Source: an uncultured Colwellia sp. (GTDB lineage: Bacteria; Pseudomonadota; Gammaproteobacteria; Enterobacterales; Alteromonadaceae). Taken from it: a stretch of DNA of 64,000 nt. Position numbers and translations under genes: made by a program. The notes under the pieces were generated by a model. It was not told the DNA's origin, made no database searches, and was given only the letters and a program-made list of their open reading frames with translations. The DNA lies in NCBI GenBank assembly GCA_913058395.1, contig CAJXQI010000002.1, forward strand, positions 1 through 64,000, read 5' to 3'. Position 1 is the first letter of the stretch, and each line of letters begins with the position of its first letter. Shown piece by piece: positions 1-64,000 of this stretch.

Positions 1-27
1 AGCGACGAAGGAGCAAATAGCCAACTG

Positions 28-423
28 TTATTTGTCCTGCTTGAATGGCTTGTTAGGCATTGATATTTTTGGGGTGACAGAAGGTGCAGGACTTACAGAG
101 GGTAAAGATATAGTAGGTCTACTTTCCTCGATTTTCTGTAAAACCTTTGCAGCTTCATTTGCCATGCACTCTTCTTGACCAATAGAATTTGATGTGACCA
201 AAAACTTATCTTCGTATTGCATTACGCTTAAGGCGAATTTCCCAGTGGAACAATACCATAACTCTTTATTATATTCTTTTATAAAGTCTTTGGTGAGAAG
301 ATCGTTTCTCACGACCATTTCTCCATCAACCAGTACCAATAAATTAAAAGGTATTCGATTTGGACCGCAAGCTAACACTAAATTTGAGTTTATAAAAAAC
401 AGCAATGCGGGTAGATATTTCAT
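28..423 (-). CDS. hypothetical lipoprotein (signal peptide with LAC lipobox)
   Basis: ORF track; N-terminal hydrophobic leader LVLAC; no recognisable domain. Confidence 0.45.
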   Translation of the reverse strand: MKYLPALLFFINSNLVLACGPNRIPFNLLVLVDGEMVVRNDLLTKDFIKEYNKELWYCSTGKFALSVMQYEDKFLVTSNSIGQEECMANEAAKVLQKIEESRPTISLPSVSPAPSVTPKISMPNKPFKQDK

Positions 424-519
424 GTAAATGCCTAACGCCCAAATAACAGGCTAAAAATGGTGGGCTAAAATGGAGCGGAGCGAACAGCCCGCTGTTTTTA
501 GTCCTTGTTGATTTTCTTG

Positions 520-1149
520 TTAGGCTTCAGTTTGCCTTACTAAAATTGACACCCAATTAAAATAATCAGAGTTATGAATATCGATTTTAACTAACTCTTT
601 ATCTTTATGCGTTATCTTAAAAACCCCTTGTGCCTCAGGGAAGTAGATATCTATTTCAGAAGGGTAATTCCATTCTTCATTATATTCATCAAGAATGGAC
701 ATTAGTTGAGCATCACATCCATCAGGAAACTCAGAAGTTATTTTATTGGTAGCCATTAAATATAACTCTACTATATCTAAATATTCTTCTGCCTCTATCT
801 CACTAGGCAAGTGATAATCATGTTCTACTGTATTTCTAAATTTATTTATTCTGCGAATAATATTAGGAGCAGCAATACCACATTGCCCTAAGAAGTCTAA
901 TTTACTTGGGAAGTTATCTCTTTTTTTTATGTGGTTCCAACCAAATGCTGTAGCAAGTGCCTCAACTCTTAAATGCAACGCTTTTTTTGCATTAGACACT
1001 GCATTTACAAAATTTCGGTCGCATTTTTCTTGATCAAAATCTGACTTAGCAAACTCTAAATATGTTGATTCCCAAATATGCTCAACGGGATATTCAATTT
1101 GCTTATTCCCTGTAATGTAATACCACTCTAAAAATTTAGGACTATACAC
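520..1149 (-). CDS. HEPN-motif protein (possible Abi-like RNase)
   Basis: Contains an Rx4H motif (R-NTVE-H) inside a predicted helical region, as in HEPN domains; stand-alone gene between terminators. Confidence 0.4.
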   Translation of the reverse strand: MYSPKFLEWYYITGNKQIEYPVEHIWESTYLEFAKSDFDQEKCDRNFVNAVSNAKKALHLRVEALATAFGWNHIKKRDNFPSKLDFLGQCGIAAPNIIRRINKFRNTVEHDYHLPSEIEAEEYLDIVELYLMATNKITSEFPDGCDAQLMSILDEYNEEWNYPSEIDIYFPEAQGVFKITHKDKELVKIDIHNSDYFNWVSILVRQTEA

Positions 1150-1703
1150 TTTTGACTAGCTCCCTGAAGCCTAACAGCTTATTAGACAGATTAGATCCCA
1201 CTTTCTACGTGAGAACAATTCTAACTAATGTATTTTTATTCATTACAATATACATAGCTTATCTTTAATACTCAATAACTTACTGTGCTAACGTAAACAT
1301 TACTAAAGTAGAAAGGCAGATTAAGTCCACCTTTCTACACAAAATACGGAAAACAACAAACCTGTATATTTACACAGTACCTGTTAATTAAATATAAAGT
1401 CATTAAATTCACCTACTCGAATTTTCTGCTTAATTTCGTAGAAGTGAAAAAAGAATTGAATAAGCTACTAGAGTAATACAGGTGAAATCAGTACTAAAAA
1501 CCTCATTCATTTCCGATAATTCAAAAAGAAAAACAACGGCTACTCCTTCGAACAACGGTTTTCTCTTAATGTGGCGGTTAACTTCAAGGATGAAGTTATG
1601 TGGTTTTCACATAAATGTGATAAAAACCTGGAGATAGTGGTTTGAACTCTACAAATAGGTTCTGCGCTATACCCCCTATTTTTATTATACTTTAGAAAAG
1701 CAA

Positions 1704-1738
1704 AAAGCCCGTCAATCTTTCGATTAACGGGCTTTTCT
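1704..1738. terminator. bidirectional rho-independent terminator (GCCCGT..ACGGGC stem flanked by A-run and T-run)
   Basis: Perfect hairpin aaagcccgtcaatctttcgattaacgggctttt seen in sequence. Confidence 0.55.
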
Positions 1739-2008
1739 TAATGTGGCGGGAGGAATGGGACGAGTATGGGCACTGGTTTTATTCAATAAAATTGCCATTG
1801 GAATAAAAATTTGAAAACAAAAGAGTACTTGAATCTTTGTCCTGTTGATCATTACAATATCGAGCTAGAACGTTTCTAATAAAGCTGGATCGGTTTTAGG
1901 CATAGATATGAAGCCGAAAGCTTTGTATCTATGGCAAGAGATACAATTGTCTTTGCGACATTACGGTCAAAAATAGCATCTGTATTAATTAAAGAGCGTG
2001 ATTAACCT

Positions 2009-3322
2009 TTACTTTTTAAGCTTATCTTTCTTGACTAAAGTAGGTAAGATATCCTTAGAAATGTTTTCCTTTCGCTTTTGAATATGATTAATTTGCTTAT
2101 TTTTAGTTTGATCTAAGTTGACTTGGTTTAAATCATTTTGATGCAATGAGTAACCTACAAATATTATGTAGAGAAGCGCCATAAAACAAATTGACCACAC
2201 AGCTTTCTTCATAAAGCTAGAGTTTTTCTTAGCCTTATCTAATAAGACAATTAATTCATCATTAGTGTTCTTAGCCTGTTTTCTTATTTCGACATCTTCA
2301 TTTAAAATATCATACCGTTTAAATTCTGAATCAACTTGCTTCTTAATATGCTCAAATGTTGCATGATGAACACCCAATGATCTATAAACAATTAGAGTGG
2401 TAACTAACATGCCAATAGCAACAGCAATCCCATCGACTACATGGTTAATTTTCATTACTGCACCAATAACAATTAATGCACCGGGGATAGCAAGAGCCTT
2501 ATTTTGAGCGCTTGAAATGATCTCATTTATTTTAGATGTATAGGTTAAGTCTTGCTCATTAATCTCGTGCAAAACTTTATTTATGCTAAAGCGTTTTACG
2601 AAAAGTTCATAGTGCTCTACATAGCGCTTATGGAAATGGGGAATTGAGTAAATAAATTTTTTGAATATTTCAGTTTCACTATGGCAAACCGATATCAGCT
2701 CATGGAAAGCGGAACGCATAACTGACTTTCTTTCCGAGTCTTGGCTATCTCCAAGCTGAATTAAATTGCTTAACTTGTTAACTAAGGCAATTTGTTCTTC
2801 AATATCCTCAATGATTACAATATCTTTCCAACTAATAGATGGCTTGAATTCATACTTAGCTACTCCATCATCTGCTTCAATAATAAATAACAGTTTTCTA
2901 GAGCCTTTTGCCGTTCCTTGCTGTGGTTCACAATGATCCGCTAATTTTGGAAGTAACTGCCTTACCGTACAGAACAACACCAGAGATTGTTGATATTTAG
3001 TCTTATCAAAACTCGAATCTTTAGACTCAATAACATAAAAATATTCAGGTAATTTTGATGAATTTGAAACAGAAGAAAATAACTCTTCCCATGATTCGTA
3101 AACAGGACTTCTACTGGCCCAATTTGCTGCATTTAGTGAGAGAAATATTTTTTCATTTCTAACAGTTCTTGCTTCGTCAAACTCATAACCGACTGCTTCT
3201 AAAATAGTTTGAATTTCAGGTTTTATCTTAGGGTCAAGCTGAAGAGTTAACTCTCTATCTTGAACAGAAAAATCATTGTCATTTAATAAGTTTAGAAAAG
3301 CTTGAAACGATGCTTTATTCAT
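2009..3322 (-). CDS. multi-TM membrane protein of unknown function (second gene of two-gene operon)
   Basis: 437 aa ORF; two adjacent TM helices around aa 270-310 and a third near the C-terminus; 8-nt overlap with upstream gene. Confidence 0.6.
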   Translation of the reverse strand: MNKASFQAFLNLLNDNDFSVQDRELTLQLDPKIKPEIQTILEAVGYEFDEARTVRNEKIFLSLNAANWASRSPVYESWEELFSSVSNSSKLPEYFYVIESKDSSFDKTKYQQSLVLFCTVRQLLPKLADHCEPQQGTAKGSRKLLFIIEADDGVAKYEFKPSISWKDIVIIEDIEEQIALVNKLSNLIQLGDSQDSERKSVMRSAFHELISVCHSETEIFKKFIYSIPHFHKRYVEHYELFVKRFSINKVLHEINEQDLTYTSKINEIISSAQNKALAIPGALIVIGAVMKINHVVDGIAVAIGMLVTTLIVYRSLGVHHATFEHIKKQVDSEFKRYDILNEDVEIRKQAKNTNDELIVLLDKAKKNSSFMKKAVWSICFMALLYIIFVGYSLHQNDLNQVNLDQTKNKQINHIQKRKENISKDILPTLVKKDKLKK

Positions 3323-4559
3323 TTTCCATATTTGCAGATGCGAGTTTTTCTAACTCTTTTTTCTGCTCCTTGTTATCAATTAAAAAGGTTAATCTACCAT
3401 CTTCATATTCAACCTTACTGCCAGTGCCAACACATCCTATTTCTTTGCGTAAAATCTTTGCCGTATAACTCTTATCTCCAGCAAAAACTTCAATTAGTTT
3501 CCCTGCTTTCACACTATTTATAGTAGGTTCAATATGGTGGTTGATTTCATAACCATTATCATTAATAAATCCTTCAAAAGTTCCCTTTAATGGGGAGTCA
3601 TCAGGTAATAATCCATCTACAGTATTGCAGAGAGTTGATAATGAGATTGCCTTACCGTCCTTTTGTGCTTTTTCGAGTAATGTATCGACTTTTGCTGTCG
3701 CATCCATATAGAAATCATTTGCTAGTTTATATTTATCTTGGTAGTCACTTACAGCTTTTCTAAATTGCTTAATCGAGTGTGCATTATCTGCGTTGTTTTC
3801 ATCGCAACCAAAAGCAACCTTAAAGAACTCACCAGTAGACGTGCCTTTAATAAACTTTAAGTAAGTTTCTTCATCAGGTGTTTCAGGATAAACTTCATCA
3901 AATAAACCCAAATCAAAGAGGGCTGCTTGCCTCATAGCGTCAAGGTTTAAATGACTTGAATCTTTGGGCAATAGAGTAAACTCATCAAAATCAAATCCTT
4001 CTTTCTTAGTAACCCATATGGCCATAAGCCTGCCTAAATCGTCTTGCTCTTGATTTTTATAATGCATGAAGACAATATTACCGCCACCCACTTTATGCAC
4101 TCCGACCTCTTTTGCTGCTGCTACGAGAGAATCCATAAACTTCTTAACCAAAGATGTAAAGTTAATCTTTTTATTTATATAGTTATTTAAAATATTGGGT
4201 GCTGAATCTAAAGAATCATCCTGAGTAAAGTAGCTATGAAATTTGTTCTTATTTTTAAACTTCCGCTCTACCTCAGTAATTAATTTGAAACTTACTTGAT
4301 CATTTTCAGGCCAAAGCTCACCTTCTTTCACTTCAAGTTTAGAGCTTCCTTGTTGAGTAATAAATTGAGTTGTCATAGCTGCTACGGCTATTAATTCTGG
4401 CCGTTCTATATTTTCCAGCTCAATACAACGAGGGCACTCATCTAAAGATTCTTCATATGAAAAATCACACTCAACACAACTAAGCATAAATGCTCCTTTA
4501 ATCCTTATATCATTTATGCTCGATTTGAATACAAACCTGTTATATAAACAATACGCCAA
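3315..4559 (-). CDS. zinc-ribbon protein of unknown function (weak resemblance to NA37/YejK nucleoid-associated family)
   Basis: CxxC...CxxC near the N-terminus (CVECDF..CPRC); GGxIVFxHYK segment recalls the YejK family from memory only. Confidence 0.5.
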   Translation of the reverse strand: MAYCLYNRFVFKSSINDIRIKGAFMLSCVECDFSYEESLDECPRCIELENIERPELIAVAAMTTQFITQQGSSKLEVKEGELWPENDQVSFKLITEVERKFKNKNKFHSYFTQDDSLDSAPNILNNYINKKINFTSLVKKFMDSLVAAAKEVGVHKVGGGNIVFMHYKNQEQDDLGRLMAIWVTKKEGFDFDEFTLLPKDSSHLNLDAMRQAALFDLGLFDEVYPETPDEETYLKFIKGTSTGEFFKVAFGCDENNADNAHSIKQFRKAVSDYQDKYKLANDFYMDATAKVDTLLEKAQKDGKAISLSTLCNTVDGLLPDDSPLKGTFEGFINDNGYEINHHIEPTINSVKAGKLIEVFAGDKSYTAKILRKEIGCVGTGSKVEYEDGRLTFLIDNKEQKKELEKLASANMENE

Positions 4560-4762
4560 AAGATACTGTATGTAAATACAGTTAAGTAAAAAGGTAATTA
4601 CTGGTTGATCATAGATCTAGAAAAATGCCAATCCATCGAGCGGAGTAATCCCTTAAAGTTAAACACTAACACATTAATAATTATAATTAAAATATATAAG
4701 CGCCAGATAAATAACAACTTGATTTAACGCAAAGAGTATTAGTTATTTGGCTTCAAAATCAG

Positions 4763-4797
4763 CCAAAAATAAAGCCCCTTTAGGGGCTTTATTTTCA
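4763..4797. terminator. bidirectional rho-independent terminator (AAAGCCCC TTTA GGGGCTTT)
   Basis: Perfect hairpin with flanking A/T runs. Confidence 0.55.
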
Positions 4798-5104
4798 AAT
4801 TTATATTTTTATTAGTATCAATGCTTATTGGATTGCGGATGACCTACCCACAAGCCCAGTGCAAGAAGAGCGAAACGAACAACCCAATTATCTAAAAAAC
4901 AAATAACATTGTGTTTTATTTCCATAAAAATACTCCTTACATGGGGAACCGAACCCCAAAAATGATTAGTTAAAGCCAATACTGCATCGTACAATGAGAT
5001 TAAAATTAAAAACCACCCTTCCACACTCCAATAAGCACTAGAGTTGAATAATTATAATATACCTAAATAAAACAAATTGCTTCACAAAAACATCATACTA
5101 TTTA

Positions 5105-5662
5105 CTAAGCAAAGTCCTCAAAATAAATGGAAATATTCTGATCTAGTTCTTTTAGGACAAAAAGCATAAAAATAGAATGCTTTAATAGGCTTGATGTACG
5201 ATTTAAGTCACACCAAGTTTTATCACCATACTTTCCACCATGAAATAAGTTATTTCTAACTAGCTTAACTGAATCAATAACCCTTTTGAGCGAGGGGGAA
5301 TTGAGATCTATAGTTTGCTCTGTCCAGTGTGTTTTAATCTCTTTTACATCACTCTCAGTAACGTAGAATATTTTTTGATTGTTAGGGGCTGTTTCAGGAT
5401 CAGTAAGATAACAGTAGCTATTGCTGCACTTTGCGGTAACAGAAAATTTACTTTTGTTGGCTTTTAAAAATGCATCCCAATCAGGCTCAGCATTTTTACC
5501 TTCTTCTCTTTTTTTTATATAACCCCCTTCTTTTAAAGCAAATTCAAATCTAGAAAAAACAACAAAAAACTTGAATATTTCTTTGCGAAGTTCATCTTGT
5601 TCCCCCCTTTCAAACGAAAATATTTCAAACATCTTTGACATGAAATTTGTTAATGAAATCAT
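5105..5662 (-). CDS. HEPN-motif protein (Rx4H: R-NNLF-H)
   Basis: 185 aa ORF with a C-terminal VRNNLFHGG motif typical of HEPN RNase domains; isolated between terminators. Confidence 0.4.
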   Translation of the reverse strand: MISLTNFMSKMFEIFSFERGEQDELRKEIFKFFVVFSRFEFALKEGGYIKKREEGKNAEPDWDAFLKANKSKFSVTAKCSNSYCYLTDPETAPNNQKIFYVTESDVKEIKTHWTEQTIDLNSPSLKRVIDSVKLVRNNLFHGGKYGDKTWCDLNRTSSLLKHSIFMLFVLKELDQNISIYFEDFA

Positions 5663-5835
5663 ACAATAAACCTTTGTTGTATCTATATGGTAATCTGAAT
5701 ATAGTAGAATGCTATTGTTTTCTTTAGTTGAAATTAAATCTCTTATTGTTACTAGTCGCGTTGCTTTTTATTCAAAAGTCACCGTTATAATAGGTCAAAA
5801 CAACTCGTTCTGGGTTTGCTTAAAAAGCACCAAAA

Positions 5836-5853
5836 AAGCCCCTCGCGGGGCTA
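5836..5853 (-). terminator. rho-independent terminator downstream of darTG operon (AGCCCCGCGAGGGGCT followed by a T-run on the minus strand)
   Basis: Hairpin seen in sequence. Confidence 0.5.
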
Positions 5854-5898
5854 TTACAATAATTCATTGCCCTTGCTAATTGTCTTTTATGGGCATAT

Positions 5899-7029
5899 TT
5901 AATCAAGTTTAACGGTATTCCCTTCCACATCAATCTTTACTGCTGAAATTTTTTCAATAGCTAATATATCTTTCTCTGATAAGGCAGGGGTGTCTGTATA
6001 ATAAAATTTTGAGTGAGATTTCTTGATATATTTTGCCTGTTTTGACACCCATTCTAATCGACTTGTTGTAAAAATTGCCTTATTAGTTAGGAATAAACGG
6101 CTTAATACGGAGGGTATGTAAGCCTTTCTATCGAATGACTCAAAAGGATTACCAATAGAAAGCAGTGTCAATCTAGTTAAATTTTCACTTAAATTTGCTT
6201 TTTGAGCGGATTTAAAAATACCAGTAGGCATGAAAACACCTACAGTAATCCCTTTCTTTGATGCATCAAATGCCATTTTTTTATCAAAAACAGAGCTACC
6301 AAAGAGAATACTAAGGCGATGCTCTTCGCAATAATTAACCAGTTTTTTCACTAACTCAATCTCCTCCAAACTTGGTTTGGAGCTTGAAATTAGTGAGATA
6401 TCATAACTTTCAACACTAATATTATTCGAATTAAATAAATACAGTTCTTTTTCTGTAAACAATTTCAATTGTTCAGGGTAATCCGCTGATTTACTGGATA
6501 TAGTCTTAATTCTTTCTTGAGCTAATAAACTAATATTCTCAATTGTATTAGTCTCAACTTTACCAGCCTTTTTCGAACTATTTGGTTCAAACACAAGAAT
6601 TTTATGCTGTGAATCTGCAAGGTAATTTTCAATAAGTTCTTTAACCCTTATCCAATCTAGACCTCCGTGCCCACAACCCAAAGCGGGTAAAGTAATTGTA
6701 GAATAGCTCTTTTTGTCTAGATACTCAGATAGCCATTTAAGTCCATTTTCAACATACTCATACTCAGATGGTTTTCTCCAATGATTTTTAGTCGGAAAGT
6801 TAATAATCTCAACTCCCTTAGTAAACATATCATCATTTTTCCATACTGAAGGTACGCCCGGCCTAATCAGGCCCAACTTACATTCTTTTGCATACTCTTT
6901 AAACATTTCAGGGTATTTATTTTTAAAAGCTAGAGCAACACCTGCTCCCATAACACCTACACAATTTACGGTATTGACCCTTATGTCTGCATCATACTCA
7001 AAAAAATCTCCTTTAACGAACTCTAGCAT
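5899..7029 (-). CDS. darG: DarG antitoxin: N-terminal macrodomain (DNA ADP-ribosylglycohydrolase) plus C-terminal DarT-binding region
   Basis: N-terminus VNTVNCVGVMGAGVALAFKNKYPEMF and LPALGCGHGGLDW match the DarG/TARG1-type macrodomain signature; 7-nt overlap with upstream darT-like gene. Confidence 0.8.
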   Translation of the reverse strand: MLEFVKGDFFEYDADIRVNTVNCVGVMGAGVALAFKNKYPEMFKEYAKECKLGLIRPGVPSVWKNDDMFTKGVEIINFPTKNHWRKPSEYEYVENGLKWLSEYLDKKSYSTITLPALGCGHGGLDWIRVKELIENYLADSQHKILVFEPNSSKKAGKVETNTIENISLLAQERIKTISSKSADYPEQLKLFTEKELYLFNSNNISVESYDISLISSSKPSLEEIELVKKLVNYCEEHRLSILFGSSVFDKKMAFDASKKGITVGVFMPTGIFKSAQKANLSENLTRLTLLSIGNPFESFDRKAYIPSVLSRLFLTNKAIFTTSRLEWVSKQAKYIKKSHSKFYYTDTPALSEKDILAIEKISAVKIDVEGNTVKLD

Positions 7030-8366
7030 GGTTCTTTACACTCTAGTGCATCAATAGCTTTTAACTTTAGTGCTTTGATTTTATGTTCATTCAAAAATAC
7101 CCACATAGGATTTATTGAAATCATATCTGCCTTACCTAATGCTATAATCATATTCAACTCTTCTTCAGATTCAATAATATTAAAAAGTTGTTGTTCACTA
7201 CGTCCTTTAGCAACAATATCCCCAATAAGGTCATCATAAGTTACCAACATTACTATCTTTCTAACTAGCTCACGATCGAGACTACCAATATCTTCAGTGA
7301 GAATTCGTTTTAGCATAGGGAGTGATTTAACAGCGTGATCATTATCTGCACGCTCCATTCCTTTATCTCCCCAACGACTCTTTGGGCCTTTACCTATATC
7401 ATGTAAATAGGCAGACAATAAGACTATTTCTTTATTTTCTTTAGATAAGCTATTATATTCTGGCATTGTCTTTACTGTAGTTGCAACTTTCCGACTATGT
7501 GTTCCAACATCATCAGAGTGAGGCCCATAGCTTGCTTTTAAGCCATCAATATCTCCAAGCTCCTTTATTATAGAAAAATCATTACTAATCGAGTTTATGG
7601 CACTTTTGATATTTTCAAACTTAGTTTGACTCTTAAGGTCCTTACAAATTTCTGAAATAGTTACATCTACATTATGCTTCAAAAATTGGGGGCCTGTAAT
7701 TATGGACTTTTGTCCGCCATCATAAAAATTGATATAATAATGTTCTTGTCCAAATATAATTTTTGGAATTGGCTTGTTTTTAGCTTTAAAAACTTTTATT
7801 ACCTCCTCTTTTATCAATTCATTCCATACAACTAAATGTGCTACAGTTCTCATATCTACAACATTAGGAATCAATAACTCCGCCATTTTCTGATGACGAA
7901 ACTCCTCAGTTGGACAACCCCATTTTTTAGAATCAATTGCCTCCCAGTTTAATGACTGCAATAAAGCAACGTCTTTTGAGTCATAAAAATTAGGAGGGAT
8001 GTCAGTATTAGCTGATGCGTCAGAAAACACAACGCCTTGAATTTTTTCGATTACATCAATTGGAACTGCGAAGTAAATAATAAGGGGCTGGTCGATATTT
8101 TTTTTATTTATGACACCTAATTGCATTGGTGTTTTTTTAGAGAAATAAAAAGGGACATAATCATGAACAACCTTTCCGCTAGAGCAAGGAATAGGCATTG
8201 TACTTCTTCTTCCTTGTATCCTTTCTTCAGCAATATTTTTATGGGAAATATCAAGGTGCTTTTTCTGGTTAGTACACAAAATTCCACTATCAATAATTGA
8301 TTCTAAATTATCAAACAGTGTAAAGTGGTACGCGTATCTTCCTTTTAAATTTTCTGGGATTGTCAT
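7023..8366 (-). CDS. darT: DarT (DUF4433) DNA ADP-ribosyltransferase toxin fused to a C-terminal HD-domain phosphohydrolase
   Basis: YHFTLFDNLESII...HDYVPFYF...AELLIP motifs match DarT/DUF4433; C-terminal H...LHDIGKG...D motifs match the HD domain; 447 aa versus about 220 aa for a typical DarT. Confidence 0.8.
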   Translation of the reverse strand: MTIPENLKGRYAYHFTLFDNLESIIDSGILCTNQKKHLDISHKNIAEERIQGRRSTMPIPCSSGKVVHDYVPFYFSKKTPMQLGVINKKNIDQPLIIYFAVPIDVIEKIQGVVFSDASANTDIPPNFYDSKDVALLQSLNWEAIDSKKWGCPTEEFRHQKMAELLIPNVVDMRTVAHLVVWNELIKEEVIKVFKAKNKPIPKIIFGQEHYYINFYDGGQKSIITGPQFLKHNVDVTISEICKDLKSQTKFENIKSAINSISNDFSIIKELGDIDGLKASYGPHSDDVGTHSRKVATTVKTMPEYNSLSKENKEIVLLSAYLHDIGKGPKSRWGDKGMERADNDHAVKSLPMLKRILTEDIGSLDRELVRKIVMLVTYDDLIGDIVAKGRSEQQLFNIIESEEELNMIIALGKADMISINPMWVFLNEHKIKALKLKAIDALECKEPC

Positions 8367-8462
8367 ATTAGATCCTTTATATTATGTGATTGATGAGAAA
8401 ATCATCCCTAAGAACTTACTATGGACCAAGCTTGGTAATGTCCGCTCCATAATCAACTTTTA

Positions 8463-9239
8463 CTAACCTATTTCAACTACATTTCTGCATTTTGGAAACG
8501 CACTACATCCCCAAAATTCATTGCCTGCGTTTTTACCTTTAGTGGGTTTTCGCAACACCATATCGGAACTGCACTTTGAGCAAGCTTTTATATCAAATTT
8601 TTCTTCTATAATTTTTCGTACATGCTTAACGTGCTGTCGGTTAGTTTTATAGCTACGCTCTAACCTGCCGCTTTCAATCTGTTCAATAACACTTGTAAGT
8701 TCTTCTGTATTAAAAATAATGTCTATTTTACTTTTGATATATTCAATACCACCGCGAGCAAACCTTACATTCTCAGGCATTTTAGTTTTAAAAGTACTAT
8801 CGCCAATAAATATAATGACTGAGAATATACTATCATTCTTTGCGTTCAAACAAGCTTCTAACGTTTTGACATGCTTATAGTTTTGGTGAAGTGGGTTTTG
8901 AAATTTAGACTTGTGCTTAAAGATTTGTTGCGTCCATTGCTTTTGATTTTCACTACCAAAGATCCAGCCTTTCATGTTTTTGGTTTCAACTACGAAAATT
9001 CCGTATTTAGATACGACTATATGGTCTATCTGAGTTGTTCCATCATCAGTCGGTAATGTTACATTCTTAATGAGGTGATAATCATTTTTGTCTAAGAAAA
9101 ACTTAATGAGCAAGTTTACTTGCCACTCACCCATTACACCTTTAAACCATGCTGACTTGATGATGACAGCAAATATGAAGATCGGTATTAAATACCAAGC
9201 GGCACTGAACATCATGTTGAGATACATTGTTAAATCCAT
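8463..9239 (-). CDS. NERD-domain nuclease-like protein with N-terminal TM helix and C-terminal topoisomerase-type C4 zinc finger
   Basis: IDHIVVSKYGIFVVETKN (NERD core); CSKCSSDMV...WGCSAFPKC (zf-C4_Topoisom). Confidence 0.8.
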   Translation of the reverse strand: MDLTMYLNMMFSAAWYLIPIFIFAVIIKSAWFKGVMGEWQVNLLIKFFLDKNDYHLIKNVTLPTDDGTTQIDHIVVSKYGIFVVETKNMKGWIFGSENQKQWTQQIFKHKSKFQNPLHQNYKHVKTLEACLNAKNDSIFSVIIFIGDSTFKTKMPENVRFARGGIEYIKSKIDIIFNTEELTSVIEQIESGRLERSYKTNRQHVKHVRKIIEEKFDIKACSKCSSDMVLRKPTKGKNAGNEFWGCSAFPKCRNVVEIG

Positions 9240-9725
9240 TTATAACTTAATCCCTATCTAAAGTTACTGCTTAACTTTTCCCTTGATTCTTACTAGCCAA
9301 TCATATAACAACACACGATGTAATATCGACAATTAAATCAACCATCTAAAATTTTGTTTCGTATTGAAATCAAAGACAGAAATACTGACCCTAAAGTAAT
9401 TTATTTAACCTATCAAAAATAAACAAAATTGGTTATCCCATACTTTCCGACCAATATAAGAACAATTTTGTATACTATTTAGGAGTAAAAACGCTTTATC
9501 CATATCATAAAGAAATTATAAAAAGCTAATTAATAAAGATTTTAATAATTCTTGATTTGTAACTTACTACATTGATTGATATTTAATGGCTCAAGATAAT
9601 TTCCATTTTATTAAATATATATTTATTATTAAATTAATTCAGTGACTTACGAGGATTTAAAATTTGACACAATTAGATTATTGAGCTTTTATTTAGTTAT
9701 GATTCTACTGAATAAGAAGTAATTT

Positions 9726-10274
9726 ATGAGAGATGAAAACAATGATGACTACATGACAAGCAAACAACTCTTTCGAGGTTTAATGAGTGCTGTCGAAGAT
9801 GCTTCCAGAAAACGTATTGCTAATTCAATATCAAGAAAATTAGAAAGTTTGGCTATTCTAGGTTATCACACAGGATCTATAGTGCCATTTGGCTACCGTA
9901 TGGTAAAAGTCGATACTGATAACTTTGGAAATATTGTAATAAGGAACAAACTGATAGTTAGTCCGAATGAATCTCTTATTGTAAAAACATTATTTAAATT
10001 GGCAAATGAACTAATTGATCAAGACAAGTTTAGTTACACTGCTATTGCCCTAATACTCAATGACAAGGGGCTACATAGACGAAAATCAATATGGACTCCA
10101 ACAAATGTTAAAAGTACCTTAATAAATACTCGTTATTACGGAGTGACTATCTATGGAGCTAAACGTACTAAGCTCAACTCACATAAAAAACCAATTGAAA
10201 TAGATTGCCTAGCTATCGTTTCAAAACGGTTATTTGAAAAGGTAAACCATTTTATTACTGAACTTCGAATTTAA
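9726..10274 (+). pseudogene. large serine recombinase fragment (recombinase domain only, no catalytic resolvase domain)
   Basis: WTPTNVKSTLINTRYYG recombinase-domain motif; the ORF lacks the N-terminal S-recombinase catalytic domain. Confidence 0.55.
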
Positions 10275-10287
10275 TGAGCAAGTTAAT

Positions 10288-10692
10288 TTATTTCCAATAA
10301 ATATTCTTATCAGTAGTAGCCTTTTCAATATATATGAAAGCTATCAACACTATAATCGGGAAGTTCTTGGTTATCGGTCCAAATGGATGTAACCAAAAAC
10401 TTGGATCGATAAACGTTAGAAGCATCGTATAGAGCACTATGATCACAACTTGAACAATACAGCATAATCTTATTCTTATTGAGGATAACAACCAAAGACC
10501 AATTACAATATCTAAAGCACCACCAGCATAAACCGATACATCTGCCATTAAACCTGTAATACTGGCGCTTGCTAATATTTCATAGCCAACTTCTGGCGAA
10601 AAACTAATAGAGGTTATCCCGGTAAAAAGCCATAAAAAGGCAAGCGAATACTTAGCAGCTTTAATTAAACCATCATGTTTATTAGTGTTCAT
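10288..10692 (-). CDS. DoxX-like small membrane protein (start probably at the internal Met; the longer track ORF overlaps its neighbour)
   Basis: Hydrophobic helices throughout; the track ORF 10288..10788 overlaps the next gene by 85 nt, so a downstream start is assumed. Confidence 0.4.
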   Translation of the reverse strand: MNTNKHDGLIKAAKYSLAFLWLFTGITSISFSPEVGYEILASASITGLMADVSVYAGGALDIVIGLWLLSSIRIRLCCIVQVVIIVLYTMLLTFIDPSFWLHPFGPITKNFPIIVLIAFIYIEKATTDKNIYWK

Positions 10693-10703
10693 GCCCTTTC
10701 TCT

Positions 10704-11177
10704 CTATGCAACAGGAAATGGTTTGAAAACCATTAACCAGAAGATGGCCAAAATTGCAGTAAAGGCAGGTATGCCTAACAAAGTCCATGTTTTCATCAGT
10801 GATTTAAATTCAGGTGTAACTAGGTTTGAATCTACAGAATTTTTGGCTAGCTCACGTAGTTTGTATTGAATACGAAGCACAGGTAGCCAACAGACTCCAA
10901 TAAAGATAAATAATCCCACAACCCAATAAAACCAAGGCGCAGAAAAAGAATAGCCCTGCAAATTCATCAAATACACGCCTGTAATTATTTGGGTAATAAC
11001 AGCAGGCGTTGTAAATACCCAATCACCTAAAATAACGTGTTGAGCGGTGACATAAATGGCTTGTGGGTTATTTGACCTATTTGCCATGAACATGAAAAAT
11101 GCTATACCTGCTCCAGTTCCTGTTACAACGACAGCCGCCAATATATGGATTAACTTAAGGGTTAAATAGTGCTCCAT
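10704..11177 (-). CDS. integral membrane protein (DUF2269-like)
   Basis: Four predicted TM helices; 157 aa. Confidence 0.5.
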   Translation of the reverse strand: MEHYLTLKLIHILAAVVVTGTGAGIAFFMFMANRSNNPQAIYVTAQHVILGDWVFTTPAVITQIITGVYLMNLQGYSFSAPWFYWVVGLFIFIGVCWLPVLRIQYKLRELAKNSVDSNLVTPEFKSLMKTWTLLGIPAFTAILAIFWLMVFKPFPVA

Positions 11178-12334
11178 TACGTTTCCTCTGTCCTATTTTT
11201 AGAAGTCACCTTTTCTTCAAAGTGAATATCTAATTCTTCAAAATCAATTTTAAATTCGCTTAATTCAAATAAACCAACACAAGGCATAGCGCCAGCATTG
11301 TTGCGTGATTCATGGCTTTTAATATTTAAGAGTTTTCTAGCTAAGATAATGGTTGAAAGCGTTGGGATGTAAGGACCATTGCCTTTTGGAGCGTACAAGG
11401 TCCATTTTACTTCTTTAGCATGACTATCATTACCTTTACCTTTTATAAGCACTTCCATCGCGCCCTTATCGCTACCAAAAGGAAGAAAGACATTACTAGT
11501 GCCAACAATAGCTTTTGATAAAGGTGCCCAGCTTTTGACTAAACCTATTTTAGATAGATAAGCCATACCAACCATAGTTAGATGTAATATTGGAAGCTCT
11601 AACCCAGCCTGAAAGCTAACTTGCTTCGATACAGAATAGCGATTAGGGAATAGCTCAAGATCTGGCACATCTACATTGGCTAAATGACGTTTGCCAACAA
11701 AGCCACCAAAGTCATTTACCTTAGAATCCATCCAACCATAAACATCTTGCCAACGACCTTCCCTAAAAACATTAAGAGGATGCCCTGTGTACGACAATAT
11801 GGCCTCAACAGTTGCTAAGCCACGTTCTGCCTTATTACCAGGCGCAATGGCTAAATCTATCGATTCAATGACGCTAAACTTGTTTTGATAATGCTCAACA
11901 ACGGCTGAGGATAACCCTGGTACAGAACTGGCACCACTAACAATTAATACGCCTTTATCATTTGCTTGCTGGTCTAATTCACCAATATCACAAACAAACC
12001 TTCTGTCATCGGCTAAATCAATATAATGAGCACCACATTCAATGCATGCTTTGGGTACACGGTAACCCTGTCCCTGAAAAGGCCCACTGGTATGAATAAC
12101 AAGGTATGGAGAGATTTCTGATAACTGCCGTTTAAAATCATTAGCGAAAATATCAGCTACCAAAGGCTCTAAGCTAGCATGAGAAGTAGCTCTAAGCTCT
12201 TCAACTAGTGCTGATGACTTACTTAGGTTTCGCCCAGCGATCAGTATGGTGATGTCTCTTATAGCGGCTAGATTTTCAACAATCCTCTTACCAAAGTTTC
12301 CATATCCACCAAGGACGATTACTTTCTTTATCAC
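11177..12334 (-). CDS. saccharopine dehydrogenase-like NAD(P)-binding oxidoreductase
   Basis: N-terminal Rossmann motif VIVLGGYGNFGKRI. Confidence 0.65.
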   Translation of the reverse strand: MIKKVIVLGGYGNFGKRIVENLAAIRDITILIAGRNLSKSSALVEELRATSHASLEPLVADIFANDFKRQLSEISPYLVIHTSGPFQGQGYRVPKACIECGAHYIDLADDRRFVCDIGELDQQANDKGVLIVSGASSVPGLSSAVVEHYQNKFSVIESIDLAIAPGNKAERGLATVEAILSYTGHPLNVFREGRWQDVYGWMDSKVNDFGGFVGKRHLANVDVPDLELFPNRYSVSKQVSFQAGLELPILHLTMVGMAYLSKIGLVKSWAPLSKAIVGTSNVFLPFGSDKGAMEVLIKGKGNDSHAKEVKWTLYAPKGNGPYIPTLSTIILARKLLNIKSHESRNNAGAMPCVGLFELSEFKIDFEELDIHFEEKVTSKNRTEET

Positions 12335-13017
12335 TTCATTTCCTTACATGGAATAGCAAAATCAACATGGTAATGTTCATCATGTCTTACCCATGAACGC
12401 TTTTTAGAAAACTGAATATGCTTTTTAAGGTATGGACCGTATGATGTTTTGAATAACTCTGGTTGCAACTTAGGATCAAATATAACTCGCCATAAATCTA
12501 CACCTTGAGTAACAGCCTCTTTATGAAGGGCAACAATGTGTGCAGCTAAAGCAACATAATCGATAGTGTACTCATCGTATTTTCCATTACCATCAAACTC
12601 AATATCGTAGCCAAATTTGTTGAGAGGATGAGTTGGCAAGTGAGCTGATTGACCTGACTCATTCACGACAGGTGTCATAAAATCTACCGATAAACCATTG
12701 CGGTGAGTTTTATGTGGTTTAAATTGCCCACCTTCTTCAAAGCCTGTTTCAGCGTACTTAAATACTTTATTAGGCTGTTCAATTTCTAAAGATTTATAGG
12801 CGTTTACTATGATGTCTTCTACTTGTGTATGTACGTATGTTCTACCTGCAAGCCTTGCAATTGTACTGTATCCAATATAATTAGGCCCTGATGACGGTAA
12901 CGCGATACCATTAAGAAGTCGCCCTTTTGAAGTTGTACCATAGCAGGTACTTTCTTTAGCTAAAACTGCATTAGAAAGTAAACAAGCAATCAATATAATT
13001 GGCTTAAGTAAGTTCAT
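12331..13017 (-). CDS. mepA: penicillin-insensitive murein endopeptidase (MepA-like, LAS metallopeptidase)
   Basis: Signal peptide; HKTHRNGLSVDF and HYHVDF metal-ligand motifs. Confidence 0.55.
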   Translation of the reverse strand: MNLLKPIILIACLLSNAVLAKESTCYGTTSKGRLLNGIALPSSGPNYIGYSTIARLAGRTYVHTQVEDIIVNAYKSLEIEQPNKVFKYAETGFEEGGQFKPHKTHRNGLSVDFMTPVVNESGQSAHLPTHPLNKFGYDIEFDGNGKYDEYTIDYVALAAHIVALHKEAVTQGVDLWRVIFDPKLQPELFKTSYGPYLKKHIQFSKKRSWVRHDEHYHVDFAIPCKEMK

Positions 13018-13514
13018 AAGTCCTTTTTTACTTTCAAGTAAGTTCCATAATAAATTGCTGCACCAATTAACCCACTATACAAACACACTTTGTGAAGCAG
13101 AGGTATGGAGATTAAGCCTAAGAATTGATTATCCAATGTTATTGGAAAAAATGGTTCTACATCAGCATGCATAATACTATCGAGAAATACGTGACTAAAA
13201 CTACCTAAAAAGGCACTGAGGAATACTACCCACCACACAATTGATATAGGGTTTTCACTTTTAGAGATCCTTAATATCTTTAATCCAAATTCAGACAGAT
13301 ACTTCCCTGTTAAAGCAGAAAATATTGCTATCAGTACCGCACCAACGTAAGTATGAGTAAAACCATGAAGATGCCCTTCTCCCGTTATCATCACAATTAG
13401 GGGTTGGATATCCATAACAATTTGAGTCCAACCAAATACCATCAAACTAAAGCTACTTTGTAATATAGCTTTAATAAGGATTCCTGGACCCATATGTATT
13501 GGTGTAAAAGGCAT
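13014..13514 (-). CDS. membrane protein, possibly a metal-dependent membrane hydrolase (YdjM/DUF457-like)
   Basis: Several TM segments; histidine-rich loops. Confidence 0.35.
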   Translation of the reverse strand: MPFTPIHMGPGILIKAILQSSFSLMVFGWTQIVMDIQPLIVMITGEGHLHGFTHTYVGAVLIAIFSALTGKYLSEFGLKILRISKSENPISIVWWVVFLSAFLGSFSHVFLDSIMHADVEPFFPITLDNQFLGLISIPLLHKVCLYSGLIGAAIYYGTYLKVKKDL

Positions 13515-14206
13515 TATGAATACCTATTACTGTTATTAATTGATGATACTGCTTCTGTCACCAGTCTTGCAGCTTCTCTAGGCTTCGCTTGCAATATGAA
13601 ATGTGGCCCCTCTATTTCAACAAACTCAACATGTTTGAAAACGTAGGCAACTTCTTGGCTTTTCTTTAGTGATATAAGTCTGTCAGAGAGTGCTTGAATA
13701 TAAATTGCGGGAATATTAAAGGTTACCTGTGGCAATTGTTGCTTCTTCATAACTTCTAATCTACTACTCAAAACCTGCTTAGGAATCGACTTAATTACAT
13801 TTACAAATTTTGATAAAAGCGGTTTTGTTGCGTCTTGACCAAGAAATAACAACCTATGAGCAATATTTGATAGTGGTAAGGAGACTAAAGCTTTAATAGG
13901 TAATAGTTTAGCTAACCCTATTAAATGGCTGCGAGGAGAGCTTAGAAAGCTGGCAACAAAAATAACACCTTCAATATGTGTAGGGTTCAACTTAAGTAGC
14001 TCAGGAACAATGCCTCCAGAAAAAGATTCAGCTAATAAAATATGACTCTTCTTTGGTAATTGTTGATTTATAACATTAGCTAAAGTAGCGTGATCTTGAG
14101 GGCCAGATTCAGGCAAAGAAATAACTATGTGGTCACCATCATAGTACGACAGAAACTCTGTAAATAACTCCCCTGTCCCATTCATTCCAGGCAATAACAC
14201 TAACAT
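13514..14206 (-). CDS. alpha/beta-fold hydrolase (esterase)
   Basis: LLPGMNGTG ... ESFSGG nucleophile elbow. Confidence 0.6.
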   Translation of the reverse strand: MLVLLPGMNGTGELFTEFLSYYDGDHIVISLPESGPQDHATLANVINQQLPKKSHILLAESFSGGIVPELLKLNPTHIEGVIFVASFLSSPRSHLIGLAKLLPIKALVSLPLSNIAHRLLFLGQDATKPLLSKFVNVIKSIPKQVLSSRLEVMKKQQLPQVTFNIPAIYIQALSDRLISLKKSQEVAYVFKHVEFVEIEGPHFILQAKPREAARLVTEAVSSINNSNRYS

Positions 14207-14430
14207 TGAAATATCTACTGTCCTTGTTCTTAAATTCCCATCAGTTTACCAGCATTAATTTGAACTCAATTAATACATTAAATACAGTTAAATTAATGTG
14301 TTACATCACAAGTAATTCTCTATCATGACAATATCACAATTAAATGAGAAAGACCATTTACGCCCTAAAACTGGCCTAATTTAAACTAAACATTATTGGA
14401 TGAAACCTTCTAATAATTTTAAAATAGCTT

Positions 14431-14769
14431 ATGGTTTTTACTCTCAAGGTTAAGTTAATGAATACAGTAGTCAAAGATTGGTGCTTAGTTGATGTCAATG
14501 ATGATGGGGTTCTTATTGGCTCTGTCCTATGGGGTATAGTTGTGGATGACTCTAGTATTAGGTACTTGGTTAACGACTATGTTTGCACATCGAGAATAAC
14601 TAAGATTTATCAGCAGTTAATAACAACTAGCAGCAATAGCTTATATCAGCTTATTGGCGAAGGCTCTCATGCCAGCATCGAGTTTGAATACTTTGAACTA
14701 CTTAGGAATGGGTTTAATCCACAACAGATTAATGAACTGAGAAAGTTAGAAAATTCAAAACATCATTAA
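14431..14769 (+). CDS. hypothetical protein
   Basis: ORF only. Confidence 0.3.
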   Translation: MVFTLKVKLMNTVVKDWCLVDVNDDGVLIGSVLWGIVVDDSSIRYLVNDYVCTSRITKIYQQLITTSSNSLYQLIGEGSHASIEFEYFELLRNGFNPQQINELRKLENSKHH

Positions 14770-14808
14770 GACTGCCTTTATAAAGAGGCAGACAATGCTT
14801 AGTATTAT

Positions 14809-15123
14809 TTAGCAACCCCAAGGATCTTGTACCCAATCTTGTATCACTTTTAGTTCTTTATCCCCAAGACTACGTATTGCTTTAAATAAATTAAAGTCAT
14901 AATCTTCAATACCATTAGTCCAAATAGCCAAAGCAAATCTACACATAATTGCTTCTTCAGTCGAACAAACCGATAGATAGTTGGTCACTTGATCTCTTTT
15001 GTACCTTCTATTTTCAAAATCCCAAAGTGGAAGTAGATACGGTGTACTTTCTTCTAACCAAATTGCAAATCGTGCTTCATGAGGTAATAAGTTGGCATGT
15101 GGTTGATAATTCATTTTGTTCAC
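14809..15123 (-). CDS. hypothetical protein
   Basis: ORF only. Confidence 0.3.
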   Translation of the reverse strand: MNKMNYQPHANLLPHEARFAIWLEESTPYLLPLWDFENRRYKRDQVTNYLSVCSTEEAIMCRFALAIWTNGIEDYDFNLFKAIRSLGDKELKVIQDWVQDPWGC

Positions 15124-15438
15124 CTAATTTGATTTCACTTAAACCAAGTAGTAGGACAAAAAAATATAATAGTCAAACTAACAAATACAGCAAAAGCCTT
15201 AGTTTTCAATTAATTAAAGGAATAATATATATAGGAAATCTATTAAGGGTTATAAGTAACTTATTGTTTGTATTCATAACTTTGAAATTTTGACTAATTA
15301 ATAAACCATAAAATATATAGATAAATCAATCAGATAAAACATCAATTAAATATTTTAAAAATAGTCATGTACTACTGTTCATATTAAACTAGAACAAAAT
15401 AGCGAATATTCCTTTTACTATATTGGCTCCCTTTCTTA

Positions 15439-16119
15439 TCACTTCCAATCGACACCTTTAGGTAATTCATATCCACTAAATTCCATGTGAATAACTCGTC
15501 TATGTTTTGGTAATTTAGCTTTACTGGAAGCATGTAGTATTAAGGGTCTCATAATTAACATGTCACCAGCATTAGCTTCACATTCAACAAATATCGCCTT
15601 TTTAACTAAGCTATCAATTTCTAATTGCGTTAATACACCGCTAGTATGGCTATTAGGGATAACTTTTAAACAACCGTTATCTGCGTTGCTATCATCAAGA
15701 TGAATTCGAAAGGTAACCATATTATTTAAAACTGATTCACTAGGTTGAACATGAAGCGTATTGTCTTTTAGGCTCCAAGGACCCCAACCATCAATGTGAT
15801 GCTTTTTATTCACAGAAACCGTTTTATCTTGGTGCCAACTGACTAACCAATTTTTTTCAGGATTTTTATCAAAGAATATAGCCCTTACCAACTGAGGCTG
15901 TTCACCTAAAATTGACCGTGCTTTAGCTATTATATTTTCTGACCTAGCAAGCTTGGCAATACATTCAAACTTCTTCTCCGCATTACGAATACCATGAGGG
16001 GTTCTGAGTTCATTCGATTTTGTTATTTCATCGATAAGCTTTTGAATCATTTCAGATGAAATAAATTGCCTTTCTAATGCAAAGCCTTGTTTTAATTTAC
16101 TCATCGTCTGATCCATCAA
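15439..16119 (-). CDS. phytanoyl-CoA dioxygenase (PhyH) family Fe(II)/2OG oxygenase
   Basis: WHQDK ... HASS-type HxD..H arrangement; size 226 aa. Confidence 0.55.
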   Translation of the reverse strand: MMDQTMSKLKQGFALERQFISSEMIQKLIDEITKSNELRTPHGIRNAEKKFECIAKLARSENIIAKARSILGEQPQLVRAIFFDKNPEKNWLVSWHQDKTVSVNKKHHIDGWGPWSLKDNTLHVQPSESVLNNMVTFRIHLDDSNADNGCLKVIPNSHTSGVLTQLEIDSLVKKAIFVECEANAGDMLIMRPLILHASSKAKLPKHRRVIHMEFSGYELPKGVDWK

Positions 16120-17572
16120 GCTGCTTATTATTCGTTTCGTAGTGTTGTTGCCAGAGTTTATTTCTAAAACGATAATCAGGGTCTACTTTTCTCTTTAGTT
16201 CAAAGAATTCATCTGCTTTAGGATAGGCTTTAACAAATTGCTCTGTTGTTGCATGAAGTTGATATGGCAAATAGTAGGCACCATTTTCTTCAATTACAGC
16301 ATCAATTATCTCTCGACTCCAAACTTTTACTGATTGTTGTGCCGCTTCACTGGTTCCTTGACGATAATAGACAACAAATGCAAACACTTCTGTTTTCGCC
16401 CAAGCTAATAATGAGCCGCTATCTGGTAGAGCATGGCGTATCGAAACATTTATAATATTTGCCTGATGCTGTTTAAATATGTTGGCCATTTTGATTGCAA
16501 AGCTATCAAAGTTTTCAACTGGAACAAAGTACTCCCTAAGTGCATAGGTCTGAGTAGTTCGATTAGAAGGTTCAAGCTCGTTAACATCATAACTGGCTTC
16601 ATAGTTCCGCCATTGCACTGCATCAAAGGAATACAGGATCGGCTCTAAGACATGCTGGCGCATCCACTTTCCAAAGTTTGAGTCGGCTACAAACTTTGCC
16701 ACTTTAGGTTGCCAAGTATATTCTTTGTCTTTAGAGATTAACCTCTGCTCTACGGTTAAGGTTTCATAAGTATTTAGCCAACTAACACTACGTATATCGG
16801 TAAAGTTTGGTGGGTAAATATCAGCGTTATGAAAAACGACATTTTGATCATGTCGAATATTTGCTGAAAAGTATTCCTTATAGCTATGAACATTCATCTT
16901 CTCGGTATAACGCTTAACTTTGACATTATCTGCCAAGTTTAAAGTAACTTCTGCAATAACAGCTATACCACCATATCCACCAATTGCACCATAAAACAAA
17001 GTTGAATTCTTTGTTGGCGAAGCACTAACAATTTCACCATTAGCTTTGATTAATTTTATCGACTCAACAGATCTAATTATTGGGCCTTCACCAATATATC
17101 GGCCATGAACATTAACACTAAGAGAACCACCAACAGTAAAATTAGCGTAAGTTTGCATTATTTTTATAGAGAGGTTTTCGGTATCAATAACTTCTTGCAA
17201 GTCTCGCCATGTAATACCACTTTGCACAGTTACTTTCTTGTGAGCCGCATCTAGTGTCAACACTTTATTAAAGGCTCGCATATCCAAATGAATACTATCT
17301 GGGTATGCAATTTGTCCGCCTTGACTAAAGCGCCCTCCACCGATAGAGATTGCCCCTGTACTTGATTGGATAGCACCAACTATATCTTCAATAGACGTTG
17401 GTTGAATAACACGAGTAACCTCGATGGGGTTAAGCTGAGTAATATCATTTACAGTTGTCGGTTGCTCTATTTTTTGGGGGCGATTGTCATCAAAGTCGAT
17501 AAAAATATAGGCGACAAGTAGGCCAAGTAACAGTAAAAAACTAGCAATTATTTTGAAGAACAATTTAATCAA
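16097..17572 (-). CDS. FAD-linked oxidase (FAD_binding_4/PCMH domain) with N-terminal TM anchor
   Basis: GGGRFSQGGQ ... FAD-binding PCMH motifs; N-terminal hydrophobic helix. Confidence 0.7.
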   Translation of the reverse strand: MIKLFFKIIASFLLLLGLLVAYIFIDFDDNRPQKIEQPTTVNDITQLNPIEVTRVIQPTSIEDIVGAIQSSTGAISIGGGRFSQGGQIAYPDSIHLDMRAFNKVLTLDAAHKKVTVQSGITWRDLQEVIDTENLSIKIMQTYANFTVGGSLSVNVHGRYIGEGPIIRSVESIKLIKANGEIVSASPTKNSTLFYGAIGGYGGIAVIAEVTLNLADNVKVKRYTEKMNVHSYKEYFSANIRHDQNVVFHNADIYPPNFTDIRSVSWLNTYETLTVEQRLISKDKEYTWQPKVAKFVADSNFGKWMRQHVLEPILYSFDAVQWRNYEASYDVNELEPSNRTTQTYALREYFVPVENFDSFAIKMANIFKQHQANIINVSIRHALPDSGSLLAWAKTEVFAFVVYYRQGTSEAAQQSVKVWSREIIDAVIEENGAYYLPYQLHATTEQFVKAYPKADEFFELKRKVDPDYRFRNKLWQQHYETNNKQLDGSDDE

Positions 17573-17934
17573 AAAATACTTCCTTTTAATCTAAATTCCA
17601 TGATAAATCATGTCACATTAATTCAGAGTTAGTAATTAATTTCAACTAACTGTTTGCTTTATATTTAAAAACTGATTAATATGCGCTCGTTCAATTATTC
17701 ACCACATCATTTCGAAGGTGAATTCATCAACTAACTGTGAAGGAGATAATATTATGACATTTACATCAACATCCTTTGCAGGTCTTATCCGATAAGAAGC
17801 TTGTAGCTTAGCCACATATTACCTAAGCACTTTAAAGTAGTTTCGCCCGGTTCATTTCGATAGAAATCCAGACCTGCCAATACGTATTACGTTTTAAATC
17901 CTAATTTTCTAATAATGAAAAAGGAATTGGTATT

Positions 17935-19125
17935 ATGGGCAAATCCGTCCAAAAAATTACTGAAAACGTTAGCCTCATTGCATCTACTGATACGTGGATT
18001 GAAGGGCTAGCGATACAGCAACTGATTAAAACATCAGAATTAAGTGGTATGCACAGCGTTGCTGGCATGCCTGATTTGCACCCAGGGAGAGGTTATCCCA
18101 TCGGTGCTGCATTTTTTACAACTAACAAAATTTACCCTGCGCTTGTAGGGAATGATATTGGCTGTGGCATGTCACTTTGGCAAACCTCAGCAAAAGTATC
18201 CAAAGTTAACTTAGATAAACTGGCTAAGAAGTTTGAGCATGTAGAGCAGCCTTTAGATGAAAGCTGGTCTGAAATTATTGAAAACCGAAAGACTGATAAA
18301 GGTATAACAACCGATAGCTATGATCGTGCTCTAGGCACCATTGGTGGCGGTAATCACTTTGCAGAATTTCAGGCCATCGATGAGGTGTATGACCAAATTG
18401 CGTTAGATGAGTTAGGGCTTAATAAAAAGCATTTACAGCTTCTTGTTCACTCAGGCTCTAGAGGTTTAGGTCAATCAATCTTGGTTGATCATATAACTAA
18501 GCATAACCACGATGGCTTAAACCTTGATGATAACGACTTTCAAGATTACATGGCCAAACATGATGAAGCGGTTCGTTGGGCTGAGCTAAATCGTGAACTG
18601 ATTGCCAAACGCTTTTTAGAAGCAATTAGAGCGAATGGTGACTGCGCATTAGACATTAACCACAACTTGGTTTCGTCAAAAAACATTGATGGTTGTGATG
18701 GCTGGCTACACCGCAAAGGCGCAACACCAAGTGATAAAGGTTATGTGGTTATACCTGGTTCACGCGGTGATTATAGCTATTTGGTGAAACCCATTACCTT
18801 GAATGAAAAGCTTAGTAATAGTGAAACTAGCGAAAACTTAAATACGAGCCTGTTTTCTTTAGCGCATGGCGCAGGTAGAAAGTGGAAACGTGGCGAGTGT
18901 CATGGCCGTCTAGGGCATAAATATAATCGTGAAGACTTATATCGCACCGCACTCGGTAGTCGAGTGGTTTGTGGCAATAAAGAGCTTTTGTATGATGAAG
19001 CACCGCAAGCTTATAAGAAATGTGAAACCGTTATCAGCGATATGGTTGATGCGGGGTTAATTGAGGTTATAGCTAAGCTACGTCCGGTATTAACCTTTAA
19101 AACAAATGGAGATTGTTCATCATGA
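17935..19125 (+). CDS. rtcB: RtcB-family RNA ligase, release-factor-H-coupled paralogue (RtcB2)
   Basis: [17 protein letters not shown] and GGGNHF metal-binding motifs; translationally coupled to prfH. Confidence 0.9.
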
Positions 19126-19763
19126 TATTACTACAACTGTCAGCAGGCCAAGGTCCTGTTGAGTGTTGCAAAGCTGTTGGTTTGGCGCTGAAAACAATTG
19201 AAAAACAATGTCGAGAGAAAGGAATAAAGCTCGATATTGTTGAAACCATTGCTTCCAAAGAGCGAGATTGTTTTAAGTCAGCTTTGCTGCAACTTGATTC
19301 AAAAAAGGCTGAGTCTGGAAAGGAAAGTTCAGCTAAGCAATTAGCCGAGTCATGGCAAGGAGCTATGTTATGGGTATGTCAAAGCCAATATAGGCCAAAA
19401 CATAAACGTAAAAACTGGTTCTTCAGTGTCCAAATGTATGAGGTCAATGATACCCAATTGGATAAAGGGGTAACATTTCAAGCATGCCGTGCTTCTGGTG
19501 CAGGCGGACAACATGTAAATACAACGGACTCGGCAGTTCGAGCTACTCATACTGAAACAGGTATTTCAGTACGTGTTGAAAGTGAGCGCAGCCAACATGC
19601 TAATAAGCGGTTATCGAGAGTATTGTTATTCCAGAAGTTGGAAGCAAAAAAACTTGAGCAAATGACACAACAAGAAAAAGCCCGTTGGCAACAGCACTGG
19701 GAAGTTGAACGTGGTAACCCAGTGAAAACATTTAAGGGTGTAAAGTTCACCCTGTCTTCATAG
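19122..19763 (+). CDS. prfH: peptide chain release factor homologue PrfH
   Basis: [17 protein letters not shown]-terminus as in E. coli PrfH; GGQ motif ([16 protein letters not shown]); start overlaps the rtcB2 stop. Confidence 0.9.
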
Positions 19764-19771
19764 GTGAATAT

Positions 19772-20125
19772 ATGTTGATACGAGTATCACCACAGGAGAA
19801 AAAGGTTCGTGATTATGTGAACCAGACTAAGAACTGTTACGGTGAAAATAATAAGAGTTCTAGAAAATCAATTCGATATCGAAAGGTAGCGGTAAATAGA
19901 AGTTACCGTAGAAATGCTCATAATATTTTAAACGTTGGTTACGTAGACATTGAAACCATAGAGGTAAGTTTATCGGCCCAATCAAGAAGTGATTGGCAAA
20001 AGTTTGCTGACGAATCTCTAATAGAGCACATGTCAGACTATAACCGAAACAGCTTAAAAGGTGAGCTTCAAAAAGAAGCCATTAAACGTATAAAGAAAAG
20101 TAATAAAAACACAGATCTAAACTGA
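19772..20125 (+). CDS. hypothetical basic protein (117 aa, Lys/Arg-rich), part of the rtcB2-prfH transcription unit
   Basis: ORF starts 9 nt after the prfH stop; high K/R content suggests nucleic-acid binding. Confidence 0.4.
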   Translation: MLIRVSPQEKKVRDYVNQTKNCYGENNKSSRKSIRYRKVAVNRSYRRNAHNILNVGYVDIETIEVSLSAQSRSDWQKFADESLIEHMSDYNRNSLKGELQKEAIKRIKKSNKNTDLN

Positions 20126-20378
20126 TATTACTTAATTGACAGAAAATGTCTTAAAAAGATCATTGCACTATTATTATTTAATAATTCCGTAGGAGGCAGA
20201 TATGTATTCCATTGAAAAAACATCGACTCAGAAAACTCGCCACTTGGTTGTTGAGTATTAGTTACTTCTAAAAGTTTCAACTCTCGATCAAGGGCTTATT
20301 TAAGCTTTTTATCAGCATCAGAAATTGCTAGGCCAACTTATTACTTGGTTATTAGTGGTTTTTGGTGTGGAGAGATCG

Positions 20379-20768
20379 ATGAATACATCAAAAAATATAT
20401 TGGAATGTTGTGCTTCGTTATGCGAAGGCGATGGCATTTCACCACGTCATGAAAAAAACAAAGAGAATTCTGTTGTTCATGACAATAGACGGCTGTGCCG
20501 TCAGGTTCAAAAACTTGTCCGTTTAGCCATTACTGAACTTGGTTTAGATGGATGGGATATCGTAAGTGTTAAACAAAAACAGGGGAAAACTACCTTAATC
20601 TTAACTATAGCGCCAACAGAGAATGCATCATTTTCAGACTGTGAATCGGCTTTGGAGTGGCTGAGGAGCCATCAAAATGAAATAAGGTTTATTGTTGCAA
20701 ATGGTATAAACAGAAAATCAGTTCCTGCACTGCACTTTGGGCTAGTAGCGGAGGCTGATTATGAATAA
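20379..20768 (+). CDS. RbfA-like (ribosome-binding factor A fold) protein, translationally coupled to RtcB3
   Basis: RRLCRQVQKLVRLAITELG...IVSVK...TTLILTI...RKSVPALHF aligns by eye with E. coli RbfA (RVAQEMQKEIALILQREI...TVSGVEMSRD...AKVYVTF...RLRIVPELTF); 8-nt overlap with rtcB3. Confidence 0.45.
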   Translation: MNTSKNILECCASLCEGDGISPRHEKNKENSVVHDNRRLCRQVQKLVRLAITELGLDGWDIVSVKQKQGKTTLILTIAPTENASFSDCESALEWLRSHQNEIRFIVANGINRKSVPALHFGLVAEADYE

Positions 20769-21882
20769 ATCAAAAGCAAGTTATCGCCATTGGTTAAGTG
20801 AAAAGCTTAGTCCTGAATTAGATCAACAAACTAAACGTTTACTGCATGCAAAAGGTGTGAAGCATGTGAGATTAATGGCTGATGCACATCTAGCCAACGA
20901 TGTTTGTGTTGGTTGTGTTTTGGCAACTGAAAAGCTGATATATCCGGCTGCAATTGGTGGTGATATTGGGTGTGGCATGTTATCGGTGCCACTAGATATT
21001 GATGCAAACTTTATTCAAAGCCAGCAGGCTGAGTTAATTTTTAAAAACTTAACTCATATGGTTCCCATAATGAAGCAATCTCAAGGTATTTCCTTTGAGT
21101 TAGATAAAAAATTATCTAATGAAAGGTTGCAACATATCGCCTTACGAGATGGATGTTATCAATTAGGCACGTTGGGCCGAGGTAATCATTTTCTGGAGTT
21201 GCAACGATGTGTTGAGACAGGACAATTATGGTTAATGATACATACTGGGTCTCGCGGTATGGGGCCTGCAATTCGAGACTATCATTTACATCATGCCTCT
21301 GGAAAATCAGGTGGCCTTAAATACTTGGATATTGATAGTGAACAAGGAAAGGCTTACTACAACGACCTTGGGTGGGCAAGAGAATATGCCAATGCAAACA
21401 GACTGCAAATTTTAGAACGATGTAGAGCACTATTTAGTGACTTATTCTCAGTCTCGGTTGATGAAAACAGGATGATTCATTGTGATCACAACCACCTTGA
21501 TATGGCGACTCTAAATAAACAAGATCTACTAATTCACCGCAAAGGAGCATGCTCGGTAACGAAAGGAGAAACAGCAATAATTCCCGGAAGTATGGGAAGT
21601 GACAGCTTTCATGTTATTGGAAAAGGAAATGCTGATTCGCTGTTTTCTAGTTCTCATGGCGCTGGTCGATGTATGAGCAGACAACTAGCTAGGAAAACTA
21701 TCACAAGTAATAATTTGAGCAAACAACTTTCAGGTATTTACTACCAACAAGAGAAATTACGTTTGCTGACTGAAGAAGCCCCAACCAGTTACAAGAATAT
21801 TGAAAAGGTAATGTCGTTACAGAAAAAGTTAGTCAAAGTGACTAGGCGATTAAGTCCTGTTTTAAGTTACAAAGGCACTTAA
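20761..21882 (+). CDS. rtcB: RtcB-family RNA ligase, third paralogue (RtcB3, 373 aa)
   Basis: GGDIGCGM, GRGNHFLE and HTGSRG motifs. Confidence 0.85.
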   Translation: MNKSKASYRHWLSEKLSPELDQQTKRLLHAKGVKHVRLMADAHLANDVCVGCVLATEKLIYPAAIGGDIGCGMLSVPLDIDANFIQSQQAELIFKNLTHMVPIMKQSQGISFELDKKLSNERLQHIALRDGCYQLGTLGRGNHFLELQRCVETGQLWLMIHTGSRGMGPAIRDYHLHHASGKSGGLKYLDIDSEQGKAYYNDLGWAREYANANRLQILERCRALFSDLFSVSVDENRMIHCDHNHLDMATLNKQDLLIHRKGACSVTKGETAIIPGSMGSDSFHVIGKGNADSLFSSSHGAGRCMSRQLARKTITSNNLSKQLSGIYYQQEKLRLLTEEAPTSYKNIEKVMSLQKKLVKVTRRLSPVLSYKGT

Positions 21883-21889
21883 ACCGTAT

Positions 21890-21925
21890 TGAAGTAGGCT
21901 AGAAATACTAGCCTACTTTTTTATA
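21890..21925. terminator. rho-independent terminator (AGTAGGCTAG..CTAGCCTACT followed by TTTTTT)
   Basis: Perfect 10-bp stem followed by a T-run. Confidence 0.6.
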
Positions 21926-22749
21926 GTAATGACTTTTTTTCTCCGCTTTAATTTTAGGTCGTACTTTTTAAGTTTTTTGCCTGTAGAAGAAATAGTGATG
22001 TACCCTTGAAGCTCACATACGTCATGAGCACTATCATCAGTTGAAGACAAAATATCAGCAGTAGCATATATAGATGCTGTATTTTTAGTGGTGAAGTCTA
22101 ATTTTTTCAGTTCAATTCCGTCACACCAAAGATCCCTAGTTTCAGGGTTAATTGAAAGGTAATTACCTAAAAACCATTCAATATCCGATGGTAAAAATCC
22201 AAGACTAGAATCAGCTAAGCCTTCTTTAATAACGTAAAGCCCTGCGGCTACTTTTCTTTCATGACGTCTTGCATTGTTTTTTAATATGCGTTTGCAAGTA
22301 AATCTACGTTGTAAATTTTTTGAGCAATACATAAAGAATTCTACGTTGGGATCAGGCTCTAAAGTAGCTTCACGAACAATTTCATTCTCTAAAATTACCT
22401 CTAATTTAAGCTCAGAAACTTTGTATTCTTTATAACTATTATATTCACTATCTAATGTTGCTTTTGGTAATAGACCAACAAGACTTTCTTCCGATAACCC
22501 AATAAGCGACTCATCATAAATACAAAAGTCACTGGATGTGATTTTTATACGATCGAGTCTAAATTCATAGAATGAATCGAATTCAAGCTTTAAACCTAGT
22601 TTGTCATAACACCAAACTTCAGGCATGCAATCATCTTCTTTAGCATTCTGGTTTTTTATTTGTTCTGGTATACCAATAATTGATTGAACTTCCGCTCGAT
22701 TCATACCGAAAGTAATATTGCCAATACCGAATAAAGGACTAATTTTCAT
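21913..22749 (-). CDS. hypothetical protein (278 aa) within the RNA-repair cluster
   Basis: ORF only; lysine-rich C-terminus. Confidence 0.45.
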   Translation of the reverse strand: MKISPLFGIGNITFGMNRAEVQSIIGIPEQIKNQNAKEDDCMPEVWCYDKLGLKLEFDSFYEFRLDRIKITSSDFCIYDESLIGLSEESLVGLLPKATLDSEYNSYKEYKVSELKLEVILENEIVREATLEPDPNVEFFMYCSKNLQRRFTCKRILKNNARRHERKVAAGLYVIKEGLADSSLGFLPSDIEWFLGNYLSINPETRDLWCDGIELKKLDFTTKNTASIYATADILSSTDDSAHDVCELQGYITISSTGKKLKKYDLKLKRRKKVITIKK

Positions 22750-22844
22750 TTTAATTTAGCTAGGTGCTAAAGAGAGTTTTTTAAGATAAACCAATGTACC
22801 ATTTAACTTTTTATTATCAATAGAAACTATGATTTTAGATATTG

Positions 22845-23435
22845 TTAGGGTTTTCTATTAGCTCGTTTGTATTTAGCTTGGTATTCACGCCTCTGCTTCG
22901 TAACTTCATAAAGCACTATCCCCGTGGTTGTGGCTAAATTTAAGCTCTCAATCATTCCAAACATTGGTATTGATATGCAGGATTCACTTCTTTCAACAAC
23001 AATATCGCTTACACCACGAGATTCATTACCAAACCAAACAGCAAGTTTTGGTTGAGTATAATCAGCCTCGTGAAGCACATAGTTTTCCTTCCCCTTTATA
23101 TGAGGTGACGTCACTAAAGATATAAATCTATTTTTCTCAAGATGTTCTAAGCATTCTTCAGTGCTATTAAAGCGCTTAACAAAAGTCCATTTCGAAGCTG
23201 AAACAGATATTTTTGAAAGTGATTTACGTTCTCTCAATTCTTCCCAATCATCAGGTAGGGATTGCCTAGAATCTACAACGTAAATTTTTTCTACGCCAAG
23301 TGCATTGGCATTTCTAATCACAGAGCCTATGTTTTTTATATCCATAGGATTCTCTAGGACAGCGATTAAATTTTTACATTGGTATTCTTTAATTTCATCC
23401 GCCCGTTGGCGAATGGTACTCTTTGAATTATTCAT
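22845..23435 (-). CDS. SpoU/TrmH-family RNA 2'-O-ribose methyltransferase
   Basis: LIAVLENPMDIKNIGSVIRNANALGVEKIYVV (SPOUT motif 1) and C-terminal knot motifs. Confidence 0.8.
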   Translation of the reverse strand: MNNSKSTIRQRADEIKEYQCKNLIAVLENPMDIKNIGSVIRNANALGVEKIYVVDSRQSLPDDWEELRERKSLSKISVSASKWTFVKRFNSTEECLEHLEKNRFISLVTSPHIKGKENYVLHEADYTQPKLAVWFGNESRGVSDIVVERSESCISIPMFGMIESLNLATTTGIVLYEVTKQRREYQAKYKRANRKP

Positions 23436-23478
23436 ATTCTCTCGGTTCTGCGGTAAAAAGCCAAATAGAAATTAACAG

Positions 23479-23961
23479 CTACAATCCTATACGTTCCATT
23501 TCTGCCATTGATTTAAGATTCATTTTTTCCAGCTTTTCATAATTTTTATTTTTTGAAAATATAGGTGTGATGTACCCGTCTTCATGACTATAAGTCATGC
23601 ACCATGCGAAATTTTTAGGAAATATATGAACTTCATTCCCATGACAGTTTTTAATAGGCTTGGTTCTTGACACGTAAATTACCTTTTCATTTTCACCAAA
23701 GTTGTCTTCCATAATGTAGTAGCTAGGTGCTGCATGACGTTCATACTTTTCCTGTGCTTCTTCTTGAAAGAAATCTCCAGTCATATTCTCCCACAAAGTG
23801 TTCATACAGTACTTTAAGCCTCGAAAAGAAGTAATTGAAGGGCAAAAAATAGTGAGCCACTTTTGCCCAATGATTAGCGCTTTATCATCTTCAATGGATT
23901 CGTATTTTTGAATAGATAAATCTTTAATTACTTTGGGTGTTTTCATAGCTATTTCTTCCAA
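23479..23961 (-). CDS. hypothetical protein (160 aa)
   Basis: ORF only. Confidence 0.4.
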   Translation of the reverse strand: MEEIAMKTPKVIKDLSIQKYESIEDDKALIIGQKWLTIFCPSITSFRGLKYCMNTLWENMTGDFFQEEAQEKYERHAAPSYYIMEDNFGENEKVIYVSRTKPIKNCHGNEVHIFPKNFAWCMTYSHEDGYITPIFSKNKNYEKLEKMNLKSMAEMERIGL

Positions 23962-23998
23962 TAAATGTCATACCTTCGAACACATCAAAACCATTAAA

Positions 23999-24019
23999 AA
24001 ATCACCCGCATGTGGCGGG
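23999..24019 (-). terminator. rho-independent terminator after the nucleotidyltransferase gene (CACCCGC ACAT GCGGGTG followed by a T-run on the minus strand)
   Basis: Hairpin seen in sequence. Confidence 0.55.
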
Positions 24020-24025
24020 TGGTTT

Positions 24026-24847
24026 CTAATTTGACTGTAATACCTCAAGAAATAACTCATTCAAAACATCAAACCCAACAGTTCTCTCGTTAGACTTTTC
24101 ACCATACCTTTCAAGACGTTCAAGTTCAGCTTCAATGAACTTATTGAGTACTGGTATTGCTGGCGCGACTTCTTTCTCTAGGCTAACTCGCTTGCGTTCC
24201 AATAATTTAGATATTTCTGCATCAAGTAGCTTATCGTCTGCAACCAACGTTCTTAGCTGATCAAAAACTATAGGCGCAGGCTCGTTGTACTTCTCTATCC
24301 ATTTAATGGCTAATAACGGTCGTAGTACGTAAAAGTACTTTTTGAGCGGCACCATGTCGCTTTTCAAATACCCACGATAGTTAGTCTTAGCCATACTACG
24401 GTAGTGATAAACTCCTTTTGCATTGGAATAGACACTTGTTATCAAATCTCTAGCTTTTGCGGCAAAATGATTATCATCAACATACACGATTGGCGACTGT
24501 AACCATTCAACTATGGCAGGGTTGGATTTCCAAAAAAGCTTTAATGCTTTTCGGATATCCCAGCCATTGATATCTATCTCATCAACAATCGGATATTCGA
24601 TAACATCACGTTTGTCTTCAAGGTTAACCGCTAAGTACCAGTCTTTAGGATGAGCATATATAAACCTAACATCAAAATCGCTATTTGGAGATTCAAATCC
24701 CCATGCGCGGCTACCAGACTCAATAGCATAGAGTATTTTGACTCCATGCTCGGCTTCTGCCGCCTTTATTCTGCGTAAGATTTCTTTTTGAACATCTTCG
24801 TCTATTTTATTCTTTTGTCTTTGTAAATTATTAGATTCCATTTTCAT
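24026..24847 (-). CDS. Pol-beta-superfamily nucleotidyltransferase (RlaP-like; predicted RNA-repair associated)
   Basis: ESGSRAWGFESPNSDFDVRFIY: GS...D.D NTase catalytic motif; sits immediately after cca with zero intergenic gap. Confidence 0.55.
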   Translation of the reverse strand: MKMESNNLQRQKNKIDEDVQKEILRRIKAAEAEHGVKILYAIESGSRAWGFESPNSDFDVRFIYAHPKDWYLAVNLEDKRDVIEYPIVDEIDINGWDIRKALKLFWKSNPAIVEWLQSPIVYVDDNHFAAKARDLITSVYSNAKGVYHYRSMAKTNYRGYLKSDMVPLKKYFYVLRPLLAIKWIEKYNEPAPIVFDQLRTLVADDKLLDAEISKLLERKRVSLEKEVAPAIPVLNKFIEAELERLERYGEKSNERTVGFDVLNELFLEVLQSN

Positions 24848-26116
24848 CTACCTAAGAGCTATCCGCTCATTTTCTGTTTTACTCTCTGCTAAAAAAACAC
24901 GTAAAGACTTTATTTCAGCTTCACGTACAGCACCACCTATATCAGGGCCTTTTTTTCCTTGTGAAATTGCCAATTGTACAGCGGCTTTTTTATCCAACTG
25001 AGTTAACGCGTTTAGTAATGATTGCGCTAATAACAATTGTGGGTAAGCTCTATTAACAAAGGTTTCTCCTCTGCCTTGAGCATCACATAAACATGCTTGG
25101 AGAAACTGCTTAAAACGTATTGGATGCTCTAGTGCGTTCATATTTTCAATGATTAATTTGTGCAATTTTTTTGGCGTAAGCTCAAATAGCTTGTGGCATC
25201 TTGTATGATTATCACTGGTTAAGATGGCTAACGCTTTCAATCGATTGGGCACTTTTAGCCGTTCACAAAATGCTTCAATAACTGCAATACCTTCATGTTC
25301 ATGACCTAGCAAATTTCCTCGTTCTTGATGGCAATAAGCTTTACCAAAATCATGAGTTAATGCTGCAAATCGAGTGTCAATATCAAAACTTAAATCCGCT
25401 GCTCGCTTCACAACGAGCATTGTATGTGTATAAACATCACCTTCTGGGTGATGGTTTTCAGGCTGTGGTACACCTACCATTGCTTCTAATTCTGGGAATA
25501 TTCCTAACCCGTTAAGCGCTTCAAAAAATAATTGCGGATGTTTTTCACCAAGCGCTTTTTCAGTTTCTTTCCATACACGCTCAGACACTAAATGAGTTAA
25601 TTCACCATTATCCCTAAGCTGTTTCATAAGCGCATATGTATCAGGATGAATTGTCCATTCTTCACCGTACCGGGCTAGAAAGCGAGCAACACGCAGTACA
25701 CGCACAGGGTCTTCTGCAAAAGCATTAGTTGTGTGTCTTAATACCTTATTTTTTAAATCTGTTTGGCCATTAAAAGGGTCGATAACTTTGCCATCACCAT
25801 TTAACGCCATTGAATTTATGGTTAAATCGCGTCTAGCTAAATCTTCTTCTAAAGTAACGGATGTGCTGGCGTCTACTGCAAAACCTGTATACCCCTTACC
25901 ATTTTTTCGCTCTTTACGTGCTAAGGCATATTCATCTTTAGTTTCTGGGTGCAAGAAAACAGGAAAATCACTTCCGACGGATTGAAAACCTAGTGATGCC
26001 ATTGTTTCTGTTGTTTCACCCACAACAACATAATCTTGGTCTTTTGATTTATGGCCAAGTAACGAGTCCCTAACTGCGCCTCCTACTAAATAGACATTTT
26101 CCAATTTCTTATTCAT
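24848..26116 (-). CDS. cca: multifunctional CCA tRNA nucleotidyltransferase with HD phosphohydrolase domain
   Basis: NVYLVGGAVRDSLLG...DQDYVV head domain; HD domain (HTMLV...LTHDFGK). Confidence 0.9.
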   Translation of the reverse strand: MNKKLENVYLVGGAVRDSLLGHKSKDQDYVVVGETTETMASLGFQSVGSDFPVFLHPETKDEYALARKERKNGKGYTGFAVDASTSVTLEEDLARRDLTINSMALNGDGKVIDPFNGQTDLKNKVLRHTTNAFAEDPVRVLRVARFLARYGEEWTIHPDTYALMKQLRDNGELTHLVSERVWKETEKALGEKHPQLFFEALNGLGIFPELEAMVGVPQPENHHPEGDVYTHTMLVVKRAADLSFDIDTRFAALTHDFGKAYCHQERGNLLGHEHEGIAVIEAFCERLKVPNRLKALAILTSDNHTRCHKLFELTPKKLHKLIIENMNALEHPIRFKQFLQACLCDAQGRGETFVNRAYPQLLLAQSLLNALTQLDKKAAVQLAISQGKKGPDIGGAVREAEIKSLRVFLAESKTENERIALR

Positions 26117-26180
26117 TACTTTTCCATTACCTTCTTTATTAGATTTGGCAATCCGCTTTTTTGATTAATATTTATTAATC

Positions 26181-27215
26181 TTACTCTAGTGAAACCCTCC
26201 ACAATGTATCAGTTAATTGCTTCAACAGGATCTCTTTTCCTAAAAGTTGTTTAATAACATCAACATTGGTCGATGTATGCAAGCTTGGCTTTGTTGTTGT
26301 AAAACTTCCACTTCCCGCCAACGCAATCAATAATAACAATTGATCGGCTAAGTGCTCTTCAACAGCAGCTTGAGCATAAATATACTTATTTACTCTCCCA
26401 GCAGCCCGTTTTGCTACTCTTTCTGCCGAAACACCCAACTCGCCAACAACCTCAAATACATTGCGATGTGTTTTACTATCAATACATAACTGAAAACTAT
26501 TACCTGGGCCAGGGGTAGTGACTTCCTGAACTTGACCTAAAGCATCCTGCCAATCAAGAATTTCCTGAGCCTTTGTAATTTCTCTTTGCCCTATACTTGC
26601 TGGCAGTAAGCTTATCAGAGCATTAAGAGAGCAATTATCCATATCACTAGCAAAATCACATCCTGCATCAGTCAAATGAATTGGCTTTAATGCTTGGGTT
26701 GGCTCAATAACAATTTGCCATTTACCACCGCCAGCAGGATAAAAACCTAACGTAGAAATACGAACGTTGCAGTTCACTCCCATACTTTTTAACACAGGCA
26801 AAAATGATTGTTCCAAAAAACTCAATGAAGGAGACATACCATTATGTGTACCCCCCTCAAATGTAATCGTTGAACTTCCCTTTGCTAATGCCAATACGGG
26901 TAAAATAGTCTGACACACGAGAACCGTACTTCCTGCGGTGCCAATGGCAAATTGAAAATTGCCTGACTTAACTTTCCCAGGAGAAAATCTGATGCGAGTT
27001 GAGCCAAGTTCAACACCTTCTGTAATAGCACCACAAATTTCTTGTGCTGCTAAAACGGAAGTTAAATGTTGACGTAACAAGCCTGTTTTCTTTCTTCCTG
27101 CTCTGATATTTATCAGTTCGATGTTTTGCTGAGTAAAAATAGATAGTGTTAGTGCCGTCCTTAGCACCTGACCACCACCTTCTCCTTGTGAACCATCGAT
27201 TATCATGTATTTCAT
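26181..27215 (-). CDS. rtcA: RNA 3'-terminal phosphate cyclase
   Basis: IIDGSQGEGGGQVLRTALTLS signature. Confidence 0.9.
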   Translation of the reverse strand: MKYMIIDGSQGEGGGQVLRTALTLSIFTQQNIELINIRAGRKKTGLLRQHLTSVLAAQEICGAITEGVELGSTRIRFSPGKVKSGNFQFAIGTAGSTVLVCQTILPVLALAKGSSTITFEGGTHNGMSPSLSFLEQSFLPVLKSMGVNCNVRISTLGFYPAGGGKWQIVIEPTQALKPIHLTDAGCDFASDMDNCSLNALISLLPASIGQREITKAQEILDWQDALGQVQEVTTPGPGNSFQLCIDSKTHRNVFEVVGELGVSAERVAKRAAGRVNKYIYAQAAVEEHLADQLLLLIALAGSGSFTTTKPSLHTSTNVDVIKQLLGKEILLKQLTDTLWRVSLE

Positions 27216-27240
27216 TATTTATCCTTCATAATCGTTAACA

Positions 27241-28464
27241 TTAACCTTTAACGCATACTATCTGTTTCAAGGTGTATACTACTTCAACAAGATCCTTTTG
27301 TGCTTCCATCACCTTTTCAATATCTTTGTATGCGTGCGGTATTTCATCAATTACTGAGGCATCCTTTCTACACTCCACACCTTCTGTCGCTGCAATTTGA
27401 TCATCAACGTTATAGACCTTTTTTGCCTTTGTTCTAGACATTACTCTACCTGCACCGTGACTACAGCTATTGAAACTTTCAGGATTTCCTAAACCTCTTA
27501 CAATAAATGATTTAGCCCCCATACTGCCGGGAATAATGCCCATTTCACCTTTTTCAGCACGAACTGCGCCTTTTCTTGTGACATAACAATCCTTACCAAA
27601 GTGATGCTCACGCGAGATATAGTTATGATGACAATTTACTGCTAAATCAGCCGTTGAAAACTCAATAGGTAATTGCTTTCTTAGAGCGGCAATAGCATTG
27701 AACATCATTATTTCACGATTCTTTAAAGCAAAGTCTTGTGCCCACTCAACAGCTTCAACATAATCATCAAAATAGTCACTTCCTTCTTCAAGGTAAGCCA
27801 AGTCCATATCTGGCAAATTAATTTGATGACGTTGCATTTCTTTTTTCGCTAACTCGATAAAGTAAGTACCAATTCTATTCCCAACTCCACGACTACCTGA
27901 ATGCAACATGATCCAAACCGCATCATTTTCATCTAGGCAAAGCTCTAAGAAATGATTTCCAGTACCCATAGTACCTAAATGCTTCACATTATTACTTTTT
28001 TTAATGGCTGGATGTTTTTCACAAATCCGTTCAAATCTCGCCTGTAACTTCAACCACTCACCCGCAACTACATCAGGTACGTTATGCCAAGAACCTCTAT
28101 CTGCTCGGCCTCTACCACTAGTTCGTCCATGTGGGACAGCAGCTTCAAAAGCATGTCTTATCGCAGATAAATTATCTGGCAACTGACTGGCTGTTAATGT
28201 TGTTTTGGTAGCGACCATACCACAACCAATATCTACACCAACTGCTGCTGGAATTACTGCTTCCACTGATGGGATAACACTTCCAATAGTCGCACCTTTA
28301 CCTAGATGTACATCAGGCATTACCGCGATATGTGAATGAACCAATGGCATAGTCGCAATGTTATTTAGCTGTTGCTGAGCTTGCTCTTCAAATGGAACAC
28401 CTTTAGTCCATGCTTTGATTGTCGCTCTTCCTTCATTTTCAATAACGTTATAATTTCTACACAT
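27241..28464 (-). CDS. rtcB: RtcB RNA ligase (canonical, 407 aa)
   Basis: MPDVHLGKG, GVDIGCGM and GTGNHFLE motifs. Confidence 0.9.
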   Translation of the reverse strand: MCRNYNVIENEGRATIKAWTKGVPFEEQAQQQLNNIATMPLVHSHIAVMPDVHLGKGATIGSVIPSVEAVIPAAVGVDIGCGMVATKTTLTASQLPDNLSAIRHAFEAAVPHGRTSGRGRADRGSWHNVPDVVAGEWLKLQARFERICEKHPAIKKSNNVKHLGTMGTGNHFLELCLDENDAVWIMLHSGSRGVGNRIGTYFIELAKKEMQRHQINLPDMDLAYLEEGSDYFDDYVEAVEWAQDFALKNREIMMFNAIAALRKQLPIEFSTADLAVNCHHNYISREHHFGKDCYVTRKGAVRAEKGEMGIIPGSMGAKSFIVRGLGNPESFNSCSHGAGRVMSRTKAKKVYNVDDQIAATEGVECRKDASVIDEIPHAYKDIEKVMEAQKDLVEVVYTLKQIVCVKG

Positions 28465-28553
28465 TATTTTTTCCTTAATTCTCTTCTACTTTTTAGTAAG
28501 CGGGCTACAGCTAATTCTGTAGCCCTTTGTCTTATGTTTGCGTTATGTGCTGG

Positions 28554-29708
28554 CTAGGCTATTTTTACTACGCCATTCATCAAGCCTTCCAAACCACCGT
28601 AGACGGTTAAGCTATCAATTCTCTCGGCTACTTTTTCAAGTGCTTCTAACTCTTTTAAGCGCATCAGCGTAGGGTTGTTTTCCATTACCTTCGCTGTGTT
28701 ATGCAAGCTTCTAGTCGCTGAAGTTTCTTCACGCCTTTTGATCACATTAGCTTCAGCCGCTTTTTGCGCTTCTACTACCTGATTTAATATTGCTTTCATT
28801 TCACCGGGTAAAATGATGTCCTTCACACCAACACTCAAAAGAGATATACCAATGTCTGCCAAACGCTCAACCACTAGTTCTTTTACTGTTTCATTGACAT
28901 ACAATTTATCCAAAAGGATATCATCTAATGATTTAGTACCAACCGCTTCTCTTAAAGCTAATTGCAGAGTTTTATAAACAAAATCATCTACTTTATCGAC
29001 ACTACGTGCCGCAAGCTCAGCGTCATGCACTTTAATGTTCGCACTTAAATTTATTCGCAAACTTACTCTGTCTTTACTCAGGATTTCCTGTCCAGAAATC
29101 TCAAGCAATTGTGTTCTGCAATCAAAAGACTTTAACTCAATGGCATGGTTAAACTGCCAAAAACCATGCTGACCAGGCACTAACCTTTTGATCAATTGTC
29201 CATTAACATACAACAAACCGACATGATCTTTAGCGACATTCAAATCAGCAATAGGCTTCACTGCGACTGTTCGCTCACTTCTTATCAATCGTGTCGATGT
29301 ATTTGCACCAGCCCGATTAATTAAGAAAAGTGTTTTATCATCTACATCTATATTTTCATCAATAGACAATTTTTCTAATCTTATTTCGCCAGCATCTTTC
29401 CATAGATATAAATGCTCGCTTGGCGCAACTACACCTCTAAGCAAGTCGTTAACATACAACATACCTACCTCGGTACTGTCTAGTTTCCAGTGAGAAATAT
29501 GCTCATTTAATTCTTTATGATTTCGGTATAACCTTTCTGCATTTTTTTCTGAAAAATACAGCGTATTGATATCAAAAGTGACAAAGTCTAGCTCATTCTT
29601 GATATCCCAAATTTTGTGTTTTCCTGGTGTTAGTACTCTGTCTAGTTCTTGATTTTTAAACACCAAAACTCTTTGATTTTCTGCTACTAATTTAGTTTTT
29701 CTAAACAT
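28554..29708 (-). CDS. SPFH/Band-7 (slipin-like) domain protein without TM anchor; first gene of the sigma-54 rtc operon
   Basis: C-terminal half shows a Band-7 profile (VGVKDIILPGEMKAILNQVVEAQKAAEAN); N-terminal half has an internal repeat. Confidence 0.7.
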   Translation of the reverse strand: MFRKTKLVAENQRVLVFKNQELDRVLTPGKHKIWDIKNELDFVTFDINTLYFSEKNAERLYRNHKELNEHISHWKLDSTEVGMLYVNDLLRGVVAPSEHLYLWKDAGEIRLEKLSIDENIDVDDKTLFLINRAGANTSTRLIRSERTVAVKPIADLNVAKDHVGLLYVNGQLIKRLVPGQHGFWQFNHAIELKSFDCRTQLLEISGQEILSKDRVSLRINLSANIKVHDAELAARSVDKVDDFVYKTLQLALREAVGTKSLDDILLDKLYVNETVKELVVERLADIGISLLSVGVKDIILPGEMKAILNQVVEAQKAAEANVIKRREETSATRSLHNTAKVMENNPTLMRLKELEALEKVAERIDSLTVYGGLEGLMNGVVKIA

Positions 29709-29800
29709 CTTTAATTTCCTTATTTAATCCTCTTTCGAGGAGGTGTTAGTAAGGGTTGAATACTTATTTGATAAAGGCCCAAAACTTTATTGTTATGGGG

Positions 29801-29816
29801 AGCATCCTGCTTGCCA
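29801..29816 (-). promoter_or_regulatory. sigma-54 (-24/-12) promoter candidate for the SPFH-rtcB-rtcA-cca operon
   Basis: Minus strand reads TGGCAA-GCAGG-ATGCT versus consensus TGGCAC-N5-TTGCW; about 95 nt upstream of the SPFH start; divergent RtcR is a sigma-54 activator. Confidence 0.4.
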
Positions 29817-29888
29817 GTACTTATTAGTTCTTGGCGTTTATCAAACATTGGTACTAACTACTTACTAACGTTTCATTACATATCATCG

Positions 29889-29959
29889 TATAAAGGGTGG
29901 GAATTGAACCCACAACAAACGGGTTAAAGCCGCTGCTCTACCAATTGAGCTACCTGTAT
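29889..29959 (-). ncRNA. tRNA-like element 1 (71 nt, no CCA, acceptor mismatch, anticodon loop reads UUA if 7-nt)
   Basis: Folds by eye: acceptor ATACAGG/CCTTTAT (1 mismatch), D-arm GCTC-AATTGGTA-GAGC, T-arm GTGGG-TTCAATT-CCCAC; conserved U8 A9 G18G19 TTC. Confidence 0.5.
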
Positions 29960-30027
29960 TTAAGGAAGGATTCGAACCTTCGCCCAACAGCACGAAGCTG
30001 TTGCTCTATCCTCTGAGCTACTTAAAT
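29957..30027 (-). ncRNA. tRNA-like element 2 (71 nt, no CCA, 5-nt anticodon loop or 4-bp stem with anticodon UCG)
   Basis: Perfect acceptor ATTTAAG/CTTAAAT, D-arm GCTC-AGAGGATA-GAGC, anticodon arm ACAGC-TTCGT-GCTGT, T-arm GAAGG-TTCGAAT-CCTTC. Confidence 0.5.
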
Positions 30028-30029
30028 AG

Positions 30030-30100
30030 TTATTAAGATGGGAATCGAACCCATGACTGACGAAATCAATTCGCTGCTCTACCTACTGAGCTACTTAATA
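30030..30100 (-). ncRNA. tRNA-like element 3 (71 nt, no CCA, shortened anticodon loop)
   Basis: Perfect acceptor TATTAAG/CTTAATA, D-arm GCTC-AGTAGGTA-GAGC, anticodon arm GCGAA-TTGAT-TTCGT, T-arm ATGGG-TTCGATT-CCCAT. Confidence 0.5.
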
Positions 30101-30356
30101 TTTGTTTGATTAGGTATACGCATTTGCATTGCTTAGCGCACCAGTGTGACTTTTTGAATCACATCCTATTAATCAGACACTTAAGTTATTACAAGTCATG
30201 TGCCAAGATAATTTAAACCGTAAAAAAAATAATTAACCTGTTGTTTATATATGAGAAATTATGTGTTGCCGTGTGTTTTATATGTTTTAAGTTGAATTAA
30301 AAACCACTAGTAGATATCATTAAGGATATTTAATCTATCTATATGGATATGCTGTA

Positions 30357-31958
30357 GTGAAGAATACTGTTGTTGTGAGTTTGATAGGAACTCAATTAGA
30401 CTATGTTGGTAAAAGAGTTGATAAATGGGCCAAATGGCGACCTAATGTCAGTTTGTGTAGCCAGGAAGACTTAATAGTTAGTCAGCTTCATATGTTGCAT
30501 GATAATCATAGCAGTCGTCTTGCTAATAATGTGGCTGTAGATATTGAATCTGTTTCTCCTGAAACTAATGTTTCATTACATCAAGTCAATTTTCGCGACC
30601 CTTGGGATTTTGAAGAAGTTTATGCCAAACTTTTCGATTGGTGCCAAGAGCAAAAATTCGATACCGATCAAAATGATTATTTATTCCATATAACAACAGG
30701 CACTCACGTTGTTCAGATTTGTAGTTACCTCCTTACAGAGAGTCGTCACTTTCCAGGCCGCCTAATTCAAACATCACCCGATCACAACAATAAAAACAAA
30801 TCGATTGGCCGTATACAAATTATCGATTTAGATCTATCTAAATATGACCAATTAGCTACAAGGTTTGACGTTGAACACCAAGAAGGTAAAGAGTTCTTAA
30901 AAGGTGGTATTGAGACTAAAAATAAGGCTTTTAACAGACTCATTACTCAGATAGAAAAAGTCGCTATTCGATCACAAGATCCCATGTTGTTAACTGGACC
31001 AACAGGAGCTGGTAAAAGCCAGCTAGCAACACGTATATTCCAATTAAAGAAAAAGCGCTCGATGTTAAAAGGCACATTAGTCTCGGTGAACTGTGCAACC
31101 TTAAAAGGTGAAAATGCTATGGCAGCATTGTTTGGCCATACCAAAGGAGCATTCACAGGTGCAGTAAAATCTAGAGATGGTTTTTTGCTTAGGGCTAATA
31201 ACGGTGTTTTGTTCTTGGATGAAATTGGTGAACTTGGCTTGGAAGAACAAGCCATGCTGCTACATGCTATAGAAAATAAAACTTTCCACCCTGTGGGCAG
31301 TGATACGCCAGTTCAAAGTAATTTTCAACTAATCGCAGGAACCAATAGAGATTTAAAACAGGAGATTGAAAAAGGGTCTTTCCGTGAAGATTTATTAGCT
31401 CGTATTAACCTTTGGACATATGAGTTACCTGCGCTTAAAGATAGAAAAGAAGATATTCCTGTTAACGTTGACTATGAGATAGATCTTTTTGCCAAAAAAA
31501 CAGGGCACCGTGTGCAATTTAACAAAGAAGCACAAAGTACCTTTATTGGCTTCTCTACTTCTAACGAGGCGCTATGGTCTGGGAACTTTCGTGATTTAAG
31601 CTCTGCGATAACCCGGCTGTGTACTTTGGCAGATTCTTCTAGAATCACTGTAGATGATGTCGAAGAAGAAGTAGAACGATTAAAACGAGCATGGAACCCA
31701 TCAGGCCAGCAATCAACTAACAATATTTTATATAAGTACCTTCTAAAGGAACAAGTTGAAAATTTAGATACGTTTGATGCTAACCAACTTAGGTATGTAC
31801 TTGATACATGCCAACGCCATAATAGTATGGCCTCAGCAGGTAGAGAGCTATTTGATGTTAGCCGAATCTTAAAATCTCAACCAAATGATTCCAGCCGCCT
31901 ACAGAAGTACTTGAGTAAATTTGGTTTGAAATGGGCGGATATTTTAGCAAAAAGTTAG
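30357..31958 (+). CDS. rtcR: RtcR, sigma-54-dependent transcriptional activator with N-terminal CARF-like sensor domain
   Basis: GTG start; N-terminus MKNTVVVSLIGTQLDYVG as in E. coli RtcR; AAA+ sigma-54 interaction domain (LTGPTGAGKS, GVLFLDEIGEL). Confidence 0.9.
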   Translation: MKNTVVVSLIGTQLDYVGKRVDKWAKWRPNVSLCSQEDLIVSQLHMLHDNHSSRLANNVAVDIESVSPETNVSLHQVNFRDPWDFEEVYAKLFDWCQEQKFDTDQNDYLFHITTGTHVVQICSYLLTESRHFPGRLIQTSPDHNNKNKSIGRIQIIDLDLSKYDQLATRFDVEHQEGKEFLKGGIETKNKAFNRLITQIEKVAIRSQDPMLLTGPTGAGKSQLATRIFQLKKKRSMLKGTLVSVNCATLKGENAMAALFGHTKGAFTGAVKSRDGFLLRANNGVLFLDEIGELGLEEQAMLLHAIENKTFHPVGSDTPVQSNFQLIAGTNRDLKQEIEKGSFREDLLARINLWTYELPALKDRKEDIPVNVDYEIDLFAKKTGHRVQFNKEAQSTFIGFSTSNEALWSGNFRDLSSAITRLCTLADSSRITVDDVEEEVERLKRAWNPSGQQSTNNILYKYLLKEQVENLDTFDANQLRYVLDTCQRHNSMASAGRELFDVSRILKSQPNDSSRLQKYLSKFGLKWADILAKS

Positions 31959-32768
31959 CAAATTTTGCTTTATATAACCTCCTTCCCCAACGATAAATTT
32001 TTAGAGAAAAAAATAGTCTAAGCTATTAGATTCGAAAACGATAAGCTAATCGGTTTAAATTCCCATGAGTAGTAAAAACCCAAAATTTGATTTACTAAAT
32101 ATGAAAAAAATAAAACTTCACATTTATTTAGAAATAATGATTTTAAGTTTTATTCCCTACGGTTATAACAAACAGATTTAATAAACCTAAAAGTATTATT
32201 TATTTAATATTTTATTAAAAACCCAACAAGTTCATATTATTACAATTCTAACTTTTAAATAATTACACCTATATTATCTATATAATTAACCCTTTATTAA
32301 TTGTCTGTAAATTCAGTGCTTTAGGGTGGTTCCGCAAGCATAAATCAGTCCATCAATTTAGTTGAATGAGTGCTAGGTTAAGACATAGTTCTAATGTTCG
32401 TTTCTAATAGGTGGCAACAATGAAATTCTCAACAAAGCATTTAATAACCTCAGTTAATATTAAAAAATATTACTCCTTTTTATTTTATAAAAGTAGTTCT
32501 GAAAACAACGCAAAGCTAAAGCGATTTAAAAACCAAGAGAGGATCAGAAGACCAACTCTATTTGTGCGATCTTCACGAAATTTCAATAAAAGATTAAGTA
32601 AGTAAAACTTGTTGCCTATGTCCCATTTAAAGTTTGACACTGTAACCATTGGCCCATTCTCACTTAATATTTATTGGAAAGTTCAGAATGCAGTTAACTC
32701 TTTGTCGCTTGAAGAACGAGAGATTATTGAAGTGGCTATAGAAGAAATTCTTTTAGAGTATACGAAAA

Positions 32769-33161
32769 ATGAAAGCACTTTTGATATGGAGAAAAATAAT
32801 GAAATTAATAAGTTACCAAAGAAGCGCAACTAAAAAATATAGCTCTAAAGCTAACTCTGTTAAAAAACAAAGATCTGCATGTAAATTTTGGGCAATTAAG
32901 AATAAGCACGAAATAATAGAACAATATCAAGATGATGGATTTGGAAGTTTCTCCCAACTAGCTCCATGTTTTCAACAAATCATAAGGGCAATAAAGCAAG
33001 GCAACCCGAATTTCGAAGGTATAGTAGTTCATTCATACTCAAGAATATCTCGAAATTTACTCAATTTGATTCAAGTAAAACAATTCCTCAAAGATCAAAG
33101 TATTACATTATTTTCAGTTACTGAGTATTGTCCAATCATACCTAATAATAAAGAAGAGTAG
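32769..33161 (+). pseudogene. serine recombinase fragment (part of the resolvase catalytic domain)
   Basis: GIVVHSYSRISRNLLNLIQVKQFLKDQSITLFSVTE parallels VIVYALNRISRDLLILLKGVEHLEKHNVQLFSVIE of the intact integrase at 33645. Confidence 0.5.
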
Positions 33162-33241
33162 CATGAGAAGAGTTATCTCTAAAATACAAGTAAATGGAGG
33201 TTAGTCTCTAGCTAGACAAATCATTTAATCAGGAGAAGAAA

Positions 33242-33412
33242 ATGAAACATACAAAATACATGATAACTGAATCAAACGGCCCTGTAACAGAGCGGCCTAA
33301 ATGCTCTTGTTGTAATTCTAATTTGTATATTATTAAGGGTAGGAGTGGAAAATATAAATATTACATATGCAAAGAATTACTTAAAAAGACGACGTTAAAG
33401 AATAATAAATAG
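33242..33412 (+). pseudogene. serine integrase fragment (zinc-ribbon segment; duplicated RBS/leader of the intact integrase)
   Basis: Leader catttaatcaggagaagaaaATGAAAC repeats catttTGtcaggagaagaTaATGAAAC at 33627; encodes KCSCCNSNL..GKYKYY, cf. integrase aa about 300. Confidence 0.4.
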
Positions 33413-33644
33413 TAGTTATATTCTGTAATGGGTACAGAAGATTTAAATGTAAAAACAAACTTGAAGATACTATAAAGTTTTGAAAGGTTGAATACATCAA
33501 TGACGAGATCGTTGAACACTTTAATCGTCTAAGTCGAACTTCTGCACTTTATTAGAAATTTCAGTCATTTTATATTCGCAATAAGCAATTAATAACAGAG
33601 AAAGTTCGCATGCACATAACTAATCATTTTGTCAGGAGAAGATA

Positions 33645-35219
33645 ATGAAACTAGCAAGATATCGTAGAGTTAGCTCTAAAAGACAAGTAAATGAAGGTGA
33701 GTCTCTGGCTGGGCAAATTCAAAAAACGGACGAATGGGCAAAGGCAAATGGACATCAAATTATTGAAGATTACGTTGATGCAGGTTTTACAGGTCGTAAT
33801 GAAAATAGGAAAGGCTATCAGAATTTATTAGCTGATGTAGCAGAACCAGGGTCAGAAATAGAGGCTGTAATTGTTTATGCTCTCAATAGGATAAGTAGGG
33901 ATTTATTAATATTACTAAAAGGAGTCGAACATTTAGAAAAACATAATGTTCAATTATTTTCTGTGATTGAAAATCTTCCTAAAGATAGAAGCACTAATCG
34001 ATTGATGTTGGCTGTAACTGGTGCTGTATCGCAGAATCAAAGTGATGTTAGCTCTGTTTTTGTTAAAGACCGTATGAATGAAACTGCTGAACAAGGTTTT
34101 TACACAGGAGGACGTATTCCATACGGTTATTCAACCATCAAAGTTAAAATAGAAGGAATAAAAAAGAAACGTTCGAGACTTGTGATCATTGAAGAGCAAG
34201 CGTCTCTAGTTCGAGACATTTTCAATGCCGTTATAAGAGGTAGTAGTGGAAAAGGAGACGGATTAAAAACAATAGCAACTGATTTAAATAAGCGTGGCCT
34301 TAAACATGGAGTTAATAACTGGACCATAACAACATTAGGAAGAATGTTACATGATTCAACATATATGGGTGTACGGGTTTTTGGAAAAAATAGAAAAGAG
34401 GCTGAAAACAAACCAATAAAGAGTAAATGCCCTTCTATTGTATCAGAATCAATATTTAAACAGGCACAGAAAGCATTAAAGAGCAGACAACTTACTAACA
34501 GAGCATGTAAAGGAGTACGTTCTAACAGCCTTTTAACAGGGCTGCTTAAATGCTCTTGTTGCAACTCAAATTTAGTTATTAATACTGGCAAGAGTGGGCA
34601 ATACAAATATTACAAATGCAGTAAAAAAATAAAGGCCAACATTAATATATGTAATCAAAAGCCAATACCACAGTTATTAATTGAAAATAAAATTATGGAT
34701 GTGATATCTGATACGATACTGGAAACAGAATATCTAAATAAAATTTCAGAACATGTAAAAAAGATTCTTAAAGGTAAAGCTAAAAGTGATGATCAAATTC
34801 GGCTTTCTAAAAACAATCAATTAGCAGAAACCAAACAAAGTCTCAAAAAACTATTCATGATGCTCAGTAAAGATGAAATCGCTGCCGATAAAGATCTAGA
34901 TGAGATTTTAGATGACTTAAAAAATAAACGAAATACTCTTGAAGAAGAGTTACAGATTATAAAGCGCAGATCCAGTATTCCAATTTGGAAATTTGGTGAT
35001 AAGAAGAAATTAATATTTATAGAGACAATTAAAAAAGTTCTACTATCTGGTGATAAGAGTTTAACTAAGGCATTTTTGAGAACGATAATATCTAAAATTG
35101 ACGTTAAACCAACTGAAGTAACAATCATTGGAAGTAATATTCAAATGTTAAATGCCATTTCTAAAACAAAAATGGGCACCTCTAATGAGGTGCCCACCTT
35201 CGTATCAATGTGGCGGTGA
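33645..35219 (+). CDS. large serine recombinase (integrase): resolvase catalytic domain, recombinase domain, zinc ribbon, coiled coil
   Basis: YRRVSSKRQ...GESLAGQ catalytic Ser region; recombinase-domain motifs; CSCCNSNL..YKCSKK zinc ribbon; 524 aa; 3' end overlaps the tRNA-Ser 3' end. Confidence 0.9.
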   Translation: MKLARYRRVSSKRQVNEGESLAGQIQKTDEWAKANGHQIIEDYVDAGFTGRNENRKGYQNLLADVAEPGSEIEAVIVYALNRISRDLLILLKGVEHLEKHNVQLFSVIENLPKDRSTNRLMLAVTGAVSQNQSDVSSVFVKDRMNETAEQGFYTGGRIPYGYSTIKVKIEGIKKKRSRLVIIEEQASLVRDIFNAVIRGSSGKGDGLKTIATDLNKRGLKHGVNNWTITTLGRMLHDSTYMGVRVFGKNRKEAENKPIKSKCPSIVSESIFKQAQKALKSRQLTNRACKGVRSNSLLTGLLKCSCCNSNLVINTGKSGQYKYYKCSKKIKANINICNQKPIPQLLIENKIMDVISDTILETEYLNKISEHVKKILKGKAKSDDQIRLSKNNQLAETKQSLKKLFMMLSKDEIAADKDLDEILDDLKNKRNTLEEELQIIKRRSSIPIWKFGDKKKLIFIETIKKVLLSGDKSLTKAFLRTIISKIDVKPTEVTIIGSNIQMLNAISKTKMGTSNEVPTFVSMWR

Positions 35220-35301
35220 GATAGAGATTTGAACTCTAGAAGGGCTACAAACCCTTGCCGGTTTTCAAGACCGGTGCTTTCGACCACTCAGCCATCTCAC
35301 C
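35211..35301 (-). tRNA. tRNA-Ser (anticodon UGA), class II with long variable arm, CCA encoded
   Basis: Folded by eye: acceptor GGTGAGA/TCTCACC, discriminator G, CCA; anticodon stem CCGGT/ACCGG, loop CTTGAAA; T-arm TAGAG-TTCAAAT-CTCTA. Confidence 0.9.
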
Positions 35302-35461
35302 TGAAGTTAAAATGCATTGCTGCTTCAGAACGAGGCGAATATTAAAGGCTCGAAATTCTCTTGTAAAGCATTTATTCTATAAAAAAGTTTGTTTGCTAAA
35401 AAAAACAACAATTTGTTATTTATTTGAGCAAATTTAGTAATTTTCGTCTTAAGGAAAGCTT

Positions 35462-36058
35462 GTGAGTGAAGAAAATCAATGTCGTTGCCCTTGGTTAGAT
35501 ACAACAAAACCGGACTATGTTGCTTATCATGATGATGAATGGGGCGTGCCTGTTTTTGATGATAGAAAGTTATTTGAGTATTTAATGCTCGAATCTGCGC
35601 AAGCGGGCTTAAGTTGGTACACCATTTTGAAACGGCGTGATGGTTATCGTGCAGCCTTTGCAAATTTTGATGTTGAAAAGGTGTCGAAATTTACAGAGGA
35701 AAAAGTAGAAGAACTACTACTGGATATAGGTATTATTCGCCATAGAGGTAAAATTAACGCGGCTATTAATAATGCTAAGCTATTTATAGCAATTCAAAAA
35801 GAGTTTGGCAGCTTTAGCGAATATATGTGGGGCTTTGTTAATCATAAAACTATTGTTAATAATTGGGAAAAGCTTGAAGACTACCCTGCTACGTCGAAAG
35901 AATCTGATGCTTGGAGTAAAGATTTGAAAAAGCGTGGCTTTAAGTTTGTAGGTTCTACTATCTGTTATGCGCACATGCAAGCCTGCGGAATGGTGAATGA
36001 TCACAGCCATGATTGTTACAAACGCTCACAAATTATTGATGAATTTCAACAGCGTTAA
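35462..36058 (+). CDS. tag: DNA-3-methyladenine glycosylase I
   Basis: CPWLDTTKPDYVAYHDDEWGVPV..LSW Tag signature and Cys/His zinc site. Confidence 0.9.
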   Translation: MSEENQCRCPWLDTTKPDYVAYHDDEWGVPVFDDRKLFEYLMLESAQAGLSWYTILKRRDGYRAAFANFDVEKVSKFTEEKVEELLLDIGIIRHRGKINAAINNAKLFIAIQKEFGSFSEYMWGFVNHKTIVNNWEKLEDYPATSKESDAWSKDLKKRGFKFVGSTICYAHMQACGMVNDHSHDCYKRSQIIDEFQQR

Positions 36059-36219
36059 AGATAGTAATTAAAAAAATAGCGTGCCATAATATGTCATTGT
36101 GGTTTATGATTAATTATCACTATAAGTGGTAAACAAGTGCTGAATGTTTGATTTAACCTTGAACTTTTAACATTTGCCCACATCTAAAAAATATAATTAG
36201 CATACTTAGAGGAAATTTT

Positions 36220-36885
36220 ATGCAATCGAATATTAGTTTAAATGCTAGTAGAAGTTCAGCGATTGAAATTAACAAGGTACTGAAAAATACCTATATGTTA
36301 CTTTCGATGACTTTGGCGTTTAGTGCCGTAACTGCTGGTGTTTCTATGGCGATGGGCTTGTCTCATATGGCTGCCTTAGTAATGACCTTAGTTTCTTTCG
36401 GTTTATTATTTGTTGTTAATAAGAATGCCGATAAAGCGAGTGGTATTTTTTGGATTTTTGCCTTCACTGGTTTAATGGGTGCCTCTTTAGGCCCAATGCT
36501 TAACTATTATGCAGCTATGCCGAACGGCGCTTCATTAATTATGCAAGCATTAGGTGGCACAGCGTTAATTTTCTTTGCGCTTTCTGGCTACGCATTAACT
36601 AGCAAAAAAGACTTCTCATTTATGGGCGGCTTTTTAATGGTAGGTTTAATCGTTGCGGTAATTGCAATGGTAGCAAACATTTTCTTCCAAATTCCTGCGC
36701 TTTCATTAGCAATTAGTGCTGCAGTTATTATGATCATGTCTGGTTTGATTTTATATGATACAAGCCGCATCATTCACGGTGGTGAAACAAACTACATTCG
36801 TGCAACTGTTTCTCTATACTTGAATATTTATAATATCTTCGTGCATTTATTAAGCCTTTTAGGCGTTTTAGGCGGCGATGACTAA
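36220..36885 (+). CDS. Bax-inhibitor-1/YccA family inner membrane protein
   Basis: Seven TM helices; 221 aa; typical BI-1 architecture. Confidence 0.75.
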   Translation: MQSNISLNASRSSAIEINKVLKNTYMLLSMTLAFSAVTAGVSMAMGLSHMAALVMTLVSFGLLFVVNKNADKASGIFWIFAFTGLMGASLGPMLNYYAAMPNGASLIMQALGGTALIFFALSGYALTSKKDFSFMGGFLMVGLIVAVIAMVANIFFQIPALSLAISAAVIMIMSGLILYDTSRIIHGGETNYIRATVSLYLNIYNIFVHLLSLLGVLGGDD

Positions 36886-36947
36886 TTAGCAGTTAAAAAT
36901 CATATAATGTGATTAGTAATTGTTTATACTTTACGTATAAAATATAA

Positions 36948-36975
36948 AGCCTCAATATTGAGGCTTTTTTATTAT
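36948..36975 (+). terminator. rho-independent terminator (AAAGCCTCAATATTGAGGCTTTTTT)
   Basis: Hairpin followed by a T-run. Confidence 0.6.
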
Positions 36976-37012
36976 CTGAATTTACTTAATGTAGCGTGAA
37001 ACAAGGCAGAAT

Positions 37013-37390
37013 ATGCAAAACACTTTGGCTTTAGTGGTAACCACCCCGCCAAATAGCAATTTAACAACAACGGCAGTTAACTTGGTTAAAGCAGCTGTTG
37101 AGAAAGGCGTCGCTATTGTTGGTGTGTTCTTTTATCAAGACGGTGTGTTAAATGCTGCTAAGCATTTATCTATACCTAATGATGAATACCAAACGTTGCA
37201 ACATTGGCAACAGCTTAATCGCGAATTTGATGTGCCATTATATTTATGTGTTACTGCAGCAGAAAAGCGTGGTTTAACTGACGAACTTGGTAAGAATGAA
37301 AGCTCGAATATAGACCAAGCCTTCACCGTTTCAGGGTTAGGCGAGCTAGTTGAACTCACCTGTAAAGCAGAACGTGTGGTGCAATTATAA
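37013..37390 (+). CDS. tusD: sulfurtransferase TusD (DsrE family)
   Basis: DsrE-like 125 aa; first gene of a tusDCB-like operon with overlapping stops and starts. Confidence 0.75.
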   Translation: MQNTLALVVTTPPNSNLTTTAVNLVKAAVEKGVAIVGVFFYQDGVLNAAKHLSIPNDEYQTLQHWQQLNREFDVPLYLCVTAAEKRGLTDELGKNESSNIDQAFTVSGLGELVELTCKAERVVQL

Positions 37391-37752
37391 TGGCTGATAA
37401 AACCATAGCAATAGTAAATACCCAAGCGCCCTTTTCAAACGCTGACGGTAAGGAAGCATTAGACGCCGCATTAATATTTGGCTCTTATGAACAAGCAACA
37501 TCGCTATTTTTTCTAGCAGATGGTGTATTTCAGGTGATCGGGGATCAAAATGCCTCAGCAATTGAAATTAAAGATTATTTAAAAACATTCTCTGCTTTAA
37601 CATTTTATGACATTGAAAATATTTATGTTTGCCAACAATCGTTAACTGAGCGTAATTTAACGGCGAATTTTCATATCGACAATATTCAAGTGCTAACAAG
37701 TAAAGAGTTTAGCCAACGTTTACACCAGCACAACGTGATATACAGGTTTTAG
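37390..37752 (+). CDS. tusC: sulfurtransferase TusC (DsrF family)
   Basis: Operon position and size (120 aa). Confidence 0.7.
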   Translation: MADKTIAIVNTQAPFSNADGKEALDAALIFGSYEQATSLFFLADGVFQVIGDQNASAIEIKDYLKTFSALTFYDIENIYVCQQSLTERNLTANFHIDNIQVLTSKEFSQRLHQHNVIYRF

Positions 37753-37759
37753 TTTTACT

Positions 37760-38056
37760 ATGGCAATGTTACATATAATTAGAGATTCAGGCTTTAATAG
37801 CAGCGCATTAACTCAATGTTTGAGCATGAATTTGCCGCAAGACAGCATATTGCTAATGGATGATGGTTGTTATAATTTGAACCATCCTTTGCTACTGGCC
37901 GCGATAGCAAAACAGCCTGCGCTAAAGGTATATTTTATAAGCCTACATGCCAGCGCTCGAGCACAAAAAAGCAATAACACCTCCTTTATTTCAAGTACCT
38001 TAGATGACGTACTTGAATTACTTTTTAGCCACGACAACTCGATTACTTGGTCATGA
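37760..38056 (+). CDS. tusB: sulfurtransferase TusB (DsrH family)
   Basis: Operon position and size (98 aa). Confidence 0.65.
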
Positions 38057-38385
38057 CAATTAACTATAACAATGAAACTTTAGCCACTGATAAGCAAGGC
38101 TACTTACTTGATTTCACGCTATGGAATGAAGATGTTGCCGTTTTACTAGCACAATCAGACGACATAGAGCTTAGCGAAGCACACTGGGAAGTTATTCGTT
38201 TTGTTAGAGAGTTTTACCTAACTTACAACACATCACCGGCAATTCGCGCATTAACCAAAGCAATGAAAGTTGAATTTGGTGAGGAAAAAGCCAGTAGCCG
38301 TTATTTATACCGACTGTTTAAAGAAGGCCCTGCCAAGCAAGCAACAAAGTATGCGGGCTTACCTAAACCAGCGAGATGTATTTAA
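38047..38385 (+). CDS. tusE: sulfur relay protein TusE/DsrC family
   Basis: 112 aa, C-terminal conserved Cys (PKPARCI). Confidence 0.75.
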
Positions 38386-38570
38386 TTTTTCGCTGCTCTA
38401 ACTTAATAACACACGGTATCGCGTTACCACTTTAGCAACCGTAACATTCATATAACGTAAAGCCCTGCTGATGAGAAGCTAACAATGAACAATAAAAAAG
38501 CGCTTACCCAAAGGTAAGCGCTTTTTTAATTCAGCTATTTAACGTAGCTGAATTATATTATTTGTATTCG

Positions 38571-40019
38571 CTATGCTAATGGCAGAGTTGGAACCTGGAT
38601 TTCAGCCATTTCTAACATCACACGAACAACCTGACAGCTGTAACCAAATTCGTTGTCATACCATACGTAAAGTACAGCACGATCACCGTCAACAATTGTT
38701 GCTTGTGAATCAACAACACCTGCGTAACGAGAGCCAACTAAATCAGAAGAAACAATTTCAGTAGACGCTGTGTAATCAACTTGGTTTTGTAATGCTGAGT
38801 TCAAAGAAATGTTACGAATGTAATCATTTAACGTATCTTTGTCAGTTGCTTTTTTCAAGTTCAAGTTCATGATTGCCATTGAAACGTTTGCAGTAGGAAC
38901 ACGAATCGCATTACCCGTTAATAAACCTTTCAATTCTGGTAATGCTTTCGCTACTGCTTTTGCAGCACCAGTAGTACTAATAACCATGTTTAATGGAGCA
39001 CTACGGCCACGACGCGGCGCTGGGTGGTAGTTATCAATTAAGTTTTGGTCATTTGTGTAAGAGTGAACTGTTTCAACGTGACCATTACGAATACCAAATT
39101 CATCATTCAATGCTTTTAGTACTGGTGTGATTGCGTTAGTTGTACAGCTTGCCGCTGAAACGATTTTGTCTTCAGATAAAATCATGTCTTGGTTTACGCC
39201 GTAAACGATATTTTTGATATCGCCTTTAGCTGGTGCTGTCAGTAATACTTTAGCAACGCCTTTAGATTGAAGATGTTGGCCTAAACCGTCTTCATCACTC
39301 CAGATGCCTGTGTTATCAACAACTAATGCGTTGTTAATGCCGTATGAAGTGTAATCAATATCAGCAGGAGATTTTGCATAAATTACTTGAATGAAAGCAC
39401 CGTTAGCTTTAATGACATTATTTTCTTCATCGATAGTAATACTACCGTTGAAAGCACCGTGAACAGAATCACGACGAAGTAAGCTAGCACGTTTGGCTAA
39501 GTCACCTTCTTTACCTGGACGAACAACAATCGCACGTAAATTTAATTTAGAGCTAGGACCCGCACGTTCAATTAATAAACGCGCTAATAAACGACCGATA
39601 CGACCAAAACCGTAAAGTACTACGTCTTTCGCTTCTTGCACATCGCTATCTTTAGCAATAGTGTTTAATTCTTTTTCTAAAAACTGTTCAATTGAAAGGC
39701 CATTTGCTTCGCCTTTAAATAAATAACGGTAAGCTAGTTTACCTACATCGATACGTGCAGGAGCTAGTGACATGCTAGCTAATGCTTGAACGAACGGGAA
39801 ACTTTCACGTAAACGTAATTTGTTTTCTTCGTGTAACGCTACTGATTTGTGCGCTTTAATAATGTCGATTGCAGAAGCATTTACTAGTGGGCGACCGTAA
39901 ATAGAAATTTCGATACCGTTATTTCTAAATAGTTGTCCGATGATCGGCTGCATGTTTTCAGCGAATGTTTGACGTTCTTGCCAGCTAGTTTGATATTGTT
40001 CCTCAAGATGAGAAGTCAT
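38571..40019 (-). CDS. glyceraldehyde-3-phosphate dehydrogenase-like protein, long form (482 aa) with N-terminal extension
   Basis: NGFGRIGR-type NAD-binding region; SAASCTTNAITPVLK catalytic Cys motif. Confidence 0.85.
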   Translation of the reverse strand: MTSHLEEQYQTSWQERQTFAENMQPIIGQLFRNNGIEISIYGRPLVNASAIDIIKAHKSVALHEENKLRLRESFPFVQALASMSLAPARIDVGKLAYRYLFKGEANGLSIEQFLEKELNTIAKDSDVQEAKDVVLYGFGRIGRLLARLLIERAGPSSKLNLRAIVVRPGKEGDLAKRASLLRRDSVHGAFNGSITIDEENNVIKANGAFIQVIYAKSPADIDYTSYGINNALVVDNTGIWSDEDGLGQHLQSKGVAKVLLTAPAKGDIKNIVYGVNQDMILSEDKIVSAASCTTNAITPVLKALNDEFGIRNGHVETVHSYTNDQNLIDNYHPAPRRGRSAPLNMVISTTGAAKAVAKALPELKGLLTGNAIRVPTANVSMAIMNLNLKKATDKDTLNDYIRNISLNSALQNQVDYTASTEIVSSDLVGSRYAGVVDSQATIVDGDRAVLYVWYDNEFGYSCQVVRVMLEMAEIQVPTLPLA

Positions 40020-40165
40020 TGCGTAAACCTTTTATTTCAGTCAATTGAACGATAGGTTATTATATTAATTAAAGGATATAATTACTAATAACTAAATGCG
40101 GCGCATATTGTAATCCAACATGGATTATTTCGCCACCAGTTACAAAAGTTTTCAGGGATATAATA

Positions 40166-40978
40166 GTGAAAAAGATGAAAATTATTAAATTTGTCACCAT
40201 TTTACCTTTTTTTACGTTAACGGCATGTGAACAAGGACCTAACTTTGCTGAGTTATGCGACCAACACGTGGAAATCTGTGAAGAGTTTCAAGAAGATACT
40301 TGGTGTAAGAAAGAACGTATTGCCGTTGGCTTTGCAAACTTGTCTCATAAGCTAAAAGCCAACGACAGTAACAAGTACCAACAACTTATTGCTTATGAAG
40401 GCTATGAAAAATGTATGGCCCATGCGGCTAAAATTGAGCATATAAAGCTTAAAGTCAAAAAAACTATTCGTACGAACAATGTTTTAAAGGCTAGAGATAA
40501 AATCAAAGAAATATCGTTAGCGACAGAAAAGTCTGAGCACCCTGATCTACTTTACTTTCATTGGTCACGTTATTTAAATGAAGCTTCTCTTAATAAATTT
40601 ATAGCCTTAGAAGGTAACGAATTATTAGAGCGCTCGAACAGACAAGTTAATTTAGCCAGTTACTATGCCAAACGTGACCCGACTAAAACGTTAAATTTGC
40701 TTTATCATGCTCTAGAGCTGTACCCGAGCGATGCCAAGCTAGATACTGAAATATTCAAATCTATCGCCAGTATTTTTGCTGATAAAAAAGAGTATAAACA
40801 AGTTTATATTTGGTCAAAAATATTACGTATGTATGATCCAAAAGATACTACGATTCATGACAGTACATTACAAAGTTATATAATCGGTTATGGGTTAGAT
40901 GCAGACTTTCTTAATAAAGTTGCTGATACTACCCTGAACAATATTACTGCGGGAACATTCACCCCTCCGCATACATAA
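40166..40978 (+). CDS. hypothetical lipoprotein
   Basis: Signal peptide with LTAC lipobox. Confidence 0.55.
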   Translation: MKKMKIIKFVTILPFFTLTACEQGPNFAELCDQHVEICEEFQEDTWCKKERIAVGFANLSHKLKANDSNKYQQLIAYEGYEKCMAHAAKIEHIKLKVKKTIRTNNVLKARDKIKEISLATEKSEHPDLLYFHWSRYLNEASLNKFIALEGNELLERSNRQVNLASYYAKRDPTKTLNLLYHALELYPSDAKLDTEIFKSIASIFADKKEYKQVYIWSKILRMYDPKDTTIHDSTLQSYIIGYGLDADFLNKVADTTLNNITAGTFTPPHT

Positions 40979-41068
40979 GCCATACAAATCAATATATTGA
41001 CCAACAAACAACAAAAAGGCAGCCGTAGCTGCCTTTTTCTTAAATGGTTTTCGAGTTAGGTTAGTTAT

Positions 41069-42610
41069 CTAACCTACTTCATTTATATCACGAGTGTTGC
41101 TTGACCAAGAAACATGGAATTTTTTGCCTGCTGGCTTATCTACACGTTCAAAAGTGTGCGCGCCAAAAAAGTCTCGTTGCCCTTGTAATAAGTTCGCAGG
41201 TAATACCGCACAACGCATCGAGTCGTAATACGATAACGCTGAAGATATAGCGCCTGTTGGAATACCCATTAAGGCAGAGTTTGCTACTGCTTTACGCCAG
41301 TTTAATTGATGCTTACATAATTGTTCAGCAAAAAATTCATCCAGTAATAAGTTGTCAAGTTCAGGATTACGTTCAAACGCTTGCGTAATTGACTGTAAAA
41401 ATACCGCGCGAATAATACAACCTGCACGCCAAATTTTAGCAATGCTAGCAAAGTCTAGCTGCCAGTTATGCTCCTTTTCCGCCAATTTCATTAATTGAAA
41501 ACCTTGTGCATAGGCACAAATTTTCGCACAGTAAATAGCGTCTTGTAATTGGTCAATAAAGTCAGTTTTTTCTTGTTCAGTAAAGCTTTGTGCGTCAGGA
41601 CCAGACAATACCGTTGAGGCATGAACACGTAAATCTTTAAATGACGAAATAGAACGAGCATAAACCGCTTGTGCAATAGTTGGTGCTGGCGTGCCTAATT
41701 CTAAACTGCTCATGGCAGTCCATAATCCAGTACCTTTTTGCCCTGCTTTATCTAAAATCAGGTCAACCAATGGTGTATTATCATCGCCAACTTGATGACG
41801 TAATACTTCTACTGATATTTCCATTAAATAGCTGTCTAATGGACCGTTGTTCCACTGTTCGAAAATATCCGCAATTTCTAAACTACTTAAACCTAATCCG
41901 TCGCGTAGCATTTGATATGCTTCACAAATAATTTGCATATCAGCATATTCAATACCGTTGTGAACCATTTTCACATAGTGACCAGCACCCGCTGGACCAA
42001 TATAGGCAGCACATGGCTCGCCTTCAGTAACCACATCACCTGGCTTAGTACGCTCAATTGGTTTACCTGTTTTTGCATCTACTTTTGCGGCAATAGCCTG
42101 CCAAATGGGTTTTATTCTTGTCCACGCATAAGGTGAGCCGCTTGGCATTAGCGCTGGGCCAAAACGTGCTCCAACTTCGCCGCCAGATACCGCTGAAGAG
42201 AAAAGAATAAAATTGTTTTTGTACTTTTTCTCACGTGCAACAGTATCGACCCACAAGCTGTTACCGGTGTCGATAACAATGTCGTCTGGCTGAATACCTG
42301 CACCGATCAAATTTTCACATACTTGGTCAACAGGTGCGCCGGCAGGAACAGATAAAACAATTAAGTGTGGCGGCTTTAAGCACGACAATAATTCTGTATA
42401 AGAAGAGCAACCCACTACACGTGCGGTTGATGAGCCACTTTCCGCTTTATCTTGCGCGATAGCATCTTCTACTTTAGCAATATCAAGATCAAACGCTGCA
42501 ATACTAAAACCATTGTCAGCCAAATTAAGCACAAGGTTCTTGCCCATGACGCCTAAACCGATAAATCCAATGTCACATAAATTGTTGTTCTGTGTCATAA
42601 AAAAATCCAC
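41069..42610 (-). CDS. gnd: 6-phosphogluconate dehydrogenase (decarboxylating); the true start may be the internal Met at 42598
   Basis: IGFIGLGVMGKNLVLN NADP-binding motif and full-length Gnd similarity. Confidence 0.9.
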   Translation of the reverse strand: MDFFMTQNNNLCDIGFIGLGVMGKNLVLNLADNGFSIAAFDLDIAKVEDAIAQDKAESGSSTARVVGCSSYTELLSCLKPPHLIVLSVPAGAPVDQVCENLIGAGIQPDDIVIDTGNSLWVDTVAREKKYKNNFILFSSAVSGGEVGARFGPALMPSGSPYAWTRIKPIWQAIAAKVDAKTGKPIERTKPGDVVTEGEPCAAYIGPAGAGHYVKMVHNGIEYADMQIICEAYQMLRDGLGLSSLEIADIFEQWNNGPLDSYLMEISVEVLRHQVGDDNTPLVDLILDKAGQKGTGLWTAMSSLELGTPAPTIAQAVYARSISSFKDLRVHASTVLSGPDAQSFTEQEKTDFIDQLQDAIYCAKICAYAQGFQLMKLAEKEHNWQLDFASIAKIWRAGCIIRAVFLQSITQAFERNPELDNLLLDEFFAEQLCKHQLNWRKAVANSALMGIPTGAISSALSYYDSMRCAVLPANLLQGQRDFFGAHTFERVDKPAGKKFHVSWSSNTRDINEVG

Positions 42611-42806
42611 ATTATAAAGAGGGAGAGTGCAGATAGTTCCGCTTTATTAAAGCGAATAAATGCATATATAAAACGCCTAGTATACCGACATTTTAAGCTA
42701 AAGAGTTTAATAGGCGGTATTTTAGTAACAATACGCAATAAAACAAGTATTAAATCAACATTTATTCTCTTATGTCGATTTATTACTTGTAATTTACGAG
42801 AAATGA

Positions 42807-42821
42807 TGTAATTTTACTACA
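42807..42821. promoter_or_regulatory. HexR operator candidate (TGTA-N7-TACA) upstream of gapA
   Basis: TGTAATTTTACTACA palindrome 17 nt upstream of the gapA start. Confidence 0.4.
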
Positions 42822-42834
42822 TAATTATATTTGA

Positions 42835-43842
<1,008 letters not shown>

Positions 43843-44253
43843 TTGTTATATAACGATAAATGCTAGTAAGGATCACGAAAAGCCAGATTAACGTCTGGCT
43901 TTTTTATATCCAATCTTTTCGTACAAGCGTTAAGTGCCAAGTTTATATGAAAGCCACAAGCTCATGCACTAACTTATAAGTTTTCAGATGGACTAGATTA
44001 ACAGATTTTAACCACTACAATTGACTTGTAACCATCAGTTTAAGAGCTATATCTAGCTCTGAATGAAAGAAAGAAAACAACAAAAGTTAAACGCTAAATT
44101 TCATAATGGTTCAAATAAAACCAACTACCTTAGTATCACCTAGCCCTAGAACCATTAAATTACAGGCATAAAAAATCAGGCAACAGCCTGATTTTTATTA
44201 ATTATATGTCATGAATTGCCAAGTAATGATACTCGACAATCACATCATGACAA

Positions 44254-44901
44254 TTATTTTACGTGGTTTAGCACTTGTTTAGCTAAACGAGTGACTTCTT
44301 GCCAGTTGCCATTTTGAACAATTTCATCCGACACAAGCCATGAACCACCACAACAAGCTACGTTCGGCAATGCTAAATAATCACGAACGTTATTTAGGTT
44401 GATACCACCTGTTGGACAAAATTTAATGTCTGGGAATGGCCCGCCAATAGATTGAATAGCCTTTACACCACCAGAAGCTTCCGCAGGGAAAAACTTCAAA
44501 TGATCGTAACCACAATCAATACCGTCCATTAATTCTGAAATAGATGAAATACCAGGGATCAAAGCAGTATTGCCCTCTTTACCCGCTTGTAATAAATCTT
44601 TCGTTAAACCCGGACTAATAGCAAATTTAGCACCTGCATCCGCTGAACGTTGCAGTAATTCTCTGTTAGTCACTGTACCTGCACCTACAACGGCTTCTGG
44701 AAGGTGTTTAGCAATAGTGCTAATAACTTCAAGTGCGGCTGGTGTGCGTAAAGTTACTTCTAATACTTTAATGTCTGCTGCTAATAAAGCTTCTGCGATT
44801 GGCAGAGCATCTTTAACATCTTTAATCACCAACACTGGTACAATTGGACCCATGGCAAAAAGATCGCTTGGCTGTACTTGCCAATTATTTGATAACGTCA
44901 T
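44254..44901 (-). CDS. eda: KDPG/KHG aldolase
   Basis: Full-length Eda similarity; Schiff-base lysine region; last gene of the ED operon. Confidence 0.9.
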   Translation of the reverse strand: MTLSNNWQVQPSDLFAMGPIVPVLVIKDVKDALPIAEALLAADIKVLEVTLRTPAALEVISTIAKHLPEAVVGAGTVTNRELLQRSADAGAKFAISPGLTKDLLQAGKEGNTALIPGISSISELMDGIDCGYDHLKFFPAEASGGVKAIQSIGGPFPDIKFCPTGGINLNNVRDYLALPNVACCGGSWLVSDEIVQNGNWQEVTRLAKQVLNHVK

Positions 44902-44909
44902 ATTCCCTC

Positions 44910-45908
44910 TTAATACTCTTTAGTGCTAGTTGTAATGTTTTCAACTGAATTTAGTTGTCTAAGATACGCTGCAGCGCCCATTAACCCTGGTTGTTCTTCG
45001 GTAACAACAAAAGTGGCTATTGGCTGATTAAAACCTGACATGCGCCCTTTAGCTTCAAATCTTGTTCTAAAGTCACTGTTTTCGAAATATTCAATAAAGC
45101 GTGGAACAATGCCTCCAGCAATGTACACACCACCGTAGCTACCTAGTGTTAATGCTAGGTTACCGGCAAAACTTCCTAATACTCGACAAAATTGTGCAAT
45201 AGTTTCAGCGCATAATTCACAAGTATTGGCTAAACCTCTAGCGGTGATCTCTTTTGCTGGTAATTCTGATGCCACGCCATTTTTGATAAAGCTGAGTGCC
45301 TGATAAATTTGTTCTAAACCTAAGCCAGAAAGCAATTGCTCGTAAGAAACACGAGCGTACTTTGTATTTAAGAAATTTAAAATTTCCGCCTCTTGTTGAT
45401 CAACTGGAGCAAAGTCTACATGTCCACCTTCACCACTTAGACTAAGCCAGCCGTGGTTCAATGCCACTAAATTTGCCACGCCTAAGCCAGTACCTGGACC
45501 ACAAATTGAAATAGGTTTATCAGCAATAACCTCACCAATACCAATTTGTACTTTTTGGCTATCAGTTAACTGTGGGATAGCATGAGCAATGGCGGTAAAG
45601 TCATTAATCAAAACGAGTTCATGCAGTTGTAATTGTGCTTTTAATGCTTGCTGAGAAAATTGCCACGGTAAATTCGTCATGACGATTAAATCTTTATCAA
45701 CGGGACAAGCAATGGCTAAACAAGCAGATATATCTTTATTATGAAGTTGGTGCTTTTCAATAAAATTATTTAACACTTCTGCCAAGCCTGCGTAGTCAGC
45801 ACAAGCGTAAATCTCTATTGCTGAAATATCACCATGCTCACCTGCAATGGCAACTCGCATATTGGTACCACCAATATCAGCAATTATATTGACGTTATTA
45901 TTTAACAT
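44910..45908 (-). CDS. glk: glucokinase
   Basis: IIADIGGTNMRVAI N-terminal ATPase motif. Confidence 0.9.
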   Translation of the reverse strand: MLNNNVNIIADIGGTNMRVAIAGEHGDISAIEIYACADYAGLAEVLNNFIEKHQLHNKDISACLAIACPVDKDLIVMTNLPWQFSQQALKAQLQLHELVLINDFTAIAHAIPQLTDSQKVQIGIGEVIADKPISICGPGTGLGVANLVALNHGWLSLSGEGGHVDFAPVDQQEAEILNFLNTKYARVSYEQLLSGLGLEQIYQALSFIKNGVASELPAKEITARGLANTCELCAETIAQFCRVLGSFAGNLALTLGSYGGVYIAGGIVPRFIEYFENSDFRTRFEAKGRMSGFNQPIATFVVTEEQPGLMGAAAYLRQLNSVENITTSTKEY

Positions 45909-45910
45909 CG

Positions 45911-47755
45911 CTACACCCCACCTTCAGTACCATCGTCAGCATGATCAGAAAATAATGAACAGGCTCCCGTTTCTGCTGAGCTAAGATTACGTCGCATAAA
46001 GCCAAATAATTCACGACCCATCCCTTGATGATGGCCGTTTACTTGAAACTTAGCATTTTCACGTTGTGTTAATTCACTATCATCAACTAATAACGTTAAC
46101 TCACCGCTTTCGCCGTCAAGTAGTATCATATCGCCAGTGTGTATTTTTGCGATCAAACCACCATCTAAAGCTTCAGGGCACAAATGAATTGCCGCAGGCA
46201 CTTTGCCTGATGCACCAGACATTCTTCCATCAGTCACTAAAGCAACTTTAAAACCTTTGTCTTGTAATACGCCTAATGGCGGCGTTAACTTGTGTAGTTC
46301 AGGCATACCACGCGCTTTTGGCCCTTGAAAACGAACCACTGCGATAAAGTCTTTTTCTAATTCACCGGCATGAAATGCTTCTTCAAGTTCATGTTGGTCT
46401 TCAAATACTACTGCAGGAGCCTTAATAACAAAACTGCCTTCGCGTAGTGATGATGTTTTCAAAACTGAAACACCTAAGTTACCTTTTAATACTTTTAAAC
46501 CACCATCAGCTTTAAACGGTTTATCAGCGGTAGTGATAACTTCAACATCACCAGACGTTGTAGCACCATCAACCCATTTCAATTCACCATTTTCGAGAAC
46601 AGGTTTTTGCGTATAGCGCGTTAAACCTCGGCCACAAATTGTCTCAACATCTTCATGCACTAAACCGGCTGCAATTAACTCTTTAAACAACAATGCCATA
46701 CCACCCGCTTCTTGGAAGTGGTTAATATCAGCGTGACCATTTGGATAAATACGGGTTAATAACGGTACTGAGTCAGATAAATCATTAAAATCTTGAAAGT
46801 TAACAATGATACCGGCAGCTTTAGCGAAGGCGATAATATGCATGGTTAAATTCGTTGAGCCACCAGTTGCTAACAGCGCAACAATAGCATTGACGATTGA
46901 GCGTTCATCAACCATTTTACCAACAGGGGTATAATTACCTGACTGTTGCGTTAAGCGAGTTACTTGACGAGCCGCTGCTTTGGTTAGCTCTTCACGTAAT
47001 TGGGTATTAGGTGCAACAAATGATGCGCCTGGTAAATGCAGCCCCATCACTTCAACCACTAATTGGTTCGAGTTAGCAGTACCGAAGAAAGTACAAGTGC
47101 CCGCACTGTGATATGAGGCAGATTCGGCTTCTAATAACTCATCTTCACCAATTTCACCATTAGCGAACTGTTGGCGAACACGAGCTTTTTCTTTATTTGG
47201 AATACCTGATGGCATTGGACCAGCAGGAACAAAAACCGTAGGTAAATGACCGAATGTCATACTTGCTATCATTAAGCCTGGGACGATTTTGTCACAGATA
47301 CCTAACATCAATGCGCCATCGAACATATTGTGCGACAAGGCTACAGCGCTCGACATTGCGATAACATCGCGACTCATCAAGCTTAAATCCATGCCTGGTT
47401 GACCTTGTGTTACGCCATCACACATGGCCGGAACACCACCTGCAAATTGCGCAACACCACCAGTATCTCTAACGGCAGCTTTAATAATATCCGGATAGGT
47501 TTGGTAAGGTTGATGCGCTGAAAGCATATCGTTATATGCAGAAATAATTGCAACATCAGAGTGATTTACGCCACGTAAGGTTGCTTTATCGTCTTTACCA
47601 CAGGCCGCGAAGCCGTGTGCTAAGTTGCCACATGATAAACTTGCACGATGCACCGTAGTTGATTTCGCAGCTGAAATTTTATCTAGGTACGCTTTACGTG
47701 TGTCTTTACTTCTATCAATGATCCGCTGAGTGATCTGTAATATTTCTTTTTTCAT
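45911..47755 (-). CDS. edd: phosphogluconate dehydratase
   Basis: ILVD/EDD family; [16 protein letters not shown] motif. Confidence 0.95.
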
Positions 47756-47758
47756 AAT

Positions 47759-48463
47759 TTACTCGGCCCAATAAACTTGTGTATTAACATCTGCGGCGTG
47801 TAAAAAAGCTCTGATAGGCATTTCTTTAACATCTTGCCCGGCGATGGCTTTTGCCAGTACCTGCTTTTTACTATTGCCACTGATATGTAAAATTGTATTT
47901 TCGCTTTGCACTAAAGCAGCAAAACTAAAAGTAATGCGCTGATGTGGCGCCGTTTTTGGCACAACTTTTAATAGTGCTGAGCTATCAAGTGATAAGCATT
48001 CATTAATTTCATCACTACATGGGAATAAAGAGGCGGTATGACCATCTTCACCCATGCCAAGAATAAGCACGTCTAACGGTAATAACTGTTGCTTTGCCGC
48101 TATGTTTAGGTCTGCCAAAGTGTCATTCGTTAATGCATCACCTTGCTTTAAATGAAAAAACTTTGCTTTCACTGCTTCATTTTGTAGCAAATTTTCATGC
48201 ACTAACTTGGTATTACTATCATTAGAGTCAATATCAACCCAACGTTCGTCAGCAAGCGTTATGGTGATTGATTGCCAAGGCAAAGCCTTTTTTGATAAAG
48301 AGTTAAAAAAACCTTTTGGTGTTGAACCGCCTGACACCGCAATACTTGCTTTACCTTTTTGCTTAACAGCACTAGCAAGGATGTTAGCAACATTGTCTGC
48401 CAATGTTTCATCAAGTAAGTGACGTTGTTCGAACTCATTAATTTGATACATTATTCTACCCAC
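47759..48463 (-). CDS. pgl: 6-phosphogluconolactonase
   Basis: AVSGGSTPKGFF motif. Confidence 0.9.
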   Translation of the reverse strand: MGRIMYQINEFEQRHLLDETLADNVANILASAVKQKGKASIAVSGGSTPKGFFNSLSKKALPWQSITITLADERWVDIDSNDSNTKLVHENLLQNEAVKAKFFHLKQGDALTNDTLADLNIAAKQQLLPLDVLILGMGEDGHTASLFPCSDEINECLSLDSSALLKVVPKTAPHQRITFSFAALVQSENTILHISGNSKKQVLAKAIAGQDVKEMPIRAFLHAADVNTQVYWAE

Positions 48464-49920
48464 TGTCGATCATCACGTGCAATTAAAGAGATAGAGGAAA
48501 CTGGTCCCCATGATCCTGCCGCATAAGGTTTAGGCGCTTCATTGGTTGACTGCCACGCAGTAATAATGCCGTCAGCCCACTGCCATGCGGCTTCAACTTC
48601 ATCACGACGAACAAACAATGATTGATTACCATTAACCACTTCTAGTAGTAATCGTTCATAAGCGTCAACAACGCGTTGATTGTCGTAAGTTTTAGAAAAA
48701 CTTAAATCTAACTTGTTTTCGTGAATTTGCATTTGCGAGGCAATACCAGGAATTTTATTCATCATCTCTAATTCAACGCCTTCATCAGGTTGTAGTCGAA
48801 TGGTTAATTTATTTGATGGTAAATCGGCATAGCTTTCACTGAAAATATTGTGTGGCTGCTGTTTAAAATGCACCACAATTTCACTGTGTTTTTTCGGCAT
48901 ACGTTTACCAGTGCGTAAATAAAATGGTACCCCTGCCCAACGCCAGTTATCAATTTCAGCTTTTATTGCCACAAAGGTTTCAGTGCCACTATTGGCATTT
49001 GCACCTTCTTCGTTTAAATAACCCGGCACGGCTAAACCATTAAGGTAACCATCGGCATACTGTCCGCGCACTGTTTTATCTTTCACATTTTGGCGAGTGA
49101 TAGGTTTTAATGCTTTGATCACCTTTAATTTTTCATCACGCACACTATCAGCACTTAAGTCAGCTGGTGGCTCCATGGCTAACAGTGAAAGAATTTGTAG
49201 CAAATGATTTTGCACCATATCGCGCATTTGTCCGGCTTCATCATAAAAGCCCCAGCGGCCTTCAATGCCAACGCTTTCTGCAACCGTAATTTGTACATGA
49301 TCAATACTGTTACGGTCCCAATTATTAATAAATAATGAATTGGCAAAACGTAATACTAATAGGTTTAGAACGGTTTCTTTTCCTAAATAGTGATCAATAC
49401 GATAGATTTGGTTTTCGTTAAAGTATTGAGAAACTTGGTCGTTAATCACTTTTGATGATTCTAGACAGTGCCCAATTGGCTTTTCCATGACAACGCGGTC
49501 GTTATCTCTTATGAGCTTGGCCGATTTTAAGCCTTCACTGATATCGCCATATATAGCTGGAGGAGTCGAAAAGTAATAAACACGAGGCGTTTTTTCAGAT
49601 GATAATGTTGTTGCTAGCCCACTATAAGCGGCAATATTTTTAAAGTCGAGTTGTTGATAAACTAAACGGGCTAAAAATTTAGTCACTGCATTCACATCTA
49701 AAGCTTCAGGGATAAACTCATTTAAACCATCGTTTATCTGTTGGGTAAACTGCTCTAGCGTAATGTCATCTCGCGCAACACCAACAATAAGAGTCTCATC
49801 ACCTAACAAACCTGCTAACTCTAGTTGATATAAAGAAGGCAAAAGTTTACGGCGTGATAAATCCCCGAGGGCTCCAAAAATAACAATTTCACTAGCAGCT
49901 TGGCAATCGCTGTTATTCAT
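48451..49920 (-). CDS. zwf: glucose-6-phosphate 1-dehydrogenase
   Basis: RIDHYLGKE active-site motif. Confidence 0.95.
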   Translation of the reverse strand: MNNSDCQAASEIVIFGALGDLSRRKLLPSLYQLELAGLLGDETLIVGVARDDITLEQFTQQINDGLNEFIPEALDVNAVTKFLARLVYQQLDFKNIAAYSGLATTLSSEKTPRVYYFSTPPAIYGDISEGLKSAKLIRDNDRVVMEKPIGHCLESSKVINDQVSQYFNENQIYRIDHYLGKETVLNLLVLRFANSLFINNWDRNSIDHVQITVAESVGIEGRWGFYDEAGQMRDMVQNHLLQILSLLAMEPPADLSADSVRDEKLKVIKALKPITRQNVKDKTVRGQYADGYLNGLAVPGYLNEEGANANSGTETFVAIKAEIDNWRWAGVPFYLRTGKRMPKKHSEIVVHFKQQPHNIFSESYADLPSNKLTIRLQPDEGVELEMMNKIPGIASQMQIHENKLDLSFSKTYDNQRVVDAYERLLLEVVNGNQSLFVRRDEVEAAWQWADGIITAWQSTNEAPKPYAAGSWGPVSSISLIARDDRQWVE

Positions 49921-49957
49921 ATCTTATCTACTCAATTATTTTATATATTAGTTTCAG

Positions 49958-49972
49958 TGTAACTAAACTACA
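49958..49972. promoter_or_regulatory. HexR operator candidate 1 in the zwf-hexR intergenic region (TGTAACTAAACTACA)
   Basis: TGTA-N7-TACA palindrome. Confidence 0.4.
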
Positions 49973-50018
49973 TTTAAGGCTAATTTATCTGCTATAGCAG
50001 CATCAGTAAAGTACTTTC

Positions 50019-50033
50019 TGTAATATTACTACA
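50019..50033. promoter_or_regulatory. HexR operator candidate 2 in the zwf-hexR intergenic region (TGTAATATTACTACA)
   Basis: TGTA-N7-TACA palindrome. Confidence 0.4.
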
Positions 50034-50246
50034 TTTAATGCAAATTAATTAAAAACAGTACCTGTGAGGCAACTTTATGGTAAAAATGCATTAAAGGTTT
50101 GCAAAATTCGCCCCTTTTGATTTATATTAGCGTAAAAGTGAAATAAATTTTCACAATTCCTGTATCTTTACAGAAAATAAATTACAGCATTCTTTAATTT
50201 GATACCAACAGATATCAATTAAGCAATGTACTAGGGCTTAAACGTA

Positions 50247-51095
50247 ATGAATATATTAGAAAAGATCACCAACGAGTTAGATACCTTCAGCAAATCTGAA
50301 CGTAAGGTGGCTGAAGTTATATTATCATCACCTGGAACCGTGATTCACGCTAGCATCGCTGCATTGGCTAAACAAGCCAATATTAGCGAGCCTACGGTAA
50401 ACCGCTTTTGTCGACGTCTTGATACTAAGGGCTACCCTGACTTTAAATTGCACCTTGCGCAAAGTTTAGCTAACGGTACACCTTATGTTAATCGTCATGT
50501 TGATGAAAATGATTCGGCTGAAGAATATACAGCAAAAATTTTCGAATCTACTATGGCTAACTTAGAGCTTGCGCGTAAAAGTTTAGACACCTCTACGATT
50601 AATCGTTCAGTCGACTTATTAACTCAAGCAAATAAAATTTCATTCTTTGGTTTAGGTGCTTCTGCTGTGGTTGCCCATGATGCGCAAAACAAGTTTTTCC
50701 GCTTCAATGTTCCTGTGGTTTATTTCGATGACATATTAATGCAACGTATGAGTGCTATAAATAGCCGACAAGGTGATGTTGTTGTTGTTATATCGCATAC
50801 AGGTAGAACAAAGTCGCTGGTTGATGTTGCTAGCTTAGCTCGTGAAAATGATGCCACTGTTATTGGTATCACTACAGCAGGTACACCATTGGCTAAGGAG
50901 TGTAATATCGTACTTTCCGTTGAAGTGGCTGAAGATACTGACTTATATATGCCAATGGCATCACGTATTGCACAACTAACGTTAATCGATTGTTTAGCGA
51001 CTGGTTTTACGCTACGCCGAGGAACTAAATTTAGAGATAACCTGAAAAAAGTGAAAGACAGTTTACGTAGCTCTCGCTTTGAAAGAAAAGATTAA
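50247..51095 (+). CDS. hexR: RpiR/HexR-family transcriptional regulator of central carbon metabolism
   Basis: N-terminal HTH (RpiR) plus SIS domain; divergent from zwf. Confidence 0.9.
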   Translation: MNILEKITNELDTFSKSERKVAEVILSSPGTVIHASIAALAKQANISEPTVNRFCRRLDTKGYPDFKLHLAQSLANGTPYVNRHVDENDSAEEYTAKIFESTMANLELARKSLDTSTINRSVDLLTQANKISFFGLGASAVVAHDAQNKFFRFNVPVVYFDDILMQRMSAINSRQGDVVVVISHTGRTKSLVDVASLARENDATVIGITTAGTPLAKECNIVLSVEVAEDTDLYMPMASRIAQLTLIDCLATGFTLRRGTKFRDNLKKVKDSLRSSRFERKD

Positions 51096-51170
51096 ATACA
51101 GGCATTGGTTAAAGGCCAACAGCCAATTAGATACATAACATAGATAAACTGAATAAATTTAAGGATTACA

Positions 51171-52625
51171 ATGCCTAGAAGAACCAAAATTGTTGCGACT
51201 TTAGGTCCAGCAACTGACGATAGAAAAATATTAAAAAAAGTACTTGCAGCAGGTGTAAATGTAGTTAGATTAAACTTCTCTCACGGCATTCCACAAGATC
51301 ATATTGATCGTGCGACAGCTGTTCGTGAAATTTCACAAGAACTTGGTATTTATGTCGGCATTTTAGGTGACTTACAAGGCCCAAAAATTCGCGTATCGAC
51401 CTTTAAAAATGGTCCTATTAAATTAGCCATTGGTGATAAGTTTGAGTTAGACGCTAACTTAGCAAAAGGCGAAGGTTGCCAAGAAAAAGTTGGTATTGAT
51501 TATAAAAAATTACCACAAGACGTTGTTGCTGGTGATATTTTATTACTCGACGATGGTCGTGTACAACTACGTGTACTTAAAACCGAAGGACAATCAGTTT
51601 TTACTGAAGTAACTGTTGGCGGACCTTTATCAAATAATAAAGGTATCAACCGTCAAGGTGGTGGTTTAACAGCTCCTGCGCTTACGGCAAAAGATAAAGA
51701 AGATATTAAACTTGCGGCGAAAATTGATGTTGATTTTCTTGCGGTATCTTTCCCGCGTGATGCTGCTGATATGCGCGAAGCCCGTTTACTTGCTCAAGAA
51801 GCCGGTTGTGATGCGCGTTTAGTGTCAAAAATCGAACGTGCTGAAGCAGTAAACGACGAGAAAATATTAGACGGCATTATTCTCGCGTCCGACGTTGTTA
51901 TGGTTGCTCGTGGTGATTTAGGCGTTGAAATTGGTGATGCTGCTTTAGTTGGCAAACAAAAACACATTATTGCTCGTAGCCGTCAATTAAACCGTGTGGT
52001 AATTACTGCTACTCAAATGATGGAAACCATGATTGAGCAACCAATGCCAACACGTGCAGAAGTAATGGATGTTGCCAATGCCGTACTCGATGGTACTGAT
52101 GCCGTGATGCTTTCTGCAGAAACAGCCGCGGGTAAATACCCTGTTGAAACGGTAACAGCTATGTCTGCAGTTTGTGTTGGTGCAGAAAAAGAAAGTTCGG
52201 TGATGACGTCAAAGCATCGTGTTGAAATGACTTTTGCTGAAGTGTCTGAAACCATTGCTATGTCGGCCATGTATGCAGCAAACCATTTAGATGGTGTTAA
52301 AGCGATTATTGCCTTAACTGAATCTGGCCATACAAGTAAAATCATGTCGCGTATATCTTCTGGTTTACCGATTTATTCATTATCTCGCCATGCCAAAACA
52401 TTAACTAAAACCGCTATTTACCGTGGTGTTTATCCTGTTTCGTTTGATTCTACTGGTATCGACAATGCTGAAACAATGGCACAAGACGTTTTAGTTGCAG
52501 TAGCAAAAGACTCTGAATTAAGTGTTGGTGATAAAGTCATGTTTACTCACGGCGACTTAATGGAAACAGTTGGCGCAACTAATACCTTAAAAGTGTTAAC
52601 GCTAACCAAAAAACACTTTGCTTAA
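51171..52625 (+). CDS. pykA: pyruvate kinase
   Basis: [12 protein letters not shown]; full-length PK similarity. Confidence 0.95.
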
Positions 52626-52729
52626 TCGTTAAGTATCAAACGGTGTTTATTAAAAAGGTAGCTTGATGCTACCTTTTTTGTTGCCTATTGAAGTGCTATT
52701 AAGCCATGTTCATTAATATCAATTGTCGA

Positions 52730-53578
52730 TTATTCATCATCAGCTAGATAATCTAGATCACCAATCACCTTATTGAGCTTTTTATTAATACGTTTACGTT
52801 GTTTATCATTTGCATTAGTTGCCATATAGACAAATATTCTCGCAAACACTTGATTATTATGTGCAGTAATGGCGTTAAACTCTTCATCTCGTAAACTACG
52901 ACCATTGACAAACAAACGGTAGAACTCAAACTTAAACTGATGTTCAGGCAAATTACCATTTAGTAGCTCTGAAAATTGACTAGTCCAGCGCTGACGATAG
53001 TTTATCCAAGGCTGAAATGAACGCTTAAAGTGTAGACTCATGTCTGCTACTTCTGCTTTTTGCCTTTTGGTTAATTTTCCAAACCACTCTTTTAGTTGTT
53101 CTTGCTGCTCTTTCGCCCTTTCTTCAAGCCATTGTTGATTTGTTAAGTCTTCATGATCATCAAGTCTTTCTTGATTACCTTCACGTAATGCTTGTAGCAG
53201 TTGTTGTTTTTGCTCAGTATTCAAACTAAAAGCTAAAGGTTGTAACTTAGGCTCTGCAGCCATTAAAAAATTTTGCCAGTGCTGAACAAATGTTGCCAAG
53301 TTGTCAGTAATTTGTCTCTCGTCAACTGTGTCATTAATAGCTAGTTGTAAGGCTTTAAGCTGTTCACTATATAGTGGTAATTGTGTTTTTCGATGCCATA
53401 AATGTAATTTTTCGAACTCGCTATCAAAAAGTGTTTGCTGTTGTTTACTTAAGGTTACGTAATCATCTAAATACCAATTAGTCCACCAATCAAGATGGTT
53501 ATAGACAAAACGAAAGCTACAACCGGAGACTAAAACAGCTATGAATAGGCAAAGAAATGTTTGTTTTATTTTTATCAT
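52730..53578 (-). CDS. hypothetical lipoprotein
   Basis: Signal peptide with LVSGC lipobox. Confidence 0.5.
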   Translation of the reverse strand: MIKIKQTFLCLFIAVLVSGCSFRFVYNHLDWWTNWYLDDYVTLSKQQQTLFDSEFEKLHLWHRKTQLPLYSEQLKALQLAINDTVDERQITDNLATFVQHWQNFLMAAEPKLQPLAFSLNTEQKQQLLQALREGNQERLDDHEDLTNQQWLEERAKEQQEQLKEWFGKLTKRQKAEVADMSLHFKRSFQPWINYRQRWTSQFSELLNGNLPEHQFKFEFYRLFVNGRSLRDEEFNAITAHNNQVFARIFVYMATNANDKQRKRINKKLNKVIGDLDYLADDE

Positions 53579-53745
53579 GCAATACCACCCTATTTACTGC
53601 CAATTCAAATGATATAACTGACAATGATTGACCTACATTAAACTAAGCAAATTTTAATGCAAAAATATTTCACCTTAAGGTAAATGACTGTTAATTTTAA
53701 GTAAGGTTCCACATTAACTGCATTTGACAAGTAGATGGTACATTT

Positions 53746-54774
53746 ATGACTATTCAAAGGATTGGCATTTTAACCAGTGGTGGTGATGCGCCAGGCATGA
53801 ACGCCGCTATTAGAGCGATTGTTGTTGCCGCCCACCAATACAAAATAGAGGTATTTGGTTTTGTTGCTGGTTTTAATGGCTTAATTGAAGACAATTTTAT
53901 GCCACTGACCATTAAAAGCGTGGAAAATATTATTCACAAAGGGGGTACTATTTTAAAAAGTGCTCGCTGCCCAGCAATGCAAACACAGTTAGGGTTAGAG
54001 CAAGCCGCATCAACCTTATTGAAAAATAAAGTTGAAGCACTGATTGTTATTGGCGGTGATGGTTCATTTGCCGGTTTACTAGCGCTTAATCAGCACTGGT
54101 ACGGACAAGTGGTTGGCATTCCTGGCACTATCGATAATGATATTGATGGTACGGATTTCACCATCGGCTTTTCAACAGCCATTAATACCGCTATTGAGGC
54201 GATAGACAAAATACGCGATACCGCTGAAGCTTTTGAGCGTATTTTTATTGTGGAACTCATGGGGCGTCACAGCGGCCACATAACCTTTAATGTTGGTATA
54301 GCTTGTGCGGCTGAACAGGTTATTTCCTTTGAAAACTTCCCATCTCAAGGTAATGCCATCGACAATGAGGCAAGTAAGCTTGAAACACTTGCTAAAGAAA
54401 TTAAACAAGCACAAGCAGACCGACATGCGAGTTATATCATCGTTATTGCAGAAAATTTATGGCAAGGCGGTGCTTCAGCCCTAGCGCAACAATTACAAGC
54501 AGTAGCGAATATTGATTGCACCGCTTGTATTCTTGGTCATATCCAGCGTGGCGGTTCACCAGTTGCCAAAGACAGAATTTTAGCGACAAAAATGGGTGTG
54601 GCAGCAATACAGGCATTAATTGATGATAAAACAAATATTATGATTGCTGAATGTAATAACGCTATAAGTCATGTACCTTTAGCTGTTGCGATACAGCATC
54701 AACAAGGTGTGAGTGAAAGTTTGGTGCAAGCGCAAGCAAATATATTAGCATTAACCGCACAGCGCCAATGTTGA
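53746..54774 (+). CDS. pfkA: ATP-dependent 6-phosphofructokinase
   Basis: GILTSGGDAPGMNA, GGDGS and MGR motifs. Confidence 0.9.
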   Translation: MTIQRIGILTSGGDAPGMNAAIRAIVVAAHQYKIEVFGFVAGFNGLIEDNFMPLTIKSVENIIHKGGTILKSARCPAMQTQLGLEQAASTLLKNKVEALIVIGGDGSFAGLLALNQHWYGQVVGIPGTIDNDIDGTDFTIGFSTAINTAIEAIDKIRDTAEAFERIFIVELMGRHSGHITFNVGIACAAEQVISFENFPSQGNAIDNEASKLETLAKEIKQAQADRHASYIIVIAENLWQGGASALAQQLQAVANIDCTACILGHIQRGGSPVAKDRILATKMGVAAIQALIDDKTNIMIAECNNAISHVPLAVAIQHQQGVSESLVQAQANILALTAQRQC

Positions 54775-54787
54775 CTTAGCTTTGCGG

Positions 54788-55708
54788 CTAAATTGGTTTA
54801 TCAGCTAACTTAACTTGTTGTTGTGCAAAGAATTGGATTAAAAAATCAATGAGTAGACGTAGCTTCTTAGAGCTAGCCGCTCCAGGAGGAAAAACGCCAT
54901 AAACATTAATCGCTTTTAATTGGTAATCGTCTAACACTGATTGCAAACGTCCGGCTTTAATTTTTGGCCAAGCATCATAGATTGGAATACGCCCTAAACC
55001 TTGTCCGCCTTCAACAAAAGCGGTGCGCGCTGAGGCATTATTCGTTGCAATTGCACCTTTTACTTCAATGGTGTGAGAACGCCCCGCTTTTTCTAGTATC
55101 AGCTTGTTACTCGTTAGTTTATAGATAACCCACGTATGCTCAGCTAATTCACTCGGTTTTGTCGGTCTGCCGTAACGTTCAAAATAGTCAGGCGAACCGC
55201 ATAAACATGTTTCTAACACCGCTAGTTTTCTGGCTTGTAAGTTTGAATCTGCTAATGGTGCACCACGTATTGCCAAATCTATACCTTCTTTTACAATATT
55301 TACCACTTCATCCGTTAACATCAGGTCGAGTTCAATTTTAGGATACAGTTTTCGAAACTTATCTAATGCAGGTACGATGGAATGTAAACCAACACTGACC
55401 GGACAAGTAATTTTTAGCAGCCCTTCTGGCTCATTTTTAACATTTTCAATTTGTTGATTTGCTGCACTTGCTTGCTCGGCAATAATTCGACAACGCTGAT
55501 AATAGTCGCTACCTGCTTGTGTTAGCATAACTGAGCGCGTTGAACGATTTAATAGTGTGATGCCTAGCTGCTGTTCAAGTTTTTTAATGTGATAACTGAC
55601 AACAGCTCTTGAAAGCCCTATATGTTTAGCGGCTGCACTAAAACTGCCTTGTTCAACCACATGCGAAAAAACCACCATACTTTTTAACTGTTCAAAAGAA
55701 ATATCCAC
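54788..55708 (-). CDS. LysR-family transcriptional regulator
   Basis: N-terminal HTH FSAAAKHIGLSRAVVSYHIKKLE; LysR substrate-binding domain. Confidence 0.85.
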   Translation of the reverse strand: MDISFEQLKSMVVFSHVVEQGSFSAAAKHIGLSRAVVSYHIKKLEQQLGITLLNRSTRSVMLTQAGSDYYQRCRIIAEQASAANQQIENVKNEPEGLLKITCPVSVGLHSIVPALDKFRKLYPKIELDLMLTDEVVNIVKEGIDLAIRGAPLADSNLQARKLAVLETCLCGSPDYFERYGRPTKPSELAEHTWVIYKLTSNKLILEKAGRSHTIEVKGAIATNNASARTAFVEGGQGLGRIPIYDAWPKIKAGRLQSVLDDYQLKAINVYGVFPPGAASSKKLRLLIDFLIQFFAQQQVKLADKPI

Positions 55709-55918
55709 TAAATCACCTTTACTAAATCACCTTTACCAAAACAATTTTATTCAAAATAAACATTTGCACTCTATTGTATCAATAATTAGAACAAAGTTAT
55801 CAATTTAATCTGCATTGTATTGAATATGAATGAGCATATACTCTTTCCCATAGACTGAAGTCATCAAGCAATGACATCAATAAGTACGATAATAAAATTG
55901 CATAGGATAATTAAAATG

Positions 55919-56617
55919 AATGCGACAAAAAAACAAAACACGCAAGTATTAATGGTATTAACCTCGCACGATGAATTAGGTAATACTGGCGAAAAAACCG
56001 GCTTTTGGTTAGAAGAATTTGCAGCACCTTATTATCAATTAATTGATGCCGGTTTTACCGTAACATTGGCTTCGCCATTAGGCGGACAACCACCATTAGA
56101 TCCTAAAAGTGCAGAAGCAGACTTTCAAACTGATGCTACTCGCCGCTTTGAAAGTGACGAACAAAGCCAGCAAGTATTAGCAACAACGACAAAATTAAAC
56201 CTAATTGATGCTAATGAATACGCTGCAGTGTTCTATCCTGGCGGTCATGGTCCACTTTGGGATTTAACCGACGACCAAGACTCAAACAACTTGATCTCTG
56301 CATTTATCCAGCAAAACAAGCCTGTCGCAGTTGTTTGTCATGCCACAGCAGTATTACTTAAAGTAAAAGACAGTAACGGTACAGCAATAGTTAAAGGCAA
56401 AAAAATTGCAGGTTTCACTAACAGTGAAGAAGATGCAGTACAGCTAACGAACATCGTGCCATTTTTACTTGAAGATGAGTTAATTAAGCAAGGTGCTGAT
56501 TATCAAAAAGGTGAGGATTGGGCACCATTTGTCGTTGAAGATGGCTTAATCATCAGTGGTCAAAACCCCGCAAGCTCTAGCGAAGCAGCTAACCGTTTGA
56601 TCAACAAATTAGCGTAA
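55919..56617 (+). CDS. DJ-1/PfpI-family protein (type 1 glutamine amidotransferase-like)
   Basis: Family-typical N-terminus and conserved Cys (VVCHA); start placed at the internal Met. Confidence 0.75.
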   Translation, partial: NATKKQNTQVLMVLTSHDELGNTGEKTGFWLEEFAAPYYQLIDAGFTVTLASPLGGQPPLDPKSAEADFQTDATRRFESDEQSQQVLATTTKLNLIDANEYAAVFYPGGHGPLWDLTDDQDSNNLISAFIQQNKPVAVVCHATAVLLKVKDSNGTAIVKGKKIAGFTNSEEDAVQLTNIVPFLLEDELIKQGADYQKGEDWAPFVVEDGLIISGQNPASSSEAANRLINKLA

Positions 56618-56716
56618 AAATTAATACGAGAAAACAAATAATCTAGCAGGTAATCAATGATAGAAAGTTTATCTGCTAGGTTTGATTAACCATTAAGTCC
56701 TTATTCGGAAAGTTAA

Positions 56717-57796
56717 ATGACCTCAAATACCAATGTAACAACGTCATCAGCGTTACAACAAAATAAGCAAAAAAATCGCCAGTTCACCCTAGCTTCTCGC
56801 CCAGTTGGCGCACCAACGCCTGAGAACTTTAATTTAATTGATGTAGACATTCCAACACCGAGCCAAGGTGAAGTATTACTACGCACAGTATATTTGTCAT
56901 TAGACCCATATATGCGTGGCCGTATGAGTGATGCAAAATCATATGCTGAACCTGTCGCTATTGGTGAAGTAATGGTCGGCGGCGCAGTTTGTCGTGTTGA
57001 AACATCACTTAATGATAACTTCCAAGTTGGCGATTTAGTGGTTGCTTATACCGGCTGGCAAGATTACGCCATTTCAAATGGTGAAGAGTTATTAAAACTA
57101 CCTAAAGCTTTAACCTCGCCATCATACGCTCTTGGCGTATTAGGTATGCCAGGGTTAACGGCCTATATGGGCTTGCTTGATATTGGCTTACCTAAAGCAG
57201 GCGAAACGGTTGTTGTTGCGGCGGCAAGTGGCGCGGTAGGTAGTTTAGTCGGTCAAATTGCTAAATTACAAGGCTGCCGCGTTGTTGGTATTGCTGGTAG
57301 CGAAGAAAAGTGTCATTACGTGACAGACACTTTAGGTTTTGATGTCTGTGTTAACCATAAGAGTAGTGATTTAGCACAATTATTGGCTGAGCAATGCCCT
57401 AACGGCATTGATGTTTATTTCGAAAATGTTGGCGGCGCAGTATTTGACGCTGTAATGCCATTACTAAATGCCAGCGCGCGTGTACCTGTATGTGGCTTAA
57501 TTTCACAATACAATGCCACTGAGCTGCCAGCAGGACCAGATAGATTATCATCACTAATGGGATTATTACTGGTTAAGCGCATAAAAATGCAAGGTTTTAT
57601 CGTATTTGATGACTATGGTCATCGTTATAACGAATTTAGCCAAGCGATGGGCCAGTGGCTTGCTGAAGGTAAAATTATTCACCGTGAGGATAAGGTAATA
57701 GGTTTAGAGCAAACATCTAATGCTTTTATCGGCTTATTAAAAGGTGAAAACTTCGGTAAACTTGTGGTTGAAGTAGGTCCTTTAGAGTTAACTTAA
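56717..57796 (+). CDS. NADP-dependent medium-chain oxidoreductase (CurA/YncB/prostaglandin-reductase type)
   Basis: AASGAVGSLVGQIAK NADP-binding motif; MDR fold. Confidence 0.85.
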   Translation: MTSNTNVTTSSALQQNKQKNRQFTLASRPVGAPTPENFNLIDVDIPTPSQGEVLLRTVYLSLDPYMRGRMSDAKSYAEPVAIGEVMVGGAVCRVETSLNDNFQVGDLVVAYTGWQDYAISNGEELLKLPKALTSPSYALGVLGMPGLTAYMGLLDIGLPKAGETVVVAAASGAVGSLVGQIAKLQGCRVVGIAGSEEKCHYVTDTLGFDVCVNHKSSDLAQLLAEQCPNGIDVYFENVGGAVFDAVMPLLNASARVPVCGLISQYNATELPAGPDRLSSLMGLLLVKRIKMQGFIVFDDYGHRYNEFSQAMGQWLAEGKIIHREDKVIGLEQTSNAFIGLLKGENFGKLVVEVGPLELT

Positions 57797-57932
57797 TACT
57801 TTTTTAACCGTTAAGCGCTAATGCCAGAGACAAAAAAAGGTAAACACATTGTTTACCTTTTATATATTCATTTCATAATACTGAGATAGCACTGAGATAA
57901 CGCTACGGCACGAATGCTAAGCAACTAAACCG

Positions 57933-58757
57933 CTATGCAACTACAGCCTTCTTAACTTTATCTTTATAACTGCGGCTAACTTTCAATTCTTTGCCGTTAG
58001 ACATTACTAAATAGTACTCGCCATTAAGTTGGCTGCAAAATTTATCAATATAGTTCTTATTTACGATAGTAGAACGATGACTGCGTAAAAACTGTCGAGG
58101 GTCTAACACTTCTTCCAGCTGTTTCATGGTTTTACGTAAAATATGGGTATTACTTTGCGTATGCACACACATATAATCACCAGCAGCATCAATCCATAAA
58201 ATATCTTTTACCGGTACCCTACTAACTTCGCCGGCATCTTTAATCGCCAACACGTCAGAATAACTAGAAATACTCACGGGTTCATTATTGTCTAACTCTT
58301 GCAATATTTTGTCGCAATCATTACCCGTAACGTCGCTGACTAAACGCACAAGCTTAGACTTATGAATGGCGTTCACTTCACTACTAAGACTTTGTCTGAT
58401 TTTATCTAAAGTTTGCGCTAAGCGTTGTTCATCGGCAGGTTTAAGCAAGTAATCTTGTGCATGCACTTCAAATGCTTGCATGGCGTATTGATCAAAAGCG
58501 GTAACAAATACCACCATTGGTAGCTGTAAACCTTGTTCGATAATCGCTTCAACTACTTCAAAACCATTTAAACCAGGCATTTGAATGTCGAGAAAAATAA
58601 GATCAGGTTGATAAGCACGCACCGCTTCTAATGCCTCTCGGCCATTAGTACATTGTGCAATAATTTCGATGTCTTTATGATCTTCAAGACGAACCGCTAA
58701 GCCTTTTCTTGCTAGTGGTTCATCGTCAACAATTAACGTTGTGAGCTTTTTGCTCAT
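57933..58757 (-). CDS. LytTR-family two-component response regulator
   Basis: LIVDDEPLARKGL receiver domain; LytTR DNA-binding C-terminus. Confidence 0.85.
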   Translation of the reverse strand: MSKKLTTLIVDDEPLARKGLAVRLEDHKDIEIIAQCTNGREALEAVRAYQPDLIFLDIQMPGLNGFEVVEAIIEQGLQLPMVVFVTAFDQYAMQAFEVHAQDYLLKPADEQRLAQTLDKIRQSLSSEVNAIHKSKLVRLVSDVTGNDCDKILQELDNNEPVSISSYSDVLAIKDAGEVSRVPVKDILWIDAAGDYMCVHTQSNTHILRKTMKQLEEVLDPRQFLRSHRSTIVNKNYIDKFCSQLNGEYYLVMSNGKELKVSRSYKDKVKKAVVA

Positions 58758-59827
58758 ACCTTGCTTCCAATGTCGTATGGCATTCGTATACTGATTTTAA
58801 CACCAGTTGGTATATTGTTGGCAACAACTAATGAAAAATCATTCTGATACAGGGCTTGTAGTCGTTCACGCGTATTCACTAAACCAACACCGTTTTCTCT
58901 GAATAGGTTGCCATTACTTATTTCTGCGCCGGGACCATTATCAGACAGTTCAACAAGTAGGTCATTACCAAAACGCTGTACAGATACGTTAATTTCTCCA
59001 CCTTGTTCTTGCACGGCAATAGCGTGTTTAATCGAGTTTTCCGCTAAAGGCTGTAAAATCATGCTTGGTACCAGTGCTAAATTACAATCAGAGGCAATAT
59101 TAAAACTAACTTGTAAGCGCTCTTCAAAACGTACTTTTTCAATATCCAAATACAGCCTTAAAGCATGGAGTTCACTATCAAGTGTTACCTTCTTCATTGG
59201 ATCTTTATCTAACGAATAGCGTAAAAATTCACTTAACTTAGTAACCATACCATTCGCTGTTTTGTTTTCTTTAACTAAGATCAGCGTTGATATTGCATTT
59301 AAGGTGTTAAACAAGAAATGAGGGTTTAGCTGATAACGCAGCATTTTTAACTGCGCTTGATGCGCTACGGTATTAGCACGTAATACATTTTGTTTTTCTT
59401 TTTGCAGCATTTGATAATATTTAGTACCAAAATACAGACCACTCCAGCTAAGAATGATGAAAAAAGACAATAAGCTATTTTTGGTGTAGTACAAAAGAAA
59501 ATCAGGGCGATAACCGTGTTTATAAATTTCCCAGTAATTTATATTCTTGATTATTTGCCAAAACACACCGGTACAATATGAAGTAAGAATCACTACGATA
59601 GCAATTTTTAGTGGCGTAAAATTCCAGATGCGACGATAGATATATCTAAGCGGAATGGTGAACAACCAACCTGCGTAAGCATTAAGTAAAATAATTACTA
59701 AAAAGATATCGCGTAAATCATGTAGCAATGAACCTAGGTAATGTACCAAGGCAAAACCACACCAGCCAGCGGTATGCACCAACCAGAATAAGCGATTTCT
59801 ATTTTCTATAAATTCTTTCCAATTCAC
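58754..59827 (-). CDS. LytS/YehU-type sensor histidine kinase
   Basis: Multi-TM N-terminus; His_kinase (LNPHFLFNTLN) and HATPase domains; 4-nt overlap with the response regulator. Confidence 0.85.
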   Translation of the reverse strand: MNWKEFIENRNRLFWLVHTAGWCGFALVHYLGSLLHDLRDIFLVIILLNAYAGWLFTIPLRYIYRRIWNFTPLKIAIVVILTSYCTGVFWQIIKNINYWEIYKHGYRPDFLLYYTKNSLLSFFIILSWSGLYFGTKYYQMLQKEKQNVLRANTVAHQAQLKMLRYQLNPHFLFNTLNAISTLILVKENKTANGMVTKLSEFLRYSLDKDPMKKVTLDSELHALRLYLDIEKVRFEERLQVSFNIASDCNLALVPSMILQPLAENSIKHAIAVQEQGGEINVSVQRFGNDLLVELSDNGPGAEISNGNLFRENGVGLVNTRERLQALYQNDFSLVVANNIPTGVKISIRMPYDIGSKV

Positions 59828-59922
59828 ACATGACAGCCATTAAACTCTATTAAGCTAATTATGCGCTATACAAGTCATTCTCGCACTACCACTAATCGTA
59901 AGATTTCAGCACCTTATCTCAT

Positions 59923-61044
59923 TTACTTTATGACAATATTTGTCTCAGGATGTTGCTTTACCAGTAATGAAAACTGTTTATTTGCTAGTTCCTTGTACTT
60001 TTCACTCTGAAAGTACTGATATTTAGAAAGATACCACAACCCATTAATAATTAAAGATAAAGCATAGTAACGCGTAACGCGATAAGTGGTAATGTTACGT
60101 GACAAAGTCATCATTTGTTCTAGATTGTCGACAATTTCAGTATGATTTCCTTGCTGATTATCAATATAAGTTTCACTGATACTTTGCCAGTATTGCTGAT
60201 TGCTTTGTTGATCAGAGTACTGTGCTATCACCCACTTAATTTTACTGTTTTCAATTTCATTAACTGCCATTAACATACCCAATTCATACTCAATCGGGGC
60301 GATGCAAGCGCATTCAAAATCAATCAATTGATAACGAAGAACAGCATCAGTAGTAGTGCTATTTTCTAGCTTAATCACGTTGCTGAAGTTTGCATCGCCA
60401 TGACAAAACACCTCATTACTTTGCCTTACTTCTGCTCTTATTTGCGCAAGATCTTGCAGTGCTGATTCAGCTGTTGTCATTAAACGATTAACTTCAGTTA
60501 ACGATATTTGCTGGTTTAAAACATCCGGTTGTTGACTTGATAGCTCTTGAAATAACTGCGAGATAATTTGCTCTATTTCTAAGCGAGGAAGAACTGAAGC
60601 AGAATGATTTACTAACGTATTAGCAGACTTGGAATTTGCGATTTGGCTATTTAGATTGCTAGAAGAAAAAGGCAAACGATGACATTTCGTCAGTAATGAT
60701 AATATAACCGTTAATTGTTCATCTTCACTAAGCTGAGTATTTTCCAATAGCTCGCCAGAGAGGAACTCACTGATCAACCAATCACCTTCAGCATAAACAA
60801 GCTTGGGAGCAACATCACTATCAGCTGCAAGCTTATTTGCTAAAATTTCAGTAGCACCACTTGTGATGTGCTTAGCAAAATACTGATGTTCATCAACCTG
60901 CACACGAAAACATGACTGACTTAGTCCTGAATCAATCACAGCTACACTGTTAATACTTCTATTGGCAAAACAAGGTAATAAACATAAGTCTTTTATAAGT
61001 GGCTTATATTGTTCATTAATACCTGAGGTTAAGTTAGTCACCAT
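59923..61044 (-). CDS. aminoglycoside-phosphotransferase-fold kinase (possible thiamin kinase ThiK-like)
   Basis: FCHGDANFSNVI and IDFE motifs (HGD..N, D of APH fold); genomic context with pnuC-like and ykoF-like genes. Confidence 0.55.
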   Translation of the reverse strand: MVTNLTSGINEQYKPLIKDLCLLPCFANRSINSVAVIDSGLSQSCFRVQVDEHQYFAKHITSGATEILANKLAADSDVAPKLVYAEGDWLISEFLSGELLENTQLSEDEQLTVILSLLTKCHRLPFSSSNLNSQIANSKSANTLVNHSASVLPRLEIEQIISQLFQELSSQQPDVLNQQISLTEVNRLMTTAESALQDLAQIRAEVRQSNEVFCHGDANFSNVIKLENSTTTDAVLRYQLIDFECACIAPIEYELGMLMAVNEIENSKIKWVIAQYSDQQSNQQYWQSISETYIDNQQGNHTEIVDNLEQMMTLSRNITTYRVTRYYALSLIINGLWYLSKYQYFQSEKYKELANKQFSLLVKQHPETNIVIK

Positions 61045-61099
61045 TTCAGTACGTACTCATCAGTAACAGCATCGTAAGTAATACCATTAAACTTTTCTT

Positions 61100-61798
61100 T
61101 TAGCCGAAAACGGGCGAAATATCACTGTCGTTCACAGCGTTTTGTTTCTGCTGTAAATACAGTTTACGCCACTGCCAATAACCGTAACTTGCTAATATCA
61201 CATAACAAGCGAATAAAGCAGCTGTTGGAGTTAAGCCTTTCTCGATATAGAGATAGATTGAAACAACATCGATAACGACAAAGTAAAGCCAATTTTCTAA
61301 CACCTTTTGTGTTAATAGATAAGTCGCAAATATCGCAAATACGGTTGTCGCACTATCAAGATACGGAAAATGTGTTGGTGTATATGTCGCCATTAACCAA
61401 CCTAATACGATTGACAGTAATGATAGAGCAATAATCATGACGCTATGACGTTGCAGCGTCCATTGGCTATAAAGCAGTTCTTTACTGTTGATTCTGGACG
61501 CTGAAGTATCATTATTTTCGAGATTACTAGCAACAGCATTTTTACGCCAGCATAACCAACCATACGCCGCCATTAATAAATAATAGAGCTGTAATGCACT
61601 GTCCATCCATAAATATACATCATAAAAAATAACGGTATATAGCACCGTACTTAATATTGCTGCCGGCCAGCACCAAAGGTTACCTTTTGCTGCTAAAACT
61701 ACGTATAGCAGTGAAGCGACTACGGCGATTAGCTCTAATACCGGTAGTGTTGTGAAATAAGTAACAATTTCAGTGGTGGCACTGATTGAGTTTGCCAT
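61100..61798 (-). CDS. pnuC: PnuC-family nicotinamide riboside/thiamin transporter
   Basis: 7-TM protein; conserved Trp-rich helices; adjacent thiamin-related genes suggest the PnuT subtype. Confidence 0.6.
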   Translation of the reverse strand: MANSISATTEIVTYFTTLPVLELIAVVASLLYVVLAAKGNLWCWPAAILSTVLYTVIFYDVYLWMDSALQLYYLLMAAYGWLCWRKNAVASNLENNDTSASRINSKELLYSQWTLQRHSVMIIALSLLSIVLGWLMATYTPTHFPYLDSATTVFAIFATYLLTQKVLENWLYFVVIDVVSIYLYIEKGLTPTAALFACYVILASYGYWQWRKLYLQQKQNAVNDSDISPVFG

Positions 61799-62088
61799 TA
61801 CGACTCTGCTTCAACAACTGAGCGGTCACCGCCAATAAACTTACAAACAAATACTGCGGCATTTAAGGTTTGATGCACGTGCTTAATTTCAGCCATGACA
61901 TGACTTGTAGCTAAGTCATAATCACCAAAAACCTGTGTACTCATACCATTAGTAACAACATTTAGTCCTTCCACTAAACGTAAACGTTTAATAAAAGCCC
62001 AAATTTCAGTTTTAAATTTTTCTTCTGCAAGTGGATATAAACTAATTTCAATTGAGATTTTCATATCGATACTCTTGGTAAATTTCAT
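61798..62088 (-). CDS. YkoF/MTH1187-family thiamin-binding protein
   Basis: 96 aa; MKISIEISLYPL N-terminus typical of the YkoF family. Confidence 0.65.
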   Translation of the reverse strand: MKFTKSIDMKISIEISLYPLAEEKFKTEIWAFIKRLRLVEGLNVVTNGMSTQVFGDYDLATSHVMAEIKHVHQTLNAAVFVCKFIGGDRSVVEAES

Positions 62089-62164
62089 TTATTAATAAAG
62101 CACTTTATTCAATTGATATTACTCAAAGTCATTTGAGTAAAGTGCTGTTTAATGTTCTACGTTA

Positions 62165-64000
62165 TTAAAAATTATAATCGAGTGTCACACCAACTTGTCT
62201 TGGCGCACCATAGCGTAAATATTTTTTGGCAACCCAACCTTGATCAGGTTCATTACCAAAGAAAAAGCCACGTGTTGCAACTTTTTCATCTGTTATATTT
62301 CTTGCCCACAATGATATCGACCAATCATTAATCTCATAGCCAACTTTTGCATTAAGTAAATTTGAACTCGCCGATTTTTCAGCATGACTATCAGAGAAAT
62401 AAAACTCATCTTTGCCTGACCAGTTTATATTAGCAATAAATCCTGCGTCATTGCGATAAGTTGTCCCTAAACTAAAGGTATAATTAGGGGCATGCGCAAG
62501 CTCTCGGCCAGAAATATCAATGCTAGTGCCGTACTTATCCATATACGCATAATCATCGTAAGTCGCTTTCAAATAACCGATGGTAGAATCTATCGATAAG
62601 TTATTAGTGACCTGATAATTTAGCTCTAACTCTAATCCGTAGCTATTTGAGCTCGTTGCATTGGCTGTATATATTGTAAACTGCTGAGGTTTATCAGGAT
62701 TTTGCTGTGAGGCATTAACTTGTTGGTCTTTTCTATCCATATAAAATACAGCTAAACGACTAGTTAATGCGCTGTCTAACATAGTAGATTTAAGCCCTAA
62801 TTCATAATTCATTAACGTCTCGGTATCAAACTCTTTAAACTCGCTCAGTTGTTCTGGTAAACCCATGTTAAAACCGCCGGCTTTATAACCCCGAGCTATT
62901 CTAATGTAAGCAGCGTGTTGACTGTTAATCGCTTTACTTAATGCAATATGACCGCCCCACATAGTTTCAGAAGGATCGAACTCATCTCCAGCACTGTCTG
63001 AATATTCAGTTGTGCGTTTTTCGACTCTAAGTCCTACCGAAAGTTGATGACCATAGTCTAAGATACTATCCAGCTGTGTGAATATAGCGTAGTTATTGGC
63101 TGAATATGTCGAGTCTAGAATTTCATCTGGCCAACCATTATACGATGAATCTAAATCATTGCTTTCTTCTAACTTACTAATATAAGCACCAAGCAACCAC
63201 GCGGTTGTATTGGAGAAAATACGTGATGAATCATTAGAAGTTAATCTAAATTCTTGTGACCAAACATCACGATCAGCCTTTTTATCCCACAAATAACTAT
63301 ATTCACATGGAACAGCACCGTCATCATCTTCACAAGACTTGCTTGCCCAGTAATCAGCATTTGCCCAATCACCATCATATGCATGTTGATGTTTAGTGGT
63401 GGTATAGCTACTAATTGCCGTTAGCTGTGCAAAAGATAATCCGTCATAAGTAAATTTTAGTGCTGAGCCGTGAGATTTTTGTTTATCAACACCAGGATCA
63501 TCGGTAATGGTATTAAAACCATTGTTATCAAGTGTCCACGCATCAAAACCATTATCGTTATCCGTAAATAAATAGGTAAAATCTACCGTTAGATCATCAG
63601 TGGCGATATAGCGTAATTTAAATTTACCTGAAAACTCATCGATAGCGTTGGTGTCATCTCTATCTAAATAAGTGTTATCTCTATAACCATTTTGTTGGTG
63701 TTGCTCTAGTGAAATGCGGTAACTAAGTTTGTCGTTAATTGCCCCTGAGCTGTAACCTGCAATATCAATTAAGTCATCATTGCCTAAGCTTGCTTTGAAT
63801 CCATACTCTGGTGTTTGACTTGGATCATTTGATTTAATATAAACCAAGCCCGCTAAAGCATTTGCACCAAAGCGAGCGCCTTGTGGACCTCTCAACACTT
63901 CAACTTGTTGTACATCGTACATCGAAGCAGCCATACCTAAACCAGAAAGATCAATATCATCAACAATAAAGCCTACTGATGAGTTCGGTGCGCCTCGATA
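62165..64000 (-). CDS. TonB-dependent outer-membrane receptor (N-terminus lies beyond the window end)
   Basis: C-terminal beta-barrel ending in aromatic YNF; plug-domain motifs near the window edge; the true start is beyond 64000. Confidence 0.85.
   Translation of the reverse strand, partial: YRGAPNSSVGFIVDDIDLSGLGMAASMYDVQQVEVLRGPQGARFGANALAGLVYIKSNDPSQTPEYGFKASLGNDDLIDIAGYSSGAINDKLSYRISLEQHQQNGYRDNTYLDRDDTNAIDEFSGKFKLRYIATDDLTVDFTYLFTDNDNGFDAWTLDNNGFNTITDDPGVDKQKSHGSALKFTYDGLSFAQLTAISSYTTTKHQHAYDGDWANADYWASKSCEDDDGAVPCEYSYLWDKKADRDVWSQEFRLTSNDSSRIFSNTTAWLLGAYISKLEESNDLDSSYNGWPDEILDSTYSANNYAIFTQLDSILDYGHQLSVGLRVEKRTTEYSDSAGDEFDPSETMWGGHIALSKAINSQHAAYIRIARGYKAGGFNMGLPEQLSEFKEFDTETLMNYELGLKSTMLDSALTSRLAVFYMDRKDQQVNASQQNPDKPQQFTIYTANATSSNSYGLELELNYQVTNNLSIDSTIGYLKATYDDYAYMDKYGTSIDISGRELAHAPNYTFSLGTTYRNDAGFIANINWSGKDEFYFSDSHAEKSASSNLLNAKVGYEINDWSISLWARNITDEKVATRGFFFGNEPDQGWVAKKYLRYGAPRQVGVTLDYNF

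Follow-up and report, generated by a model that had tools for sequence, protein, structure and literature searches.

Three tRNA-like elements encoded in tandem upstream of a slipin gene in the window (the whole 64,000-nucleotide stretch of DNA analysed) are of the b7a-tRNA (band 7-associated tRNA) kind, as judged from a secondary description of a prediction made in 2016. In the reading that we favour, with a probability of about 0.6, they are the RNA partner of this soluble slipin, form the middle part of a co-transcribed structured leader, and belong to an RNA-repair ribonucleoprotein. The features of the locus, in the order in which the minus strand is read, are the following.

30357-31958, plus strand: RtcR, a sigma-54 activator with an RtcR/CARF N-terminal domain (Pfam RtcR 6.8e-81, Sigma54_activat 1.2e-47)
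30190-30205, minus strand: predicted sigma-54-type promoter motif TGGCACATGACTTGTA (-24/-12), with the conserved TGGCAC-N5-TTG
30101-30181, minus strand: 5' structured domain, ~80 nt (alignment A6, model R3)
30030-30100, minus strand: tRNA-like unit 1, type A (ARAGORN; Rfam tRNA 60.9 bits; model R1 81.6 bits)
29957-30027, minus strand: tRNA-like unit 2, type B (ARAGORN; Rfam tRNA 61.4 bits; model R1 77 bits)
29889-29959, minus strand: tRNA-like unit 3, type C (ARAGORN; Rfam tRNA 55.5 bits when scanned alone)
29742-29871, minus strand: rod-shaped structured RNA, ~130 nt (MAFFT alignment A4, model R2)
29728-29741, minus strand: small hairpin CCUC-GAAA-GAGG, 3' of the rod and 5' of the ribosome-binding site, folding at -7.2 kcal/mol
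28554-29708, minus strand: slipin / Band-7 (SPFH) protein, 384 aa (Pfam Band_7 2.1e-28; homologues named 'slipin family protein')
27241-28464, minus strand: RtcB RNA ligase (Pfam RtcB 1.3e-128)
26181-27215, minus strand: RtcA RNA 3'-phosphate cyclase (Pfam RTC 7.7e-75)
24848-26116, minus strand: CCA-adding/repair enzyme, class II nucleotidyltransferase plus HD (NCBIfam NF008137; Pfam PolyA_pol and HD)
24026-24847, minus strand: RlaP, an RNA repair pathway pol-beta family nucleotidyltransferase (Pfam PF10127 2.2e-87)
22845-23435, minus strand: SpoU-family RNA 2'-O-methyltransferase at the distal end of the gene row (Pfam SpoU_methylase 1.2e-28)

Each unit is 71 nt long; units 1 and 2 are separated by 2 nt, whereas units 2 and 3 share 3 nt. 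ARAGORN called minus-strand tRNAs at 30029-30100 (tga), 29956-30027 (tcg) and 29888-29959 (tta). The matches to the Rfam tRNA model (RF00005, gathering score 29) had E-values of about 1e-11 to 1e-12, which excludes chance as the origin of the tRNA resemblance. Unit 3 was absent from the output of a whole-window cmscan because the program drops overlapping hits and this unit shares 3 nt with unit 2. A structural parse gave the acceptor stems as TATTAAG/CTTAATA in unit 1 and ATTTAAG/CTTAAAT in unit 2, both 7/7 paired, and ATACAGG/CCTTTAT in unit 3, the unit nearest slipin, with 6/7 paired and a C4-U69 mismatch. All three units have U8 and A9, a 4-bp D stem and a GG in the D-loop. The T stems of units 1 and 2 are ATGGG/CCCAT and GAAGG/CCTTC, and the T loops of units 1, 2 and 3 are TTCGATT, TTCGAAT and TTCAATT. 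The minimum-energy fold of unit 1 is a cloverleaf (z -3.0), and unit 3 also folds as a cloverleaf. The anticodon arms have 5 bp and a 5-nt loop in unit 1 (TTGAT) and unit 2 (TTCGT), and 4 bp with the 7-nt loop CTTTAAC in unit 3. CCA is encoded in none of the 3' trailers (A-CTA, A-CAG and A-CGA in units 1, 2 and 3). The original prediction had described three 71-nt units tiling the minus strand, with 7-bp acceptor stems (two of them perfect), U8/A9, a D-arm GG and a T-arm, with abnormal anticodon arms and no CCA; ARAGORN, the Rfam scores of 55-61 bits and the structural parse confirmed this description.

The units are tRNA-shaped but cannot be ordinary decoders. Anticodon loops vary from 3 to 9 nt across 94 units, and units 1 and 2, with their 5-nt loops, lack the 7-nt loop with U33 and a purine at position 37 that marks a canonical decoding tRNA. 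ARAGORN gave orthologous units differing anticodons or none, and the loops of type-C orthologues include CGTTTAA, TTTTTAA, CTAGTAA and CAATTAA; the anticodon is therefore not conserved. A genuine tRNA-Ser in the window (35211-35301) encodes CCA, and none of the three units does. A second copy of the 3' end of this tRNA-Ser, as a sign of an island boundary, was not found in the window with up to 3 mismatches allowed. Across the family the acceptor helix is 81% paired overall, with all 7 pairs formed in only 21 of the 94 units and pairs 1-3 unpaired in 25-50% of the sequences. Chance would place NCCA after the acceptor in about 1.5 of the 94 units; it is present there in 19.

We sampled 77 slipin loci, one genome per species, which together with the window make 78 sources. 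The census of units merged three detectors because cmscan and cmsearch drop overlapping hits, losing units that overlap by 1-3 nt in whole-region scans, and because ARAGORN missed many divergent units, which covariance models recovered. The window and 68 of the 77 loci, among them loci of Planctomycetota, Myxococcota and Leptospiraceae, contain one to three units on the same strand as slipin and 160-870 nt upstream of it; in the window the array ends 180 nt upstream of the gene. Truncated remnants consisting only of a T-arm are also present. Slipin is followed by RtcB in 54 and by RtcA in 38 of the 78 sources, and units occur as well at slipin loci where neither RtcB nor RtcR lies within 6 kb and the neighbouring genes are unrelated. 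In four loci (L050, L052, L053 and L076) the RNA adjoins slipin though rtcB is upstream of the RNA. The RNA thus goes with the slipin gene and not with RtcR or RtcB; it is retained even where a 6-kb neighbourhood contains no Rtc gene at all. A search for slipin relatives in viral contigs found none.

Pairing in the D, anticodon and T helices stands at 98% across the units, with 499 double-change cells compared with 133 in shuffles and 77-134 in slid controls. Type-A orthologues of unit 1 are present in L001, L002, L004, L005, L073 and other loci, and orthologues of unit 2 show compensatory changes in the anticodon stem (ACAGC/GCTGT, ATAGC/GCTAT and ACGGC/GCCGT). Among six genera with three units, identity amounts to 92-100% in the acceptor, D and T arms, against 50% for the third codon positions of slipin. 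It is 72-75% in the anticodon stems, where changes are compensated, and 28 of 45 comparisons show loops of unequal length. This shows the acceptor/T/D half to be under strong selection and the anticodon arm to be kept only as a helix. The units had been predicted to be under purifying selection rather than decaying, with conservation in related genomes and compensatory changes across homologues proposed as tests; the arm identities, the recurrence upstream of slipin and the covariation agree with that prediction, and arm identity across genera together with compensatory change rules out tRNA pseudogenes or tRNA gene debris.

High tRNA scores, the anticodons assigned by ARAGORN (including tta, an ochre suppressor, for unit 3) and the annotation of the P. 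aeruginosa counterpart as tRNA-Arg might nevertheless suggest ordinary or suppressor tRNA genes, or decaying pseudogenes that lie beside the rtc operon by chance. We consider this very improbable. The 5-nt loops of units 1 and 2, the differing anticodons of orthologues and the lack of an encoded CCA, unlike the tRNA-Ser of the window, oppose a decoding role; purifying selection and covariation exclude decay; and a slipin-adjacent position that recurs in 68 of 77 species argues against a chance neighbour.

The units are part of a leader of ~470 nt that runs, in order, from the sigma-54 promoter through the 5' domain, the three units, the rod and the small hairpin to the ribosome-binding site (AAGGA, 29721-29717). 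The 5' domain begins within a few nucleotides of the expected transcription start. In its helix H1, TGATTA (30175-30170) pairs with TAATCA (30112-30107); inside this helix lie hairpin H2 (GTGAT-TCAAAAA-GTCAC) and an H3-H4 hairpin closed by GG/CC. In alignment A6 (32 sequences) 78% of cells are paired compared with 29-44% when slid, and there are 88 double-change cells compared with 10-28. Model R3 matches the domain in the window, in all of L001-L047 and in L073. Weaker copies lie 5-27 nt before a tRNA-like unit in L048, L049, L050, L052, L055 and L076, and marginal ones (E 0.04-0.1) are found in L053 and L056.

The rod is built of six stacked helices with the closing helix GUUAGUAAG/CUUACUAAC and a near-invariant apical loop, GCAAGCAGGAUGCUCCC. 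MAFFT alignment A4, of 27 sequences, has 84% of its cells paired and 252 double-change cells; with slid partners the values are 33-43% and 66-104. As a single sequence it folds at -41.5 kcal/mol (z -6.6). Model R2 matches the rod in 48 sources and weakly in L028. It was not found at the expected place in the distant loci L048-L054 in a search with filters off; there, other conserved sequence, including a T-arm-only element, lies between the tRNA-like unit and slipin. Neither the 5' domain nor the rod has a match in Rfam, and these two flanking modules are possibly new. Relatives also have hairpins at the site of the small hairpin, with differing sequences, and the hairpin of the window has no U-tract.

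The motif TGGCAC-N5-TTGT lies ~105 nt upstream of unit 1 in the window and precedes the whole RNA leader. Of 49 gammaproteobacterial sources with a full leader, 42 carry TGGCAC-N5-TTG at a distance of 100-170 nt before the first unit, and another two carry TGGTAC. A motif of the same form, TGGCACGACGGTTGCA, precedes rtcB in the rtcR-rtcB intergenic region of E. coli K-12. The -12 element reads TTGT, TTGA or TTGG in most loci, the consensus being TTGC. The array had been placed upstream of the sigma-54 promoter, in the region of the RtcR enhancer; the conserved motif is instead 5' of unit 1, and neither placement holds. A look-alike downstream, TGGCAAGCAGGATGCT (29816-29801, GG-N10-GC), presumably the promoter intended in the original prediction, is the apical loop of a covarying hairpin of the rod. 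Its first G, at the second-to-last stem position of the hairpin, is A in 15 of 27 aligned relatives, the AGCAGGA that would form its spacer is conserved, and its flanks pair as a covarying stem. We therefore rejected it as the sigma-54 promoter of the operon.

The same findings bear on a reading at the level of DNA, in which the repeats are sites for RtcR as an enhancer, or for an architectural protein, upstream of the promoter. [quoted passage not shown] We give this reading almost no credence, since the downstream motif is a covarying hairpin loop, the conserved TGGCAC-N5-TTG is upstream of the array, compensatory changes signal RNA structure rather than protein-binding DNA, and the same RNAs occur in loci without RtcR.

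We infer that the most likely role of the units lies in RNA repair, where they would act, once processed, as the RNA partner of slipin. The gene row, from which rtcR is divergently transcribed, is the setting of this model, every functional step of which we infer from sequence. An RtcR-dependent promoter would transcribe the leader together with slipin-rtcB-rtcA-cca-rlaP; co-transcription is suggested by the conserved motif upstream of the array and by the lack of a terminator-like site before slipin (a terminator scan of 29000-31000 found none). tRNA-processing enzymes would then cut the leader into separate stable RNAs, with RNase P forming 5' ends and RNase Z/E forming 3' ends, and a CCA-adding enzyme, one of which is encoded in the operon, could complete the CCA-less units. 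Because acceptor pairs 1-3 are often unpaired, it is uncertain whether many of the units would be recognised in the standard way by RNase P and CCA-adding enzymes; unit 3, which also overlaps unit 2 by 3 nt, is one of these. The tRNA-like RNAs, probably along with the 5' domain and the rod, would assemble with oligomeric slipin into a ribonucleoprotein, which may scaffold or gate the repair by RtcB/RtcA of cleaved tRNA-like substrates, a role modelled on the Ro60-YrlA proposal for Salmonella-type rtc operons.

The CCA enzyme of the window matches NF008137 ('multifunctional CCA addition/repair protein') with 489 bits, above the cut-off of 451. Its gene is within the operon in only 8 of the 78 sources, so a dedicated CCA step is not general, and we rejected the idea that the RNAs are generally partnered by a CCA enzyme from their own operon. 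RlaP is present in 32 of the 78 sources. The SpoU-family gene, for which the best NCBIfam match is TrmH, below cut-off, is common only to the window and L001.

Transcripts punctuated by tRNA shapes are known from mitochondria and from MALAT1-mascRNA. By analogy, the units could be merely cis-acting marks of processing or stability that direct RNase P/Z cuts, releasing the 5' domain and the rod or setting a stable 5' end of the slipin-rtcBA mRNA, while the excised tRNA-like pieces have no function of their own. The head-to-tail arrangement with 0-3 nt between units, flanked by two conserved structured modules, fits this view, as do a copy number of 1-3 and T-arm-only remnants if one good cutting site suffices. 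However, identities of 92-100% across genera in all three paralogous types far exceed the needs of a cutting mark, types A, B and C each keep their own acceptor and T-stem sequences, and the enrichment of encoded CCA in some lineages suggests that the excised RNA has an independent life. Such marks are accordingly an unlikely explanation.

Equally unlikely, in our view, is a role as decoy or bait for tRNA-targeting toxins. As decoys the units would mimic the tRNA body and competitively inhibit anticodon nucleases or other ribotoxins; as bait, a unit with a 7-nt loop would be cleaved and its 2',3'-cyclic-phosphate fragments would feed the CARF domain of RtcR in a positive feedback. The acceptor/T/D body, the part recognised by tRNA-binding enzymes, is conserved and the loops vary, and type-C loops often resemble those of Lys/Asn/Met-type tRNAs (NNTTTAA, CAGTTAA, CTCATAA). 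[quoted passage not shown] 2020, PMC7790460), also favour this role. On the other hand, the RNA follows slipin and not RtcR, and is present in many loci that lack RtcR or RtcB. The anticodon varies even within type C, so no particular nuclease specificity is mimicked, and an RNA made only from an RtcR-dependent promoter, if that is the case here, cannot be the primary sensor.

The slipin ribonucleoprotein that we favour bears on two questions, namely what the real targets of bacterial RtcB are and what role is played by accessory modules such as Ro60-Y RNA and Band-7-RNA. Since the RNA follows slipin in the absence of Rtc genes, the question moves from the use of the RNA by RtcB to the ribonucleoprotein of slipin. 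The window brings together a sigma-54/RtcR switch, three units that can be told apart, two covarying RNA domains and a soluble slipin, along with RtcB and RtcA, an enzyme for CCA repair, another nucleotidyltransferase and a 2'-O-methyltransferase, and so makes a compact test case. Annotation pipelines label such elements as tRNA genes (tRNA-Arg, suppressor), which misleads analyses of tRNA sets and codon usage.

Comparison with known systems places the units closest to b7a-tRNA. The abstract of Burroughs and Aravind's 2016 study reportedly mentions 'SPFH/Band-7 modules ... a novel tRNA-like molecule'. As recounted by Wang et al. 2018 (10.1101/312249), b7a-tRNA was predicted in that study as a non-coding RNA that strongly resembles tRNA and lies beside a Band-7 protein and RtcB; it was proposed to play the role that YrlA has beside Ro60, and by that account had never been validated as of 2018. 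Rfam has no family for it. The units share with b7a-tRNA a strong likeness to tRNA (here 60.9, 61.4 and 55.5 bits against the gathering score of 29), the adjoining Band-7 gene, in the window and in 68 of 77 related loci, and the neighbourhood of RtcB, which across sources is frequent and not obligatory. They differ in that the window has three paralogous units of distinct conserved types, two of them with 5-nt loops, between two structured modules, whereas b7a-tRNA is described as a single RNA and, in the portion of the 2018 text available, without such modules; the 2016 study may already include some of these features. The claim that no such array had been described in an rtc locus therefore fails, since the units are of the b7a-tRNA kind, and PA4581.1 (below) had also been annotated. 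Of the original interpretation as a whole, the tRNA fold, the selection, the non-decoding character and the analogy with Y RNA stand; the novelty, the placement relative to the promoter and the tie to RtcR/RtcB do not.

The analogy with the tRNA-like Y RNAs of rtc operons is also made in the literature. In the rsr-yrlBA-rtcBA system of YrlA and Ro60 (Rsr) (Chen et al. 2014, PMC4201824; Hughes et al. 2020, PMC7790460), as in the window, non-decoding tRNA-like modules are encoded in an RtcR/sigma-54-controlled RtcB-RtcA operon beside a putative scaffold protein. Membership of the YrlA family was rejected. Scanned with the YrlA model (RF02553; gathering score 69), the window gave matches of only 33.0 and 32.4 bits, confined to model positions 24-84; these span unit junctions and arise from T-arm/D-arm similarity. 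The units are open cloverleaves with their own anticodon-type hairpin, unlike YrlA, which is a T/D module closed by a Ro-binding stem. The partner of YrlA is a TROVE protein (Ro60) and that of the units an SPFH protein; no Ro60/TROVE domain was found in the nine open reading frames scanned (the eight-gene row at 21913-29708 and rtcR, to 31958).

PA4581.1 ('tRNA-Arg4') of P. aeruginosa, annotated as a CCA-less tRNA-Arg between rtcR (PA4581) and PA4582-PA4585, has been detected by qRT-PCR, its level being unchanged on induction of the Rtc proteins (PMC13637947). It is the only counterpart with experimental detection. The unchanged level speaks against simple co-regulation, or else reflects the stability of the processed RNA or its transcription as a separate unit. 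The PA14 orthologue of PA4582 is the SPFH protein PaFlo8 (PMC13086221). Like the units, PA4581.1 is tRNA-like, encodes no CCA and lies between rtcR and the rtc genes, upstream of a gene for an SPFH protein. Its authors draw no link to b7a-tRNA (PMC13637947). Compared by annotation alone, it differs in being a single-copy, annotated decoder with a 7-nt loop.

The vault particle consists of the major vault protein (MVP), with an SPFH-like shoulder domain, and small vault RNAs. Besides an SPFH domain and a long helix, the AF2 model of the slipin shows three beta repeats at its N-terminal end. Over residues 192-371 no solved relative is closer than stomatin, and the solved relatives are deposited with 16-26 chains per entry, as would suit a cage-forming partner. 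The alignment of the model with MVP was the longest of any Foldseek hit (461 columns, E 2e-9). We tentatively entertain, as a possibility of lower standing than our main reading, that a composite multi-domain non-coding RNA (5' domain, one to three units and rod), not known to have been described before as a composite, and this vault-protein-like soluble slipin form a bacterial ribonucleoprotein particle. Such a particle would add to Ro60-Y RNA and vault-vtRNA a third type of repair scaffold built of RNA and protein, wired to RtcB/RtcR in some loci and standing alone in others. Part of that picture is a 5' domain that would always directly precede the first tRNA-like unit, from the Alteromonadales and, more weakly, as far as the Leptospiraceae. 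The likeness to the vault lies in the N-terminal beta repeats, the SPFH-type domain and the long helix of the protein, and in the small structured non-coding RNAs that accompany it.

The array at 29889-30100 on the minus strand consists of three cloverleaf units of 71 nt each, arranged head-to-tail between divergent rtcR and a slipin gene. The elements of the region are as follows.

30357-31958, plus strand: rtcR, divergent from the array
30181-30101, minus strand: 5' domain, ~80 nt, directly before unit 1 and after the promoter (covariation, model R3)
30100-30030, minus strand: tRNA-like unit 1
30027-29957, minus strand: tRNA-like unit 2
29959-29889, minus strand: tRNA-like unit 3
29871-29742, minus strand: rod RNA, 130 nt, six stacked helices (MAFFT covariation, fold, model R2)
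29728-29741, minus strand: small GNRA-capped hairpin, CCUC-GAAA-GAGG, between the rod and the ribosome-binding site
29708-28554, minus strand: slipin (Band-7/SPFH), same strand as the array and first gene 3' of it

ARAGORN called all three units. With the Rfam tRNA model (gathering score 29), units 1 and 2 scored 60.9 and 61.4 bits. Unit 3 scored 55.5 bits when scanned alone; it was missing from the first Rfam scans solely because cmscan drops overlapping matches, and it overlaps unit 2 by 3 nt. Structural parsing found U8 and A9, a 4-bp D stem, and a D-loop GG in every unit, with T loops of TTCGATT, TTCGAAT, and TTCAATT and acceptor pairing of 7/7, 7/7, and 6/7 in units 1, 2, and 3, respectively. 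The anticodon arm is 5 bp with a 5-nt loop in units 1 and 2 and 4 bp with a 7-nt loop in unit 3, and no unit encodes CCA. Both searches recognize the units as tRNA-like, and the parse bears out the anatomy of the original prediction (71 nt, T-arm, odd anticodon arms, no CCA).

Covariation was measured on a model-guided alignment of 104 unit matches. The D, anticodon, and T helices were 98% paired, with 499 double-change cells compared with 133 in shuffles and 77-134 when the partners were slid. Pairing was weaker in the acceptor helix (81%), where pairs 1-3 are frequently open. In six three-unit genera (the window, Colwellia, Paraglaciecola, Glaciecola, Endozoicomonas sp., and Alteromonas), orthologous units form types A, B, and C with type-specific acceptor and T-stem sequences. 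Acceptor, D, and T arms were 92-100% identical, as against 50% for slipin third codon positions; anticodon stems were 72-75% identical, with compensatory changes, and anticodon loops 60% identical at equal length, their length being unequal in 28 of 45 comparisons. Loop length ranged from 3 to 9 nt among 94 parsed units, 19 of which have NCCA after the acceptor, far above chance. Arm identity and covariation establish selection rather than decay, as had been proposed. Judged by these alignments, the units are selected, non-decoding tRNA bodies; that they are real or pseudo tRNA genes, recognized as they are by tRNA models, is effectively excluded.

Of the 49 gammaproteobacterial sources with a full leader (sources being the window and 77 related slipin loci, numbered from L001), 42 have the motif TGGCAC-N5-TTG 100-170 nt ahead of their first unit. 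The window copy is TGGCACATGACTTGTA, at 30205-30190, and identical in form to TGGCACGACGGTTGCA before rtcB in E. coli, where the rtc operon reportedly depends on sigma-54 and RtcR (Genschik et al. 1998). A terminator scan found no terminator-like site between the array and slipin. The conserved upstream motif and this lack of a terminator make it most likely that the array would be transcribed with the operon, outside the enhancer region. The array had been placed upstream of the sigma-54 promoter, where activator-binding sequences would be expected; the conserved motif instead precedes it, and the units as DNA enhancer sites can be dismissed almost entirely. The sole sigma-54-like motif downstream of the array, at 29816-29801, was rejected as a promoter, being part of an RNA hairpin.

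The rod lies within the 180 nt separating unit 3 from the slipin start. When 27 sequences were aligned with plain MAFFT, 84% of its cells were paired (33-43% with slid partners), with 252 double-change cells (66-104 slid); its apical loop, GCAAGCAGGAUGCUCCC, is near-invariant. Folding the window sequence gave -41.5 kcal/mol (z -6.6). Our covariance model of the rod, R2, matched the window, L001-L047, and L073 (48 sources and, weakly, L028). The 5' domain was paired in 78% of cells (29-44% slid), with 88 double-change cells (10-28 slid), and its model, R3, found it in 49/49 rod-bearing sources (window, L001-L047, L073). With filters off, R3 found weaker copies in L048, L049, L050, L052, L055, and L076, ending 5-27 nt before the tRNA-like unit, and marginal matches (E 0.04-0.1) in L053 and L056. 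Because their position before the unit is consistent, these distant matches are credible as real copies despite low scores. Some divergent copies (among L048-L056 and L076) have no promoter ahead. No Rfam 15 family matches the rod or the 5' domain. Relatives have hairpins of different sequence at the small-hairpin position.

The 77 loci were obtained with the slipin protein as query, one genome per species, and come from Gammaproteobacteria, Myxococcota, Planctomycetota, Verrucomicrobiota, Leptospiraceae, and others. A census merging ARAGORN, Rfam tRNA, our unit model R1, and a structural scan established that tRNA-like units precede slipin, in the same orientation, in 69 of the 78 sources (one in 34, two in 29, three in 6); of the nine others, two are truncated by the end of the contig and five match Band-7 in part. 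By tblastn, 54 of the 78 have RtcB, 53 RtcR, 38 RtcA, 32 RlaP, and 8 the CCA enzyme. At many distant loci, slipin and the RNA occur with zero Rtc genes within 6 kb and with unrelated neighbors, and there the pair behaves as a stand-alone two-part module. In L050, L052, L053, and L076, rtcB lies upstream of the RNA, yet the RNA is still directly before slipin. As the pairing occurs without Rtc genes and is kept when rtcB is upstream, gene order indicates that the RNA is tied to slipin.

Loci pairing slipin with tRNA-like RNA without RtcB, RtcA, or RtcR within 6 kb are L047-L049, L051, L056-L066, L069, and L071, with neighbors including thioredoxin, Rieske oxygenase, and sulfotransferase genes. 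Slipin, RtcB, and leader RNAs of L001-L046 are 75-95% identical to those of the window across different families (Colwellia, Paraglaciecola, Vibrio, Endozoicomonas, Pseudoalteromonas, Alteromonas, Shewanella), which suggests that the cassette as a whole has spread laterally. Truncated tRNA remnants (a hairpin and GGGTTCGANTCCCC T arm, no D arm) adjoin full units in L019 (~5650-5690), L021, L030/L031 (5706-5755), L034, L036, and L003 (5772-5832), and L048-L056 have a conserved T-arm-only element just 3' of the full unit.

Slipin is followed on the same strand by rtcB, rtcA, a CCA addition/repair enzyme, RlaP, a 160-aa ORF, and a SpoU methylase, the last four at 22845-26116 (minus strand). The ORF matched no family; the best match of the methylase, sub-threshold, is TrmH, the tRNA G18 2'-O-methylase. 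Only Colwellia psychrerythraea GAB14E (L001) shares this full extension. A recombinase fragment and a large serine recombinase (CcrB/XisF-like), at 32769-33161 and 33645-35219 (plus strand), separate rtcR from a genuine tRNA-Ser(tga) at 35211-35301 (minus strand), the recombinase ORF overlapping the 3' end of this tRNA. An island that integrated at tRNA-Ser may carry the rtc cluster; the window contains no further att-like copy.

The conserved half of the units is the half recognized by tRNA-processing and CCA enzymes. [quoted passage not shown] That the same tRNA-like bodies serve tRNA nucleases as decoy or bait is unlikely, and it is equally doubtful that they are mere processing marks. What most deserves further work is the composite leader RNA, together with its connection to slipin.

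No such array was thought to have been described in an rtc locus. That claim fails, since b7a-tRNA was predicted in 2016 and reported by Wang et al. (2018, bioRxiv 10.1101/312249) as functionally analogous to YrlA, without experimental validation, and since P. aeruginosa PA4581.1 ("tRNA-Arg4"), which has no CCA, lies between rtcR and PA4582-85 (PMC13637947, 2026). In qRT-PCR, PA4581.1 was roughly half as abundant as canonical tRNAs, and induction of Rtc proteins left its level unchanged (PMC13637947); the PA14 orthologue of PA4582 is an SPFH protein of the rtc locus (PMC13086221). We found no use of the term b7a-tRNA beyond Wang et al. in the literature searched. The array exists and is under strong selection, and it adds a three-copy member to the kind predicted in 2016; the accessible description of b7a-tRNA mentions neither an arrangement in three units nor the modules on either side.
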